From Candidatus Nanosyncoccus sp. (GTDB taxonomy: Bacteria > Patescibacteriota > Saccharimonadia > Saccharimonadales > Saccharimonadaceae), in the NCBI GenBank assembly GCA_045587885.1, contig JAZNDC010000030.1, forward strand, positions 1,628 to 65,627: DNA of 64,000 nucleotides, read 5' to 3'. Under the pieces are notes generated by a model. That model did not search any database, was not told the DNA's origin, and saw only the letters and a program-made list of their open reading frames with translations. Made by a program: the position numbers and the translations under genes. Within the stretch, counting starts at the first letter, position 1. Every line of letters starts with the position of its first letter. Shown here piece by piece: positions 1 through 64,000 of this stretch.

Positions 1-195
1 GGGGTGGTGCGCGACAAGGCTGCTGGATTATCATATTGCGGTGGTGGAGTTTTTTGGAAATATGCGGGAGTTTTTGATAACGATACCGCCGTATCAGCTG
101 TGGGTGTTTTTGATTTATATATTTATTGTGGGGCCACTATTATATATATGGTGGAAAAAGCATAGGCATAATAAGAGTTATGCTATAATGAAGGC

Positions 196-1008
196 ATGAG
201 TAGTATATATAGCGATAATGTATTAGGGGGATTACAAAACTTTAAAAAGTGGCTATTTAGATTCGCTGTTGGTCTACTGATTTTTGCAGTAGTACTAGGC
301 GGCTTGACGCTTCTAATTGGTGATGCGAGTTTTACGACTGCAAAACTAATTGGCCAATTTATGAGCACCGTATTTATCATTGGTTTTATGATGCTCTTTA
401 CGACTTGGGATATCAAGTTGATTGAATCTAGAAGAATGTCTGTGCAGATACTTGCTACAATTGGTCTGGCATTTAACCTTTTGTGGGCAATTCTTTGGAT
501 TATTATTTGCTGGGCACCAGAGCTTGTGCAATGTTCTAGTGAATTCTTGGTATGCGATTATAGCCCACTAGCCAAAATTGCATCGATTTGTACTTCGATG
601 TCTCTGTTTGGCACACTCTGTGGTGGCGTGATGAATATGTATGAAGGTAAAAGGAAAGATATTATTTTGCCTTTAAAAATTACTACTGCTGTTTTGCTAG
701 GATATGAATTACTGTTTGCAACTATGACTGTGCTTCTGGATGGCCATGTAAATGAAAGATTTGCGCTTCTTTCTGGATACGCTGGAGTGCTTTGGTTTAT
801 CTTGTGGCTTATTACTCTTGCTGTGTCCTCTAATGAGAAGAAGAAAGAGCTTGGTAACCAGACTGCAAAAACGCAAGAGGAAAAAGAAACGCCAGCAGAA
901 AAAACTGATGAAGAAATTCGCAAAGAAGTAGAGGAAAGACTTAGAAGGGAAAGAATCGAAAAAGAAGTACGTGAAGAAATGGAAAAGGCTGAGAAAAAAG
1001 AAGATTAA
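196..1008 (+). CDS. Integral membrane protein with charged C-terminal tail
   Basis: 270-aa ORF with ~6 hydrophobic segments and an E/K-rich tail; TGCTATAAT 6 nt upstream of ATG; terminator hairpin at ~1020-1048. Confidence 0.75.
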   Translation: MSSIYSDNVLGGLQNFKKWLFRFAVGLLIFAVVLGGLTLLIGDASFTTAKLIGQFMSTVFIIGFMMLFTTWDIKLIESRRMSVQILATIGLAFNLLWAILWIIICWAPELVQCSSEFLVCDYSPLAKIASICTSMSLFGTLCGGVMNMYEGKRKDIILPLKITTAVLLGYELLFATMTVLLDGHVNERFALLSGYAGVLWFILWLITLAVSSNEKKKELGNQTAKTQEEKETPAEKTDEEIRKEVEERLRRERIEKEVREEMEKAEKKED

Positions 1009-1102
1009 TTGGTTTGTAGAGTCCACTTCTTCGGAGGTGGACTTTTTGTGTTTTTGATAGTATAATATAGAGAAGTTAGTTTATAAAAATTGGAGAAATA
1101 AT

Positions 1103-1804
1103 ATGTCTGGACATAGTAAATGGGCTACTACTAAGCGTCAAAAGGCGGTAGTGGATGCCAAGCGTGGCGCTCTCTTTACCAAGATTGGGAATCAGATTGC
1201 GATTGCGGCAAGAGCTGGTACTGATCCTAATATGAACCCATCACTTGCAATGGTGCTAGAAAAAGCCCGTCTTGCAAATATGCCAAAAGCAAATATTGAG
1301 CGTGCGATTGCGCGTGTGGCTGATAAGTCTGCAGCGGCTCTGATTGAAGAGGTTTATGAAGCTTACGGCCCTGGTGGGGTTGGAATTGTGATTGAAATTG
1401 CGACTGACAATAAAAACCGTACGATGCCAGAAGTACGTCATACTTTGGATAAGAATGGTGGCCGTATGGCTGATCCAGGAAGCGTGATGTTCCAATTCGC
1501 TAAGAAGGGTGTAATTGAAATTTCTGAAAAAGGCGAAGATGCTCTCATGGCTGCGCTTGAAGCTGGTGCTGAAGATGCCGTAGAAGAAGATGAGGGGACT
1601 GTGATCTATACGGCTTCTTCTGATCTAATGAAGGTACGTGGAGCTCTTATTGATGCAGGTCTTACTGTGACGAGTGCCGAACTTCAATATGTGCCAAATA
1701 ACTATGTGCCGATTGAAGGCGAGAACGCTGAAAAGCTCGAGAAATTGCTTGATGCAATCGACGAGCTAGACGATGTAGTTAATACTTACACGAATGCAGA
1801 ATAA
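1103..1804 (+). CDS. yebC: YebC/PmpR family DNA-binding regulator
   Basis: MSGHSKWATTKRQK start, YEAYGPGG and ATDNKNRT motifs. Confidence 0.95.
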   Translation: MSGHSKWATTKRQKAVVDAKRGALFTKIGNQIAIAARAGTDPNMNPSLAMVLEKARLANMPKANIERAIARVADKSAAALIEEVYEAYGPGGVGIVIEIATDNKNRTMPEVRHTLDKNGGRMADPGSVMFQFAKKGVIEISEKGEDALMAALEAGAEDAVEEDEGTVIYTASSDLMKVRGALIDAGLTVTSAELQYVPNNYVPIEGENAEKLEKLLDAIDELDDVVNTYTNAE

Positions 1805-1807
1805 ACA

Positions 1808-1834
1808 AAACCGTCTCTAGTAGAGACGGTTTTT
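1808..1834. terminator. Bidirectional intrinsic terminator
   Basis: aaaaccgtctct-ag-tagagacggtttt hairpin between convergent genes. Confidence 0.8.
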
Positions 1835-1841
1835 TGATGGA

Positions 1842-2018
1842 TTAAAGTGCGATAAAACTTTTGGCACTGTTTTTTGCTTTTTGCTCTTTGATTCGGTTTT
1901 TTAGAATACGTTCATCCGCTTCTTTGGTGATTTCTTGATAGCGCTTTTCGCCTGCTTTGACCTTTGATTTTGTTACTCTTTTACTTGCGTTTGAATCTGG
2001 GATTATTATTTTAGACAT
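1842..2018 (-). CDS. Small basic hypothetical protein (58 aa)
   Basis: AGGAGGTGG SD before ATG at 2018; ends at the shared terminator. Confidence 0.6.
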   Translation of the reverse strand: MSKIIIPDSNASKRVTKSKVKAGEKRYQEITKEADERILKNRIKEQKAKNSAKSFIAL

Positions 2019-2154
2019 ATGCCACCTCCTTAATGTACTGTGCTGAGTTTTATTTATTATAACATGAGTAGGTGTAATTGAAAAACACAATAAAAAATGT
2101 TAAAATATGTAACGCAAATTGTTCTTTAACATACTATTTGAAAGAGGTGAAAAA

Positions 2155-2514
2155 ATGGATGAAAAACGTATTATAGCAGTAATAGTGCCTAAAAAACGTA
2201 CTATGACTACTTTGGCGGCTTTGTTTAATTCTATTGAAAGAAAAGAAGTGAGTGAGATGGTAGATTTAGACAACTTGATCAACAAAAAGGAGGGAATAAG
2301 CAGGATGAACAATTACAATGAGGATATGGCAAAGTTATTTAATGAGTGTGGCTTAACCGGGTTTGAACTTAGGGAACTCACAGATTCGGAAAAGGCAACT
2401 CCGGAAGATTGGGCAAAACTTGAGCAGCGTATTGCACTTAGGTCGGCCGAGAATGCTAGAATGTTAGATGTTAGTATGTTTAATGCAAAAAATGATTCAT
2501 TTCCGATAGTATGA
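2155..2514 (+). CDS. Hypothetical protein (119 aa)
   Basis: GAGGTG SD before ATG at 2155; terminator aaacccagc-tttt-gctgggttt follows. Confidence 0.65.
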   Translation: MDEKRIIAVIVPKKRTMTTLAALFNSIERKEVSEMVDLDNLINKKEGISRMNNYNEDMAKLFNECGLTGFELRELTDSEKATPEDWAKLEQRIALRSAENARMLDVSMFNAKNDSFPIV

Positions 2515-2590
2515 TCTAAACCCAGCTTTTGCTGGGTTTTTGCTTTCAAGAGTCTGTGCAAAAGAAGAATAATCTGTTATAATAGTAAAT

Positions 2591-2676
2591 GGAAAGGTGG
2601 CCGAGTGGTTGAAGGCACTGGTCTTGAAAACCAGAGATGGCAACATCCGCAGGTTCGAATCCTGTCCTTTCCGCCA
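2591..2676 (+). tRNA. trnS: tRNA-Ser(UGA)
   Basis: Cloverleaf with long variable arm, anticodon arm ctggt-cttgaaa-accag, GTTCGAATC T-loop, encoded CCA. Confidence 0.95.
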
Positions 2677-2734
2677 AATCTTAGCCGTAATGGCTATTTT
2701 TTGTTATAATATTGGTATAAATTAAGGAGTAAAA

Positions 2735-3421
2735 ATGAAAAACATATCAAGCATAATTTGGGGTCTTGTGCTGGTCGCGGTTGGTGTGATTCTCGGCGGC
2801 AACGCAATGGGCTGGTTTAATATTGACGTCTTCTTTGATGGATGGTGGACATTATTTATTATCGTGCCATGCGCGATTGGTTTTGTTACAGAACCTGGTG
2901 AGCGTATCGGTCATCTAATTGGTCTAGCTGTAGGTGTATTCTTACTTCTTGGCTGCCTTGATGTCTTGTCGTTTGATACACTTTGGAAACTTGTATTCCC
3001 AATCGTAGTTATCTTGGTGGGCCTATGCATGATTTTCAAGAATGTGTTTTCGACTAAGTTTAATGAATCTACTAAAAAACTGAACGAAAAAATCAACAAA
3101 GATGATGAAGTTGGTGCCGTATTTGGTGGCCAAAATGTCGACATGAATGGCGAAGAGTTTAAAGGGCGCAACATTAATGCTGTCTTTGGTGGAGTTAAAT
3201 TTGATCTTCGTAAGGCTAAAATCAAAGAAGATGCTGTAATTAATGCGTCTGCTATCTTTGGTGGAATTGATATTTTGGTACCGGACGATGTGGTTGTTGT
3301 AACTAAATCTAACTCTCTATTTGGTGGTGTGTCAAACAAGAAATCTTCTGAGGCAAAAGAGGGCGCACCTACTATTTATGTAAATGGTATGGCAATCTTT
3401 GGTGGCGTGGAGATTAAATAA
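2735..3421 (+). CDS. LiaF-like membrane protein (N-terminal TMs + DUF2154-type beta domain)
   Basis: Four TM segments followed by repeated (A/S)(V/I/L)FGG beta-strand motifs. Confidence 0.75.
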   Translation: MKNISSIIWGLVLVAVGVILGGNAMGWFNIDVFFDGWWTLFIIVPCAIGFVTEPGERIGHLIGLAVGVFLLLGCLDVLSFDTLWKLVFPIVVILVGLCMIFKNVFSTKFNESTKKLNEKINKDDEVGAVFGGQNVDMNGEEFKGRNINAVFGGVKFDLRKAKIKEDAVINASAIFGGIDILVPDDVVVVTKSNSLFGGVSNKKSSEAKEGAPTIYVNGMAIFGGVEIK

Positions 3422-4134
3422 TGAATACTGCGCAAAAGATTATTAAATATATTGCGATGGCTTTTGCGGCGTTACTTTCTGTATCGATTATTGCTGGGCT
3501 GATCTTTGCTGGACTTGGGCTTATGACTGCCACAAAACTGATTAGCAATAATTCTCACGTAGAGATTAGTTGCGAGGCGGATGAGGCGCCATGTTTGCAA
3601 GTAGCGCTTGCGGCTTCTGAGCTCGTAATTAAAAAAGGTGATGAGTTTACCGCCGAGAGCACTTACGACAAGGTAGAGATAAAACAAGATGGTAATTTGA
3701 TGGTGATTACCGAAAATGGCGGAAGCATTTTTGGTGATTACAATAGAACTACTACTGTGTATGTGCCAGAAGACATGGAATTTACTAAGGTTGGAATTTC
3801 TGGTGGTGCTGGTAGGATTTATGTAGAATCTCTTCGTGCAAAAGAAATGGAAGTGGCACTGGGCGTAGGAGAAACTGTGTTTGACAAGCTAGAAGTAGAG
3901 AAGGCAAAATTTAGCACTGGGATTGGGCGCGTAGCGATTAATCTTGCTTCTTCCGATGATGCGTATGCGATTAAGGTAGACAAGGGAATTGGTGAAATTA
4001 AGTTTAATGGTAATAGTATCAGCAGCAATACTTGGATTGGAAATGGTGATAAGGTGATAGAAGTTAGCGGTGGTATTGGTGAACTGGAAATAAGGACGGC
4101 AGAGAAGAAGGCTGAACAGAAGGTCGAAGAATAA
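3421..4134 (+). CDS. DUF4097-like beta-strand repeat membrane-anchored protein
   Basis: N-terminal TM; repeated G-x-G-x-I motifs (SGGAGRI, GVGET, TGIGRV, KGIGEI, SGGIGEL); coupled to upstream gene. Confidence 0.7.
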   Translation: MNTAQKIIKYIAMAFAALLSVSIIAGLIFAGLGLMTATKLISNNSHVEISCEADEAPCLQVALAASELVIKKGDEFTAESTYDKVEIKQDGNLMVITENGGSIFGDYNRTTTVYVPEDMEFTKVGISGGAGRIYVESLRAKEMEVALGVGETVFDKLEVEKAKFSTGIGRVAINLASSDDAYAIKVDKGIGEIKFNGNSISSNTWIGNGDKVIEVSGGIGELEIRTAEKKAEQKVEE

Positions 4135-4187
4135 AAAACGGGCTGGACAAATTGTCCAGCCTTTTTGGTGACTTCTTGTGATTATGA

Positions 4188-4466
4188 TTAGAATGGTGTC
4201 GGCATTATGCCGGTTAATTCGTGAAAATCACAAGGTCTTGAGTTGGGATTAGGATAATCCGAGATTGCCTCATCCTTCATCGTGTCGAAGTTCTGTCCAA
4301 AAGCGGACTTCAACATTTTTTCGGATAAATCCATTTTTTTGGTGGCTAAAGTTTCCGTCTTTTTGTTGACAACTCCTTTGGTGTCATCAAAGAAGATTTC
4401 TACTCTGTAAAGCTCACCATCTAAAAAGTCCAAAGAACCATGAAATTGTTTTTTCTCAATCTTCAT
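4188..4466 (-). CDS. Hypothetical protein (92 aa)
   Basis: GGAGGG SD before ATG at 4466; convergent terminator at ~4135-4168. Confidence 0.55.
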   Translation of the reverse strand: MKIEKKQFHGSLDFLDGELYRVEIFFDDTKGVVNKKTETLATKKMDLSEKMLKSAFGQNFDTMKDEAISDYPNPNSRPCDFHELTGIMPTPF

Positions 4467-4574
4467 AATAGCCCTCCTTCTAATGCGAGAAAACAACTTT
4501 ATCTGTATAGTTATAGCACGAAATGCATAAAAAGTCAATTAAAATAGACATAATTCTTATGCTATAATGGGATT

Positions 4575-6197
4575 ATGGATGAATCTGAAATCCAGCAAAA
4601 AAGGCGTGACAATGAAGAGCAGGCCACTATGGGTCGTGCTCGGATTTTGGGTTTACCTTATTTGGACACACGAGAGTTTGAAGATACAATTCCACTTACA
4701 GAGAAGTTTATATCTGTCGAACAGATGCATAAGGACTTTATTATTCCTTTGCAAAAAGGTGGAGGTGAAGTTCGTTATCAGTTTATGGTAACGAGTCAGA
4801 CGCCGAGGTCTTTGATTGAGAAAATGCGTCAAGACTATCGAAATGATGGCGAAAATGTGGATTTTTTCTTGATTTCTGGTTCGGCTTACAAGGTGTTCAT
4901 GCTTCGTTATGATCCACCGGTAGAGATACAATATGATGATATCAAAATTGGTGGCGAGGGAGATTCGGAGACAATCGCATCAGTGTCTAAGACGCTTAAT
5001 TCAGTTTCTACGGAAAAGATTTTTGATTTTCTTATTGATCAAGCGGATAAACTTGGCGCATCTGACATACATATTGAAAATATGCGTGGCGAGATTAGGA
5101 TTCGTATGCGTGTGGATGGGATTTTGCACCCGGTGGCGGATATCGATAAAGATAAATACCGTATTTTTATGGGGGAGCTAAGCTCTCGTGCAAATGTTTC
5201 GACGGCTTCGAATAAGCCACAATCAGGGCATATGCAAAAAGAAATCACTCGCGACAATGCAACACATATGCTGAACATTCGTGTGGAAACAATCCCGACG
5301 ATGTATGGGCAGGATGCAGTGCTACGTTTGTTTAACTTTGACGAATCGTTGCTGAATTTGGATCTTTTGGGGTTATCTAAGGAAGAAAAAGCAGAAATCG
5401 ATAGTGTGATTTCGCATCCGCGCGGTTTGGTTCTAATGGTAGGTCCAACTGGTTCAGGTAAATCCACTACTCTTTATTCGATGCTAAATGCATTGAACAC
5501 AACTGACCGTAAGATTATTACACTGGAGGATCCGATTGAGTATGGTATCACAGGTATTTCGCAGATTCCAATTAATACTAATTCTGGTGGTTCGTTTGCG
5601 GAAGGACTTAGAAGCGTGCTTCGTTTGGACCCGGATGTAGTGATGGTGGGTGAGATTCGCGATGCGGATACGGCCAAGACAGCGATTCAGGCGTCTATTA
5701 CTGGACATTTGGTGCTAAGCTCATTTCACGCAAATTCTACTTCGGCGGCATTTTCGCGTATGATTGATCTTATTGGTGTGAACCCAATTTTTGCAAGTTC
5801 GATTCGGTTGGTGATCGCACAGAGATTAGTGAGAAAACTTTCTGACACAAAGAAAGCGCGTCCAGCCACTGATGCAGAAGTAAAATATATCCATGAAGTC
5901 TTTGAAGGCGTTTCACAAGAAAAATTATCAGGGGTAGATTTAAATAATATCACGCTATATGACCCAGTAGTGTCGGAAGACGACCCATTTGGTTATAATG
6001 GAAGAACAGTGTTGATGGAACAGTTAGTCGTGTCTGAGAACATACAGGCATTTATACGAGGGGATGTAACCGACATAAATACGGACGCGATTGAAAAAGC
6101 AGCCAAAAAGGACGGAATGCTGACATTGGAACAAAAAGGTGTTCTTGCGGCGCTTCGTGGCGAAACCACTTTAGAAGAAGTATCTCGTGTGATATAA
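4575..6197 (+). CDS. pilB: GspE/PulE/PilB family type IV pilus assembly ATPase
   Basis: ASDIHIE, RMRVDG, Walker A GPTGSGKSTT, TLEDPIEY, LRLDPDVVMVGEIRD, TGHLVLSSFH. Confidence 0.92.
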   Translation: MDESEIQQKRRDNEEQATMGRARILGLPYLDTREFEDTIPLTEKFISVEQMHKDFIIPLQKGGGEVRYQFMVTSQTPRSLIEKMRQDYRNDGENVDFFLISGSAYKVFMLRYDPPVEIQYDDIKIGGEGDSETIASVSKTLNSVSTEKIFDFLIDQADKLGASDIHIENMRGEIRIRMRVDGILHPVADIDKDKYRIFMGELSSRANVSTASNKPQSGHMQKEITRDNATHMLNIRVETIPTMYGQDAVLRLFNFDESLLNLDLLGLSKEEKAEIDSVISHPRGLVLMVGPTGSGKSTTLYSMLNALNTTDRKIITLEDPIEYGITGISQIPINTNSGGSFAEGLRSVLRLDPDVVMVGEIRDADTAKTAIQASITGHLVLSSFHANSTSAAFSRMIDLIGVNPIFASSIRLVIAQRLVRKLSDTKKARPATDAEVKYIHEVFEGVSQEKLSGVDLNNITLYDPVVSEDDPFGYNGRTVLMEQLVVSENIQAFIRGDVTDINTDAIEKAAKKDGMLTLEQKGVLAALRGETTLEEVSRVI

Positions 6198-6198
6198 T

Positions 6199-6957
6199 AT
6201 GCGCTATATGAGTGAAAAAGTTATTTCTGACTACAACGGCTACGACTATAAAAAAGATTTTTGGGAAGATGTAGATCGTGAATATGAAGACCAAGCGGAT
6301 CGTATGGCGATTCGTAAGCTACTTCCAAAGCGCATGGAAAAATTTGCTGATATTGGTGGTGGCTATGGTAGGCTTGCAAATGAATATATTAAACGTGCTC
6401 ACAAAGTTTACATTTTTGATTATTCTAAGACAGAGCTAAAGCAAGCAAAGGAGATCTATGGCGATAAAATTGAAACCAAAGCTGGTGATATATATAAATT
6501 GCCATTTAAAGATAACGAACTAGATGGATTGATGATGGTGCGCGTAACGCATCATCTTAAGGATTTGGAGAAGGCAATTGGTGAATTATATCGCGTACTT
6601 AAACCAGGTGGCGTGGCTGTGATTGAGGTTGCCAATAAACGCACTTTGCCAAAAATTGCACGATTTGTAACTCGTCGTTCCAAGGTGAATCCTTTTGATA
6701 AAAAGGTTGCAAACTATAAAGAGATTTCTAAGGATGGTTTTTATAATTATCATCCAAAATATGTGGAAGATATTTTTACAAAGACTGGTTTTAAGCGCGA
6801 AAAGGTTTTGTCTGTATCGAATTTCCGTAGCCGTGGACTTAAAAAAGTGTTTAAGACAAAGAATTTGGTAAAGATGGAAAACTCTGCACAGCAGATTTTG
6901 GCGCCAATTCGTTTTGCTCCATCCATCTATTATAAGTTGAGAAAACCTGAAGAATAA
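6199..6957 (+). CDS. Class I SAM-dependent methyltransferase
   Basis: ADIGGGYGRL motif I, GDIYKLPF, LYRVLKPGG. Confidence 0.9.
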   Translation: MRYMSEKVISDYNGYDYKKDFWEDVDREYEDQADRMAIRKLLPKRMEKFADIGGGYGRLANEYIKRAHKVYIFDYSKTELKQAKEIYGDKIETKAGDIYKLPFKDNELDGLMMVRVTHHLKDLEKAIGELYRVLKPGGVAVIEVANKRTLPKIARFVTRRSKVNPFDKKVANYKEISKDGFYNYHPKYVEDIFTKTGFKREKVLSVSNFRSRGLKKVFKTKNLVKMENSAQQILAPIRFAPSIYYKLRKPEE

Positions 6958-6977
6958 GGTATAATAATACTGTTGGC

Positions 6978-7052
6978 GGGGCAGTCGTTCAACGGATAGG
7001 ACATATCCCCTCTAAGGATACAATGCTGGTTCGATTCCAACCTGCCCTACCA
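6978..7052 (+). tRNA. trnR: tRNA-Arg(UCU), with C33 instead of U33
   Basis: Acceptor stem ggggcag/ctgccct, anticodon arm tatcc-cctctaa-ggata, T-loop TTCGATT, CCA. Confidence 0.85.
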
Positions 7053-7141
7053 TTATAGGAACTGAATAAAAAGGGAGCTTGCTCTCTTTTTTGAAGGTTC
7101 GAAGTATCCACTATTTTTATTTATTGTGCTATAATGAGCTT

Positions 7142-7756
7142 ATGCTAGAGTACAGATTATTAGTCGGTGGCTTGGTTGCTGTAACTCTTTTTTCTGGTTT
7201 TGCGCTTTCTTCTAGTGGTGCGGCCGCTGAGACATATACGAGGGATGCCCTCGTTCGTGTTTCGAGCGCATGTACCATGACTGGTGGTGTTAGTGATTTG
7301 CATGCTAGATCCGTTCCAATTGCAACATATGCTTCTGATATTGGAGAGACAACACTTTCTACTGTGTGTAATGATAACGGTGGTTTTGCAGTATATGCGA
7401 TTGGTTATACGGGCAATGTAGACGGTACGAATACGTTGGTTCATGGTACTAATTCGAACAAAACTATTGCGACTGGTCTTACTACTTCTGGTAATGTCTC
7501 AAGTTGGGCTATGAGATTGGCAGCTGTTCAGAATGGTGGTAGTACCCCGACTATTGAGAATGGCTATAGTTCTTATAGTGTTGTACCAAATAGTTATGTA
7601 AAGGTTGTTTCGTATTCTTCTGCAACTGCGCTTAATACGAGCGTTTCATTTAAGACTTATTATGCGGTGTATGTTTCTCCAACTCAAGCTGCTGGTACTT
7701 ATACTGGCCAGGTGAAATATGTGCTTGTGCACCCATCAGCTGCTACTCCTTCGTAA
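7142..7756 (+). CDS. Secreted single-domain protein, WxL-like module related to the N-termini of the FISUMP proteins in this window
   Basis: Signal peptide; GFAVYA..., SWAMRL and terminal GTYTGQVKYVL strand resemble paralogous modules. Confidence 0.7.
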   Translation: MLEYRLLVGGLVAVTLFSGFALSSSGAAAETYTRDALVRVSSACTMTGGVSDLHARSVPIATYASDIGETTLSTVCNDNGGFAVYAIGYTGNVDGTNTLVHGTNSNKTIATGLTTSGNVSSWAMRLAAVQNGGSTPTIENGYSSYSVVPNSYVKVVSYSSATALNTSVSFKTYYAVYVSPTQAAGTYTGQVKYVLVHPSAATPS

Positions 7757-7773
7757 TGTGCTATAATTAGCTT

Positions 7774-8496
7774 ATGAAAAATATTGTTGAGGTAAAGAAT
7801 TTTAAGATGGTTTTTGGTGACAAGACTGTTATCAAAGACTTGTCTTTTGAAGTAAAAAAAGGCGAAATCTTTGGTTTGCTCGGCGCGAATGGGTCGGGTA
7901 AGACCACTACCGTTAGGGCGTTACTGGGATTTTATCATCCTACAGCTGGTGATGTGCTGGTAGATGGCAAAGTGTATAATCCAGAGAATTCTAATATTAG
8001 GATTGGCTATCTTCCAGAAGAGCGTGGGTTATACCGTAAGGAAACAGTATTAGATACGATGGTGTATTTTGGTGAGTTGAATGGACTAAAAGACCCAGTA
8101 GAATGGAGTAAAAAATATTTAAAACGTGTTGGTTTAGAAGAAAAGGCAAACGAGAGACTCGAGAAATTGTCTGGTGGGCAACAGCAAAAGGTGCAGCTTG
8201 GCATCACTATTATGGGTGATCCACAACTATTAATTCTGGATGAACCAACTAAAGGTTTTGACCCGATGAACCGTAGACTTCTAATGGAAATAATTGAAGA
8301 GCATCACAAAAAAGGTGCGGCGATTATTATGATTACGCATTATATGGATGAAGTAGAAAAGCTTTGCGACAGGGCATTACTACTTAAAGATGGCGTGGCA
8401 AGAGCATATGGATCGATTGCGGACATCAAGAAAGAATTCAAGGGAAAGAGCTTGGAACAAATCTTTGTAGAAGTATATGGAGGTGAAAATGAATAG
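7774..8496 (+). CDS. ABC transporter ATP-binding subunit
   Basis: GANGSGKTT, LSGGQQQ, LLILDEPT, H-loop ITHYMDE. Confidence 0.95.
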   Translation: MKNIVEVKNFKMVFGDKTVIKDLSFEVKKGEIFGLLGANGSGKTTTVRALLGFYHPTAGDVLVDGKVYNPENSNIRIGYLPEERGLYRKETVLDTMVYFGELNGLKDPVEWSKKYLKRVGLEEKANERLEKLSGGQQQKVQLGITIMGDPQLLILDEPTKGFDPMNRRLLMEIIEEHHKKGAAIIMITHYMDEVEKLCDRALLLKDGVARAYGSIADIKKEFKGKSLEQIFVEVYGGENE

Positions 8497-9682
8497 TTTT
8501 ACTTTTAAAGTTGCAAAATTTGAAATCATGCGCCAGCTAAAAAAGCCAGCATTTTGGGCGGCGACGCTTTTAATTCCTCTTCTTATGGGTGGTATTTACT
8601 TTGTGAGTTTCATTTCGTCACAAAATGTAAATGAAAATCCGGAACTTAGCCAAGACACTAAAGTGGCTATTACGGATGATGCGGGAGTATTTTCGGAGGA
8701 TGCACCATATATAATAAATGGGGATAAAGAATATGGAAAGGAACTTGTTACAAAAGGTGAGGTAGATTTATATTTCTATATTCCACAAGACTTTCTAGAA
8801 ACTAAGAAAGCAGAGTTTTATCATATTTCAGAAGGGCTAGAAATATTTAATTTCGATGCTAATATTTTGAAGAGCTTGATGGCACAGGATGCGGCTAAAC
8901 GTGTGTCTCCTTCGGATATTTTGTCACTCAATGGCCAGTTTGAAATTGTAGATAATAAGCTTTCTAAAGACGGTAAGGATTCTAATGCGCTCGGTAAGGC
9001 GATAATCCCGTTCTTTATTGGGATACTATTCTTTATGTTTGTTTGTTTATGCGGCAACAGATTTTTGTTATCTGTGGTGGAAGAAAAAGAGAATCGTATT
9101 TCTGAAATGATTTTGACGGCAGTATCGCCTAGACATTTGATTGTCGGTAAGATTATTGCGATGCTGGTGCTAGGTTCAATACAAATGCTAGCGATAACTA
9201 TTCCAGTACTGTTATTGATATTTGCAAACCGTGATAACCCAATGCTTAGTCAAATTATTGGTATGATAGAAATTGATCCAGTGGCGATTATACTAAGTAT
9301 TTTACTATTCATTGTGTCTTCTATATTCTATGCAGGGACTTGTACATTTGTGGGCTCACTAGTATCTACAGCAAAAGATGCATCATCGTTTATCGGGCCA
9401 GCAATTATTGCGATGGTATTTCCACTATACCTTATGCAAATGTTTATGATGACGGACCCAAACTTCATCGTGCAATTCTTTACGTATTTCCCATTATCTG
9501 CGCCGGTAGCACTGATGTTAAGGCAAGGGTTTGGCACAATCTCAACCTGGGAATACTGTATTGGCCTTGCCGTAGTGTTTGCGGCTGCAGTAGTGATGAT
9601 TAGACTTGCGGTTATTACGTTCCAAAAGAACGCAATTAATTTTGGCACTGTTAGCTTTAAATTTGGCAGACGCAAAAAATAA
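8489..9682 (+). CDS. ABC-2 type permease (NatB/YhaP-like)
   Basis: N-terminal TM, extracellular loop, VVEEKENRISEMIL and GKIIA motifs, C-terminal TMs; overlaps ATPase stop. Confidence 0.9.
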   Translation: MNSFTFKVAKFEIMRQLKKPAFWAATLLIPLLMGGIYFVSFISSQNVNENPELSQDTKVAITDDAGVFSEDAPYIINGDKEYGKELVTKGEVDLYFYIPQDFLETKKAEFYHISEGLEIFNFDANILKSLMAQDAAKRVSPSDILSLNGQFEIVDNKLSKDGKDSNALGKAIIPFFIGILFFMFVCLCGNRFLLSVVEEKENRISEMILTAVSPRHLIVGKIIAMLVLGSIQMLAITIPVLLLIFANRDNPMLSQIIGMIEIDPVAIILSILLFIVSSIFYAGTCTFVGSLVSTAKDASSFIGPAIIAMVFPLYLMQMFMMTDPNFIVQFFTYFPLSAPVALMLRQGFGTISTWEYCIGLAVVFAAAVVMIRLAVITFQKNAINFGTVSFKFGRRKK

Positions 9683-9694
9683 TACATTTTATGC

Positions 9695-9723
9695 TTGCAA
9701 GCGCTCCTTTTGTTTGGTAGAAT
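9695..9723 (+). promoter_or_regulatory. Sigma70-type promoter
   Basis: TTGCAA-N17-TAGAAT. Confidence 0.7.
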
Positions 9724-9809
9724 AGAAAAAGTTGCTCGTTTTTACCCAGATTACTGCGAGTGGGCGTTAGGTCGGAGAGCAGCAAAACATTAAGGAGAAT
9801 ATTTGATAC

Positions 9810-9893
9810 ATGCGTATCATCAAGGCTAAGCGTTCTAAGGAACGCAAAGCAAAGATTGCTCCTGCTGAATGGCAAGAGTTTATCGAAATATAA
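9810..9893 (+). CDS. Candidate 27-aa basic peptide MRIIKAKRSKERKAKIAPAEWQEFIEI (or part of a structured sRNA)
   Basis: Own promoter, AAGGAG upstream, CGT/AAG/GCT codons typical of highly expressed genes here, terminator directly after stop. Confidence 0.45.
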   Translation: MRIIKAKRSKERKAKIAPAEWQEFIEI

Positions 9894-9920
9894 AATAAGC
9901 CCTTTACAGGGCTTATTTTA
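9891..9920. terminator. Bidirectional terminator
   Basis: taaaataagccc-tttaca-gggcttatttta perfect 12-bp stem. Confidence 0.85.
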
Positions 9921-9933
9921 TTGCAAGGAGAAA

Positions 9934-10683
9934 CTATTTTGCTTCAGCGATTTCGAGAAGGAGTTTTGTAAATTCTTCACCAGAACGAGCGGAATCCCAC
10001 GAAATAACTTTGCCATTTACGACAACCTGACTGCCACTAGTGTTTGCCCAATCGATTTTTTGACCTTCAACATAGAAAGCTGGAGTACCAGAGACATCAA
10101 TGCGTTTGCCGATACCCATGTCGAAGCTGATTTTCTTTGAAACGTTTTCGGAAGCGATGTCTTTGTTGAATTGGTCTAGATCACCTTTGCCGTCGGTGAC
10201 TTTGGTGAAGTAGTTATTGAAGAAAGTAGTGCGTTCGGATGCAGAAGCGTATTCCCACTCTGCTTGATTAGCAAAGAGGGTGTCGGCATATTCTTTCCAA
10301 TAGCCTTGAAGACCGGCAGCTTCGGCAGCAGAGGCTGCAGCGGTACCGTTTTGGTGGTAGCTAAGAAGGAAATTACGATATACTATGGCGAGCTTGCCCT
10401 CTGATTTTTCGACTGCTGCGTTGACGCGTGGATTAATAGAAGCACAACCTGGGCATTGGTAATCTGCATATTCGTAAATCTTGACCGGTGCATCTGGGTT
10501 GCCTTTGACGTGATCACCGATGTTGCCGTTGTGATTGTCTGCGGCGATGACGGAATAAAAATCATATTTACTATAATCGGTTGCTTTATTGTTGCCATCT
10601 ATGACAATGTATCCGCCAATGCCTAGAATGGCAATAATGGCGACTGCGATAATAATTCCGACAGTGGAAAAACCTTTTTTCAT
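9934..10683 (-). CDS. DsbA/thioredoxin-fold membrane-anchored oxidoreductase
   Basis: N-terminal TM, EYADYQCPGC active site, GTPAFYV cis-Pro loop. Confidence 0.9.
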   Translation of the reverse strand: MKKGFSTVGIIIAVAIIAILGIGGYIVIDGNNKATDYSKYDFYSVIAADNHNGNIGDHVKGNPDAPVKIYEYADYQCPGCASINPRVNAAVEKSEGKLAIVYRNFLLSYHQNGTAAASAAEAAGLQGYWKEYADTLFANQAEWEYASASERTTFFNNYFTKVTDGKGDLDQFNKDIASENVSKKISFDMGIGKRIDVSGTPAFYVEGQKIDWANTSGSQVVVNGKVISWDSARSGEEFTKLLLEIAEAK

Positions 10684-10714
10684 GAAAACTCCTTTAATGT
10701 TATAATTATATCAT

Positions 10715-11281
10715 ATGTGGGATAAGATTTTATACAAGTTTACGAAGTGGGTTGATCCAAAGCTTGAGAAATATCGTCCGAAAAAACCGGAGGTAAAATA
10801 TACCCCAAAGACTCTTGAGGATTTTATCGGTGTTTTACAGAGAACACCAAAGAGTATATTGTCTGAAAATGATCGTTCACGAATCGCAGCGGTGATGAGT
10901 TTTGATGAAAGAAAAGTATCTGACGTGATGGTAAAAAAAGGCAAAATGGTGTTTGTGAATGAAAAAGATTTTCTTGGCCCCTTGATGTTAGACAAATTAT
11001 ATAAATCTGGTTTTACGAATTTTCCGGTGGTGGATAATCATAACAAAGTAAAGGGAATTATTCATACCGAAGCCCTAAATGCGCTTGAGATTAAAAAGAC
11101 TGATAGAGCATCCAAATATATGAGTTCGGATGTGTTTTATCTACACGTTGGTGATACTCTAAAAAAAGTTACTGAAGAAATAGAAAGAACAAATAGTTTT
11201 TACTATTTGGTATTGGATGAAAATGATGAGCTTGCCGGGTTCTTCACGATCCAAATGTTGTTGGACTATTTGCTTGCTTAA
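10715..11281 (+). CDS. CBS domain protein
   Basis: KVSDVMV, SGFTNFPVVDN...GIIH tandem CBS pattern. Confidence 0.8.
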   Translation: MWDKILYKFTKWVDPKLEKYRPKKPEVKYTPKTLEDFIGVLQRTPKSILSENDRSRIAAVMSFDERKVSDVMVKKGKMVFVNEKDFLGPLMLDKLYKSGFTNFPVVDNHNKVKGIIHTEALNALEIKKTDRASKYMSSDVFYLHVGDTLKKVTEEIERTNSFYYLVLDENDELAGFFTIQMLLDYLLA

Positions 11282-11355
11282 ATACAAAGGCGAAAGATCG
11301 TAAAGACTTGGCCTTAGCGGCCCGGAGCGCGATCTTGAGCCTTTGGTATTTAAGC
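11276..11355. repeat. 80-bp imperfect palindrome
   Basis: gcttaaatacaaaggc...aagatcg pairs with cgatctt...gcctttggtatttaagc. Confidence 0.75.
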
Positions 11356-11377
11356 GAGAATATGGTATAATAGCTGC

Positions 11378-13141
11378 ATGAGAATTTTGACAAATGCTTT
11401 AAATGAGTATATGGGCCAAAGTGTGACCGTAGAGGGTTGGGTAAACTCCCGTCGTGATCACGGTGGACTGATTTTTATTGATCTTCGTGACCATACTGGT
11501 ATTATTCAATTAGTCGTAACTCCAGAGATGGCGGATGCTTTCAGGCTCGCCGAGAGTGTACGTGATGAATTTGTGTTAAAAGCGACTGGCAAGATGCGCG
11601 AGCGTGAGCCAGAGCTAATTAACCCAAATATTCCTACAGGTAAGATTGAGCTTGTAGTGTCTGAACTCGAGTTATTAAACCGTTCTGAACCACTTCCTGT
11701 AAATACACATGATGATGGTGAAAAGTCTTCTGAAGAGATGAGATTAAAATATCGCTTCCTAGATCTTCGTCGCCCTAGCATGCAGAAGATTTTGCGCGAG
11801 CGTGCAAGATATTACAGTTTTATTCGTTCTTACATGGAAGAACATGAGTTTATCGAGATAGCTACACCAATTCTTGCGAACTCATCTCCAGAAGGTGCGC
11901 GTGATTTTCTAGTACCATCTCGTCTCCATCCTGGTAAGTTTTATGCTTTGCCACAGGCGCCGCAGCAGTTCAAGCAGCTCTTGATGGTAGGTGGCGTGCC
12001 AAAGTATTATCAAATTGCGCCATGTTTTCGTGATGAAGATCCGAGAGCAGATAGGCTTTATGGTGATTTTTATCAGCTAGATATGGAAATGGCATTTGTA
12101 GATGATGGTGAAATTGTCCGCAAGGAAATTGAGCCACTCTATAAAAAACTTGCTACAGAATTTGCCGGTAAAAAGCTGCTTAGTGAAGATATTCCACGTA
12201 TTTCTTATACTGAAGCGATGGAAAAATATGGTGTAGATAAGCCAGACCTTCGCTACAAGATGGAACTCGTTGAGCTTACTGATGTTTTCTCTGAAACTGA
12301 ATTTAAGGTGTTTAAGGCACCATGCGTAAAAGCAATTTGCGTAAAGGGTGGCGCGAGCCTTACTCGTCGTGAGATTGATGAGTTTACTGAACAAGCTAGA
12401 AAACTTGGTGCTGGTGGACTTGCATATATATTATATAGTGAGGGTGAAGCGAAATCTCCTATCCTGAAGTTTATGAGCGAAAAGGAAATCGCTGGAGTAA
12501 AAGAACGTACCGGAGCGGAAGAGGGTGATGCGGTATTCTTTGGCGCAGATGAGCGCTCTCTAGTAAACAAAGTGCTAGGCCAACTTCGTATTAGTTTTGC
12601 GGATCATTTTAATTTGAAAGATCCAAACGTAATCGCATATTGCTGGGTAGTAGATTTTCCATTTTATGAATGGGATGAGAAGAACAAGAAGCTTGATTTT
12701 GGTCACAATCCATTCTCTATGCCAAAGGGCGGGCTAAAGGCACTTGAAGAGGCAAAGACCGATGAGGAAAAACTTGCAATTGTAGCAGACCAATACGATA
12801 TGGTAATGAATGGCTATGAAGTGGCTTCTGGTGCTGTACGTAATTATAATCCAGAAATTATGTACAAGGTATTTAACATTCTTGGCTACAACAATGAATA
12901 TGTAGAAGCAAGATTTGGTGGAATGCTTAATGCATTTAAGTTTGGTGCGCCACCACACGCTGGTTGTGCTCCTGGGCTAGACCGTATATTTATGGTGCTT
13001 GAAGATACTGAAAATATCCGTGATATTGTGGCATTCCCGAAAAACGGTGCTGGTGTAGATCTTATGATGGATTCACCATCCGTGGTAGACCAGTCTCAAC
13101 TAGATGAAGCGCACTTAGCAATATTACCGGAAGAGGATTAA
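11378..13141 (+). CDS. aspS: Aspartate--tRNA ligase
   Basis: GWVNSRRDHGGLIFIDLRD, YALPQAPQQFKQLLM, CFRDEDPRADR, GAPPHAG..PGLDR. Confidence 0.97.
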   Translation: MRILTNALNEYMGQSVTVEGWVNSRRDHGGLIFIDLRDHTGIIQLVVTPEMADAFRLAESVRDEFVLKATGKMREREPELINPNIPTGKIELVVSELELLNRSEPLPVNTHDDGEKSSEEMRLKYRFLDLRRPSMQKILRERARYYSFIRSYMEEHEFIEIATPILANSSPEGARDFLVPSRLHPGKFYALPQAPQQFKQLLMVGGVPKYYQIAPCFRDEDPRADRLYGDFYQLDMEMAFVDDGEIVRKEIEPLYKKLATEFAGKKLLSEDIPRISYTEAMEKYGVDKPDLRYKMELVELTDVFSETEFKVFKAPCVKAICVKGGASLTRREIDEFTEQARKLGAGGLAYILYSEGEAKSPILKFMSEKEIAGVKERTGAEEGDAVFFGADERSLVNKVLGQLRISFADHFNLKDPNVIAYCWVVDFPFYEWDEKNKKLDFGHNPFSMPKGGLKALEEAKTDEEKLAIVADQYDMVMNGYEVASGAVRNYNPEIMYKVFNILGYNNEYVEARFGGMLNAFKFGAPPHAGCAPGLDRIFMVLEDTENIRDIVAFPKNGAGVDLMMDSPSVVDQSQLDEAHLAILPEED

Positions 13142-13146
13142 ATAGA

Positions 13147-13824
13147 ATGGGTGGGCGAATCAAAATCAAACAACCAAAGATAAGGACATGGATGCTCCTG
13201 GTGGTTTTGATTCCGCTATTCTTTATTGACGCAACTTTGCTTCGGCAAGACCATATTAGAATGACGGAACTTCGTGATGCGGTGCTTCAAGCAGATGAGG
13301 AAGAAGATGACGAGAAGATTGCTGCGACTTTGGCAGAGCTCAGGGATTTTGTATCAAGGAATATAGTAATAAACATTGTTGATGATAATGGTTCGCAGAA
13401 GATAATGTTTGGAACGGGTCCATTTTATCTTGAACATCAATATCTTCGTGCGGCAAATAAAGCTTTAGAGGAAGCGGAGGCGGCTCTTTCTGGCGATAGT
13501 AATCCGAATGGGAATATATATGGTATGGCCGGTGAAGTCTGTAGGCCACAGGCAATTGCCAATGGTTGGTCTTGGACTAATCCAAATTATATTAATTGTA
13601 TGTTGACCGAGATTGATAAATATCCATCAGCGGCGGAGTTGCAGGATAAAATAATAGCAAGTATACCATCAACAGAATTGTACCGTCATAATTATGCTGC
13701 CCCGGTATGGGCCCCAACTTTGTCTGGGTTTATAATTCTGATAACCGTGATTGTAATTGTTGTAATTTTTATCAGATTAATGGGGTGGGTGATAATCCGC
13801 TTATCCCTATTATTCATCCGTTAA
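13147..13824 (+). CDS. Membrane protein with two terminal TM segments
   Basis: 225-aa ORF directly downstream of aspS. Confidence 0.7.
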   Translation: MGGRIKIKQPKIRTWMLLVVLIPLFFIDATLLRQDHIRMTELRDAVLQADEEEDDEKIAATLAELRDFVSRNIVINIVDDNGSQKIMFGTGPFYLEHQYLRAANKALEEAEAALSGDSNPNGNIYGMAGEVCRPQAIANGWSWTNPNYINCMLTEIDKYPSAAELQDKIIASIPSTELYRHNYAAPVWAPTLSGFIILITVIVIVVIFIRLMGWVIIRLSLLFIR

Positions 13825-13860
13825 TCTGGGGTTTTCCGCGTTTTTTCTCTAAAATCCCCC

Positions 13861-13889
13861 TTGACAATTGTTCTCTGGGGTCATAAGAT
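13861..13889 (+). promoter_or_regulatory. Sigma70-type promoter
   Basis: TTGACA-N17-TAAGAT, followed by AGGAGG SD. Confidence 0.7.
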
Positions 13890-13920
13890 AAGAATATATT
13901 AACTTAAGGAGGAAGCTTAA

Positions 13921-14124
13921 ATGGCTTACGAACATACCAATGGCAAGGGAGTAAAGTACTACCTTCACAAATCTGAAGTAACTCTACGTGGTGGCAAACC
14001 TCAGACTATCTACTTCTTCACTAAAGACGAAAAAGGTGGCAAGGGTACTCCATGTGATCTCCCAGCTGATCGTATCGTTTGCGAAAATCCACGCAATGGT
14101 TTCTTGACTCTCAAGAAAAAATAA
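13921..14124 (+). CDS. Small basic protein (67 aa), function unknown
   Basis: Strong promoter, SD and terminator; highly-expressed-type codon usage. Confidence 0.8.
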   Translation: MAYEHTNGKGVKYYLHKSEVTLRGGKPQTIYFFTKDEKGGKGTPCDLPADRIVCENPRNGFLTLKKK

Positions 14125-14197
14125 TCAGTGCGCAAGTTAATTAGGTGCAAGAAAAAGAGCCTCTAGGGGCCCTTTTTCGTGGTATAATTATCTGAAT

Positions 14198-14274
14198 GGG
14201 GATGTAGCTCAGTTGGTTAGAGCATGCGTCTTATACACGCAGTGTCCCTGGTTCGAGTCCAGGCATCCCTACCA
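14198..14274 (+). tRNA. trnI: tRNA-Ile(UAU)
   Basis: Anticodon arm tgcgt-cttatac-acgca (anticodon TAT), acceptor ggggatg/catccct, A73, CCA. Confidence 0.9.
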
Positions 14275-14298
14275 TTTTTTTTGTGTTATAATTTTAGC

Positions 14299-15900
14299 AT
14301 GAGCGAGAAACTTCCAAGACGTCGCGAAATAATGGCCGAACAAATAGAGCAGGGTGAACAATACCATGCTGCGAGATGTTTGGAGAAAGTGGGGATTTTT
14401 AAGCGGGTTGGAACTCTTGATCTTTGGCATGGTCGTGCGGGCGATGGAAAAGAATGGAGGGTGCGACCTGCTTTTGATAATGCCTACGACAATACTGGTA
14501 ATTCGAATACTAATAAAATACCAGCACTAAACACGGCAAATTATTCTGTAGCAAAGGAATTTGCAGAGGCAAGGGCATATGGCAATAAAACGCCTGATGT
14601 GCATAAAATAGTTTCCGGTGATCCAGATGCGGTGATTATTGATAGAGCACCAAGTGGGCTTACTAAAGAACAAAAGTATGAAATTCGAAGGGCTATAATG
14701 AAGCTTTCGCCATCTATTACTGAAGGTGCGCCGCTTAGCTTTAAGAATAGACACGATTTGGAATGTATTGATACAAGTGATTTTATTAATCAATATGGGA
14801 TAATGTTTAAGGAAGATGTCCCTGATTTAGCAAAAACTGTTGGTGTTAGCGAAGAGCTAGTAATGCATGTTGGGTCAGCAATAAATACGAAAAGAATATT
14901 AAAGGGTGGAAATGTCTATTCGCTATGTAGTGCTTTTTTGGATAATAAAACTGAAATTGAAGTAACATTGGACGAAAATGAAAAACGGTCGCTTCCGATT
15001 AATCGTGAGTATCTGGCCAGTTGGTTTAGAGCGAACCACGTTGTAGGCTGTAAAAGAGTGATTAATTCTGCGACTCTAGGAAAAACGATTGACAGTATTC
15101 AGTTGTTTGATTTGGAAAAAGTGAATGTACCTGATGTTTACAAGACTAGAGAAAGAAATCGGATGAGGTTGTTTGGGAAGGCTGCACTTAAGGCAGCTAA
15201 AGAAAGCGTTGATGGCAAAAGCGAATTGGTAAAAACACTACACTCGAATTTGTATATAAAGCCACAGGAAATTATTGCGTTAGCAAAAAGGACTCCTGGT
15301 TTTGAAAGTGTGTTTGAGGCCGATGCCGGTAACTGGGAGGGATTTAAGCTCGGTGAGCATACGGAAACAGTTTTAAGAATCTTTGACGATAATTATGCAG
15401 ATAGTTTGCCGGCTTCAATTTTGCCGGTGATGAGAATGGCACTTCTAGTACATGATATTGGGAAAGGCGAAGCCGTAAAACAGCATGATAAGAATAATCA
15501 AAGAGTATATAATGTGGAGTATGCAAAAAGATTTATGGATTTGAATTGCATTGATAAATCTACGCAGAAACTAATCATATCAATGATTGGTGAGGGCATG
15601 AAGAAGACTGAGAAAATGGTTTTGGCGAGAGACGACAAGAACATATTGTTGGAGCTAAGAAAGTATTGTTATCAGATTGCAACGGAGTATTTGGGTGAGA
15701 ATGCAGATGATGATACTGCATATGGGTTTAAGTGCTTGCTAGAAGTTTTGCAGACTTGCGATAGCGCAGCATATACTACGATGGCTGTAACCAGGGGTAA
15801 AAATGGTATTTTTTATAGGAATAATGGTTCATTTGATAGCTCGTTTAAACTATATAAAGGTCTTACTGGTAAACGCACCCGTTTGAATTGGAATATTTAG
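14299..15900 (+). CDS. Two-domain protein: putative ADP-ribosyltransferase-like N-terminus + HD domain
   Basis: C-terminal EHTETVL...ALLVHDIGKG...CDSAAY HD pattern; N-terminal LWHGRA...FDN...ALNTA...AKEFA resembles H-type ART strands (weaker). Confidence 0.6.
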   Translation: MSEKLPRRREIMAEQIEQGEQYHAARCLEKVGIFKRVGTLDLWHGRAGDGKEWRVRPAFDNAYDNTGNSNTNKIPALNTANYSVAKEFAEARAYGNKTPDVHKIVSGDPDAVIIDRAPSGLTKEQKYEIRRAIMKLSPSITEGAPLSFKNRHDLECIDTSDFINQYGIMFKEDVPDLAKTVGVSEELVMHVGSAINTKRILKGGNVYSLCSAFLDNKTEIEVTLDENEKRSLPINREYLASWFRANHVVGCKRVINSATLGKTIDSIQLFDLEKVNVPDVYKTRERNRMRLFGKAALKAAKESVDGKSELVKTLHSNLYIKPQEIIALAKRTPGFESVFEADAGNWEGFKLGEHTETVLRIFDDNYADSLPASILPVMRMALLVHDIGKGEAVKQHDKNNQRVYNVEYAKRFMDLNCIDKSTQKLIISMIGEGMKKTEKMVLARDDKNILLELRKYCYQIATEYLGENADDDTAYGFKCLLEVLQTCDSAAYTTMAVTRGKNGIFYRNNGSFDSSFKLYKGLTGKRTRLNWNI

Positions 15901-15926
15901 AAGGAGTTTTTGGTATAATAGTGGTA

Positions 15927-16355
15927 ATGAATAAAATAAAGACTTTTTTTCGTAGAATTCAGTATCGTTTGAAACACGGTTTTTTTACGGTTGAAAATGT
16001 CGTATTTTTGCTTGCGATTATTATTTGTTCTCTGTGTACGTTCAAGTCGATTGAATCAATGACAAGAAATTGGGAATTGTCTGAGAGATTAAACACTGAG
16101 CGACAGAATTTGGAACTGTTAAAGATTGAAACTCAAATGGCAGAACTTGAAAATGAGTACTATCGTTCTGACGAGTATCAGGAATTGCTGGCTAGAAAAA
16201 ATGTAAATAAGAAACTTCCTGGTGAAAACATGGTTTCTATGCCAGAGAATAGCGAGAATGCCAAAAATAAACATCAGACTGTCGAAAAAACTGTTGAGCA
16301 GAATGAAAAATCGAATTTCCAGAAGTGGATATTATTCTTGTTCCCAAATCGCTAG
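15927..16355 (+). CDS. FtsL/DivIC-like septum formation initiator
   Basis: Short cytoplasmic N-terminus, single TM, coiled coil, LARKNVNKKLPGE motif. Confidence 0.65.
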   Translation: MNKIKTFFRRIQYRLKHGFFTVENVVFLLAIIICSLCTFKSIESMTRNWELSERLNTERQNLELLKIETQMAELENEYYRSDEYQELLARKNVNKKLPGENMVSMPENSENAKNKHQTVEKTVEQNEKSNFQKWILFLFPNR

Positions 16356-16378
16356 TGGTTATGTGTTATAATGAATGC

Positions 16379-17209
16379 ATGACAATGCGTCGTGGCTTTA
16401 CGTTGATTGAAGTATCATTGTTTTTGGCGGTTACTGCTCTTCTTTTTGTAGGCATTACGGCTGGTACGCAAAACTCAATAAACCAACAAAGAAAATCTGA
16501 TGCGATAAATGGTTTTGCTGATTTTCTTAGGAATGTTTATTCGGAAGTATCTAATCCGCAAAGTAATGGCAAGGGGACTAGCGACCAAGCGATTTATGGG
16601 AGATTGATTACTTTTGGTGAGAGTAAAGCTTTGGATGGCGAGAATAACGAAAATAAACGAGGCATTTTTGTGTACGATGTACTTGGTGATGTAAGTGGCG
16701 ATTTTGGGTCCGGGTCTTCTCTCCAGAATATGTTAAAAGAACTGGACGTGACGGTGTTCTATGAAAAAAGGGCTAATAATGGAGTTAATGCCATGTTGTC
16801 TTTGGTCGGCCAAACTGAAAGTTATAGTCCAAGATGGCAAAGCGAAATAGAGAACACGACGAGAAATTCCGGCCCAATTAGCGCTGCGATTTTGATAGTA
16901 CGCCATCCTCGTTCGGGCACAATTAATACTTTGGTGCTGGAGGGTTCTACGCTGGAAATAAATAATGCCGCTAGAGATTTAGCAAGCGGAACACCTATTA
17001 CTATTAATTCGCCAGCCTATACTGGGACTCATGGTATTCTGAAAGGAAAGATAGATGAATTTCAGGTGAAAGAGATAAATTTTTGCGTGGATACATTTGG
17101 AGAAAATAACAATGAAAGAAGAAATGTCCGAATTGTCGCAAACGCAAGAAATTCTTCTGGTGTGCAAGTAATTGACCAAGATACAGACGATAATAAATGC
17201 GTTGAATAA
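16379..17209 (+). CDS. Type IV minor pilin (prepilin N-terminal methylation motif)
   Basis: MRRG/FTLIEVSLFLAV class III signal with E5. Confidence 0.88.
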   Translation: MTMRRGFTLIEVSLFLAVTALLFVGITAGTQNSINQQRKSDAINGFADFLRNVYSEVSNPQSNGKGTSDQAIYGRLITFGESKALDGENNENKRGIFVYDVLGDVSGDFGSGSSLQNMLKELDVTVFYEKRANNGVNAMLSLVGQTESYSPRWQSEIENTTRNSGPISAAILIVRHPRSGTINTLVLEGSTLEINNAARDLASGTPITINSPAYTGTHGILKGKIDEFQVKEINFCVDTFGENNNERRNVRIVANARNSSGVQVIDQDTDDNKCVE

Positions 17210-17233
17210 TAATGCTTATGGTATAATAATAGT

Positions 17234-18241
17234 ATGATAAGGAAAGCTTCCAGGGAAGGTTTTACTTTGGTTGAGCTATCGCTTGCGATGGTTTTTATTT
17301 CTTTGCTTTCTTTAGCGATTGTGCTAATTATTATTAATACGATTTCTTCTTATCGGCGCGGTATCACACTTAGCGCAGTTAATTCTGGTGGTTCTCAGCT
17401 AGTGGATGATTTTCGTGTTGCAATACAGAATAGTTCTGCGAGTTCAATTGATACAATTTGTGCTTCGCATTATCAGAATAATCGAACAGACTCAAGTGGT
17501 GATCAAGCTGAAATAAGATGCAAAAACAATGGGGCCGAATACTTTTTTTCAATTACTTACAGAAATGGTAGCGTAAGGTTGTCCGGCGCTTCGAGTGATC
17601 AAACTGACATACCTTTGTTTGGGGCTTTTTGTACAGGGACTTATTCTTATATATGGAATAGTGGTTATTTCTTTTCAGATGGGGTAACGGTAAGTGTAAA
17701 TGGCGATGTCGTAAATGACGATTATACTATTGGAAATGGTAGCGCCAAAAGGAAATGGTTTATGGGGAGTAACCCGGCTGGGTCGGCTCGTGTATGGTAT
17801 AGAGATAGTGAAGATCATCTCGTAGATGTGGCTGGTTTTAGATTACTAAAAATAAAAGACGAGTCCAGGCAGATATGTGTTTCTAAAGCTACTCATGGCA
17901 ATGCGTCGAATTACGATCCGTATTCTGGCGACAAAATAAACGTTTTTGATATTACGTTTGAAAGGGGCCAGGCAGTTTTGGAAGAGCCAGTTGATTTGTT
18001 AGCAAGTGGTGATACTAATGATTTAGCTCTTTATAGTTTAGATATAAACATTCCGGCTGAAAGTGTATCTGGCGCAAATCTATTTTATGCAGGTTCGTTT
18101 ATCCTTGGTACTACAACCGGTGGGCCTGATGTTAAATCTTCTAATGGCGTGTGCGCGGTACCGAGTGATGCCGTTGATTCCAACTTTGACTACTGTGCTA
18201 TAAACAGATTTAATTTTGCTGCGCAGGCGAATGGAGGTTAA
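17234..18241 (+). CDS. Type IV minor pilin, PilW-like
   Basis: REG/FTLVELSLAMV class III signal. Confidence 0.85.
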   Translation: MIRKASREGFTLVELSLAMVFISLLSLAIVLIIINTISSYRRGITLSAVNSGGSQLVDDFRVAIQNSSASSIDTICASHYQNNRTDSSGDQAEIRCKNNGAEYFFSITYRNGSVRLSGASSDQTDIPLFGAFCTGTYSYIWNSGYFFSDGVTVSVNGDVVNDDYTIGNGSAKRKWFMGSNPAGSARVWYRDSEDHLVDVAGFRLLKIKDESRQICVSKATHGNASNYDPYSGDKINVFDITFERGQAVLEEPVDLLASGDTNDLALYSLDINIPAESVSGANLFYAGSFILGTTTGGPDVKSSNGVCAVPSDAVDSNFDYCAINRFNFAAQANGG

Positions 18242-18247
18242 TTCTGA

Positions 18248-19726
18248 ATGAAGGGTTTTTCTAAAAAAGGTGCGGCATCGTTTTATATAGTAGCGTTTTC
18301 TACCTTGATTCTTGTTGTCATTGCTACTAGTTTTGCCGTTTTGATTCTAAATGAAATTACACGTACTTCGAATGATGATTTATCGCAGTCTGCTTATGAT
18401 TCGGCAATGGCTGGTATTGAAGATGCAAAAGTTGCTTTTATGAATTATCAGAGGTGTAAGGAATCTGGTGCGAGGGTCCCAAATGCCAATCAGAAACCAA
18501 CTGGGACTGGCGTTCCGACTTGCGAGGAGATTATGTGGTATGTAGAAAAAATGCCAACTGCTTTTCCAGATGAAAAGTGCTATATGGTTGCACATATTCT
18601 TGGAAGAATCCCTAAAGATGTAAATACGGAAGTAAAAATTAAAGAGACTGAGCAGAGTAGTGACAGTGATAATGGTTTACAACAGGCTTATACTTGTGTG
18701 ATGCTTGATGCGAAATTGGAGGATTATAGAGCGAGTTTGTCTTCGACTACTTCCGAAAAGGTTGTAAAAGTGGAATTAGACGGAACTCAGGCAAGTAGTA
18801 TAGATGCAATAAGAATTAGTTGGTATTCAAATAGGGATGGGGTGCAATATGCGTATTCAAATTATGATTACAATATGTCAACAAGTGGAAGCACCGGACG
18901 GGTCGTGTTTAAACCATTGAATGCAAATGGTGTATCTACGCCTCCAACTATCGCAGTGAAAATGATTCAAACTGCAAGTAGTTTTAGTCTGAATGATTTT
19001 GATAAAACTGTGGATGGGAGAACTAATCGCGGGACGCTTTATCTGGTACCATTTGGCAATATTATTTGTGGACAAAATGAAAGAGCCAAATGGGGTTGCC
19101 AACCAAATAGTACGGTTCAAGTAAAATCGATATTAGAACAAGCTCTCAATGCGACAAACTGGGCGGAACCAGCTACCTTTGTTTATTATAGAAATAATAA
19201 CATTCCTAGTGATGCTTTTGTAAAAAGTAATGATAAGGTGTCGGTTAATAAACCATATCTTGTATATTGTGATGGTGACACATCTACTGAGTTTGCGTGT
19301 AGCGCAGTAATCCATTTACCAAAACCGGTCGGTGGTGAAAGGAATAAGGATACATTTATGTTTACTGTGAGCATTCCATATGAACAGCCTGATACGGATT
19401 TCTCGATGGAGTTTATTTGTAGAGACGGCGTCAATTGCCCGAATACTTCTATTGTCGACTTTGATAATACTGAACATGAGGAGAGAACTGCAAATCTCAA
19501 TAGTGTCCAAGTTGAAATAGATTCCACTGGTCGCGCAAATGATTTATTTAGAAGAGTAAAAACAAGGCTCGAAACCACTGATACGAGCTTTGCGTATGCT
19601 TTTTACGCAATGCAATTGTTTGGTTCTACTTCTGGTTCTGATGGTAGTGTTATCCAAAAAGACCTTAAGGGAGTGATAACAGAGTGGTGTGCCGGCACTA
19701 ATCGTACTGAATGTAAAGAAGGTTGA
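18248..19726 (+). CDS. PilX-like minor pilin
   Basis: KKG/AASFYIV signal lacking E5, and AYDSAMAGIEDAK motif typical of PilX N-termini. Confidence 0.8.
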   Translation: MKGFSKKGAASFYIVAFSTLILVVIATSFAVLILNEITRTSNDDLSQSAYDSAMAGIEDAKVAFMNYQRCKESGARVPNANQKPTGTGVPTCEEIMWYVEKMPTAFPDEKCYMVAHILGRIPKDVNTEVKIKETEQSSDSDNGLQQAYTCVMLDAKLEDYRASLSSTTSEKVVKVELDGTQASSIDAIRISWYSNRDGVQYAYSNYDYNMSTSGSTGRVVFKPLNANGVSTPPTIAVKMIQTASSFSLNDFDKTVDGRTNRGTLYLVPFGNIICGQNERAKWGCQPNSTVQVKSILEQALNATNWAEPATFVYYRNNNIPSDAFVKSNDKVSVNKPYLVYCDGDTSTEFACSAVIHLPKPVGGERNKDTFMFTVSIPYEQPDTDFSMEFICRDGVNCPNTSIVDFDNTEHEERTANLNSVQVEIDSTGRANDLFRRVKTRLETTDTSFAYAFYAMQLFGSTSGSDGSVIQKDLKGVITEWCAGTNRTECKEG

Positions 19727-19772
19727 TGAAGCTTGACTATTTTTGGTTCTTGCGGTATAATACTGACTATAT

Positions 19773-19849
19773 CGCGGGGTAGAGCAGCCTGGTAGCTCGT
19801 TTGGCTCATAACCAAAAGGTCGTTCGTTCAAATCGAACCCCCGCAACCA
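19773..19849 (+). tRNA. trnfM: Initiator tRNA-fMet(CAU)
   Basis: C1:A72 mismatch, cgcgggg acceptor, gagcagcctggtagctc D-arm, TTCAAAT T-loop, CTCATAA loop. Confidence 0.92.
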
Positions 19850-19888
19850 AAATCAGCCTAGATTACCCCCCAATCTAGGCTGATTTTT
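19849..19888. terminator. Bidirectional terminator
   Basis: aaaatcagcctagatt-acccccc-aatctaggctgatttt. Confidence 0.85.
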
Positions 19889-19895
19889 GTGATAG

Positions 19896-21266
19896 TTATT
19901 TTTTGCTTAGAATCTGTTTGGCTGCGGTGCGAATTGCGATAGAATAATTGATGGCGATATGTGGAGTACTGGCGAGTTCTAGTGCGGTGATACGATGGCG
20001 GACAGCTACAGCAAGTTCACCAATTAAAGAACTGGCGTTTGGGGCTACGATTGTGGCGCCAATAATGTTGCAGTTTTTGCCGTCGGCAAGGAGTTTAACA
20101 AATCCATGTGTACGATTGATTTTGCCAGGAAGTGTTTCTTCGAGTTTGACGATGGCGCGTTTGCATTTGTGATCGCGTTTTAATAAATCGTATTCGTTCA
20201 TGCCGACTACAGCAACTTCTGGGTAAGTATTAACTACGCGAGCAAAGCCATTATAATTGATAATATTTTTGGTGCGATGAAGGATATTGGAAGCAAGGAT
20301 AGTACCTTCGTATTCTGCACGTTCAATGGAAGTGTCTGGTGCCCCGATGGCATCGCCGATGGCATAGATGTTTTTGGCAGAGGTTTGGAATAATTTGTTT
20401 ACGATAATGCCGGTGTTTTTGTACTTGACGCCGGCGTTTTCGAGGCCGTAATCTACGATTGGCTGAGAGCCTGTAGCGAGAACAATGCAGTCTACGCGGA
20501 CTTGTTTTTCAGTGTGGTTAGTGCTGAATATTACGCGCTTAGATATATTATCTTGTTCTAGAGCGACGACTTTGCAGTTTGGTAGAACCATAACGCCAAG
20601 TTCTTTAGTGAGGTATTCTGTAATAGTGTCACCGACTTCTTTGTCTTCGCGAGGAAGAAGATGTTCGGAGCGTTCCATGATGAGAACTTTTGTGCCGAGT
20701 TCGGCAAAATATTGAGCGATTTCGCAGCCTGATGCGCCACCTCCCACTACAAGTACGGCTTTTGGTAAGTGACGGATTTTGATGGCAGTTGCTGGAGTAA
20801 GGAAAGTAACGGATTCTAGACCGGAGATTTCATTGGCTTTGAGTTTGGAACCGGTAGCGAGAATGAAATTGTCTGATGTGTATTTGTCGCTACCGACGGC
20901 GATAGTATTATGATCTAGGAAATTGGCTGGACCATTGATACATTTGATGCCGGCCTCCTCCAAATCTTTGGTGCTACCACCGCCAACTAATGTAGAAATG
21001 TGTTCGGAGTGGGTAATAATGGTAGGAAAATTATAATGAATATCTTGACCGCGTAATTCTGGAAAGCTGAGAAGATTTGAAAATGCATGAGAAAAGTTCA
21101 GACAAACATTGTATGGAACGTCGCGCGTGTTTAACGCGGAGCCGCCAAATTTATCTGATTCTACGATAGCGATTTTTTTCTTGGATTTAGACAAAGTAAG
21201 GGCCGCGGCTTTGCCTGCTGGACCGCTACCTAAAATAATGTAATCAAAATCGTGTTTTCTACCCAT
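19896..21266 (-). CDS. Dihydrolipoamide dehydrogenase-like FAD/NAD(P) oxidoreductase lacking the redox disulfide
   Basis: GSGPAG (FAD), GGGASGCE (NAD), TSAKNIYAIGD, dimerisation domain; GGSALNTRDVP replaces GGtCLNxGCIP. Confidence 0.85.
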   Translation of the reverse strand: MGRKHDFDYIILGSGPAGKAAALTLSKSKKKIAIVESDKFGGSALNTRDVPYNVCLNFSHAFSNLLSFPELRGQDIHYNFPTIITHSEHISTLVGGGSTKDLEEAGIKCINGPANFLDHNTIAVGSDKYTSDNFILATGSKLKANEISGLESVTFLTPATAIKIRHLPKAVLVVGGGASGCEIAQYFAELGTKVLIMERSEHLLPREDKEVGDTITEYLTKELGVMVLPNCKVVALEQDNISKRVIFSTNHTEKQVRVDCIVLATGSQPIVDYGLENAGVKYKNTGIIVNKLFQTSAKNIYAIGDAIGAPDTSIERAEYEGTILASNILHRTKNIINYNGFARVVNTYPEVAVVGMNEYDLLKRDHKCKRAIVKLEETLPGKINRTHGFVKLLADGKNCNIIGATIVAPNASSLIGELAVAVRHRITALELASTPHIAINYSIAIRTAAKQILSKK

Positions 21267-21269
21267 ATC

Positions 21270-21512
21270 TTATATTATTTTATCACGAATTTTATAAACA
21301 TAAGCTAAATCTTTGTTGTATTTTTTTGCAGATGTGGAAATATAGCGATTAATGTCTTGCTCGGTGAGGATTTTTTTGCCTTTGATATTCTTTTTCAAGT
21401 CTTTTAGGATTTCTTCGGCAAAGGCTTCTGCTGCGCCGATTGGGATACCAAGCCCTTTCATATTAATCTTGAGGTCTTTTAAAATTTCTTTTTGTAGGTT
21501 ATCGTCTATCAT
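21270..21512 (-). CDS. Hypothetical protein (80 aa)
   Basis: Operonic, overlaps upstream gene by 4 nt. Confidence 0.7.
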   Translation of the reverse strand: MIDDNLQKEILKDLKINMKGLGIPIGAAEAFAEEILKDLKKNIKGKKILTEQDINRYISTSAKKYNKDLAYVYKIRDKII

Positions 21513-22210
21513 TGTGCTAATCCCATATTAATTGTAGCTACGGCTAGAAGAATGTAAGCGATTGGAATGATGAAGCGGAAGAATAGTTTGTTTTGAACGC
21601 GGTGCCTTTGGATTTCGGCGAGATTGTTACCAGAACGATATGATAGATGGATTGAAAACAATGGAATTGTGATTGAGGCGATGAATAAAAAGAGAAGCAG
21701 TGAGCGTGGCGCAAAGTCAATAATGTTTGAGATGACAATCACTATAATATATAGCGGTAAAGTAAAGATTAATTCGGCTGTGCCAGAAAAACATCCAAGC
21801 GCAAAAGCATCTCCACGTGTTTTGACGTTTTTGGCGCGGAAGGTAAGATTTTTGGCAATTTTGCGAGAAACAAATAGCTCTGTACCTTTTGACTTGCGGA
21901 AATAGAAAAAGAATGAAGCTAGGGCAAGTGCGAGGAATATTCCGGCCATAATCCACGAGAATAAACTAGTATTTAGATTATCAATATTATAGAAGATGGT
22001 GTAATAAACAGTATAAAGTAACAAAAATAATAATGTATTAAAGGTTTCGGCGCCGAGGACAAAGCTAAGTGTAAGATCATCGGCTTTGGCGCGGGATTTT
22101 TTACCGGAAGCATAGTGGTAAAAAACCATAAAAATGCTAGGCACAAGTTGTAGAGATGCCTGAATAAGCGTAGCCAGTATTAGTATGCCCACAGAGATGA
22201 AAAAACTCAT
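21509..22210 (-). CDS. Integral membrane protein (~6 TM)
   Basis: Hydrophobic 233-aa ORF; TGTTATAAT 6 nt upstream of ATG on minus strand. Confidence 0.75.
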   Translation of the reverse strand: MSFFISVGILILATLIQASLQLVPSIFMVFYHYASGKKSRAKADDLTLSFVLGAETFNTLLFLLLYTVYYTIFYNIDNLNTSLFSWIMAGIFLALALASFFFYFRKSKGTELFVSRKIAKNLTFRAKNVKTRGDAFALGCFSGTAELIFTLPLYIIVIVISNIIDFAPRSLLLFLFIASITIPLFSIHLSYRSGNNLAEIQRHRVQNKLFFRFIIPIAYILLAVATINMGLAQ

Positions 22211-22269
22211 GCTTTAATTATAACACGGTGGGGGTTGTAATTCCAGATGGAGTTTGCTAGTGTGCAGGC

Positions 22270-23625
22270 ATGAAGAAATTTTTAATAATTTTAGTAACAA
22301 TAATTGGTAGTGTGTTTGTAACTAATTTGGCGTTTGCCGATGGAAATGTACTGCCAGAAATCTATATAAAAGCGATTAATCCGGGTTACACGGTGGATGG
22401 TGTAAGCAATGTCGGAGAGATGATTGAGATTGGTCGCGTGATGGACTCCGACGAACCGTTATCGCTCACTGGGCTAACCATAAGCTATACTAATTCGAGC
22501 GGGAATGAAACCGTATTGGTGGAGTTTCCCGAGAACAGTTGGATGGTCGGTGAGAAAATCCTCCTTCGTTTGGCTAGCTCGCCGGGTCACGAGCTAGCAA
22601 GCGTTCTTTATATGAAGACTTTGGCGGCGAAGGCAGGGCCACTGACGATTCGACGCGGTGAGGAGGTGGTAGATAGTGTGTGCTGGACCGGGAAAGAAGG
22701 ATGTTATAAAGATTTTAAAACGACTAATCCGACGACGTTGGTAAGAAATACGGAAACCGGGTTTTTTGAACACGTGGCGGATTATGAGCCGGAATATGTG
22801 GTAGAGAATTATCGTGAGGATGTAGTAAAAGAAGAACCGCTACCGAGCCAATGTAAAGGTCTAATGTTTTCGGAAGTGTTGACTTATTATGAAAGCGAAA
22901 AGTCGGAACAGTTTATTGAAGTGTATAATTCGAGCGCGGAACAGATTTTGATGGCGGGATGTAGTATTCGGTACAAAAATAAACTATATGGACTTGATGA
23001 AGTAATAAAACCGGAGGAGTATAAAGTAAAGTATTTTGATAATATTAGTTTGACAAAAAATCCTACGAATAAGAATACTTTGGAAATAATAGATGTGAAC
23101 GGCGATGTAGTAGATAAACTCGAAATACTGAATGGGCAGAGGAAAGGCGCGTCTTATGCGTGGATTGGTTTTGATGCGGAGGGGGCAGAGCTTTGGCGGG
23201 TGACGTATGCTTTGACGCCGGGTGAGGCGAATTATTACCAGGAGTACAAAACTTGTGAGGCGGGGAAGGTTATTAATAAGGAGACGGGGAATTGTGTAAA
23301 TGTAACGGAGGTTATAACAAAAGTATGTAAGGATGGTTATTATCTAAATTTGCTAACTGGTAGGTGTAATAAAACAAAAACTACGACAGCGAAGACATGT
23401 AAAGAGGGGTATCGGTTAAATGAAGAGACTGGACGGTGCATAAAAATAAAAGAAAATACTGGCGCGAACTATGCGCTTCAAAAAGAAGAATATGAAGAAA
23501 GCTCGTCTTTTGTGGCACTATATGTAGTGCTAGGAGTAGTAGGAGTTGGACTGATATATATTATATATGAGTTTTGGGGAGAGATTCTAAAGTTTTGGCG
23601 TAAAGTTTTTCGACGATTTCATTAA
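22270..23625 (+). CDS. Surface protein: two lamin-tail-like domains, Cys-rich repeats, C-terminal TM anchor
   Basis: Signal peptide; IYIKAINPG...EMIEI and FSEVLTY...EQFIEVYN LTD-like starts; three C-x2-G-x3-N-x2-TG(R/N)C repeats. Confidence 0.75.
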   Translation: MKKFLIILVTIIGSVFVTNLAFADGNVLPEIYIKAINPGYTVDGVSNVGEMIEIGRVMDSDEPLSLTGLTISYTNSSGNETVLVEFPENSWMVGEKILLRLASSPGHELASVLYMKTLAAKAGPLTIRRGEEVVDSVCWTGKEGCYKDFKTTNPTTLVRNTETGFFEHVADYEPEYVVENYREDVVKEEPLPSQCKGLMFSEVLTYYESEKSEQFIEVYNSSAEQILMAGCSIRYKNKLYGLDEVIKPEEYKVKYFDNISLTKNPTNKNTLEIIDVNGDVVDKLEILNGQRKGASYAWIGFDAEGAELWRVTYALTPGEANYYQEYKTCEAGKVINKETGNCVNVTEVITKVCKDGYYLNLLTGRCNKTKTTTAKTCKEGYRLNEETGRCIKIKENTGANYALQKEEYEESSSFVALYVVLGVVGVGLIYIIYEFWGEILKFWRKVFRRFH

Positions 23626-24196
23626 AAACTACATCGCGTGATTGGTCGCCATTGATACTAATGAGAAGACCAAGCTCTTGATAATGTTGAAGCACTGGTA
23701 AAGTTTTTGTGCGGAATTCTTCAAGACGCGCACGGAATATTTCGATATCTTTATCGTCGGCGCGATCGCCGCGGTCATTTAAAGTCTTGGCGGCTTCGAA
23801 ACGCTTCTCGGCGTCTTCTTCGGTAATATCGAGATGAAGTACGGCTTTGATTTCGTGGCCGGCACTAGCAGCGGCTGTCATAACTGAATTTTCTTCGCCA
23901 TACCAACGCCCAACCGAAGAAAGAATTAGTGGGTATTGGAACAGATCGCGTCGTTCAAAATATGGTAACACCCATTCGAAAAAAACGTTTGTTGGTATGA
24001 GGGCGCCTTTGTCGGAATAAGACTTTTTGGTTTGATTCTCCATAGCACGAACAATAAGTCCTGATGATAAAAATTTGGCACCGAGTGATTCGGCGAGGCG
24101 GATACCTTGGGTGTCTTTGCCGGACATTGGCAGGCCAAAAATATTAATAGAACCTGTACCAAGCCATTCTTTTATGCTAGCAATTTTTTCTTCCAT
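23561..24196 (-). CDS. adk: Adenylate/nucleoside monophosphate kinase
   Basis: FGLPMSGKDTQG P-loop, LSSG, GALIP, RGDRADD, short LID; 3' end overlaps convergent gene. Confidence 0.85.
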   Translation of the reverse strand: MEEKIASIKEWLGTGSINIFGLPMSGKDTQGIRLAESLGAKFLSSGLIVRAMENQTKKSYSDKGALIPTNVFFEWVLPYFERRDLFQYPLILSSVGRWYGEENSVMTAAASAGHEIKAVLHLDITEEDAEKRFEAAKTLNDRGDRADDKDIEIFRARLEEFRTKTLPVLQHYQELGLLISINGDQSRDVVFNEIVEKLYAKTLESLPKTHI

Positions 24197-24317
24197 ATTT
24201 TTATTATAACAAAGAATTTGACATGAAAAAACCCCAGTGGAAATGACCACTGGGGTGGGATTTGCAGTTACTGTTGTACTCCTAATGGAAGAGCGAGTAA
24301 CTGCAGGACTTAAGGTC

Positions 24318-24545
24318 CTAAGCATACTGTTCTTCGATCACGCATTTTACGCCGAACGGGATATTCATTCCTTTTGCGACTTGCCAAGTCTTATCTACGA
24401 CATGGAAGTATCCAACCGTAATCAACTGTCCTTTTGCAGTTTTTTCCGCTTTTACACACAATTTTTCGTTGTTTGGCGGATATACGATGAACGTCCCCTC
24501 CTTTGTGTGAAATGTGATGATGCTTTTTTGCTTAGATTTACCCAT
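24318..24545 (-). CDS. Hypothetical protein (75 aa)
   Basis: GAAAGGGGG SD, own leader hairpins and downstream hairpins. Confidence 0.55.
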   Translation of the reverse strand: MGKSKQKSIITFHTKEGTFIVYPPNNEKLCVKAEKTAKGQLITVGYFHVVDKTWQVAKGMNIPFGVKCVIEEQYA

Positions 24546-24683
24546 AACCTAAGTCCCCCTTTCTGAAAGTACGCTGGGGCGATGTTGCTACCCCAGCTGA
24601 TCTATAGTTAACCCTCTAAATTTCAGAGGGATTTTTCGATTATATAAAAAAATAAGCATGTAGTCAAGAGTTTTTTGACATAA

Positions 24684-24710
24684 TTAGCACTCTTTACATT
24701 TTAGTGCTAA
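24684..24710. promoter_or_regulatory. CIRCE operator (HrcA box)
   Basis: TTAGCACTC-tttacattt-TAGTGCTAA, one mismatch to TTAGCACTC-N9-GAGTGCTAA, directly upstream of hrcA. Confidence 0.92.
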
Positions 24711-24727
24711 TTTACTATAATGTAAGC

Positions 24728-25438
24728 ATGGAAATTACGAAGCGTCAAAGAGAAATCTTGACTCAAATTGTAGAGGAATATGCCGAAACTGCCGCGCCGG
24801 TTGGTAGCATGACAATGGCAAAACTTTTTGGTGTATCACCAGCTACAGTTCGTGCTGAAATGGCGAGACTTGAAGTGCTCGGGCTTGTGGCGCAGCCGCA
24901 TACTTCGGCTGGGCGTGTACCGACTGATGCTGGATATAGATTTTATGTAAATAATCTCGAAAATCGTGAAACTGCTATGGAGCCATCACTTGAACGTGGT
25001 ACGCATGTGCTTGATGTGAGGGTGAATTCGCAATCACGCGCAGATGCGGCAATTCGTGGCGCAGTAGATTCTTTGGTGGAACTTACTGGCAACCTTGGGC
25101 TCGCGACGATTGGTGGACAATTGTATCTTTCTGGTATTTCACAACTATTTACTCAACCAGAGTTTATGGACACTCGTAGAGTGCAGGCGGTCGCAAAATT
25201 ATTGGATAACCTTGAGCCATGGCTTCGTGAAGCAGCACCGGGCGAACCATTAAATATATTTATTGGACAAGAAAATCCGATTGGGCGTAATTCTGGCGTA
25301 TCATTGATTATTTCGAAGTTTCGTTCGCCTTTTTCAGACAAAAGTTATATTGGTGTGCTTGGCCCGACAAGGCAAAATTATTCGAGAGTAACAGCTTTGG
25401 TTCGCCATGCTGGTAATATGTTGGAGGAAATATTATGA
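24728..25438 (+). CDS. hrcA: Heat-inducible transcription repressor HrcA (short form)
   Basis: SPATVRAEMARLE, QPHTSAGRVPTDAGYRFYVN, IGVLGPTRQNY. Confidence 0.95.
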   Translation: MEITKRQREILTQIVEEYAETAAPVGSMTMAKLFGVSPATVRAEMARLEVLGLVAQPHTSAGRVPTDAGYRFYVNNLENRETAMEPSLERGTHVLDVRVNSQSRADAAIRGAVDSLVELTGNLGLATIGGQLYLSGISQLFTQPEFMDTRRVQAVAKLLDNLEPWLREAAPGEPLNIFIGQENPIGRNSGVSLIISKFRSPFSDKSYIGVLGPTRQNYSRVTALVRHAGNMLEEIL

Positions 25439-25854
25439 AAAAAGATATAAAAACTGACGAAAAAATTGCTGAGCTTACAAATGATCTTCAGCGTACGAGG
25501 GCGGATTTTGAAAACTATCGTAAGCAAGTAGAACTTCAAAAACTAAATGAAAAAAACTCTGCGAAACTTGCAACAGTATATAAAATGTTGCCGTTACTTG
25601 ATGATATTGATAGAGCAATTTCTACTTATGCGGAACTTGAGCCTCTCAAAAAATCTATGGAAAAAACTTTGACAGACCTTGGTTTAACCAAAATTCCAGC
25701 AGATGAGACTGTGGAGTTTAATCCAGATTTACATGAGGCGGTAATGGCTGAAGGGGATGGCGACAAGGAGGTAATTGCTGAAGTGCTTCGCCCTGGATAT
25801 TATTATGAATCTGCCGTGCTTCGTCCAGCAATGGTAAAAGTAAAAAAGATTTAG
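25435..25854 (+). CDS. grpE: Nucleotide exchange factor GrpE (short N-terminus)
   Basis: QRTRADFENYRK, LPLLDDIDRA, FNPDLHEAV, GYY...VLRPAMVKV. Confidence 0.93.
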   Translation: MKKDIKTDEKIAELTNDLQRTRADFENYRKQVELQKLNEKNSAKLATVYKMLPLLDDIDRAISTYAELEPLKKSMEKTLTDLGLTKIPADETVEFNPDLHEAVMAEGDGDKEVIAEVLRPGYYYESAVLRPAMVKVKKI

Positions 25855-25904
25855 TTTTGTAATTGGTTGTGGAAAACTTTTTTGAATTTTTTATGTTTTT
25901 GTGG

Positions 25905-25998
25905 TTGCAATAAGCATAAACATATTATAAAATAGTTCCAAATAGGTCATACATTATAAACAAAAAGAGGTGTAATAAATGTTGAGAGGTCATACATT
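25905..25998 (+). promoter_or_regulatory. Promoter with two AGGTCATACATT boxes 43 bp apart
   Basis: TTGCAA-N17-TAAAAT; boxes at 25944-25955 and 25987-25998; same layout recurs at 57914-58009. Confidence 0.7.
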
Positions 25999-28900
25999 TA
26001 TTGGCGGTTTTTCGCAGGAATCGTCAAAAATGATTGGGGCCAGTAAAAGGCTTCGAATTTCTGCGTATTTGTCGGCAAGTTTTTTGCTGATTTTTGGTTT
26101 ACTGGCAGTATTTCCAGTGGCGAGTAGCATATCGGATACAAATGCTGCGAAAAAAGATTTAGGGCAAACAACCCTTGCTATGACCTCTTCTAATTTTTAT
26201 GCGAATCCAAAAGTAACTTCTGCGAATGGCACTTTTTCTTCCACCTCAACCGATATCACTGTATCGACCGATAACTACACTGGTTATACAATTGGTGTAG
26301 CGGCTGCGACTGACGATAGTGATTATTCAAAACTAAAAAGTACGGATTCTGAGCTTAATTCTATTTCTTCTGCTACGAGTGAAGCGGATTTTTCAGCGGC
26401 GGCCGGTACATCTTATAATGGTTTATGGGGATATAAACCAAGTATGCTTGGGTCATCCTCAAATACAAATTATTTACCTGCCCCAACTTTTGCTGGTGAC
26501 GAGCTAAACAAGACAAATAGTCCAAATGAGCAAGCCGATACATATACAATTTCACTTGGCGCAAGGGCGGATGCTTCTACTCCATATGGTAGATACGAGA
26601 ATTCATTTGTGATTAGAACCGTGGCGAATCCAATAGGGGTTTCATTTAATTATAATAAGAATACTGAAGATACTGTGACGAATATGCCGGCAAATATTGC
26701 AGCATCTTTGTCTGATGAAAAAATTGTGGTGTCTGATACTGTGCCGGTGCGTAGTGGTTATGAACTAATTGGTTGGTGTGATGGCGCAACTAAACATGTG
26801 CTAGATGTTGATTACTGTGACGATGACAAACTATATGAAGGCGGCGATGATTATTATTTGGATAGATCTGATGCTAGCGTGGCGGTGGATCTTTATGCAA
26901 TGTGGAAACCAACTGGTGCAAATGATTTTGTTTGTAATCCGCTAGCAACAACAATTTCTGAAGCAATTTGTATGCAAGATATGAACGAGAGTGTGAAGGC
27001 TTCGATGACGGCAGAACAACAGTATCGTTTATATGATAATCGTGACGGTAAAAGATATTATGTGTCTAAACTTGCAGATGGTAACGTGTGGATGACGCAA
27101 AACTTGGATTTTGTGCTTAATGCTTCGATGACTTTGACACATGCTGATACAGATCTTGGTTGGACAAAAAATGATGCGGCTGCCACTTGGTCTCCAGCAA
27201 ATGATACTTTGCTTGATGAAACTTTATGGCCAAATAGTGATACTGAAGCACAGTCTCTAAAGTTGACTAATCGATATTATGTACCGTCCAATACGAAATC
27301 AATTGATAAATCTTATGAAACACTTGAAGAGTGCGAAAGTGTAACTGGTTCAAAGGCTGATTGTGAGCATCGTCAAACTGGTATGATTTACAACTGGACT
27401 GCTGCTGTGGCGACTGATAATCCTAGCGCTGAAGAACTAAATGGAAACGGCACAATTGCACCGGATTCTATTTGTCCAGCTGGATGGAGGCTACCGTATG
27501 GTGCACGTTCTGGTATTAGTTCTGCCGACCATGCTAGTGATTATGGTAGATTGATGTATGCTTATGAATTTTTGCCAGATCCTTCTGCAAATAACTATGG
27601 CGGTAGACCAGATACTGTGATTGGTCAGATTGGCTCGTCTCCGTTGTATTTTGTGCGTACTGGATATATTTATGGTGGGGATTATGGTTTCGAGTATAAA
27701 GGGGAGTATGGTTATTATTGGAGTAGCACTAATGCTATAAGTGGGACTTCTTCTGGAGTAAATGTATTCTATTACTATGCAAGTTCTTATAATCCAAATA
27801 GTGGTCAAATTGGCACTGAGGGTTATTGGAGTAAATATTATGGTATGCCAATAAGATGCGTAGCGCGAAATAGTGCGACTATATCATTTGATGCGAATGG
27901 TGGTACTGGCACAATGGAGTCAATGACTATTTATGGCGACGTGCATTTACCAGAAAACCAATTCACGAAGGCTGATAAATCTTTTGTTGGTTGGAATACA
28001 GAAGCTGATGGCACTGGTACTGGCTATAGTCTTGGCTATGAGACGTCGTTATACTATCCATTGCGTGATAATCCTGATGACGTGACGCTTTATGCGCAGT
28101 GGGAAGATAAAACCAGTATTACTTATGATGGAAATGAAGCCGATAGTGGTAGTGTAGAAACGCAATACGTGGATTATTCAAAGAGTATTGAAATTGCTGA
28201 AAATGGTTTTACCCGTGACGGGTATGCATTCTATGGATGGAATACGGCTGCGGACGGAAGTGGCACGGATTATGACCCGGGTGATACATATACGGCCACT
28301 GTAATTGAAGGTGAAAATGTGACGCTTTATGCAAAATGGCGCGCTAGAACGCTTCACACGGTAAATTATACAGGTAACGGCGTTACTAATTCTGTGGTTT
28401 ATTCTTGCCATGGCGGGACATATACTATTACAAAGTATTCTCATACTCAAAACGTGGACGACACTGGACTTAAACTGAGTAACTACGGTGGGAGCTGGAC
28501 GGAAGCTAATATTACGGGTACCGATAGAGGTGATACTTCTAAGGCACACGTGGTAACTATACCGGGCGCTACTACCTTGAATGTGAAAATATATTATAAC
28601 GGTGAGAGCACAAGCTATGACTGGGTGAGTGTGTGGAGAGGTAGTCATCCTGAATATACCGCAAAGAACGACTACAATTCTACAGGCAATGTTTGGCAGA
28701 AGCTTGGAGGTTCTCAAAGTGGTTCATATACAGTAAATGGCAATTCTTTGACTAATGTGGGGTATTCTTCGACTAATATAAGTGGAGATACCGTGACATT
28801 TGGATTTAGGTCTGATAGTGGTGTTTATGGTCAGGGTTATGGATATTATGCAATTATCACGGGTACTGCAAATGACTTTACTTGTGATGTTGAAGAGGGT

Positions 28901-31900
28901 GAATATGTTGAAGCTGAAGACACTGAGAATGGCGGGTTTATTGGTTGGAATACTTACAATACGTATAATTATGCAACATATGCGACCGAGGCAGACGTTT
29001 TGAGTCTTGTACAGACACGTATGGAGAGTTCATATACTTCTACGACTGTTTATGCTGCGTATGGTAGATGGACGAACTTTACCTTTGATGCAAATGATGG
29101 TTCTGGTAACACTGAAACGCAAAGAATTCCGTATTCCAAGACTGAGAATCTCCGAAAGAATACGTTTACACGACAAGGTTATGACTTTTATGCATGGAAT
29201 GAAAAACCTGATGGTAGTGGAACGTTCTATACTGATGAACAAGCTTGGGCTGCAACGGCTACTGTTAATACAAATATTACTTTGTATGCGCAGTGGACAC
29301 CAAAAGCCGAGTATACTGTAAATTACCATAATGGTGAAGATGTAAATACGGTTAAATATAATTGTTGGGATGGTAGATATCTCAATAAGAAAATTGCTCA
29401 TTCTCCAAATGTTGACGATAGTGGTACAAAAGTAAGTGAGCTTAATACGTACTATGTAAGCAATAGTACGGTTATCACTATACCAAATGCGACGAGATTA
29501 CACGTAAAATTAACTTATGGTTCGACAAGTATAAACTATGGCTATGCAGTTATTTGGAAGGGGAATATGGGAACCAGTTATTCCGCATCTAGCTATTATA
29601 GCTACGGCGTGAAACTTGGTGATAATACTACGGGTAAATATGGTGGTACCGGTCCAGAAGGAGAAAATTTGGTAGTAGAAGGAGATATTGATGGCGATAC
29701 TATTACGGTTGGCTTCCATAATAGTTATAATGGTACAAACTATGCAAATGGCTACGGCTATTATCTTGAAGTAACGGTAGATCAGGGTACAATGCTTTGT
29801 GATGAGCAGCCAACTCAAGGCCAATATGTAGCACCGACTGGCGAAGAAAATGATGTGTTTACTGGATGGAGCTTTGATAGCACTGCTTCTCTTGGTAGCT
29901 ACATGGATGAGTCTGAGACAAAGGCAGCACTTACGACCGATAGTACTACTGTAGATGTATATGCAATTTGGGCAAAACCAACCATTGTAAGATTTGATAG
30001 TAATGGTGGTAATGGTACAATGGATGATGTGCTTCTAAAATATGGTGAAACGTTGGCAATGCCGCAAGCTACATTCACTAATGATGATGACGGTGCCGAA
30101 TTCTATCGATGGAACACGGCTGCAGATGATTCTGGTACGTTCTACTGGAAGAACAATGCATTTACGGCTACGAACCCTGCTGGTGAAATTTATACTGTGT
30201 ATGAAATATGGTGGATGCCAACGTACTATCATCTTGATGCGAATGGTGGTACCGGGGAAGAAATGCCTGTGATAAAAGTAAATAGAAGTGGCTCGTGTGG
30301 TAGAGCGCCAAGTGCAGATATGACTACGTATTCGATGGAAAATGCTAAATTGTATTCTTGGAATGAAAGTGCGGATGGAACTGGTACTGGATATTCATTC
30401 AATTCATCACTCTGCACTAAGAGCGTGGCGGGCGGTCATTATACACTTTATGCAATTTGGGGCCATGATACAATTATCCACTTTAATGCAAATGGCGGTC
30501 TTGGCGAAATGGCAGACTTCCATGCTCCATATGGTACAAGTAGCTATCTCCCAGATGTGGCGTTTGGTCGGTCTGGTGCGAAGTTTGATAAATGGAATAC
30601 GGCTGCAGATGAATCCGGAACACCTTATAACAACAAAGGATATTTCTATCCAAGTAAGATTGAGGGTGAAGAAATAACGCTTTATGCAATTTGGGGTTGG
30701 CCAGCTACGCTGCATTTTGAACCAAATGGTGGTGTAGGTGAAATGGAAGATATATATGTGCCATATGACCAAAACATTAATTTGCCTGCTGTGGGATATA
30801 GTAAAGAAGGGACAGTATTTGCATACTGGAATACGGCAGCAGATCATACTGGGCAAAGATACGATGATCAGGCTCAATATAATTCGCATAACACGGAATA
30901 CGTAGGGACATTGTATCTGTATGCAATTTGGGGATATCCGACATACTTCGTGTATCATGCTAATGGTGGGTCTGGTGATATGGCAACTCATAGGGTCGAT
31001 TGGAACAATACTTTTACTCTAGATACGAATACATTCACATATAGTGGTATGAAGTTTATTGGGTGGAACACTGAACCGGATGGAACTGGTAAAACATATA
31101 ATGATGAAGACGAGTACTTTACTGGCAATGTTGATGGGGAAACAGTGGATCTCTATGCGATTTGGGCACCAGCAAATGGGCCTCAACAGAATGTAGTTGG
31201 TCCAGGAGTCACGATTCAACGTGCATATGAGATTGCCTATACTGCTGCACATAAAGGAATGTACGAAGAACAACATGAAGGACAAGGTGATTATGCACTT
31301 GTGAATTCATGGCCTCCGACCAGCGAGCAGTATAAGGGGTATGACGTGAGATTTGCAATGCAAGATATGACTTCGGAAATTTGTAATAGTGTGACGGTGA
31401 TTTGGGATGATTATCAGGCGCTTGACGTACGCGATAATAAACTATACCACATTACCAAGATGAATGATGGGTCTTGTTGGATGACGCAAAACTTGGATTA
31501 CGATTTCAAATCTGATGGTAACGGTGGGGTAGTGCCACTTACGTCTGAGACGTCCGATTTGAATTTATATAATACAAGTCAGTACAACGCTTCTACTGGG
31601 TATAGCTATAACAATGGTGTGATCAGTTGGACTCCTTCACGCAAGACAACGGATGCAAGTAACGTAACAAATAACAGAATCAATGGAATATACGAAGACT
31701 TCTCTTTGACTAGCACAACTATACTTGCCACTCCATTCTCTGTTGATGTTGGAAACTGGTATTGGAAGTCTCATGACAATGATTTGGATTGGAGTTGTTC
31801 TTACTCGCCTAGTGGTGGATGCTCCGTTGTTATTGATGAAACTCAAGACAGAAGATACCTAAAGGGCGATGGGGTACCCGAATTCTTCCGAAAGAATAAT

Positions 31901-32458
31901 CCATATGATGAGAACGGCGAGCATGGCCACTTGGGCAACTACTATAACTGGACTGCGGCTGTGGCTACGAACAATGGGCAAACGTTTGATTATGATTCTA
32001 CCGATGAATGGAATTGGGAAACTGAACAGTATGAAAGTACATATGACTTAGATCTAAATGCAAAGAACTCGATTTGTCCAAAGGGATGGAGATTGCCTCG
32101 CCAGGATTATATGTATATGAATGAAAAGGGAGACGCATATAGTCTTTATAAAGTTCAATATGATACTAGTGAGGGTTGGTGGAATGCGAGAATGTATAAT
32201 GATCCATATTATGTAGTAAGAGCTGGCTATATTAGCACAGGAAACTCAGAAAACCCGTATGCTCAATTAAATAGCTCTGATTATGCTGCATATTTAAATA
32301 CAAGTGATTCTAGCCGTATATATCAAAAGATTGGTGAGCAGTTCGTTGTTTCATATGGCCATAATCTATTAGAGATGGATGGAAAAGAAGCATACTTAAC
32401 TGGTGTGGATATGATGGGTGGTAGTTCGTTAGCTTCTGTGAGATGTATTGCAAGGTAG
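25979..32458 (+). CDS. Giant surface protein (2159 aa): WxL-like module, InlB B-repeat/Listeria-Bacteroides repeats, two CUB-like domains, two FISUMP domains
   Basis: Many F(D/H)ANGGxG...F.GWNT.ADG.G..Y...LYA.W repeats; two D.RD...Y....L.DG..WM.QNL...YNW.AA...SICP.GWRLP...RC(V/I)AR domains; duplicated SH..NVDD.G...GDT...GF...GYGYY domains. Confidence 0.88.
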   Translation: MLRGHTFIGGFSQESSKMIGASKRLRISAYLSASFLLIFGLLAVFPVASSISDTNAAKKDLGQTTLAMTSSNFYANPKVTSANGTFSSTSTDITVSTDNYTGYTIGVAAATDDSDYSKLKSTDSELNSISSATSEADFSAAAGTSYNGLWGYKPSMLGSSSNTNYLPAPTFAGDELNKTNSPNEQADTYTISLGARADASTPYGRYENSFVIRTVANPIGVSFNYNKNTEDTVTNMPANIAASLSDEKIVVSDTVPVRSGYELIGWCDGATKHVLDVDYCDDDKLYEGGDDYYLDRSDASVAVDLYAMWKPTGANDFVCNPLATTISEAICMQDMNESVKASMTAEQQYRLYDNRDGKRYYVSKLADGNVWMTQNLDFVLNASMTLTHADTDLGWTKNDAAATWSPANDTLLDETLWPNSDTEAQSLKLTNRYYVPSNTKSIDKSYETLEECESVTGSKADCEHRQTGMIYNWTAAVATDNPSAEELNGNGTIAPDSICPAGWRLPYGARSGISSADHASDYGRLMYAYEFLPDPSANNYGGRPDTVIGQIGSSPLYFVRTGYIYGGDYGFEYKGEYGYYWSSTNAISGTSSGVNVFYYYASSYNPNSGQIGTEGYWSKYYGMPIRCVARNSATISFDANGGTGTMESMTIYGDVHLPENQFTKADKSFVGWNTEADGTGTGYSLGYETSLYYPLRDNPDDVTLYAQWEDKTSITYDGNEADSGSVETQYVDYSKSIEIAENGFTRDGYAFYGWNTAADGSGTDYDPGDTYTATVIEGENVTLYAKWRARTLHTVNYTGNGVTNSVVYSCHGGTYTITKYSHTQNVDDTGLKLSNYGGSWTEANITGTDRGDTSKAHVVTIPGATTLNVKIYYNGESTSYDWVSVWRGSHPEYTAKNDYNSTGNVWQKLGGSQSGSYTVNGNSLTNVGYSSTNISGDTVTFGFRSDSGVYGQGYGYYAIITGTANDFTCDVEEGEYVEAEDTENGGFIGWNTYNTYNYATYATEADVLSLVQTRMESSYTSTTVYAAYGRWTNFTFDANDGSGNTETQRIPYSKTENLRKNTFTRQGYDFYAWNEKPDGSGTFYTDEQAWAATATVNTNITLYAQWTPKAEYTVNYHNGEDVNTVKYNCWDGRYLNKKIAHSPNVDDSGTKVSELNTYYVSNSTVITIPNATRLHVKLTYGSTSINYGYAVIWKGNMGTSYSASSYYSYGVKLGDNTTGKYGGTGPEGENLVVEGDIDGDTITVGFHNSYNGTNYANGYGYYLEVTVDQGTMLCDEQPTQGQYVAPTGEENDVFTGWSFDSTASLGSYMDESETKAALTTDSTTVDVYAIWAKPTIVRFDSNGGNGTMDDVLLKYGETLAMPQATFTNDDDGAEFYRWNTAADDSGTFYWKNNAFTATNPAGEIYTVYEIWWMPTYYHLDANGGTGEEMPVIKVNRSGSCGRAPSADMTTYSMENAKLYSWNESADGTGTGYSFNSSLCTKSVAGGHYTLYAIWGHDTIIHFNANGGLGEMADFHAPYGTSSYLPDVAFGRSGAKFDKWNTAADESGTPYNNKGYFYPSKIEGEEITLYAIWGWPATLHFEPNGGVGEMEDIYVPYDQNINLPAVGYSKEGTVFAYWNTAADHTGQRYDDQAQYNSHNTEYVGTLYLYAIWGYPTYFVYHANGGSGDMATHRVDWNNTFTLDTNTFTYSGMKFIGWNTEPDGTGKTYNDEDEYFTGNVDGETVDLYAIWAPANGPQQNVVGPGVTIQRAYEIAYTAAHKGMYEEQHEGQGDYALVNSWPPTSEQYKGYDVRFAMQDMTSEICNSVTVIWDDYQALDVRDNKLYHITKMNDGSCWMTQNLDYDFKSDGNGGVVPLTSETSDLNLYNTSQYNASTGYSYNNGVISWTPSRKTTDASNVTNNRINGIYEDFSLTSTTILATPFSVDVGNWYWKSHDNDLDWSCSYSPSGGCSVVIDETQDRRYLKGDGVPEFFRKNNPYDENGEHGHLGNYYNWTAAVATNNGQTFDYDSTDEWNWETEQYESTYDLDLNAKNSICPKGWRLPRQDYMYMNEKGDAYSLYKVQYDTSEGWWNARMYNDPYYVVRAGYISTGNSENPYAQLNSSDYAAYLNTSDSSRIYQKIGEQFVVSYGHNLLEMDGKEAYLTGVDMMGGSSLASVRCIAR

Positions 32459-32491
32459 ATTGACATGAGCGGGATGTGTTATAATAAAAGT

Positions 32492-34150
32492 ATGAAAGAG
32501 AGGCTTGGTATACTATTTGGTGTTGGCGCTGCGATGCTAACGATTGCTGGCTGTGGAATGGCAAGTGCAGTAGAGAAGGTGACTGACTTTGTAGTAGATA
32601 TTGATCCACAAGCTATGTTAGTGGTGCCGGCTGAGCCAGTAATACTTTCGATTACTCCGAGCGAAAATGGTACTTTTGACAAAGCATCGTTTGATGTATA
32701 TGCCTCTACTAATAGCAAAAATGGTTATACTCTTACTATTCAAACTAACAAAACTCAACTTGAGTCGACCTATGCGGATGCAAATACTGGTATTGCACCA
32801 AAGATTCCAGCCATGTCTTATGTGAGTGGCGGCATGACTGAAAATGAGTTTAGCGCATCTAGTGATAGCCAAAACGTGTTGAATCACTGGGGGATTTCGA
32901 TTGACGATACCGATAGTTTCAATCCAGTTCAAAATTCTCGTGTAGTAAAAACTACGGCAACTGCAGCATCTAATGACAAAACTACGGTAAATGTGGCAGC
33001 AAAGGTAAATACGGATGTGGCATTTGGTAATTATGCTACTACGATAAATTTTATGCTTACACCGAATATTAATAACGACCCGCGCGGTGTGTCTGGTGGT
33101 TCTATCGACACTCCATCTGGCAATGGCGGCAATTATCGTGCTAATTCGCTTGGGCGCTCATACGAGATTTACTATAATGATGTTTTGCAAAAATCTATTT
33201 ATGTGAAGGATGATTCGACCCCGGAAGGTTACCATGCTTTGCGCGATGGTGAGGATACTACTGGCAAGGGACTTTACTTTGCGATGCAGGATATGAATTC
33301 GACTATCTGCAGTAGAGCTACGGTGGTGCCTGATCAATTGCAAGTAATGGACCTTCGTGATGCAAAAGTTTATTGGATTGCAAAACTTGCCGATGGTAAA
33401 TGTTGGATGACACAGAATTTGGATTTGAATCTTTCTACTAACGTAACACTTACTCCGGCAAATACTGATATTAGACGTAATTGGACCCCAAGTTTCACGA
33501 CATTAAACTATGATGGTAAAATTGTGAACTCTACATATATTTATGAATGGGCTAACAATTATTCTAGTTATAGTATTCCGTATTCGTTAGATATGGGTGA
33601 TTGGTATTGGATTGGTAACTGGGATGATAACGGTAATAACACTTGGTATTATAGTACTACGGACTATTTCTTTGAAGGGCAGGTTGGTAGTCCAGCAAAG
33701 TTTAAGTATAAAGAGCCGTTTACTGGTAATGGTGAACATGGCCATGTAGGAAATTATTATTCGTTTACTGCTGCAGTAGCAATGAATGATACCGGTACGC
33801 TTGATAATGTAGAAGTCGATCAGTCCATTTGCCCAGCACATTGGACTTTACCAAAATATGCAGACTATTCTAATGATTCAGAGAATAATTATGTGTATAA
33901 TTTGATGCAAGCACATAGTGTAGACACCAGCAATGATAGGAGTACGACTGCTGCACCGTTCTATTTTGTAAGAGCTGGGTATGCTGACTCATCATTTTCT
34001 AATACGGGCTATAATGGTTATTATTGGACAAATCATTCATCTAGTTCGAGCAGTGCGTATTACTATTATCATAGTAGCAGCTCGTTCTATGCACAGGGTA
34101 GCACGTTAAGTAAATATTACAGGGCATCGGTACGATGTGTAGCGAGGTAA
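32492..34150 (+). CDS. Secreted FISUMP-domain protein
   Basis: Signal peptide, N-terminal module with HWGISI, FAMQDM, DLRDAKVYWIAKLADGKCWMTQNL, SICPAHWTLP, SVRCVAR. Confidence 0.85.
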   Translation: MKERLGILFGVGAAMLTIAGCGMASAVEKVTDFVVDIDPQAMLVVPAEPVILSITPSENGTFDKASFDVYASTNSKNGYTLTIQTNKTQLESTYADANTGIAPKIPAMSYVSGGMTENEFSASSDSQNVLNHWGISIDDTDSFNPVQNSRVVKTTATAASNDKTTVNVAAKVNTDVAFGNYATTINFMLTPNINNDPRGVSGGSIDTPSGNGGNYRANSLGRSYEIYYNDVLQKSIYVKDDSTPEGYHALRDGEDTTGKGLYFAMQDMNSTICSRATVVPDQLQVMDLRDAKVYWIAKLADGKCWMTQNLDLNLSTNVTLTPANTDIRRNWTPSFTTLNYDGKIVNSTYIYEWANNYSSYSIPYSLDMGDWYWIGNWDDNGNNTWYYSTTDYFFEGQVGSPAKFKYKEPFTGNGEHGHVGNYYSFTAAVAMNDTGTLDNVEVDQSICPAHWTLPKYADYSNDSENNYVYNLMQAHSVDTSNDRSTTAAPFYFVRAGYADSSFSNTGYNGYYWTNHSSSSSSAYYYYHSSSSFYAQGSTLSKYYRASVRCVAR

Positions 34151-34154
34151 AACG

Positions 34155-35939
34155 ATGAAAAGAAACGCTCTTTTGGGATTACTAGCAATAATAATACTAG
34201 GATGTATGGTACAGACTGGGGCTTTTGCTGAAGGGAAAGATGTAGAGCTTAGGATTGGCTCGTCTGTGTCGCTTTCTGTGCCAGAAAGCACTAATCTAGA
34301 GATTATGGCTGCCGGTGCTGGTACTTTTGGTAGTACATATTTTGACGTAACGGCCTCTACAAATAGCGAGCATGGTTATACGCTCACTATGTCTACTGAC
34401 AAGACTTATCTAGAATCTGAAACTATCGACCCTGCTACTGGTGATAATGCTGTAATTGAGGCAATTCCATATGTGTCTGGCGGTATAACGGCAGATGCAT
34501 TTAGTGCTACTACCGATAGTAATATACTAAATCACTGGGGGATTTCGATTGGTAATACCACTTCTTATAATCCGATTGCGCTTTCTGCAGTTATTAAGGA
34601 AACAAGTGAAGAAGTGACTGGTGATGTAACTCGTATAAATTTGGCATCAAAAGCAACTTCTGCTCTTGTGCCTGCTACATATACTACCAAAATGAACTTC
34701 CAATTGGTGGCAAATGTGGTGGAACCAGACGAAGGAACAGAATTTTTGTGTTCTGATAGTACCTGTTCTGAGGATGCGACTGATGTAACAAAATCTTCTA
34801 CGCACCTGGATGGGCGTAATAATAATGTGACTTACGCGGGCGGAACTTTTGCACGTGCATTTGAGGTGGTATATGTAAATGCTGATAAGAGTATGTACAT
34901 TCCAGCAAGAAATACTGACACTGGTGAATATACTGGTGAGTACAAAGAGGCTAGCATCGGTAGGGATTATTTGGGGCTAGCTGCATCTGATTATAGATTT
35001 GCAATGCAAGATATGACTTCGGCGATCTGTGATGCTGTAACAGTGGAGCACGACTCTTTGCAGCTTCTTGATATCCGTGATGGTAAGTCTTATTGGGTAA
35101 CAAAGCTTAATGATGGCCATTGTTGGATGACGCAAGATTTGGCGCTTACACTTAGCAAAGACACTGCCCTCGATTCTACTACTTCGGATTTGAACTCTTA
35201 CGGTGCTAAGGGGTACACTGCAGACTGGGGCTATACTAGTAATAATGGTGTGATTACTTGGACACCAAATAGGAATATGCGCGAAGCAACATATACAGAA
35301 AGAGGATACTTGGCGGAAAAATATGATGGTTATCAGTATTATTCTCCATCTTCGGTAAATGTATGGGCTAGGAATATTTATCAAGTTGACGAATATTTCT
35401 ATCACTATACTTGTGATTATCTAGTAGGGCCATACAAATGTATTGATTACTTTATTGGAAATCCGGAGACTAAGAATGAGCATAGGCGCATGGGCAATTA
35501 TTATAACTGGTCTGCGGCAGTAGCTAATAATAATACGGCGGAATATACTTCTAGTACAATGGGTGATATTTCTAATAACCCGCAAAACTCAATTTGTCCA
35601 AAGGGTTGGAGGCTTCCGACGGTGGCTGGCGCTGATCCGACTGTGGCTGGCTCGACTGATGAATTCCAGAGGCTAAGAAAAGTTTATAGCGAAGAAGGTG
35701 ATGCCGAAGATCAGGTGTTTGTAGAGGCCCCACTCTACTTTAACCGAGGTGGCGTTATTAGTGATAGCTGTGGTTCGAGCGGCGAGGAATGCTTGAATTA
35801 TGCTGGATATAATGTGGAATATTGGTCTAGCACAGTTTACAATAATTACAGCGCATATACAATGTATGGTCATACTGCTACTGCGACATCTTCTTACAAC
35901 AGAAGTCAGCTACTTTTGGTTCGCTGCGTGGCGCGATAA
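34155..35939 (+). CDS. Secreted FISUMP-domain protein
   Basis: Same architecture as upstream paralogue (HWGISI, FAMQDM, KLNDGHCWMTQDL, SICPKGWRLP, VRCVAR). Confidence 0.85.
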   Translation: MKRNALLGLLAIIILGCMVQTGAFAEGKDVELRIGSSVSLSVPESTNLEIMAAGAGTFGSTYFDVTASTNSEHGYTLTMSTDKTYLESETIDPATGDNAVIEAIPYVSGGITADAFSATTDSNILNHWGISIGNTTSYNPIALSAVIKETSEEVTGDVTRINLASKATSALVPATYTTKMNFQLVANVVEPDEGTEFLCSDSTCSEDATDVTKSSTHLDGRNNNVTYAGGTFARAFEVVYVNADKSMYIPARNTDTGEYTGEYKEASIGRDYLGLAASDYRFAMQDMTSAICDAVTVEHDSLQLLDIRDGKSYWVTKLNDGHCWMTQDLALTLSKDTALDSTTSDLNSYGAKGYTADWGYTSNNGVITWTPNRNMREATYTERGYLAEKYDGYQYYSPSSVNVWARNIYQVDEYFYHYTCDYLVGPYKCIDYFIGNPETKNEHRRMGNYYNWSAAVANNNTAEYTSSTMGDISNNPQNSICPKGWRLPTVAGADPTVAGSTDEFQRLRKVYSEEGDAEDQVFVEAPLYFNRGGVISDSCGSSGEECLNYAGYNVEYWSSTVYNNYSAYTMYGHTATATSSYNRSQLLLVRCVAR

Positions 35940-36017
35940 ATCGCCCAGTGCTCTCTAGACTTTACTTTTTACCAGATAAGTGGTAGAATTATAGGAATAA
36001 TTAAAGGATATACATAA

Positions 36018-36698
36018 ATGGCTGAATATAAGTTGGCGCTTGATAAGCGTGAATTAACCGGGAAAAAATTGAAAAGTCTAAGAGAAAAAGGCTTCATCCC
36101 ATCTGTTGTCTATGGCGGCAAAGAGCCAGTACTAGCTGCTTCTGAATATGTTGCTACCGAAAAGGTACTCGAAGGCGCTGGTTACCACTCTCCAATCGAT
36201 CTAGACATCGCTAGCAAGAAATCTCTTGCTATTGTAAAGAATGTAGCTATCGATCCAGTTTCTCGTAAGATTTTGAACGTAGAGTTCCAAGCAATTAAGG
36301 CAAACGAAGTTGTAGAGGCTACTACCCCTATCGTAATCGTAAATTTTGAGGCATCTGATGCTTCCAAGCTTTACCACTTTGCTATGACTCAAGCAATTGA
36401 GGAAATCGATGTAAAGGCAAAACCTGCCGACCTTCCAAAAGAGCTCGAGATTGATGCTTCTAAACTTGCTACCGTTGAAGACAAAATCGTGATTTCTGAC
36501 CTCGTACTCCCAGAAGGCGTAGTACTTGCTGACAAGGAAATCGACCCAGAACAGGTAATCGCATCGCTATACGATCCAGCTGCTGAGGCTGCTGCTCGTG
36601 AAGCTGAAACTGAAGAAGAAGCTGTAGACGCTGCTGATGTTCCAGCTGACAATGGTTCTAAGCCAGAAGAAGCCCCAGCTGAAGAAAAAGCTGAATAA
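36018..36698 (+). CDS. rplY: 50S ribosomal protein L25/Ctc
   Basis: LREKGFIPSVVYG, DPVSRKILNVEF, PADLPKELEIDASKL, acidic tail. Confidence 0.92.
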   Translation: MAEYKLALDKRELTGKKLKSLREKGFIPSVVYGGKEPVLAASEYVATEKVLEGAGYHSPIDLDIASKKSLAIVKNVAIDPVSRKILNVEFQAIKANEVVEATTPIVIVNFEASDASKLYHFAMTQAIEEIDVKAKPADLPKELEIDASKLATVEDKIVISDLVLPEGVVLADKEIDPEQVIASLYDPAAEAAAREAETEEEAVDAADVPADNGSKPEEAPAEEKAE

Positions 36699-36852
36699 TC
36701 TTAGTTTAGATTCTGCGAAAATCCCCTTGTAGTAGAGGGGATTTTTGTTGGTGTCAGGGGTAGGCTGGACAAAATGGCGATTTTGTGGTATAATCAGCTT
36801 AAGGAGTATTCTCTGTACCTTTATTTTTGCTAATCAGAAAGGGGGCGATCTT

Positions 36853-37140
36853 ATGATTAGTAAAGAGGAATTGCTCTTTTTAAAGGAAGAGCGAAAAGTT
36901 ATGGTTGCCTCCAGGGATGAGGCAAAGTACGACTATATCGAAGCTTCCAAAGCGTTTGATAGTGCTGACAGAAAGAACTATCGAGAACGTCTGGCGGAAG
37001 TTAGATATAAGAGAGAAATATATTATTGGTTTGACTATCAAGTCAAAGAATTGACACGTAAAATCAATAATAACTACCGGGACTTATGGAATAATCCAAA
37101 ACCAAGGTCTAAGGTAGAAAAAAGAAGAAAAAAGAAATAA
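36853..37140 (+). CDS. Hypothetical basic protein (95 aa)
   Basis: Own TGGTATAAT promoter, GAAAGGGGG SD, convergent terminator at ~37153-37182. Confidence 0.6.
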   Translation: MISKEELLFLKEERKVMVASRDEAKYDYIEASKAFDSADRKNYRERLAEVRYKREIYYWFDYQVKELTRKINNNYRDLWNNPKPRSKVEKRRKKK

Positions 37141-37180
37141 GAGAATACTCAAAAAAGGCCGGCGGGATATCGTCGGCTTT

Positions 37181-38962
37181 TTACTTCAAGGCATCGGTAT
37201 TGGCGATGAGGCGGTCACGGAAGGCGGTGCGAGCGGCGTCTGCGTTGGCGTTGTCGCCTTTCCAGGTGAAGAGGGCTGGATCTTGCAGAGCACGGGCAAA
37301 GGAGAAGGTAACTGGCCAAGGGAATGGGCCGTTTTTTGTGACTTCGGCGAGGTTTTCGGTGGCTTGCTCGACGGTTTGGCCACCAGAGAGGAATACTACA
37401 CCGGCAAGGTCGGACGGAACGTGGTTTCTGAGCACTGTGGCGGTGGTAATACCGACTTCTGCTGGGGTAGATTGGACTTCAAATTTTTTGCCGGCGAGCA
37501 CCATGTTTACTTTGAGAATACACGCACGGAGGTCGACGTTAAACTTGTTTAGGTGTTCAAAGAGACAATCGAGGATTTTGCCGGTGATTTCGGCTGATTT
37601 CTCGATTGGGTAATAGCCATCGTAGACTACCTCTGGCTCTACGATAGGGACGATACCGGCGGATTGGCATTTTTTGGCGTATTCGGCGAGGATACGGGAA
37701 TTTTCGATGACGTTTTCGGCAGAAGGAGTGACAATGCCGCCGTCTTCATTTAAGGTAAGGTTAAATGCGGCGCGCCATTTAGCAAAACGGAGCCCCATCG
37801 CGTAGTATTCGCGGAGACGGGTTTCGAGGCCGTCGAGGCCTTTGGTGACGTTTTCGAGCTCGGAACCATTGAACGGCTCAAGGCCTTGGTCTACTTTGAT
37901 ACCAGGGATAATGCGTTTACTAGTGAGAAAATCGACGTAAGTTTCGCCACTTGCGGCGTAGTCACGGGCAGTTTCATCAAAGAGAATGACACCATTGACA
38001 TAATTCTCGAGATTTGGGGTAGTAAAGAAGATGTCTCTATAACTGTGACGGTTTTCAAAGGTATCTTCTATATTTAGCTGAGCGAATTTTTTCTTGATGG
38101 ACCCACCAGATTCGTCTGCGGCGAGGATACCTTTTGGTTTTAAGACGAGGCTTGCGGCGATTAGTTCGAGATTGTCGGCGTCGCTGGTGTTTGAAGCTAG
38201 TTTTTCAAGCTCGCTAAGTGACAAAACAGAGGAAAGAGTGGCGTTTTCGACATTGATTTTGGCAAGACGAAAACTTTCCTCGGTGGTTTTGCCAAGGACA
38301 AAACATCCAAGGATGGTAGAGCAAATAATAGAGTAGGCAGATAGATGAGTAAGAGTGTCAATACGAGGGGTATTGATAGTTTCGGAGATGTCGCCAGTGG
38401 AGATTTGGTTTTCGGAAACACGGATAATTTTATCCTGTGGAAAACTTTCTGGAACAGAAGTATTGTTTTCCACAAAAGCCAAATCCGCGGAATTTAACAG
38501 AGAAGAAATTGCGGGATTTAACGAATCTTTTAAATAAATGACTAATTTTGTGGCTGTGGAAAACTCTAGGTATTGCTGAATTTTCGAAGCGGTTTCTTTG
38601 GTGATTTCGGCGGAACGATCTACGAAAATATAATCTATTGGGTCTTCTGGCTCATAGAAAATGGTTGATTTTTTGGTTTCTGGGACGAAATAAGAGACGC
38701 CGCCGTCGGCGACAAGGATATAGCGATAAGTGATGTCGTCTTCGTCGTAGTCTAAAGAGGCGGAAAGGCCAAGATTATTGAGCACGTCCAGAGAGACGGC
38801 AGCGCCAGCAAAACTACTATTACGGCTAAAATAGTGATGCATGGAAGCGTTAAAACTGAGGTCGAGCCAGTTTACGCTGTTTTTGTCGAGCTCAAAACCT
38901 TTTCTGGTGTCGAGATTAAGATAAACGTCCTTTAGGACATTGCCCACTATCAAAATATTCAT
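37181..38962 (-). CDS. fba: Fusion: degenerate PfkB/ribokinase-like domain + class I fructose-bisphosphate aldolase
   Basis: C-terminal KGILAADES, GIKVDQG, FAKWRA, VPIVEPEV, LKVNMV, VVFLSGGQ, TFSFARALQ; N-terminal ILIVGNVLKDVY PfkB-like start. Confidence 0.88.
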   Translation of the reverse strand: MNILIVGNVLKDVYLNLDTRKGFELDKNSVNWLDLSFNASMHHYFSRNSSFAGAAVSLDVLNNLGLSASLDYDEDDITYRYILVADGGVSYFVPETKKSTIFYEPEDPIDYIFVDRSAEITKETASKIQQYLEFSTATKLVIYLKDSLNPAISSLLNSADLAFVENNTSVPESFPQDKIIRVSENQISTGDISETINTPRIDTLTHLSAYSIICSTILGCFVLGKTTEESFRLAKINVENATLSSVLSLSELEKLASNTSDADNLELIAASLVLKPKGILAADESGGSIKKKFAQLNIEDTFENRHSYRDIFFTTPNLENYVNGVILFDETARDYAASGETYVDFLTSKRIIPGIKVDQGLEPFNGSELENVTKGLDGLETRLREYYAMGLRFAKWRAAFNLTLNEDGGIVTPSAENVIENSRILAEYAKKCQSAGIVPIVEPEVVYDGYYPIEKSAEITGKILDCLFEHLNKFNVDLRACILKVNMVLAGKKFEVQSTPAEVGITTATVLRNHVPSDLAGVVFLSGGQTVEQATENLAEVTKNGPFPWPVTFSFARALQDPALFTWKGDNANADAARTAFRDRLIANTDALK

Positions 38963-38982
38963 AAGCTTATTATATCATAAAA

Positions 38983-39120
38983 TAAGATTATTTCGCTTTC
39001 GCTCGAGCCAAGAACATAAAAATAATTTCAGGCAGATTTTCACCTGTATTTCAGTACAGGATTCAAATCTGTGAAATTATTTTTATGTTCTTGGGCTCGC
39101 TCAAATGCTCAATAATCTTA
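38983..39120. repeat. 138-bp imperfect palindrome (MITE/ERIC-like), TA-bounded
   Basis: gagccaagaacataaaaataatttca vs tgaaattatttttatgttcttgggctc, plus outer taagattatt/aataatctta and inner cagattt/aaatctg, cctgta/tacagg. Confidence 0.85.
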
Positions 39121-39885
39121 TTTTATGACACCTAATATGCCTTTTAATGCAAATGCGGTGTCTTCGTGGCTGCGGACGGTGATAGTGTCGATGCCCATCT
39201 GGACGACAGGGTAATCGTTGCCGCCAGGCTGAGTCATGTCGCCAAAATAGAGAATGTCGGATTTTTCGACGTTTAGTTCCTCTAATAGGTGTGTCATACC
39301 GAAGGTTTTGTTCATGCCCGGGGTGATGGCATTAATAGAGGTAGTACCGCCAATTTCGTAGTCGAATTCTGGGGCTAGTTCTTTGCAGCGGGCGACGATT
39401 TTCTCGCGTTTTTTGCAGTCCGGGTCCCAGGCATATTTGGCATCGGTGCCGGCTTTTTGGCCGAGAGCGGAGAAAGTTACCTGAGAGAGGCGGTTTTCGA
39501 TAATTTCGTCACCTGGGGCGAGCTTGTCTTCTTCCCAGTAGCCGAGCTCGCGGGCGGACTGCTCGATAGTGGCAGTGATTTTGGCGACTTGCTCCTCTGT
39601 AAGTGGGTAATTGTAGACCTGTTCCCAGTCGTCGTCTTTATAGTGGTAATATTGGGTGCCTTGGGCGACAAATAAATGAAGATGCTTCAGTTGCTCTGGG
39701 GTGGCACCACGCTCTACCAACCTATCCACGATTTGAATCAAAAATTGTTCGAACTTTTGGCCAGAAATTGGGCAAATTTCGAACTTTTCGAGACATTTAT
39801 TTAGCAAATCGGCTATTTCGTCTGGGATAGGCGTCTTTGCCACATTTAATGTTTGGTCTATATCGAATGCAAGTACCTTTTTCAT
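39118..39885 (-). CDS. HAD-IIB hydrolase, eukaryotic-type phosphomannomutase-like
   Basis: AFDIDQTL motif I, ISGQ, IENRLSQVTFSALGQKA, GGTTSI, YFGD...GGND. Confidence 0.88.
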   Translation of the reverse strand: MKKVLAFDIDQTLNVAKTPIPDEIADLLNKCLEKFEICPISGQKFEQFLIQIVDRLVERGATPEQLKHLHLFVAQGTQYYHYKDDDWEQVYNYPLTEEQVAKITATIEQSARELGYWEEDKLAPGDEIIENRLSQVTFSALGQKAGTDAKYAWDPDCKKREKIVARCKELAPEFDYEIGGTTSINAITPGMNKTFGMTHLLEELNVEKSDILYFGDMTQPGGNDYPVVQMGIDTITVRSHEDTAFALKGILGVIK

Positions 39886-39899
39886 GTTATAATGATAAC

Positions 39900-40670
39900 A
39901 TGAAAACTTATATTGTGGGCAACTGGAAGCTAAATTTCACCGTGGGTGAGTCTTCCATCTATCTTCATAAACTCTTAAAAAAGGTGCCGATTATTCGCGA
40001 AATGGAGGTGGTGATTGCGCCAACAGCTTTGGCATTGCAACCTCTGTCACTTCAGATTGATCGTCACAAAATGAAACTTGCGGCGCAAAATGCGTTTTAT
40101 CGTGATTACGGTGCGTTTACGGGGGAAATTTCTTTTGACCAACTACGTGGGCTAGTGGATTATTGTATTATTGGGCACTCCGAGAGGCGCCATATTCTCG
40201 GTGAAGATGACAAAATGATTGGCAAAAAGGTCGCCGCGGCGATTCGTAATAGAATTACCCCTATTCTTTGTATCGGTGAGACCGAATCTGAGCGTTCGTT
40301 TGGCGAAACTGCTGATGTAATCCGTGATCAATTAAAAGGTGGACTTGAAGAGGTTTCTGAGGAAGACATCTCTAAAGTGATAATTGCCTACGAGCCAGTT
40401 TGGGCGATTTCTAGCACGAAGGCAGCACGCCCGGCTACCCCTGATGAGATTGCGGATGTGATTAAACTAATTCGTTCGTCGATTGCAGAAATTTATGGCA
40501 AGAAAACCGCTGATGAAATGCCAGTTCTATTTGGTGGAAGTGTAAATCCGTCTAATGCAGGGGCTTATTTGACCGTGCCTGGCGTAAATGGGTTGTTGAT
40601 TGGTGGAGCCTCGTTGATTCTTAGTGAATTTACTGATATAATTGAAATTGCTAAGAGAGTAAAAGCATGA
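39900..40670 (+). CDS. tpiA: Triose-phosphate isomerase
   Basis: VGNWK, GHSERR, IAYEPVWAI, FGGSV, LIGGASL. Confidence 0.97.
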   Translation: MKTYIVGNWKLNFTVGESSIYLHKLLKKVPIIREMEVVIAPTALALQPLSLQIDRHKMKLAAQNAFYRDYGAFTGEISFDQLRGLVDYCIIGHSERRHILGEDDKMIGKKVAAAIRNRITPILCIGETESERSFGETADVIRDQLKGGLEEVSEEDISKVIIAYEPVWAISSTKAARPATPDEIADVIKLIRSSIAEIYGKKTADEMPVLFGGSVNPSNAGAYLTVPGVNGLLIGGASLILSEFTDIIEIAKRVKA

Positions 40671-41422
40671 AACAGCGATATATGGATTTCGTCCCAAAGG
40701 GCAAAAAAATTCCAGCAAAAAAACCTGTGGAGGTAAAAAAGTCTGTCCCAGTGGCAGAAGAGCCAGAGGTGTATTCTTATACTGAGGAAACAGTCACTAC
40801 AGAGTATTTTGACGAGCCGGAGCTTCTTGAAACACCGAAAAAGGCAGTGCCTGATGATGTTTCGATTGAGGAGTTTTTTGCGGTAGACGATAATCCTAGG
40901 CGTCGCAATCCTGAGCCTGATTTTGGTGTAATAGAGGAATACAAGCCGAAATTTGTAAAAGCAGAGATAAAGAAGCGTCCACTTGGTGGGCCGGCACGTC
41001 CAGTAGCCAAGCCAGCGGCACCTGTAGCTAAACCTGAGACCCCTGTGGCAAAGCCTGCAAATACTGCCGCAGTGGCAAAAGCACAAAAGGTGGGTGCGCG
41101 TCCGTTTGCAAAGGTAGCGGCGAAGCCTGCTCCAAAAGCTCCGAAGAATCCAGAGACGCCAGCAAAGAAAGCAGAGTCAAAGACGGAATATGTGACTCCA
41201 AAAACTCGTTTTGTAAATACAGAGAAGGTCGAGAAGAGACCTCTGTCGAAGAATGTCTATAAGAAGAAAGTAGTTGCTCCAAAAGAGGAGCCGACGGGCC
41301 CGGTGACGATTATTACTAAGCCGGATAAGGGTTCGCATATTGGGGTGATTGTGACGATAATTCTTACGATTATCCTCGGTGCGGCGGCGGGTACCGTAGC
41401 TTTCTTGCTGTTGCCAAAATAG
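40667..41422 (+). CDS. Low-complexity P/A/K-rich protein with C-terminal TM anchor
   Basis: Overlaps tpiA stop; hydrophobic C-terminus. Confidence 0.7.
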   Translation: MKQRYMDFVPKGKKIPAKKPVEVKKSVPVAEEPEVYSYTEETVTTEYFDEPELLETPKKAVPDDVSIEEFFAVDDNPRRRNPEPDFGVIEEYKPKFVKAEIKKRPLGGPARPVAKPAAPVAKPETPVAKPANTAAVAKAQKVGARPFAKVAAKPAPKAPKNPETPAKKAESKTEYVTPKTRFVNTEKVEKRPLSKNVYKKKVVAPKEEPTGPVTIITKPDKGSHIGVIVTIILTIILGAAAGTVAFLLLPK

Positions 41423-41460
41423 TGGCAAAGGTGTTATAATAATAAAAGCAACCTACGTAT

Positions 41461-41538
41461 GGTGGGATTAGCTCAGATGGTTAGAGCGTCTGATTGTGGT
41501 CCAGAAGGTCGTCGGTTCGATCCCGATATCCCACCCCA
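41461..41538 (+). tRNA. trnH: tRNA-His(GUG)
   Basis: G-1, TTGTGGT loop, C73, CCA. Confidence 0.93.
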
Positions 41539-41644
41539 TTTCGAGCTAGAATTCCGTATCTTAGCAGTTTTCGACTCTCGCTCTATCAATAATAGCGCGT
41601 CGAGTCGAGAAACTACTAATCTACGAAATTCTAGTCTCGAAATG
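41537..41644. repeat. 108-bp imperfect palindrome in the tRNA-His/tRNA-Gly spacer
   Basis: catttcgagctagaatt...ttagcagttttcgactc pairs with gagtcgagaaactactaa...aattctagtctcgaaatg. Confidence 0.85.
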
Positions 41645-41657
41645 AGCGGTTGAACAT

Positions 41658-41732
41658 GCGGGTATAGTACAGTGGTTAGTATGCAAGTTTTCCAAACTTG
41701 AGATGAGAGTTCGATTCTCTCTACCCGCACCA
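41658..41732 (+). tRNA. trnG: tRNA-Gly(UCC), discriminator A73
   Basis: gcgggta/tacccgc acceptor, caagt-tttccaa-acttg anticodon arm, CCA. Confidence 0.93.
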
Positions 41733-41838
41733 TAAAAAATGAGAGCTTGCTCTCAATTTTTTTATTTGGAGCAAGGATTTTACTATATTTGCACCAGGGG
41801 TGGGGTGCTGGAAAGTGGTTATATTTATGTTATAACTA

Positions 41839-41867
41839 TTGACAAATTATTGTATGTGTGCTATAAT
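41839..41867 (+). promoter_or_regulatory. Consensus sigma70 promoter with extended -10
   Basis: TTGACA-N17-TATAAT, with TG preceding -10. Confidence 0.85.
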
Positions 41868-41972
41868 TACGACAATTGCACATTAAGAAGTTGAAATGGG
41901 TTTTGCTGTGCAATTTTTACATAGAGTAGAGTAACTGAAAAATTATTACACTGTATAACGGAGGAAAAGCCA

Positions 41973-42449
41973 ATGAAGAGTCAGGACAGACAGAAAATTG
42001 AGCAGCAGAATGAAAGAAAAAAAGCAAACGCGGCAAATAACGACCGTATCACAAAGCTGGAAGAGAAGATGGATGGATTTGCGGAAACGCAGGCGAAGAT
42101 CCTCGAGATTCTCGAGCAAAACGGAATCGACCGTAAAACTGAGGCCGAAGAGAAGAAGGAAGAAAAGAAGGCCGAGAAGAAGGCCGAAAAGAAAGAAGAG
42201 AAAAAGGCCGAGAAGAAGGCTGAGAAAAAGGAAGAGAAGAAGGCCGAAAAGAAGGCACTGATTCCCAAGAAGGTCTATCAGGTCTGGGACGCAAGTTCCG
42301 GATGCTATAAAATTGTAATAGACCTGTGGGAGGCCAAACAGTTTTATGGGGATTACACCCCGGTTTGGGCCGGTTTCTTGCCCACGGGTGAGTATTCCCA
42401 CCTTCTTTCGAAGGAGGAGATGGCTATGCTCCTCCCTAGAGTAAAATAA
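41973..42449 (+). CDS. Hypothetical protein with KKAE/KKEE tandem repeats
   Basis: GGAGG SD; coiled coil; 12-bp unit repeats at ~42149-42255; terminator at ~42478-42505. Confidence 0.7.
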   Translation: MKSQDRQKIEQQNERKKANAANNDRITKLEEKMDGFAETQAKILEILEQNGIDRKTEAEEKKEEKKAEKKAEKKEEKKAEKKAEKKEEKKAEKKALIPKKVYQVWDASSGCYKIVIDLWEAKQFYGDYTPVWAGFLPTGEYSHLLSKEEMAMLLPRVK

Positions 42450-42540
42450 TAGCCTAAGCAAAACCCAAAACAACGAAAGACCGTGCTCGAATGAGCGCGG
42501 TTTTTCATTTTTGCCATAAGCGGAATATATGATATAAATA

Positions 42541-42569
42541 TTGACTTTTTAGGGAAAGTGTGCTATAAT
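42541..42569 (+). promoter_or_regulatory. Sigma70 promoter just outside the inverted-repeat-bounded segment
   Basis: TTGACT-N17-TATAAT with extended TG. Confidence 0.8.
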
Positions 42570-42618
42570 GTAATTAGTCTGAGTTAAGAGGTGTGTACTC
42601 TATAACGAGAAGACCATT

Positions 42619-42637
42619 AACAACCAAATCATCTCAG
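42619..42637 (+). repeat. Left arm of perfect 19-bp inverted repeat (partner 44615-44633)
   Basis: aacaaccaaatcatctcag. Confidence 0.9.
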
Positions 42638-42760
42638 ATTTCAAATATTGAGATCTGAAGTTGCCTATGGCAATTATAACCCCCCCAGGTTTTGAAATAT
42701 AACAATTGTTTGGGGGGTATGTGCCCCCTTCTATACAGAAAGGTTAAAAAGGTGATAAAT

Positions 42761-44509
42761 ATGAATATTATAAGAATATTCGAACTTATTTTCATTTTTA
42801 CGGGGATTTTAATCCCTGGCACAGTAATTGCAAATATGTTTATGGCACGCGACGAGGACGGAAAGGTTGCAGAACCTACTGGGTTCTTCGCAGCTCTTGG
42901 CTTCGCAGTTGCAGCAGTTATCGCAGCAGCAAGCATGACAAAACTCGCCGAAGCAGCCATAGCTAACAAAGGGTTAGGCGTTGTAATCGTTGGCATCTAT
43001 TTGCTAGCGATTGCAGCCTTCGTAGGGCTGGCCATTCTTTGGCAAAAAGAAGGCTCCACTGTCGGTGAGCTTATTTGCACGCTCATTGTAGCGGGAGCCA
43101 TCTACCGCCTTGCTGCTATTGCGGCGAGAGCCATGGGAGTTTTAACTACTTCTGCTTTTTGGCAGTCAGTTTTTAAGTGGTTACCGCTTGCTTGCTTTGT
43201 CGCGACGGCTGGGATGATCCTGGCCAGCTTCTTCTGGTTCCTGTATAAGGAGATGAAGAAAGGTGTTTGGGCAAAGGTACTGTACATCATTATCTTAGTG
43301 ATTACAGGTCTTATCCTGATTGGCACCTTGCCCATGATTAATTGGGCAGCAGCTGGGAGTAATCTGAAATTAGCCGACAATGACACTGACACCAATGTGA
43401 TTGAAGAGGAAGAGCCAGTGCTCACAGCCGAAGACCTGGATACCTTCACGGTTCCTGTTTTAACTGCTGAAGAGCTTGAGGAATTAACTCTTACGAAGTA
43501 TGCGAATATTTCGGAGGAGTTCCTCGATAGCTCTTTCTCAGTAAAAGATAAAGGGAGAACGGCGGAGACGGGCTTTAGTGACGCATTAACCTTTCCCTTT
43601 AGCACAAACGACAGATTCGCCGAGCTGGAGGAAGAGATTCTTCGGAATCCAGTCTACGGCGTAACGGTAGTGGAGGCACTGAAGGATAAAAAGTTAGGTT
43701 CGGAGACAATCAGTAAGCTTAATCCCTGGATGGACGAAATGGTCTTAAAGACCGACCGTTTTGGGATGGCTGCTTGGTTGGAGCATAGAGAAGGTACTGA
43801 AAAGTTTTATGTAACAAAAGAGTACCGAATTTATGCGGCAACGCTTTGCACTCTTCTTGAAAGATTTGTTGAGGTGGATGGCACCCAGACCTTCAAGACG
43901 AAGGAAAACTGGTGTCTGTCCATGACATCAATGAACAATGATAGGAGAGGCGTAAAAGCCAACTATCAGTACAGTGGACAGTTTTACGTACTGGTAGCCA
44001 AGACGAAAGCAGGCAAGGAAATGCTTAGAATTGGTTTCAATACCAAGGACAAGCGTCCGGCTTTCCCTGAAGGAACTCCGAAACCGACTCCGACGCCGAC
44101 GCCGACTCCGACGCCGACTCCGACTCCGACGCCGACCCCAACCCCTACTCCAAATCCAAAAGATAAGAGTAAAGGGACGCAGGGTGAGGTAGTCAAGCCG
44201 AATGACAATCCGGGTCCGGGGCCTGATACAAACAACCCCAAAGATCCGAATCATTCTGCGGCTGAGGAAAAACCCAACAGCACGGGTGAGAGTTATCCTG
44301 AGTACAAACAGGAAATGAAGGATAAGGAGGATATCAATAAGAAACAGAATCCTACAAATCCGACTACACCGGCTGACAAAGGTACGAATGTGGTCGATCC
44401 TGGTGCTGGATCGGTAAATCCGAAAGCCGACACTCCTCCGGCGGAGACCGGAGACGGCAAAAAGATTGACAACAATAATCCTGGTAAGCCCTGGGGGGGA
44501 CCGAACTAG
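42761..44509 (+). CDS. Multi-TM membrane protein with extracellular domain, Pro-Thr linker and low-complexity tail
   Basis: AAGGTGA SD; ~6-7 hydrophobic segments; (PT)n encoded by 6-bp repeats at ~44079-44155. Confidence 0.8.
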   Translation: MNIIRIFELIFIFTGILIPGTVIANMFMARDEDGKVAEPTGFFAALGFAVAAVIAAASMTKLAEAAIANKGLGVVIVGIYLLAIAAFVGLAILWQKEGSTVGELICTLIVAGAIYRLAAIAARAMGVLTTSAFWQSVFKWLPLACFVATAGMILASFFWFLYKEMKKGVWAKVLYIIILVITGLILIGTLPMINWAAAGSNLKLADNDTDTNVIEEEEPVLTAEDLDTFTVPVLTAEELEELTLTKYANISEEFLDSSFSVKDKGRTAETGFSDALTFPFSTNDRFAELEEEILRNPVYGVTVVEALKDKKLGSETISKLNPWMDEMVLKTDRFGMAAWLEHREGTEKFYVTKEYRIYAATLCTLLERFVEVDGTQTFKTKENWCLSMTSMNNDRRGVKANYQYSGQFYVLVAKTKAGKEMLRIGFNTKDKRPAFPEGTPKPTPTPTPTPTPTPTPTPTPTPTPNPKDKSKGTQGEVVKPNDNPGPGPDTNNPKDPNHSAAEEKPNSTGESYPEYKQEMKDKEDINKKQNPTNPTTPADKGTNVVDPGAGSVNPKADTPPAETGDGKKIDNNNPGKPWGGPN

Positions 44510-44614
44510 GATTTAGGCAACTTTATGGATGACATCGGAGAAATCTGATGAAACATAGTACTTTATAATGTGCCTGGCGGCTCACGCCGCCGGGTTTCAT
44601 CCAAAAATTTGAGA

Positions 44615-44633
44615 CTGAGATGATTTGGTTGTT
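44615..44633 (-). repeat. Right arm of perfect 19-bp inverted repeat (partner 42619-42637)
   Basis: ctgagatgatttggttgtt. Confidence 0.9.
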
Positions 44634-44775
44634 CAGACGAAAATTAACAATTCGGCTAGCAACACAGGGCTTAAACTTTTCTTTCGGAAAAGAAAAGTTT
44701 AGCAAAAGAAACTAGTATTAATTTTGAATTGAAAGTAAATTCCAATTCAGAATTTATTTAAGAAAGGATTTAATA

Positions 44776-46026
44776 ATGAATAAAATTTATAAGGCAGTTC
44801 TTGCTGCAGCTGCTGTCACAGTTGCTGCTACTGCAATAATTACTCCTGCTTGCGTAAACGCTTGGGGTGACTCTGACAATGGTCGTCCTAGCTATACTAT
44901 TGCAGATATTAATGCTGGTAAACTTGGTGACAAGATTACCTTTAACTCTATCTCTGACTCCAAAATTGGTGATGAGAAAAACTTCGTTGGCGCTAAGCTC
45001 AGCTCTCAAACCGCTGATACTTGGAACGCTGACTCTATCAACGTAAAAGATGGCGAAACTTATACAATTCGTCTTTATGTTCACAACAACAGCCCTAAGG
45101 GCACCGAGAAGGTTGCGGAAGGCGTAAAAGCTACTTTTGCAGTTCCTACCGCTGTTGCTACTTCTCATACTATCGTAGGCTATCTTGATTCTTCTAACGC
45201 TACTCCAAAGCGTTACTGGGATGAAGTTGTTCTCAAATCTGACAGCGACTTTTATCTAGAATACGTGGATGGCTCTGCTCGTTATACCAACGCTAAGCTC
45301 GGTACCGTAAAACTTCCTAACGAAGTTATTACTTCTGGTGCTACCCTTGGTTATGACAAGCTTGATGGTAAAATCCCTGGTTGTTATGAATACGATGGTG
45401 TTGTAACCATCCAGGTAAAGGTACACAAGTCTGTTTCCGCTAAGGTAAGCAAGACTGTACGTATCAAGGGTACCAAAGATTGGGCCGAATCTGTAAATGC
45501 TAAGGTTGGTGACGAAGTTGAGTACCAAATCGAGTACGTAAACCTCTTGAATACTCAAGTAAGCAACGTAGTCGTAGCTGACTCTCTTCCTGCTAACATG
45601 GAATATGTAAAAGGTTCTACCTATCTTTATAACTCCGTATACCAAGATGGTGTACAAATCAAAGATGATACCTTGGTTACTACCGGTATCAACATTGGTA
45701 GCTATACTGCCAATGGTAATGCGTATGTTCGTTTTACCGCTAAGGTAACTGATAAAAGTCTCCAATGTGGTAAAAACCAACTCGTAAACTGGGCTGGTGT
45801 AACGGCAAGCAATAAAACCAATAAAGATGATGCATCTGTAATGGTTAACAAGGATTGTCCTACCCCTACACCTCCCCCAACCCCTACCCCTACTCCAACT
45901 CCTACTCCAGATCCATTGCCGGAAACTGGTGCTAACGAGATTGCTCTTAGCGCTCTTGGTGTAGGTGGTGTTGTAACCGCTGGTGGTTACTATATTGCTA
46001 GCCGCAAAAAATTAATGAAAAAATAA
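44776..46026 (+). CDS. DUF11-type surface protein with LPXTG sorting signal
   Basis: Signal peptide, VNAKVGDEVEYQIEY...VVVADSLPANMEYV (DUF11-like), PT linker, LPETG + hydrophobic helix + RKKLMKK. Confidence 0.85.
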   Translation: MNKIYKAVLAAAAVTVAATAIITPACVNAWGDSDNGRPSYTIADINAGKLGDKITFNSISDSKIGDEKNFVGAKLSSQTADTWNADSINVKDGETYTIRLYVHNNSPKGTEKVAEGVKATFAVPTAVATSHTIVGYLDSSNATPKRYWDEVVLKSDSDFYLEYVDGSARYTNAKLGTVKLPNEVITSGATLGYDKLDGKIPGCYEYDGVVTIQVKVHKSVSAKVSKTVRIKGTKDWAESVNAKVGDEVEYQIEYVNLLNTQVSNVVVADSLPANMEYVKGSTYLYNSVYQDGVQIKDDTLVTTGINIGSYTANGNAYVRFTAKVTDKSLQCGKNQLVNWAGVTASNKTNKDDASVMVNKDCPTPTPPPTPTPTPTPTPDPLPETGANEIALSALGVGGVVTAGGYYIASRKKLMKK

Positions 46027-46177
46027 GTAGACCGCTTCACTTAGATGCCTAGGGGCATCATGGGCGGGAACTTTAAAAAAGGCCTCTCCTTGGCTTTGCT
46101 GAGGGGAGGCTTTTTTGTGGTATAATTGTTTGGCGGGCCTTTTTAAGGCCTTTAGTACTTTGAAAGGGGGTGAGGAG

Positions 46178-46738
46178 ATGAACGTTAAAAGGTTTTTGAA
46201 AGTGGCTGTGATAGGGATGATCTTGATTGTCTCGATTTGGATTTTGGCGATGGGAGTACGCGCCAGGACAAAGTTGTGGATGTATGAGATATCTGAACAG
46301 ACTGCTATGGCTTATAACCAGCTTTGCGTGGTAGACGGAGAGCATCTGTATTCTTTGGCTGGCTGGGTGCCGGCGCCAAAATACAGAGAAAGGCTGGTTG
46401 CTGCTGGAATAAATGTGGAGGATTATGTCACGATGTACGAGCAGCTAAGCTATGAAAAGTTGGTGGCATGCTCTGATGCGCCAATACCTGTAGTAAAGGA
46501 TGATAAGAACTTGGTGCATTATTATTCTACAGAGGAGTCGATTGTGTCTTTTCGTAAGGCAAGTCCCGCTGGGATGGACGGCGAGCGTCGTGCGTTTAGT
46601 ATCGATTCGGAGCAGGAGTATGTTTTTCACGCTGAAGTGGGGCCGGAAGGGTACGGTGTGTATGATCTGTTTGAACTAGAGGATGGGCTGTATTATGTGA
46701 ATTCTGGTGGCCTGGTGGAACTGAGACGTTCAAAGTAA
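46178..46738 (+). CDS. Exported/membrane-anchored hypothetical protein
   Basis: SD, N-terminal hydrophobic segment, own promoter and terminator. Confidence 0.65.
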   Translation: MNVKRFLKVAVIGMILIVSIWILAMGVRARTKLWMYEISEQTAMAYNQLCVVDGEHLYSLAGWVPAPKYRERLVAAGINVEDYVTMYEQLSYEKLVACSDAPIPVVKDDKNLVHYYSTEESIVSFRKASPAGMDGERRAFSIDSEQEYVFHAEVGPEGYGVYDLFELEDGLYYVNSGGLVELRRSK

Positions 46739-46899
46739 AATGCGTCGCATCTTGCGGCGCTTTTTGCTGTTTTATTGTCTTGCCAGGGTTTAAGCAGGAC
46801 CATCTTGATTTTTTGGTAAAAGTGTGGTATAATAAGAGTGTAGTTATTGATTTTTGTTATTCAATTATATACTAAGTACCTTGAGAGGAGGGGGAAGAA

Positions 46900-47775
46900 A
46901 TGAAGAAGAAAATAATAGGTTTTTTTAGTGTAATTTTGTGCTTAGTTCTGGTCGCTGGCTGCCATAAGACAAACGCGACTTCCGAGCCGGTACTGTCGGT
47001 AGATGATACCCAGCCGGTAATCATCGAGGAGCCGACGCCGGAGCCTGTAGTGGTTGAACCGGAGCCTACACCTGTACCGGAGCCTGCAGAGGAAAAAAAC
47101 TTTGACGGCGACCCTAAACTGGCCTGCCTCGAGGTGACAGAGTCGTTTGCTACGGCGAACGAGCTACTGTGCCTGTATAGAAACGGCCATTTGTATTCTT
47201 TGGGGAAGTATATTCCCTATGAGAACAGCAAAAACTACGGGGTTGGTCTCGTAGTGGACAACTCGAAGTCGGAACTATTATGCTACAATGAAGAATGCAT
47301 CTATGTAATGGGGGACGTCCCTGATATAGTATTGCAGGAAGGTGATGAGCTTCGAGATTATGAAGGAACTGCCGGTCTGTTTTTCTTGGTAAAGGAGATT
47401 GGATATACGTTACCGATGTTTCGAAATGGGAGCAATTATTGGATAGTTCAATATTTGAACTATCAACCAATACAGGTACAAATGTCTCGAATTGAACAGT
47501 TTTCTGTAGTTGATGCGGCCGGCAATGAAACTGACTGGCAAAAAAAGGCATTACCCAGAAACAATGTCTATACCGTATCTTGGTTTGAAGGTGTGACATA
47601 TAACGAATACGAACTCGATGCATATTGGCGTTTGTATGACACAAAACACAACAGAGAAGAGAGTGTGAACCTTCCAAGAGAACTAAAAAAAGAAGGGTAT
47701 GCTCTTTTGACTTGGGAAGGAATTCCTTCAGGAACTTATGGAAATGTGATGAGTATCCCATTTACCGTAAAGTGA
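46900..47775 (+). CDS. Putative lipoprotein
   Basis: Lipobox LVAG/C, Pro/Glu linker; own promoter and terminator. Confidence 0.7.
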   Translation: MKKKIIGFFSVILCLVLVAGCHKTNATSEPVLSVDDTQPVIIEEPTPEPVVVEPEPTPVPEPAEEKNFDGDPKLACLEVTESFATANELLCLYRNGHLYSLGKYIPYENSKNYGVGLVVDNSKSELLCYNEECIYVMGDVPDIVLQEGDELRDYEGTAGLFFLVKEIGYTLPMFRNGSNYWIVQYLNYQPIQVQMSRIEQFSVVDAAGNETDWQKKALPRNNVYTVSWFEGVTYNEYELDAYWRLYDTKHNREESVNLPRELKKEGYALLTWEGIPSGTYGNVMSIPFTVK

Positions 47776-47874
47776 ATTATTAATTCTTCATCAACTAAAG
47801 CGCGCTGTAATTTTGGCGCGCTTTTTTCATTATTACTATTTATTTTGAAAATGCTTATGTTATAATGGTTTTAT

Positions 47875-48717
47875 ATGGATCCGTCATACAATAATTCTTT
47901 TGGCAGTTTTAGTTCTGGTGGTGGGCAAACACCTCAGCCTGTTATGAGTCCGGTTGGTGGGGATATTACGTTGCCTGCTAGTCAGCCTGTGAAGAAGAAA
48001 AAGACTGGGCTGGTGATTATTTTGGTTATCTTAGTTTTGGGTCTGTGTGTAGTAGCTGCTATATTTTTGGTGCCAAATTTTGGAAAAGGCGGGGCATCAG
48101 GGGGCAATGATGCAATTGAAAAATACAAAAATTTAGTTTTATATGGTGATGAAAACAAAAGTAGCAGTGAAGAGTCGGGAATTTATTTTGAGGTGAATTA
48201 CCATAAAGGCGATATTACTTCGTGGCAAGAATACAATGATAAACTTGTAAACGCGTTGGACTCGGTGGAAAAATCAAATAGCGAGCTAAGTGGAACGGTT
48301 TCTCTACAAAAGGCTTTTTTGAAGATGTTGACGAAAAACAAAGTAATGGATGGTAACGAATTCAATGTCTTTTTGGAAAAGTATATTGAAGGTAAAGAAT
48401 CGTTAATGAATGCGTATATTGAGGGCGAATATGGAGAGCTGAAGAGTGTAGATAATGGTTATGTACAAGAGTATTATTATAGGATAATAGATTTGTCGAT
48501 GAGTGTCTTAGACTATATTGGTGTGCTTCAAGAAGAAGGCTGTACTAATTATTCACTTGAAGCACTTGCCGAGTGTGTTTCTTCAGAAGAAACTTGGAAC
48601 AATATTGATTTGATTATGGATAAAAGCTTTTCCTATGTAAATAGTTCTGATAATGAGATGGCGTTTGTGTTGCCAAATTATCTTCAACTTGTTAATGAGA
48701 TGGGGAATAAAGAATGA
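47875..48717 (+). CDS. Single-TM membrane protein
   Basis: KKKK followed by a hydrophobic helix; overlaps downstream gene by 4 nt. Confidence 0.7.
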   Translation: MDPSYNNSFGSFSSGGGQTPQPVMSPVGGDITLPASQPVKKKKTGLVIILVILVLGLCVVAAIFLVPNFGKGGASGGNDAIEKYKNLVLYGDENKSSSEESGIYFEVNYHKGDITSWQEYNDKLVNALDSVEKSNSELSGTVSLQKAFLKMLTKNKVMDGNEFNVFLEKYIEGKESLMNAYIEGEYGELKSVDNGYVQEYYYRIIDLSMSVLDYIGVLQEEGCTNYSLEALAECVSSEETWNNIDLIMDKSFSYVNSSDNEMAFVLPNYLQLVNEMGNKE

Positions 48718-51700
48718 ATAAATTGACTGGCGTTATCAAAAAAATAGGGGCTTGGGTTATTACTGTTGGTTTTTCAATGTTTGTTGTATTTCTTGTCTTA
48801 AGCAACAATGCATCCGCTGCGCTGCCATCCGAAAGCAGTACTATAGCTGCCAAGGCTTATTACAGAGATGTGTTTAACTGCTATCTGTCGGATAGTTGGC
48901 TAAAGAATGAGATTACGGTTGGGGAATTTTCTGGTAGACTAGAGAGTTTGGTACGGGATTCATCTAGTGTGGATGCCGTGAAGCAACCTGGGATTGGTGA
49001 TGAGAATACTAAGATTGGGTGCGGGACACTTATTTCATCGAAAGTTGCTAATGCGTTTGGCCCATATTCTACTTCTACTAATCCAAGTATACTGGAGCCC
49101 CGTCTTACGAAAGCATACTATGCATTTGTGGGGGGGTCTCGAGCCTCTAGTGCATCTTGTGCTGAATTTCCATTAAAATATGTTCTTTCAGAATATAGTA
49201 GGGCTTTTGGTAGTACTGACTATGTCACTAAAGCGTCTGGTGTGGAATATACGGAAAAGGTATGCGTAGGCGGTGAAAAGGGGGATTATTCTGTTCTTGT
49301 GAGTGGCGATGAGGCACGTATGGGTTGGTCTTCTCACGTATTGAAAATTACTTTTACTCGGTCTAGCCAGGAGATTAATGTAAAAAGATTAGCGGGCAAT
49401 AGAAGCTCGGAGATTGGCGCAGTTCCTATAGGTAACGAAGAAAATGCGGCGAATGTTTTGGCTAAGGTTGGGAATAAAATTGCAGATTTAATTGGTTCTT
49501 ATAGAGATTTAGGAAACTATAGGACAACGCATAACTATATAGGGACTCTGACCAATACGGATAAATATGAGTATTGGTCTGCATGCTCTAACTGGGTTCC
49601 TAGCGAAAATGGTATTAATTGTACGGGCTCTTCGACTGGAGATGGGAGTCCGTATGATATCAGTTTTGATGCTGCTGGCCGAGCAACAGCAAGATATAGA
49701 AAAAAAATTGATGATGACGTCATTAAGCATTTTTCAAATAATCAATACGATGCAAGTTCAATCAAATTTACGGATTTGGAGACCTACGTTTTGTATCAAT
49801 CATATCTGACTGATGTTTATGGTGTAAGTTCCATACGATGTTTTGATGGTGAACAGCATGGACGAGGGGAATACCAGGCACGTTTATATTCGTCGGAATA
49901 TGGCTATACAGATTATTGTTATTTTGATGTGTCAGATAGTAATAAGAGCAAAAAAGTAAATGGCGTGTTCGCTACGAGTAAGTATTGGGGGGATTTGATT
50001 GATTTAGATACGATGATTAGTCGTCTTCATAGCCTTAGACCTGCTGAGCCCCCAGATTCCTTATTGATTGAATCTGGTATTGATGAAGATGGTTCAATTG
50101 ATGATGGTGACGGCGGTGATGGTACTGGCAATACTGACCCTTGTTGGAATTCTGGGATTGATAGTATGGCGTGGGTGCTTTGCCCAGCACAGACGAATTT
50201 GCAATATTTTGCTTCTGGCCTTAGTGGTGCGGTAGACAAGTTCCTCCAGATGGACAGCTCTTTATACGATAACGAGAGTGGTGCACATACTGCCTGGGAG
50301 TATGTAAGGACATTCGCAAATGTTTTGATGATTATTTTCCTTGGTGCGATTATCTTCTCGCAGCTTACTGGCTATGGGATAGACAATTACGGGATTAAGA
50401 AAATCTTGCCAAAATTGGTAGTAATGGCAGTTTTGATTAATCTATCGTTCTTTGTTTGTCAGTTGGTTATAGATTTGTCTAATATTATAGGTAATGGTAT
50501 CCAAGGTTTGTTCTATGGGGTTGGTAATGGGATTCTTGAACGGAGCGAGTTGCGATCAGCAACGGGTGCAATGGAGGATTTTATTGGGAATTTGGTACCT
50601 GCGGTTTATGCGGTAGCTGCTGGCGGGACGGTGGCGATCGGCGCTGCTTCTGCTGCTGTTGCAAGTGGCGGCGGTGTTATGGCGGTATTGCTGATCATAT
50701 TGATGCTTCTTACAATTGCTATTGCAATTTTGGTATTCTTTATTTCGCTTGGTGCCAGAATAGTGATAATTATAATGTGTACCGTGTTAGCACCATTAGC
50801 TTTTGCGTGTTATATTCTACCAAATACGAAGCCTGTGTTTAAGAAGTGGTATGATGCCATGAAGGCAGCCATAGTTATTTATCCAATTTGTGGGGCAGTG
50901 ATGGGGATTGGTTATGTAATTAGAGCTATTTCGGTTACCCAAGAACGTGATTTGGCTTTTGTCGTGATTTCTGGTATTGCGCCATTTTTGCCATTCTTTA
51001 TGATTCCGTCTATGCTCAAGGGCGCGATAAGTGCACTTGGCGTGGTTGGCAATGCTCTTTCTACGATGGGTAACACGTTTAAGAGTAATGTGGGTAAGTC
51101 CGCGGGTGAGGCAAGTAAACAAATTCGTGATAGCGAACCATACAAGAATGCGTCAAGGTTGGCGTCCGAGGGAAGAATGAGACGTAGAGCGGGCATAGAC
51201 GAAAATGGACAGCTGACGAAGCGAGGAGAGAAAAAGGCAGAAAAAGCAAAGAAAAATCCAAAGAGAAGCAGGCTTCAGGCTGCATATATTGCTGCTGCCA
51301 AGAAGAGCGTTGCTGCCGACGAGGAGGCAAGTTCCCAGCTTACAAATGCACTATCTAAGTCTGGGATTGCCGGGCACGGTGGCGATGCAGAAACTTACTA
51401 CAATGAAGAATATGCAAAAGCTGCGAGTAAAGGTGATATTGCTGGTATGAATTCGGTAATAGCGGCTGCTGTTTCGTCTGGTTATTTGAAAGATAAAGAC
51501 ATAGCAAAGATAGTTAGGAATAATATGGGAACGGCAGAGGGTAAAATGAGCAAGGAATCCTTTAATTCTTGGGTGCGTGATTTGGGTGCTAAATATGGAA
51601 ATGGGTTTATGAGCACGGATTTTGAGATGAAACATTGGTCACAGAATGGTGGTAATGGTGGTACGGCCAAGTTGGGGAATTATGGTGATTATGCTACGAC

Positions 51701-52268
51701 TATGGATCGAAGTGACTTTAAGCCTGAAGATTGTGGTAAGTTGTCTAGTGATAGTCTTCTGGGAATGGCCAAAGCTGGAATAATTGACAGCAGTATGGCT
51801 AAGAGTGCTTTGGAAGCTAATCCAAATATGGCCGCTGATAAGAAAGTTATGTACAATGCAATTGCTAATGGAGCGAAAGTTGATTCTGATTTTAAGGCTA
51901 AATGTGATGCGGCATTGCAATTGAAAAATGATGATGACACTATCCTTATTGGGGGCAAAACATTCACAAAGACACAAGTTGATGCGTGGACAGCCGTGAA
52001 ACCACAAGATGTAAATGTGGTACAGAACTTTGCTGGTGGCGGTGGGCAACTTAATCCAGTTGATGTTGCAGTTCAGGGAGAAACATTTAACGTGCGTGAG
52101 GAAGCTCCAGCCAGTGCACCAACAAATCCTGTAGTTGGGAGTTCAAGGGCTGACCATGATACTGGACCTCGCCCAGTTGTTGGTAGCGCAAGGGCTAATG
52201 CTGACGAACAATATGGCAAAAAACCAAAGATACAATTCCGTCCACATGACCCAAATACACCGCGGTAA
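48714..52268 (+). CDS. Large VirB6/TrbL-like membrane protein (1184 aa)
   Basis: Central W..VRTFANVLMIIF...IKKILPKLVVMAVLINLSFF...IDLSN...PLAFACYILPNTKPVFKKW block, flanked by extracellular N-terminus and long hydrophilic tail. Confidence 0.65.
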   Translation: MNKLTGVIKKIGAWVITVGFSMFVVFLVLSNNASAALPSESSTIAAKAYYRDVFNCYLSDSWLKNEITVGEFSGRLESLVRDSSSVDAVKQPGIGDENTKIGCGTLISSKVANAFGPYSTSTNPSILEPRLTKAYYAFVGGSRASSASCAEFPLKYVLSEYSRAFGSTDYVTKASGVEYTEKVCVGGEKGDYSVLVSGDEARMGWSSHVLKITFTRSSQEINVKRLAGNRSSEIGAVPIGNEENAANVLAKVGNKIADLIGSYRDLGNYRTTHNYIGTLTNTDKYEYWSACSNWVPSENGINCTGSSTGDGSPYDISFDAAGRATARYRKKIDDDVIKHFSNNQYDASSIKFTDLETYVLYQSYLTDVYGVSSIRCFDGEQHGRGEYQARLYSSEYGYTDYCYFDVSDSNKSKKVNGVFATSKYWGDLIDLDTMISRLHSLRPAEPPDSLLIESGIDEDGSIDDGDGGDGTGNTDPCWNSGIDSMAWVLCPAQTNLQYFASGLSGAVDKFLQMDSSLYDNESGAHTAWEYVRTFANVLMIIFLGAIIFSQLTGYGIDNYGIKKILPKLVVMAVLINLSFFVCQLVIDLSNIIGNGIQGLFYGVGNGILERSELRSATGAMEDFIGNLVPAVYAVAAGGTVAIGAASAAVASGGGVMAVLLIILMLLTIAIAILVFFISLGARIVIIIMCTVLAPLAFACYILPNTKPVFKKWYDAMKAAIVIYPICGAVMGIGYVIRAISVTQERDLAFVVISGIAPFLPFFMIPSMLKGAISALGVVGNALSTMGNTFKSNVGKSAGEASKQIRDSEPYKNASRLASEGRMRRRAGIDENGQLTKRGEKKAEKAKKNPKRSRLQAAYIAAAKKSVAADEEASSQLTNALSKSGIAGHGGDAETYYNEEYAKAASKGDIAGMNSVIAAAVSSGYLKDKDIAKIVRNNMGTAEGKMSKESFNSWVRDLGAKYGNGFMSTDFEMKHWSQNGGNGGTAKLGNYGDYATTMDRSDFKPEDCGKLSSDSLLGMAKAGIIDSSMAKSALEANPNMAADKKVMYNAIANGAKVDSDFKAKCDAALQLKNDDDTILIGGKTFTKTQVDAWTAVKPQDVNVVQNFAGGGGQLNPVDVAVQGETFNVREEAPASAPTNPVVGSSRADHDTGPRPVVGSARANADEQYGKKPKIQFRPHDPNTPR

Positions 52269-52279
52269 AATAAAACAGT

Positions 52280-53053
52280 TTAAGCGGCGTTTAATATGTG
52301 ATCGAATAAGCAGGTGACGGTGAGGGGGCCGACACCACCGAGGATTGGGGTGATGGCAGTGAGGTCTGTGCGTTCACGGACCTCATTTGCTACGTCGCCT
52401 TTTAATACGCCGTCTTCGGATGCGGTGCCGGCGTCTACTATCACGGCACCTGGTTTTACCATTTCATTTGTGATGAGTCCTGGTTTGCCGGTGGCAGTGA
52501 CGATAACGTCATAATCTTTAAGAATAGTGAGGTCGTCGCCACGGTGGAACATCGCTACATTATAGCCGGAGTTTTGCCACATTTTTAGAAGTGGAGCGCC
52601 GACGAGTTTGCCGCGACCAACGATAGCAATTTTGGCACTATCTAGTTTGATGTCATAGCCGGCGAGGAGCCAGTTGATAGCGGTGGCGGTGGCAGAGTCA
52701 TAATTGCCTTTGCCACTGAGACCATCTACGTCTTTTTCTGGTGCGATTAATGCGGTGAGTTCGTCGGTTTTGTCTCTTTCTATGATTGGGAGCTGGAGAA
52801 TAATTCCGGAGATGGTTTTGTCTTTATTTGCTTCGGTGATTTTTGCGGCGATATCATCTGAATCTTTGGCGCGGTAGTCGATAACTTTTACACCGATATC
52901 TTCGCCGTAGCGGATTTTGAGATTTACATACTTGGTAATCACAGGATTGTCACTATCGCGAATGATGAGGAGCGTGGCGTGCTTGCTACGCGCCACGTGC
53001 GCCTGGCGTTCCTTGATAAAACCAGCGAGTTCACGACCGTTTAACTCTTTCAT
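52280..53053 (-). CDS. folD: Bifunctional methylenetetrahydrofolate dehydrogenase/cyclohydrolase
   Basis: MKELNGRELA, GIILQLP, PEKDVDG, VGRGKLVGAP, ITPILGGVGPLT. Confidence 0.95.
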   Translation of the reverse strand: MKELNGRELAGFIKERQAHVARSKHATLLIIRDSDNPVITKYVNLKIRYGEDIGVKVIDYRAKDSDDIAAKITEANKDKTISGIILQLPIIERDKTDELTALIAPEKDVDGLSGKGNYDSATATAINWLLAGYDIKLDSAKIAIVGRGKLVGAPLLKMWQNSGYNVAMFHRGDDLTILKDYDVIVTATGKPGLITNEMVKPGAVIVDAGTASEDGVLKGDVANEVRERTDLTAITPILGGVGPLTVTCLFDHILNAA

Positions 53054-54048
53054 AATATCTCCACTGGCTCCTGCTCGAGTCTGTAGCCAAAATCTTTGTA
53101 GACTTTTTCGATGATTTCGGCGCGAGCGACGGCGAGGTCTTGATAGCTTTTGGCGGATTCGTTGATGAGGACGAGTGCGGCCTTTGGATTTACATACATG
53201 CCGTGAAGAGTTTTGCCAGAAAAGCCGGCCTTTTCGATGAGCCAACCGGAATTGATTTTGAGACCGTCGTGGCCGTGGTAGACTGGATATTCTTTTGCCT
53301 CGGCGTCTTTTGCTTCTTCTTCGGTGAGGTAAACATTTTTGAAGAATGAGCCAGAGCTGGCGTGCTCGGCTGGGTCTGGAAGTTTGTCGCCACGGATTTC
53401 GCTGACGATTTTTCTGATGCCTTTTGGTGAGAAATCTGTGGTGCCAGTTGCGGCGATGTATTTTTCAATGGAATTATAAAATGGGCGTTGCATTTTGCCG
53501 ACGTGAAGTTCTAACGTGATGGAGATTACAAAATAGCGACCTTTTTCTTCGGTATTTAGGATGCTTTTTCTGTAGGAGAATTTGAAGTCTTCTTTATTTA
53601 GAGTTTTGAATTCGCCGGTTTTGGTGTCGTAGACTCTAGCGGAGACGAAAGTATCGGAAACATCTTGACCGTAGGCGCCAATGTTTTGAGCTGGTGCTGC
53701 GCCGGCGGAGCCTGGAATTTTGCTAAGGGCTTCAATACCGGTAAGGTCGCGTTCTACAGCAAAAGCGACTACGTCATCCCAAACTTCGCCACCTTGGGCT
53801 GTAAGTTTGTCGCCTACGAGTGCGATGCCGAGCATTTTGTTTGTAATGATTACGCCATCGTAGCCTTCGTCGTGACCGATGGTGTTGGCGCCGCCGCCAA
53901 GGATAAAGACTGGCAAGGATTTTTCTTTTGCGAAATTATAAGCTTCTGGGATTTCTTCTTCTTTTTCGATTTCAATCACATAGCGTGCCGGCCCACCGAG
54001 ACGCATTGTGGTTAGTGAAGAAATTGGAATGTTTTCGCGAATTTTCAT
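53050..54048 (-). CDS. murB: UDP-N-acetylmuramate dehydrogenase
   Basis: TTMRLGGPA, LGGGANTI, IPGSAGAAPAQNIGAYG, FSYRKS, SGSFFKN, LEQEP. Confidence 0.95.
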   Translation of the reverse strand: MKIRENIPISSLTTMRLGGPARYVIEIEKEEEIPEAYNFAKEKSLPVFILGGGANTIGHDEGYDGVIITNKMLGIALVGDKLTAQGGEVWDDVVAFAVERDLTGIEALSKIPGSAGAAPAQNIGAYGQDVSDTFVSARVYDTKTGEFKTLNKEDFKFSYRKSILNTEEKGRYFVISITLELHVGKMQRPFYNSIEKYIAATGTTDFSPKGIRKIVSEIRGDKLPDPAEHASSGSFFKNVYLTEEEAKDAEAKEYPVYHGHDGLKINSGWLIEKAGFSGKTLHGMYVNPKAALVLINESAKSYQDLAVARAEIIEKVYKDFGYRLEQEPVEIL

Positions 54049-54210
54049 GTTGTTATTATAACATTTTTGACTGCCGCTATAAAGCGCAAGCTCGTTTGGC
54101 GGGGGACGGTGGGGGTTGTAAATAAAATTGGGGTGTGCTATACAGGGGCACAAGGTGGGTGACAGCTGTTCAAAAATAATATATAATAAACAAAAGAAAG
54201 AGGTAAAATT

Positions 54211-55236
54211 ATGGCAAAAAAGGATGCGGTGGCAGAAAATAAAAACGATAAGTCCGACGGAAAGTCCGAAGCGTTGAAGCTTGCAATTTCGCAAATTACC
54301 AAGCAATTTGGTGACGGCTCTATTATGAAACTTGGTGAGACGCCAAAAATGGATGTGGAACTTCTTCCTTCTGGGTCTCTTGCATTGGATTTGGCGCTTG
54401 GTGGTGGTTATCCAAAAGGACGTATTATTGAAATTTATGGGCCTGAATCTTCTGGTAAGACAACATTGGCGCTTCACGCAATTGCAGAGATTCAAAAGCA
54501 AGGTGGACAGGCTGCATTTATCGATGCAGAGCATGCTCTAGACCCAGCTTACGCCAAGAAAATTGGTGTGGATACAGCCAATTTGTTGATTTCGCAGCCA
54601 GATAATGGTGAGCAAGCGCTCGAGATTTGTGAAACTTTGGTGCGCTCTAATGCGGTAGATCTCATTGTAGTGGACTCCGTGGCAGCACTTGTACCACAAG
54701 CTGAAATTGACGGCGAGATGGGCGATGCACAAATGGGCCTTCAGGCGAGATTGATGAGCCAGGCAATGCGTAAGCTTACTGGTATTATTTCCAAGTCTAA
54801 AGCAACCGTGATCTTCATTAACCAAATTCGTATGAAGATTGGCGTGATGTTTGGTAATCCAGAAACAACTACTGGTGGTAATGCGCTTAAATTCTATACG
54901 TCTGTGCGTATTGATATTCGTCGTATCGGGCAGATTAAAGATGGCGAGAACATTGCTGGTAACCGTACTAAGATTAAGGTGGTAAAGAATAAAATTGCAG
55001 CACCATTCCGTACTGCTGAGTTTGATATTATGTACAACGAAGGCATTTCTAAGACTGGTGACGTACTGGACCTCGGTATTCAATATGGTATTCTCGAGAA
55101 GGCTGGTGCGTTTATTAAATATAATGGTGAAACAATTGGCCAAGGTCGCGAAGCAGTGAAAAAGATTTTCCGCGATGATCCAAAATTGATGGCAGAGATT
55201 GAAAAGAAAGTTCGCGAGCAAGCAAAGGCAGACTAA
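54211..55236 (+). CDS. recA: Recombinase RecA
   Basis: [53 protein letters not shown]. Confidence 0.99.
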
Positions 55237-55788
55237 ATGGAACATCCAGGCGAGATTTGGCAGGAGTATGATTTTAATGGGGAAAGGCTCGGGGGGATAG
55301 AGCCGGATAAGTGTGATTTTGATGCGATTCATCTTATGGGTGGCGTAGCGTTGATGCTTTATCGTGTGCGCGATGGCGAAGTAGAATTTCTTTTCCAACA
55401 CCGTTCCAAATTATTGCGAGCAAATCCAGATAAGTGGGATGTATCTGCGGGTGGTCACGTAAATTTGGACGAGCCAGTGGTTGATGCGCTTGTTCGTGAG
55501 ACACGTGAAGAAATTGGTGTTGATATAGATAAAAACAAAGTTGAATACGCCATGACATATCTTCGCTGGAAGGTATTGATACATTTGTATTATTATGATT
55601 GGGGTGACAGGCTGGACGAGTTTTCTTTTGATGACCAAGAAGTCGAAGAAGTAAAATGGGTAAAATATTCTGAGTTAAAAGATTTTTATTCAAATTTGAA
55701 ATGGTCTGATTATGGAGAAGACAAGTTCTTTACGTTGAGTATTGAAGAATTGAAAAATAGAGTTTTGGAAAAAAGTGGAAATATATAA
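55237..55788 (+). CDS. NUDIX hydrolase
   Basis: SAGGHVNLDEPVVDALVRETREEIG Nudix box. Confidence 0.9.
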   Translation: MEHPGEIWQEYDFNGERLGGIEPDKCDFDAIHLMGGVALMLYRVRDGEVEFLFQHRSKLLRANPDKWDVSAGGHVNLDEPVVDALVRETREEIGVDIDKNKVEYAMTYLRWKVLIHLYYYDWGDRLDEFSFDDQEVEEVKWVKYSELKDFYSNLKWSDYGEDKFFTLSIEELKNRVLEKSGNI

Positions 55789-56524
55789 GATAAAAGATTT
55801 TGAAAAAGTGGATGAGGCGGATGCGGGTTCGACATCGATGGAACTTCGGATTACGGATATTCGGCAGGCGGTGAAAAATGAAAATCGCGTGAATGTTTTT
55901 GTGAATGATAAATACTCGTTTTCGCTTGATATTTCGCAAGTAGTGGATATGCATATTAAAAAGGGGATGGTACTATGCGAGGCTCAACTTGAGGAGTATA
56001 AAAAAGCGAGTGAATTTGGAAAACTGTATCAAAGGACTTTGGAATGGGTGCTTGCGCGCCCACATTCGGAACGAGAAGTAAGAGACTATCTGTACAGAAA
56101 GCTCAAAACATCTTCTTCGGGACGCTCCTCGCGCCCGTCTTCACGGGGCTCGTCGCTGCGTCCTCGTAGCGACTGCGGATGCCCCTCAGAAGACGTTTCT
56201 GAGCTTTCCAATAAAATCATCTCCAAACTGCTCTCCAAAGGATATATTGATGATACTAGATTTGCTCAATACTATGTGGAAAATCGGTTTGTGAAGAAGG
56301 GCGTGTCGCAAAAGAGATTAGCAATGGAGCTGACTAAAAAAGGTGTGACGCGTGAGATAATTGATTCTGTTTTGGACGTGCGAAATGATGAAGAAGAGAT
56401 CAAAAAGATTATTGCAAAAAAACGTGCGAAATACGATGATGAAAAACTTATTCAGTATCTGTGTCGGCAGGGGTTTGATTATCAGTTGACGCAGGAGATT
56501 GTTCGGTCTTACGGAACGGATTAA
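55775..56524 (+). CDS. recX: Recombination regulator RecX, with internal insertion
   Basis: RPHSEREVRDYL, GYIDDTRFAQYYV, KLIQYLCRQGF; located downstream of recA. Confidence 0.88.
   Translation: MEIYKIKDFEKVDEADAGSTSMELRITDIRQAVKNENRVNVFVNDKYSFSLDISQVVDMHIKKGMVLCEAQLEEYKKASEFGKLYQRTLEWVLARPHSEREVRDYLYRKLKTSSSGRSSRPSSRGSSLRPRSDCGCPSEDVSELSNKIISKLLSKGYIDDTRFAQYYVENRFVKKGVSQKRLAMELTKKGVTREIIDSVLDVRNDEEEIKKIIAKKRAKYDDEKLIQYLCRQGFDYQLTQEIVRSYGTD
56101..56204. repeat. GC-rich palindromic element in frame within recX
   Basis: Outer stem gctcaaaacatcttct / agaagacgtttctgagc; inner hairpins gcccgt..acggggc and gtcgctgcg..cgtagcgac. Confidence 0.75.
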
Positions 56525-57059
56525 CGAAGTTTGGCACAAAATCTTCGTGTTCAGCCTTTTGTTTGATGACTTTTTCTTCGTCTTTTACAATAATCTTGTA
56601 GTCTGTAACTTCGACGATTTCTTTGCGTGGGATAGTGAGTTCTGGATCCATGAGGCTTTTGAGCATTGGGCGCTTGACGATGATTTGTTGAACGGTGAAA
56701 TTATCGTCCGTAACCGTATAATCTGAGACTTTGCCGAGTTTACTGCCTTTTTTGGTTTCGACTTTGAGGTTAATAAGACTGAAATTCAATTTTAAGACTT
56801 CGGAAATTCTAATGACGTCGTCTGGTTCGACGAGTTCGTCTACGGAATCTATAACCATGCCATAGCGGGAATATTCGCGGATAGATTTGACGTCTAGAAT
56901 GTTTGCGGTGGATTTACCAATTACGCCACCAGAGAGACGGAAGGCGATAATTTTGAGAGAATCTGGGTCTACGATAGCTGATTCCACTGTGGCAATTTGC
57001 GCGGTGGCTTGCATGCTAAGAACTGGTGTGCCGATGAGGCGATTTGCTGACACTAACAT
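56448..57059 (-). CDS. Tandem PRC-barrel domain protein
   Basis: LIGTPVLS...IVDPDSLKIIAF and LKVETKKGSKLGKVSDY repeats. Confidence 0.8.
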   Translation of the reverse strand: MLVSANRLIGTPVLSMQATAQIATVESAIVDPDSLKIIAFRLSGGVIGKSTANILDVKSIREYSRYGMVIDSVDELVEPDDVIRISEVLKLNFSLINLKVETKKGSKLGKVSDYTVTDDNFTVQQIIVKRPMLKSLMDPELTIPRKEIVEVTDYKIIVKDEEKVIKQKAEHEDFVPNFVNPFRKTEQSPASTDNQTPADTDTE

Positions 57060-57078
57060 AAGCTAATTATAGCACAAT

Positions 57079-57870
57079 TTATAAAGTAATTTGGCGAGCG
57101 TCTTTGACGTCGTAGTCGGCGATTTTGGTGCGGCGGAGAGCGGTGAGGTAGGCACCAGTGCCAAGAGCTTTGCCGATATCTTCGGCGAGAGTACGAATAT
57201 AGGTGCCAGAAGAAACGCGGCAACGTATTTTTAGTTCTGGGTAATTGTAGTCTAGGATATCAATACCATAGATGGTAACTTTGCGGGATGGAATTTCGAA
57301 ATCTGCGCCCTTGCGAGCGAGTTTGTAGGCACGTTCCCCGTTAATTTTAATTGCACTGAAGCGCGGTGGAGTTTGCTCTACTTCACCGATGAAAGAGTTG
57401 ATAACAGAAATAATTTTTTCTAAACTCGGATAGTATTCGCGCGGGTTTATTTTTACAACATGTTCTGCCTCTGAAAAATTCTTTATGCTGGCTTTGCCAG
57501 CGGAATTTTCCAGAGGTGAAATGTTGTAAAAATCCGGCGAATCACTCAACTTCTCTTGACGAGAAGTTTCGCCATGTTTAGAAAAAATTACTTCTGTTAA
57601 CTCTCCTTCAGGGTCTCCGGTAGTGGAGGTATAGCCAAGCTTCAGTGTGGCTTCGTAGACTTTGTCGTGTTTTAAGAATTCATTGGAGCGTTTAGTCATT
57701 TTGCCGGAGAGAAGGATGAGAAGGCCAGTGGCAAAAGGGTCAAGGGTGCCGGTGTGGCCGAGCTTAACTTTGTGACCAAATTGGTCGCGGAGTTCGCGAC
57801 GTACGCGCGCAACTACGCCAAAGCTAGAAATGCCGGCAGGTTTGTCTACTAAAATGATTTGGTCTTCCAT
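57079..57870 (-). CDS. truB: tRNA pseudouridine(55) synthase TruB, with internal insertion
   Basis: VDKPAGISSF, KLGHTGTLDPFATGLL, QTPPRFSAIKING.RAY.LAR, VSSGTYIRTL, LRRTKI. Confidence 0.95.
   Translation of the reverse strand: MEDQIILVDKPAGISSFGVVARVRRELRDQFGHKVKLGHTGTLDPFATGLLILLSGKMTKRSNEFLKHDKVYEATLKLGYTSTTGDPEGELTEVIFSKHGETSRQEKLSDSPDFYNISPLENSAGKASIKNFSEAEHVVKINPREYYPSLEKIISVINSFIGEVEQTPPRFSAIKINGERAYKLARKGADFEIPSRKVTIYGIDILDYNYPELKIRCRVSSGTYIRTLAEDIGKALGTGAYLTALRRTKIADYDVKDARQITL
57434..57573. repeat. Palindromic element in frame within truB
   Basis: atttttacaacat...cctctgaaaaattc / gaattttccagagg...atgttgtaaaaat around gctggc-ttt-gccagc; second hairpin aacttctc-ttgac-gagaagtt. Confidence 0.85.
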
Positions 57871-57913
57871 TGCCACATATTTTAACATTTTTTGGGTCTT
57901 TTGAAAAAAGCTA

Positions 57914-58009
57914 TTGCTTTTTGGATTAAGGTATTATAAGATAAAAGTACAAAAAGGTCATACATTACAAACAAAAAGGTGTGTTAATGCAACAAAAAGG
58001 TCATGCATT
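57914..58009 (+). promoter_or_regulatory. Promoter with two AGGTCAT(A/G)CATT boxes 43 bp apart
   Basis: TTGCTT-N17-TAAGAT; boxes at 57955-57966 and 57998-58009. Confidence 0.7.
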
Positions 58010-59735
58010 TTTGGATGGCATCTCTTTGATGCCGGAAGATAACACCCGCAAAACAAAAACAAATAATAGGCTTGCGGACTACATTTTGTTGTCTTCCAAA
58101 ATTCGCGTAGCGGCATTTATGTCCGCGGCGTTTTTGTTTGTATTTTCTTTGCTTGCAGTTTTTCCGATAGCTAGTAGTTCGGATGATACTCTGGCCACTT
58201 CTCCTAGAGAGAGCGAAACTTCGATGACGATCAGTACTGATGATTTGAATTTACAATTTGATGTTGATGCAATAAAGGGGACTTTTTCGGAAAGTTCAGC
58301 AAATGTAAGTGTAACTACAAATAATATAACTGGGTATACATTAAATATTGTAACTGGGAATACTGGTAATGATGCCGGAAAACTGGTGGGTGAGAATAAG
58401 TCGTTTAATACGATTTCTAGTGCTACTTCGGAAACGGATTTTGCGGCGGAGTCTGCCACTACTATGAATGGACTTTAGGGATACAAGCCGAGCAAAGTAA
58501 ACGGGGAAAGCAATACTGATTATCTTCCTGCGCCTACGGAACAGACTACAATTGAAAGTACTACGGCGCCAAATGCGCAGGCGAATGTGTATGAAATTGC
58601 TCTTGGTGCTAGGGCGGATATGTCTTATGAAGCTGGTGGATATACTAATACTTTTATTATCACCGCTATTGCAAATCCGGTGAGATATACTATTTCTTTT
58701 AATGAAAATACGGAAGACGAAGTTACTAATATGCCAAGCGAGCAGGGTGGTACGACGGTTGGCACGGTGGTAAGTCTTGCTAGTGATGTGCCGGTGAGGG
58801 ATGGGTATGATTTTGCGGGTTGGTGTGATGGCACGGCGAGTGGTGCGGATTGTACGGGCACGGTTTATCAGCCGGGAGATGATTATGCGATTGACCAGAC
58901 TACTGCTAATAATGTAACGCTTTATGCGCTGTGGGGTAGTGATGCAGTGACTTTTGACGAGGCTTTTGCTGCTGCCGAAAAAACCAAAGATACTACTTCG
59001 GGCAAATATAAAATGCAGGATATGACCGCTTCTATTTGTAGTGCTGTTACTACCGGCCAGACCGGCGAACTCGTCGATACTCGCGATAGTACCGTTTATC
59101 GTGTTGGTAAACTCGCAGATGACAGATGTTGGCTGCAAGACAACCTCGCACTAGACCTTACAAACACAGATGTAAAGAATGCTATGTATGATAGTAGCGA
59201 CTCTACCCATGATACTATGACTAACGCCACCAATACACAGCTAGGCTATCTGTTTAATGGCGGACGTAATTCTGAAGATGCTAATACTGACAACCTTCCT
59301 ACTGCAGGTGTAGCTAACTGGACCAGTGACTATAACTATAACTATTCCGTGCCACTAGTAGATATGACAAGCAAAGACGTTGAACCAACTCACTATTCAG
59401 ATCCTGATCCTCAGTACGACGCAGATGACCCGTTAGCCTCAGAAGTTACTGCTGGGCACTGGAAAGTAGGTGGATATTACGACTATTGTGCAGCTTCGGC
59501 CGGTAGTTACTGCTATGGTGACGGTAGTACATATAGTGGTACACCAGTAGACAAACCAAACACTGCCATCGATGCAGAATACGACATTTGTCCATCTGGC
59601 TGGCGCATGCCTACAGGAGGTAGCTATGATGCTACAGCTCGTCCAGATGGCGGTGAATACCAAAACCTATATGACCATTACTCTGGCGCTAGCGGTACAG
59701 GCGAAGGAAGTAGATATGCTAACTTTAGAAACGCT

Positions 59736-59915
59736 CTTAGCCTTCCTCTCTCGGGCTACTTCAACCAAGGCTCAGCGGACTTTCAGGGCTCGATCGGCTT
59801 CTTCTGGTCCTCTACGTACAATAACTCCGATATGTACGGCCTCGGCGCAGATACATCACGTGTCACGTGGTATTACAACGGTCGCAACAGCGGGAGCTCT
59901 ATGCGTTGTATAGCT
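59736..59915 (+). other. Candidate DGR variable region 1
   Basis: End of first FISUMP domain; differs from the paralogous region at codon positions 1-2 while the scaffold stays identical. Confidence 0.6.
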
Positions 59916-60836
59916 AAAGACGGCACGGAGCCTGCGCCAGTCGACCCGGACAATCCTGTGCAGCCGTATCCAGAGGACCCATGTAACAGTAATCCAGATT
60001 GTGATGCTACAAGTGGTGTAACTCTTCAGCGTGCCTACGAAATGGCTTATACTGCTGCACACAAAGGTATGTACGAAGAAATTAATCCAGGCAGCAATAC
60101 ATATCAATATATAGATTCTTGGAATGGCGTGCAGTACCAAGGTGAAGGCAGAGATGTCCGCTTCCTCATCCAAGATATGACCCCAGAGATTTGTAGCACT
60201 GCTACAGTAATTGGTTCACAGACGCTAGTATTAGATATACGCGACCAGACTAGCTACTATATCGTAAAGGCTGCAGATGGCAGATGCTGGATGCAGGATA
60301 ATTTAGCACTGGATCTTACCAATGTAAATGTAAAAAATGCTATGTATAGCGATACGGATACCAATCATAATACGAATACGAATGCCACTAACACGCAATT
60401 AGGCTATCTATTTAATGGTGGGCGTGTTTCTGGAGAATCTACTACGGATAATCTTCCTACTGCAGGTGTAGCTAACTGGGGCAGTTCAAATAGCTACTCT
60501 GCACCACTAATAAATATGGCAAGCAAAGACATAACTAGAGCCGACTTAACAAATCCAGAAGATACGCTAACAGAAGCAGATGACTGGAAAATTGGTGGCT
60601 ATTACAACTATTGTGCCGCTTCTGCTGGTAGTTACTGTTATGGCGATGGTGCAAATTGGGGTACACCAGTAGACAAACCAAACACAGATATTGATGCAGA
60701 ATACGACATTTGTCCATCTGGCTGGAGAATGCCTACTGGTGGAGCAAGCGGTGAATATCAAGCTCTTGCTACTATCACCAATGGAGCTTCAGGGAACATC
60801 TATGATTCTACTAAATATACAGCCTTTAGAAATGCT

Positions 60837-61037
60837 CTTAGCCTTCCTCTCTCGGGCATCTTCAGCTATGGCTCTACGTACAATCAGGGCACCTACGGCA
60901 ACTTCTGGTCCTCTACATATTATAATGACAACTATGGCAACTGTATGTACTATCTAAGTGCCTATACGTCCAATATCCGCCCGCAGGAATACAGCTATCG
61001 CTTCATCGGTAGCTCTATACGTTGCGTAGCTCAGTAG
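60837..61037 (+). other. Candidate DGR variable region 2
   Basis: 3' end of gene; LPLSG.F..GS...QG..G.FWSST...MY.L.A.TS.....R..GSS.RC.A layout. Confidence 0.65.
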
Positions 61038-61201
61038 TCTTAGAGAAGAGATTCCGTTTCAGTTCTTTACGTTCTCTAATCTCTGAAAAAGGCACTCTAG
61101 GCCCATCATTTAAGCCTATCCATTTTCACGAAAATTTTTATGCATAATAATATCTATGGTGGGGGTTGTAGATTTTACTATTCTATGCTAGAGTGCTGGG
61201 C

Positions 61202-61654
61202 ATGGATAAAATAGATAGAAAATACAAAGAATGGTTTGGTGTAAAAGCTGATATCCAAGCTAGAAAGAATAAGCCACATTTTAAGGAATGGCAGATTTGG
61301 TGGTGTGCTGTCGGTGAGAATGTTGGCGTTGAAATAAATGGTAAGGGGATGAAATTTGCCAGGCCGATTGTAGTATATAGAAAATTAAGCGAATATGGTT
61401 TTGTGGGCATTCCTCTTACGACACAGGATCATACTGAAACGTCACCAGATTGGTATGTTCATTTTAGATTTAGAGGCATAGATGAGTATGCTGCTTTGCA
61501 CCAAGTGGAGTCTGTGAGTGTCTATAGACTCTATCGTTTTGTCGGAACGTTGGATGATGAAGACATTGATGTCGTAAAAAATGGCTTTAGGAAACTATAT
61601 ATAAAAAATACCCCTTCCATAAAGAAGGGTGTGGCGGGAGAATCCCGAATATGA
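61202..61654 (+). CDS. PemK/MazF-family toxin, no adjacent protein antitoxin
   Basis: WWCAVGENVGVEINGK...RPIVV...GIPLTT...Q...VS..RL pattern. Confidence 0.8.
   Translation: MDKIDRKYKEWFGVKADIQARKNKPHFKEWQIWWCAVGENVGVEINGKGMKFARPIVVYRKLSEYGFVGIPLTTQDHTETSPDWYVHFRFRGIDEYAALHQVESVSVYRLYRFVGTLDDEDIDVVKNGFRKLYIKNTPSIKKGVAGESRI
61600..61652 (-). ncRNA. Candidate ~50-nt antisense sRNA over the PemK 3' end
   Basis: Minus-strand TTGTAC-N17-TATAAT (61687-61659) with TG extension; hairpins cggga-ttc-tcccg and cccttc-tttatg-gaaggg followed by U-tract. Confidence 0.5.
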
Positions 61655-61730
61655 CTTTATTATAGCATATTAGGGTATTTTGTACAATAGGGTTGGCAAG
61701 GGGGACAATCTGTGGTATAATTAGTCCACT

Positions 61731-61997
61731 ATGATAACAAAAGAGAATAAGGACAAGGCTATTGCCAAGGTTGCCCGCAACAAGGCAGACGTTGGTTCTC
61801 CTGAAGTTCAAGTTTCGATTTTGACGGAGCGCATCAAAGAAGTGACTGAGCACGTCAAAGCTAACAAACATGACTTTATGGCCAAAAGAGGTTTGATGCA
61901 AATGGTAGGGAAGCGCAAGAAGCTTCTCAAATACCTAGAAGAGACCGATTTTGAGCTATACAAGAAGACTGTTAAGAAGCTCGGCCTCAGAAAATAG
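61731..61997 (+). CDS. rpsO: 30S ribosomal protein S15
   Basis: DVGSPEVQVSILTERI...H...NKHD..AKRGL.QMVGKRKKLLKYL. Confidence 0.97.
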   Translation: MITKENKDKAIAKVARNKADVGSPEVQVSILTERIKEVTEHVKANKHDFMAKRGLMQMVGKRKKLLKYLEETDFELYKKTVKKLGLRK

Positions 61998-62127
61998 TTT
62001 TGAGTAAAAGAAAACCCGCCTGATAGAGGCGGGTTTTTGTGGTATACTGGGATTAGTATAGCTGACTAATAACAATTTAATTCTAAAAACCATTACTGAT
62101 GGTTTTTGTTTTTTTGTAAAGGAAAGA

Positions 62128-62541
62128 ATGAATAAAATAGAATTAGAAAAAGTACCCAAAGATAAAGTGGGTAGAATTGAAAAGAATGGCATAAAACTAG
62201 AAGATCATGAAGAAAAGACAATTAGATTTTTGTTGAAATACGGTTTTAACATTGAACTGATTCGCCCAGTAAGTATCCCAAAGATGAACAATCCTGATAT
62301 TTTGGTGTCTGGTGCGATTTGGGAGATAAAAGCGCCGACTAGTTTTAATGAAAACAAGTTAAAAAAGAGGATAAAAAAAGCTTCAAGGCAAGCAAGCCGC
62401 GTGGTTTTTGACCTTAGAAATATGAATAGGGATTATGAAAAAGCCGGGATATTTTTAGAAAGAATGTTTGATGGTAATGCGACTATAAGAAGAATGATTA
62501 TTATTGAGAAGAAAGGAAAAGTCATTGAGTATTATAAATAG
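62128..62541 (+). CDS. Stand-alone PD-(D/E)xK nuclease, CdiA C-terminal toxin-like
   Basis: DHEEKT...GFNIELI...NPDILVSGAIWEIKAP...KKASRQASRVVFDLR. Confidence 0.65.
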   Translation: MNKIELEKVPKDKVGRIEKNGIKLEDHEEKTIRFLLKYGFNIELIRPVSIPKMNNPDILVSGAIWEIKAPTSFNENKLKKRIKKASRQASRVVFDLRNMNRDYEKAGIFLERMFDGNATIRRMIIIEKKGKVIEYYK

Positions 62542-62610
62542 ATGTAGTATAATCAAGGTAATGAGGGCGACCCCGTTCTTAATTGAGCGAGGCCAAGCCC
62601 TCTTTTTTTG
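62525..62610 (+). ncRNA. Candidate promoter + ~50-nt hairpin RNA downstream of nuclease
   Basis: TTGAGT-N17-TATAAT (62525-62553), then gagggc...cgttc-ttaatt-gagcg...gccctc + T7. Confidence 0.4.
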
Positions 62611-62650
62611 ACAAAAAAAGACCCCGCCTGTAAAAGCGCGGGGTTTTTGG

Positions 62651-63304
62651 TCAGTTCGTTGTTTCGGGGATTGCTTTTTTATTGATTGATTCGTAGATTT
62701 GATCTCCGAATCCATCAATTTTTTCCAGAGCTTTCGCAGTTTGTTTAAAAATTCCGCGAAACTCTTCGGGGAAGTTACCTTTATTCTTATAAAGGTAATG
62801 TTCCAGCTTTGCCCAAAGATCCATGGCGCAGGACCTAATCTGTACTTCTACGGGGATCAATTCTGTACCGTCTTCGGTATAAATTTCTACATTTACTATT
62901 AGATGAAGAGATCTATACCCATTTGGCTTTGGGTTTGAAACATAATCCTTTGTTTTTACAACTGACATTCCAGGGAAATGTCGAATCGCGTTTTCAACGT
63001 CTTTGATTTGTTTTCTAAACAAAACAATAATACGCTGTCCTGCGATATCGTTAACACATTCAAGGATTTCTTCTATCGTTGCGTCTTCGATTTTTGCATT
63101 TTTTTCCTGGAACTTTTTTGTTATTTTATTCCAAAGACTCTTCCATTCTTTCATGCGAAAGACTACGTCAGCGGGGATTTCTTTTCCGCTACTTTCCATC
63201 AGGGAGAGGCAATTCTTGCTTCTTGTGACAACTAGAAAAAGTGCCGCCTGATATTTCGGTTGGATTTTGGAATAAAACTCTTTTTTAAATAATTCTTCTG
63301 TCAA
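62651..63304 (-). CDS. Small alarmone synthetase (RelA/SpoT SAS, (p)ppGpp synthetase domain)
   Basis: DIAGQRII, KDYVSNPKPNGYRSLHLIV, VEVQIRS.AMDLWAKLEH; TTG start. Confidence 0.88.
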   Translation of the reverse strand: MTEELFKKEFYSKIQPKYQAALFLVVTRSKNCLSLMESSGKEIPADVVFRMKEWKSLWNKITKKFQEKNAKIEDATIEEILECVNDIAGQRIIVLFRKQIKDVENAIRHFPGMSVVKTKDYVSNPKPNGYRSLHLIVNVEIYTEDGTELIPVEVQIRSCAMDLWAKLEHYLYKNKGNFPEEFRGIFKQTAKALEKIDGFGDQIYESINKKAIPETTN

Positions 63305-63451
63305 TTTTTTTCACCGCCCTTCATTGTTTTTTTGAAGAAGAAATGCAATTAGATATAATTACCCAATCCTCACTATTATATCATACTTACGCTAAAAAGT
63401 CAACGTCTCAAGGGGTAAAAAGTGTGATATAATAGAGATAACATTAACAAA

Positions 63452-63507
63452 GGGAAGACGGCAGATACGTTTTTCTGGTAACAGAGGCACATATCTGATG
63501 TTTTCCC
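63452..63507 (+). promoter_or_regulatory. Long hairpin in the pnp 5' leader
   Basis: gggaagac/gttttccc, cagata/tatctg, tctg-gtaa-caga; -10 TATAAT at 63428-63433. Confidence 0.6.
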
Positions 63508-63525
63508 AAGAAAGGAATATTTTTC

Positions 63526-64000
63526 ATGGATATTATAAATCCAAATGGCAAAAAGACTCTCCGTGTAGAAACGGATTGGCTAGGCCGCAAGCTTACTCTA
63601 GAGGTAAACAGAGTAGGTTTTCGTACCACCTCTTCTGTGCTTGTAACCTATGGCGACACCGTAGTACTAGGTTCAGTAGTAGTTGGCACCAAACCAGTAG
63701 TGCAGGATTTCTTCCCACTATCTATTGATTACGAAGAAAAATTCTATGCAGCTGGCAAAATCAGTGGTTCTAAATTTATCAAGCGTGAAGGCAAGCCAGC
63801 TGACGAAGCTGTGCTCGTAGGTCGCCTGATTGACCGTCCAATTCGCCCACTATTTCCAAAGGGTTATCGCCAAGAAGTACAGGTAGTTTGTACAGTACTA
63901 TCTATGGACCCAGCTTTTCGTCCGGACTGTGTAGCAATGCTTGCTGCATCGGCTGCCCTTATGAACGCTGGTGTACCATTTGATGGCCCGGTGGCCGGTA
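63526..64000 (+). CDS. pnp: Polyribonucleotide nucleotidyltransferase (5' part, runs off window; not in ORF track)
   Basis: Translated by hand from ATG 63526: YGDTVVL, DFFPLSIDYEEKFYAAGKI, KREGKP, RLIDRPIRPLFPKG, GVPFDGPVAG. Confidence 0.96.
   Translation, partial: MDIINPNGKKTLRVETDWLGRKLTLEVNRVGFRTTSSVLVTYGDTVVLGSVVVGTKPVVQDFFPLSIDYEEKFYAAGKISGSKFIKREGKPADEAVLVGRLIDRPIRPLFPKGYRQEVQVVCTVLSMDPAFRPDCVAMLAASAALMNAGVPFDGPVAG

Follow-up and report, generated by a model that had tools for sequence, protein, structure and literature searches.

The window, a stretch of 64,000 nucleotides from a Candidatus Nanosyncoccus genome, contains a module of about 530 bp in which a pemK gene on the plus strand converges on a predicted small RNA (sRNA) gene on the minus strand. 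The pemK ORF (61202-61654) encodes a 150-aa product that matched the Pfam family PF02452 (PemK_toxin) with an E-value of 1.1e-8 and 35.7 bits, against a cut-off of 23.1, and the alignment spans positions 2-108 of the 109 in the profile. The same product gave no match in NCBIfam. A PF02452 scan of the whole genome, in which the gene scored 36 bits, found pemK to be single-copy. Residues 1-133 (61202-61600) make up a conserved core that reads, by sequence, as a long-form MazF/PemK endoribonuclease, and the remaining segment (61601-61654) comprises a C-terminal tail, KNTPSIKKGVAGESRI, and the TGA stop codon, and is a non-conserved read-through.

The core carries an N-terminal helix with W11 and K15, the GENVGVEINGKG insertion, F-A-R54-P55 and a P71-L-T-T-Q motif, and all 14 of the residues that are invariant in the family are kept. 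R54, P55 and P71 were invariant and the TTQ motif was conserved when 24 homologues were aligned. The best match in a PDB profile search was the MazF/EndoA of B. subtilis (4mdx), with F-A-R54-P aligned to V-R25-P and the PLTTQ region aligned to the T48 region; as judged from these alignments, R54 and the threonine of TTQ occupy the catalytic-type Arg/Thr positions of MazF. The AF2 model had pLDDT values of 85-93 in the core and below 50 in residues 138-150 of the tail, which were modelled as disordered. The best 50 Foldseek matches of this model in the PDB were all MazF, none being ToxN or AbiQ, with a TM-score to the target of about 0.65-0.77, and PemK is accordingly modelled with the SH3-like barrel fold of MazF/Kid. 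Two features are additional to canonical MazF, an N-terminal helix (W11, K15) and a G-E-N-V-G-V-E-I-N-G-K loop. A protein search recovered about 40 PemK relatives, the closer of which have this odd C-terminal tail in common with it, and the others stop earlier, and a protein scan of genome contigs returned a distant Shewanella relative alone. In one of the relatives (P0033), an HTH_3 domain is fused to PemK.

The promoter of pemK, as read from the sequence (61158-61194, plus strand), has a -35 box TTGTAG (61166-61171) fused to a G-rich block, GGTGGGGG, followed by a 17-nt spacer and a weak, TG-extended -10 box TAGAGT (61189-61194). These elements are placed to give a leaderless mRNA that would begin at the ATG. 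Related loci carry the same G-rich -35 block and a weak -10 of the TAGGGT/TAGAGT type upstream of pemK. We considered the G-rich block as a putative operator and rejected it; the block represents a general promoter class with six copies in the genome.

Upstream of pemK, a gap of 164 nt follows a large Fib_succ_major surface-protein gene, and the downstream neighbor is rpsO, which has its own promoter. Neither the gap nor the downstream side harbors an antitoxin-sized ORF, confirming the proposal of the first-pass annotation that no antitoxin ORF lies beside pemK. A scan of the 97%-complete genome for PF04014 (MazE) produced no match, compared to nine of the 14 control genomes, which had matches above the cut-off. 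No neighboring ORF was shared by more than seven of 47 loci, and the most frequent family was a large surface protein. A protein antitoxin partner was rejected on these three counts (none adjacent, no MazE in the genome and no conserved neighbor), and the sequence comparison establishes that no conserved protein antitoxin accompanies this PemK clade.

The opposite strand was described in the first-pass annotation as carrying a promoter followed by ATA rather than ATG, and an RNA of two hairpins with a terminator and a U-tract. The promoter is present exactly as described, with a -35 box TTGTAC (61687-61682), a 17-nt spacer, a TG dinucleotide (61667-61666) and a -10 box TATAAT (61664-61659), and it scored 10/12 with the TG (TGcTATAAT) in the consensus scan. 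The predicted sRNA of ~50 nt (61603-61652, minus strand) was delimited by scan, fold and covariance models, and both of its ends are predicted. It would start at A 61652, 7 nt after the -10 box, with the 5’ sequence AUAUU, in agreement with the ATA reported earlier. The 5’ tail is followed by hairpin 1, CGGGA-UUC-UCCCG (61647-61635), a C/A-rich linker, CCACA (61634-61630), a 7-bp terminator hairpin (61629-61612) and a U-tail (61610-61603) that reads G-U-A-U6 from the end of the hairpin. The predicted RNA folded into two hairpins at -17.4 kcal/mol (z -2.7), and the scan and the fold together confirmed the structure with its terminator and U-tract. No Rfam family matched the element or its homolog loci, and the public runs that matched yielded metagenome contigs from rumen and gut that were of low depth and unstranded. 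We rejected the possibility that the unit is a repeated element, since it is single-copy in the 0.83-Mb genome, and strict units consisting of an extended promoter plus a terminator within 110 nt numbered just 11 genome-wide. Promoter-like hexamers on their own are common in this AT-rich DNA (14 in 1.8 kb, with 5.5 expected), which favors the view that a promoter-like and a terminator-like sequence came together by chance at an AT-rich gene end.

We evaluated the conservation of the element with two covariance models, R1, built from five copies, and R2, built from 55 matches, with which the window sRNA scored 89.7 and 81.8 bits, respectively. R1 matched the minus strand abutting the 3’-end of pemK in each of the first nine homolog loci, in addition to the window. 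It also matched 39 of 46 metagenome or viral loci that had been gathered by protein alignment alone. The seven loci missed by R1 comprise five contigs that stop at or before the end of the gene and two that hold diverged copies, recognized by eye and with R2; the sRNA unit is thus present in 41 of the 41 metagenome or viral loci with DNA beyond pemK. Among 49 distinct sRNA sequences, 96% of the pair cells are standard pairs and each of the 12 pairs has two-sided changes. Compensatory cells numbered 136, compared to 32.5 ± 6.1 in shuffles, and the covariation score was 0.63, compared to 0.03-0.09 when the partners were slid. The compensatory variants of the stem include CCCTTC/GAAGGG, CCCCCTC/GAGGGG, CTCCAGT/ACTGGAG and CTCTCTC/GAGAGAG. 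G-U pairs outnumbered A-C pairs by 17 to 4 across the alignment, which, together with the U-tract and the promoter, marks the minus strand as that of the RNA.

The promoter elements TTGaca-N17-TGnTAnAAT keep their sequence and a fixed spacing in about 50 loci, and their flanks are not conserved. The CGGG/CCCG stem of hairpin 1 is found in about 40 of the 49 sequences and the 5’ AUAUU is likewise conserved, unlike the terminator stem, whose sequence varies freely. Tandem duplicates in two loci, L002 and L010, are complete promoter-to-terminator units and not repeats of the processed kind. The first-pass annotation had proposed that homologous PemK loci be checked for an antisense promoter and covarying hairpins, and both proved to be conserved in more than 50 loci. 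The comparison establishes the predicted RNA gene, with its promoter, two covarying hairpins and U-tail, as real in the evolutionary sense.

We then scanned 401 genomes of the phylum with R2 without reference to PemK and obtained matches in 13 genomes. Fifteen of the 16 non-self matches abut a convergent PemK ORF and the sixteenth is an orphan copy (L094). The covariation and conservation in more than 50 loci, the fixed spacing of the promoter boxes and the PemK neighbors of 15 of the 16 matches in this model-first scan all stand against a chance pairing of promoter-like and terminator-like sequences; by these sequence data that explanation is in effect already refuted, and we regard its probability as negligible. 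The same data place the RNA gene in obligatory linkage with this PemK clade. PemK relatives occur in five of 201 genomes of the order, and R1 with stricter filters found the element in its own genome alone among the 201. The gene neighborhoods of the module are unrelated between loci, and the module is therefore mobile. One genome, G291, carries five paralogous pemK-sRNA modules, in which UGGGA-type RNAs go with one another at 68% PemK identity and CGAGG-type RNAs at 72%. More distant PemK clades carry other sRNA classes, as in L033, on the Campylobacter plasmid pVir and in Helicobacter suis, and the AUAUU-CGGGA hairpin class of rumen and gut Saccharibacteria is, by sequence, a distinct one.

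The final 17 codons of pemK (codons 134-150) and the predicted sRNA are exactly complementary, and the pemK TGA (61652-61654) coincides with the predicted sRNA start. The claim that the toxin tail KNTPSIKKGVAGESRI is this RNA read backwards was therefore correct, and the tail is missing or different in most homologues in the alignment. When the DNA of the homolog loci was read, the stop codon was found before, inside or beyond the RNA element; in L007, for example, a TAA lies immediately 5’ of AAAAAATACCCCTTC and the element follows the stop codon. In 39 of 53 modules, 7-12 nt separate the final base of the stop codon from the foot of the terminator stem, which puts the stop within the A-run that templates the sRNA U-tail. 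The 3’-overlapping antisense layout proposed at first thus holds for the window but does not stand as the conserved feature, which is a stop codon 7-12 nt before the terminator stem. On this comparison, the window ORF is a minority form in which the usual stop has been lost, so that the ORF crosses the whole sRNA complement. The coding overlap is incidental and stems from this lineage-specific read-through tail, with the abutment as the conserved feature. Gene callers run the toxin ORF through the RNA gene in such cases and produce spurious C-terminal tails, as in the window.

Long-form PemK homologues were also recovered from Campylobacterota by tblastn, on plasmids and phages. A PemK-like protein of the C. 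jejuni 81-176 plasmid pVir (WP_011117588; its old tag is next to pVir0047/0048) is 33% identical over residues 1-121 (E 8e-12) and shares the W..VK N-terminal helix, the G-x-N-I-G-x-E-x-x-G-K insertion, and the RP and PL(S/T)(S/T) motifs. CJpv3, a 77-nt RNA on the minus strand of pVir (31119 to 31043), has been observed both in dRNA-seq data and on a Northern blot (Dugar et al. 2013, Table S12). We mapped CJpv3 to positions 2486 to 2410 of locus L081, where it is convergent with the PemK-like gene and its 3’-end lies 5 nt past the stop codon of that gene. The measured start of CJpv3 follows a TGaTATAAT box by exactly 7 nt, the distance predicted for the window sRNA, and pVir is also like the window in having no annotated adjacent protein antitoxin. 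The pVir RNA differs in having three hairpins in 77 nt, compared to two hairpins in ~50 nt, and the pVir module is plasmid-borne and belongs to a different phylum. PemK homologues with a convergent promoter-hairpins-terminator layout were also found on Nitratiruptor and Helicobacter suis plasmids and in CJIE4 prophages. No Rfam family matched CJpv3. With the filters off, R2 did not match the pVir, H. suis or CJIE4 units and gave 17.6 bits (E 0.46) on the Nitratiruptor unit; as judged by covariance model, the Campylobacterota RNAs are not homologous to the window sRNA. The first-pass annotation had gone further and suggested an undescribed type of toxin-antitoxin system. This was too strong, since the pVir PemK-like gene abuts CJpv3 and a pVir pair consisting of an antisense RNA antitoxin, cjrA, and a protein toxin, cjpT, was reportedly published as type I by Shen et al. 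in 2016 (Mol Microbiol 101:909). We take cjrA/cjpT to be probably CJpv3 and the pVir PemK-like gene.

In L032, which is from the same genus, the sRNA is kept beside a pemK with an internal deletion and a frameshift; in L061 the sRNA is kept and a pemK stump of about 15 N-terminal codons is fused to the element; and in L094 the sRNA is alone, pemK being absent. No complete locus of this PemK clade was found with an intact pemK and without the RNA. Survival of the sRNA beside destroyed toxins, and never the reverse, is the asymmetry expected of an antitoxin. It counts against the view that the RNA unit is an insulating, terminating or pemK-tuning cis element of a mobile cassette and that PemK either does no harm to its host or is held in check by an unrecognised protein from another locus. 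That view would fit the position of the terminator exactly at the gene end and the sporadic, mobile nature of the module (5 of the 201 genomes from the order have PemK and 13 of the 401 from the phylum have the RNA), and the HTH_3 fusion in P0033 implies that protein-level regulation exists in the wider family. However, a mere terminator needs no conserved near-consensus promoter, 5’ tail or hairpin 1, and this one is in the wrong orientation for pemK transcription, with a U-tract on the minus strand only. The lack of a conserved neighboring ORF and of a MazE gene in the genome likewise speaks against a hidden protein partner, and we consider a role other than that of an antitoxin to be improbable.

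By its sequence features, the module is a two-gene toxin-antitoxin-like pair composed of PemK and a convergent ~50-nt RNA. The initial proposal of an orphan PemK/MazF with a convergent small RNA as a candidate RNA antitoxin is supported by the comparative data, namely the linkage, the absence of a conserved protein partner and the RNA copies that outlast their toxin genes. We think it probable that the RNA is an antitoxin of some kind. Our preferred explanation is that it acts mainly by antisense pairing, a proposal for which we see about equal grounds for belief and doubt. The toxin would be made from its weak promoter as a leaderless mRNA, and the ~50-nt non-coding RNA would be made convergently from its near-consensus promoter, with an intrinsic terminator that coincides with the end of the toxin gene. 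A scan for a plus-strand terminator between pemK and the sRNA promoter found none, suggesting that the toxin mRNA should carry the full sRNA complement at its 3’-end. This complement would correspond to the last 17 codons in the window and to the stop codon and 3’ UTR in most relatives. The abundant sRNA would pair with the 3’-end of the toxin mRNA, RNase III would cleave the duplex and 3’ exonucleases would trim it, and little toxin would be synthesized. Once sRNA synthesis stopped or the module was lost, the short RNA would decay and the toxin would be made.

Several observations favor antisense action. The layout is always convergent and stop-codon-abutting, across phyla, and pemK and the RNA gene have no plus-strand terminator between them. 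The promoters are asymmetric, that of the toxin being weak and that of the sRNA strong. An RNase III is encoded in the genome, and the pVir system has been reported to be of type I. Against a purely antisense action, pairing with the 3’ UTR alone does not block translation of a leaderless mRNA. In addition, the conserved 5’ AUAUU and hairpin 1 exceed what antisense pairing in cis needs, complementarity being automatic, and they hint at recognition by a protein.

The latter point brings in a type III-like alternative, in which direct contact of the sRNA with the PemK protein would block the RNA groove of the enzyme, perhaps together with antisense pairing. AUAUU and hairpin 1 would serve as a pseudo-substrate or product mimic, and the convergence would merely provide linkage and compactness. 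ToxN and AbiQ, which are MazF-fold relatives, are neutralised by RNA. Direct binding would explain why the 5’ tail and hairpin 1 keep their sequence and the terminator stem is free to vary, and it is consistent with the position of the RNA outside the coding sequence in most loci. It is also consistent with the different sRNA classes of more distant PemK clades (L033, pVir and H. suis) and with the way the hairpin 1/5’ tail type follows PemK similarity in G291 (68% and 72%). However, linked genes that are inherited together would account equally well for the agreement between RNA type and protein clade, and GC-rich stems of 4-5 bp were perhaps kept for stability in an AT-rich genome. The universal convergent, stop-abutting layout is left unexplained by pure protein binding. 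We also analyzed the pemK ORFs for self-avoidance of cleavage motifs using synonymous-codon shuffles and found no clear outlier; ATATT, the DNA form of AUAUU, was observed 33 times compared to 32.8 expected, with no sign of avoidance. We consider type III-like binding a possibility to be kept in mind, although a rather doubtful one.

Direct RNA-protein binding could also be combined with an antisense layer, which would make the module a hybrid of types I and III for this MazF/PemK clade; we put this forward tentatively, as a speculative proposal. The 5’-triphosphate AUAUU and hairpin 1 would then occupy the RNA groove, mimicking a product or a substrate that cannot be cleaved. If the hybrid proposal is true, MazE has been replaced in a large PemK clade by a dedicated, single-copy and independently transcribed RNA. 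Such an arrangement would be one not described for MazF toxins; it would extend across Patescibacteria and have analogues in Campylobacterota.

MazF/PemK proteins are textbook type II toxins, defined by their protein antitoxin. The present results point to a branch of the family whose regular companion is a small RNA and not a protein, and to an RNA family without an Rfam entry that extends from rumen Saccharibacteria to other Patescibacteria. If our preferred reading of the RNA as an antitoxin holds, the ‘orphan’ MazF genes in many annotations are not orphans, and the boundary between toxin-antitoxin types I, II and III follows the partner and not the toxin family.

A pemK RNA motif (Rfam RF02913), reportedly described by Weinberg et al. 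in 2017, owes its name to an association with pemK genes. Like the window RNA, it is small and made up of several hairpins, and its consensus starts with AUAAU, compared to AUAUU in the window RNA; it differs in sequence and in having three stems. RF02913 gave no match in the region (E up to 5), in eight homolog loci (E up to 1) or in the whole genome. A sub-threshold match in a relative (27.4 bits) was rejected as it is not near pemK, and a pattern match in a viral contig was rejected as it lies upstream of parA and not of pemK.

The type II MazEF/PemIK systems (Kis-Kid) share with the window the toxin fold and the catalytic-type Arg/Thr positions, but they have a co-transcribed upstream MazE/PemI, for which the window has no counterpart, nor does the rest of the genome. 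The type I pairs txpA/RatA, bsrG/SR4 and bsrE/SR5 of B. subtilis have convergent, 3’-overlapping antitoxin RNAs. They resemble the window module in their tail-to-tail arrangement, with the RNA complementary to the 3’-end of the toxin mRNA, and in the strong promoter of the RNA compared to the weaker one of the toxin, and their RNase III-dependent decay is the route proposed above for the window module. They differ in that their toxins are small hydrophobic membrane peptides, as is typical though not universal among type I systems, compared to a 150-aa soluble MazF-fold protein, and in that their RNAs are 100-220 nt long with overlaps of at least 75 nt, compared to about 50 nt for the window RNA. 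In the type III systems (ToxIN, CptIN, TenpIN and AbiQ/antiQ), an RNA is the partner of a nuclease with a Kid/MazF-like fold, as in the window, but these RNAs are upstream, same-strand tandem repeats that are set apart from the toxin gene by a terminator and processed by the toxin, whereas the window RNA is a single unit, independently promoted, convergent and downstream, and its toxin is a true PF02452 member and not a ToxN, AbiQ or CptN.

A single 1.2-Mb Patescibacteria genome (G291) carries five modules made up of a PemK-type toxin gene and its convergent predicted sRNA (PemK-sRNA modules L087, L099, L100, L101 and L102), the PemK proteins of which are 55-72% identical to one another; hairpin 1 of the sRNA occurs there in three types, and the type follows protein similarity. 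The complete sRNA unit, from promoter to terminator, is tandemly duplicated downstream of pemK at L002 (432-609) and L010 (546-764), and one partial copy of the unit lies downstream of the gene at L006 (~555-600). L033, from a genome of the same order (G149), encodes a distant PemK relative with 26% identity, beside which the sRNA class of the window is absent. A different convergent unit, TGtgTATAGT followed by ACAAAC..., is located behind this gene and makes up a second class of predicted sRNA. In one further relative, the 215-aa metagenome protein P0033, the PemK domain is preceded by a fused HTH_3/Xre domain at the N-terminus, and this protein could be a variant that regulates itself. The PemK half of P0033 is matched by locus L096, where there is also an sRNA match.

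Large Fib_succ_major-type surface-protein genes adjoin the PemK-sRNA module, on either side, in seven of the 47 loci (L005, L011, L048, L071, L072, L077 and the window, at 58587-61037), suggesting variable surface-protein regions as insertion sites of the module.

The promoter upstream of pemK belongs to a leaderless class, GGTGGGGGTTGTA(A/G)-N14-TGnTAnnnT followed by ATG 6-7 nt on, with six copies in the source genome (window 61158-61171, ~22229 and ~54110; C28:2784, C29:8479 and C30:349). This class is also present upstream of pemK at other Saccharibacteria loci. Its G-rich block, which is joined to the -35 box, may be the signature of a specific sigma factor or regulator. Within the pemK coding region, the plus strand contains a 12-bp hairpin that resembles a terminator and has a T-rich tail (61505-61534); it may be due to chance or may be an internal attenuator.

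The last codons of a CdiA_C-like nuclease ORF (62128-62650; Pfam 1.7e-15) contain a promoter-to-terminator mini-unit on the same strand; its paralogue on contig C16 (10269-10719) has a mini-unit arranged alike, and at C29:56033-56109 there is a comparable small unit behind an ORF that resembles an integrase. This arrangement may represent a second toxin-plus-small-RNA family in the source genome. A minus-strand gene (62651-63304) for a RelA_SpoT-domain protein (E 2.5e-25), which at 217 aa is as large as a small alarmone synthetase would be, adjoins the two nuclease genes around rpsO, and this area looks like a small toxin/defence islet.

As to known RNA motifs, the Rfam 'pemK RNA' model (RF02913) gave a sub-threshold match of 27.4 bits at L019 (1501-1554), in genome G001 of the same genus. 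The contig has no pemK but pairs of small ORFs that resemble regulators; within the G001 assembly it may be mobile DNA of foreign origin.
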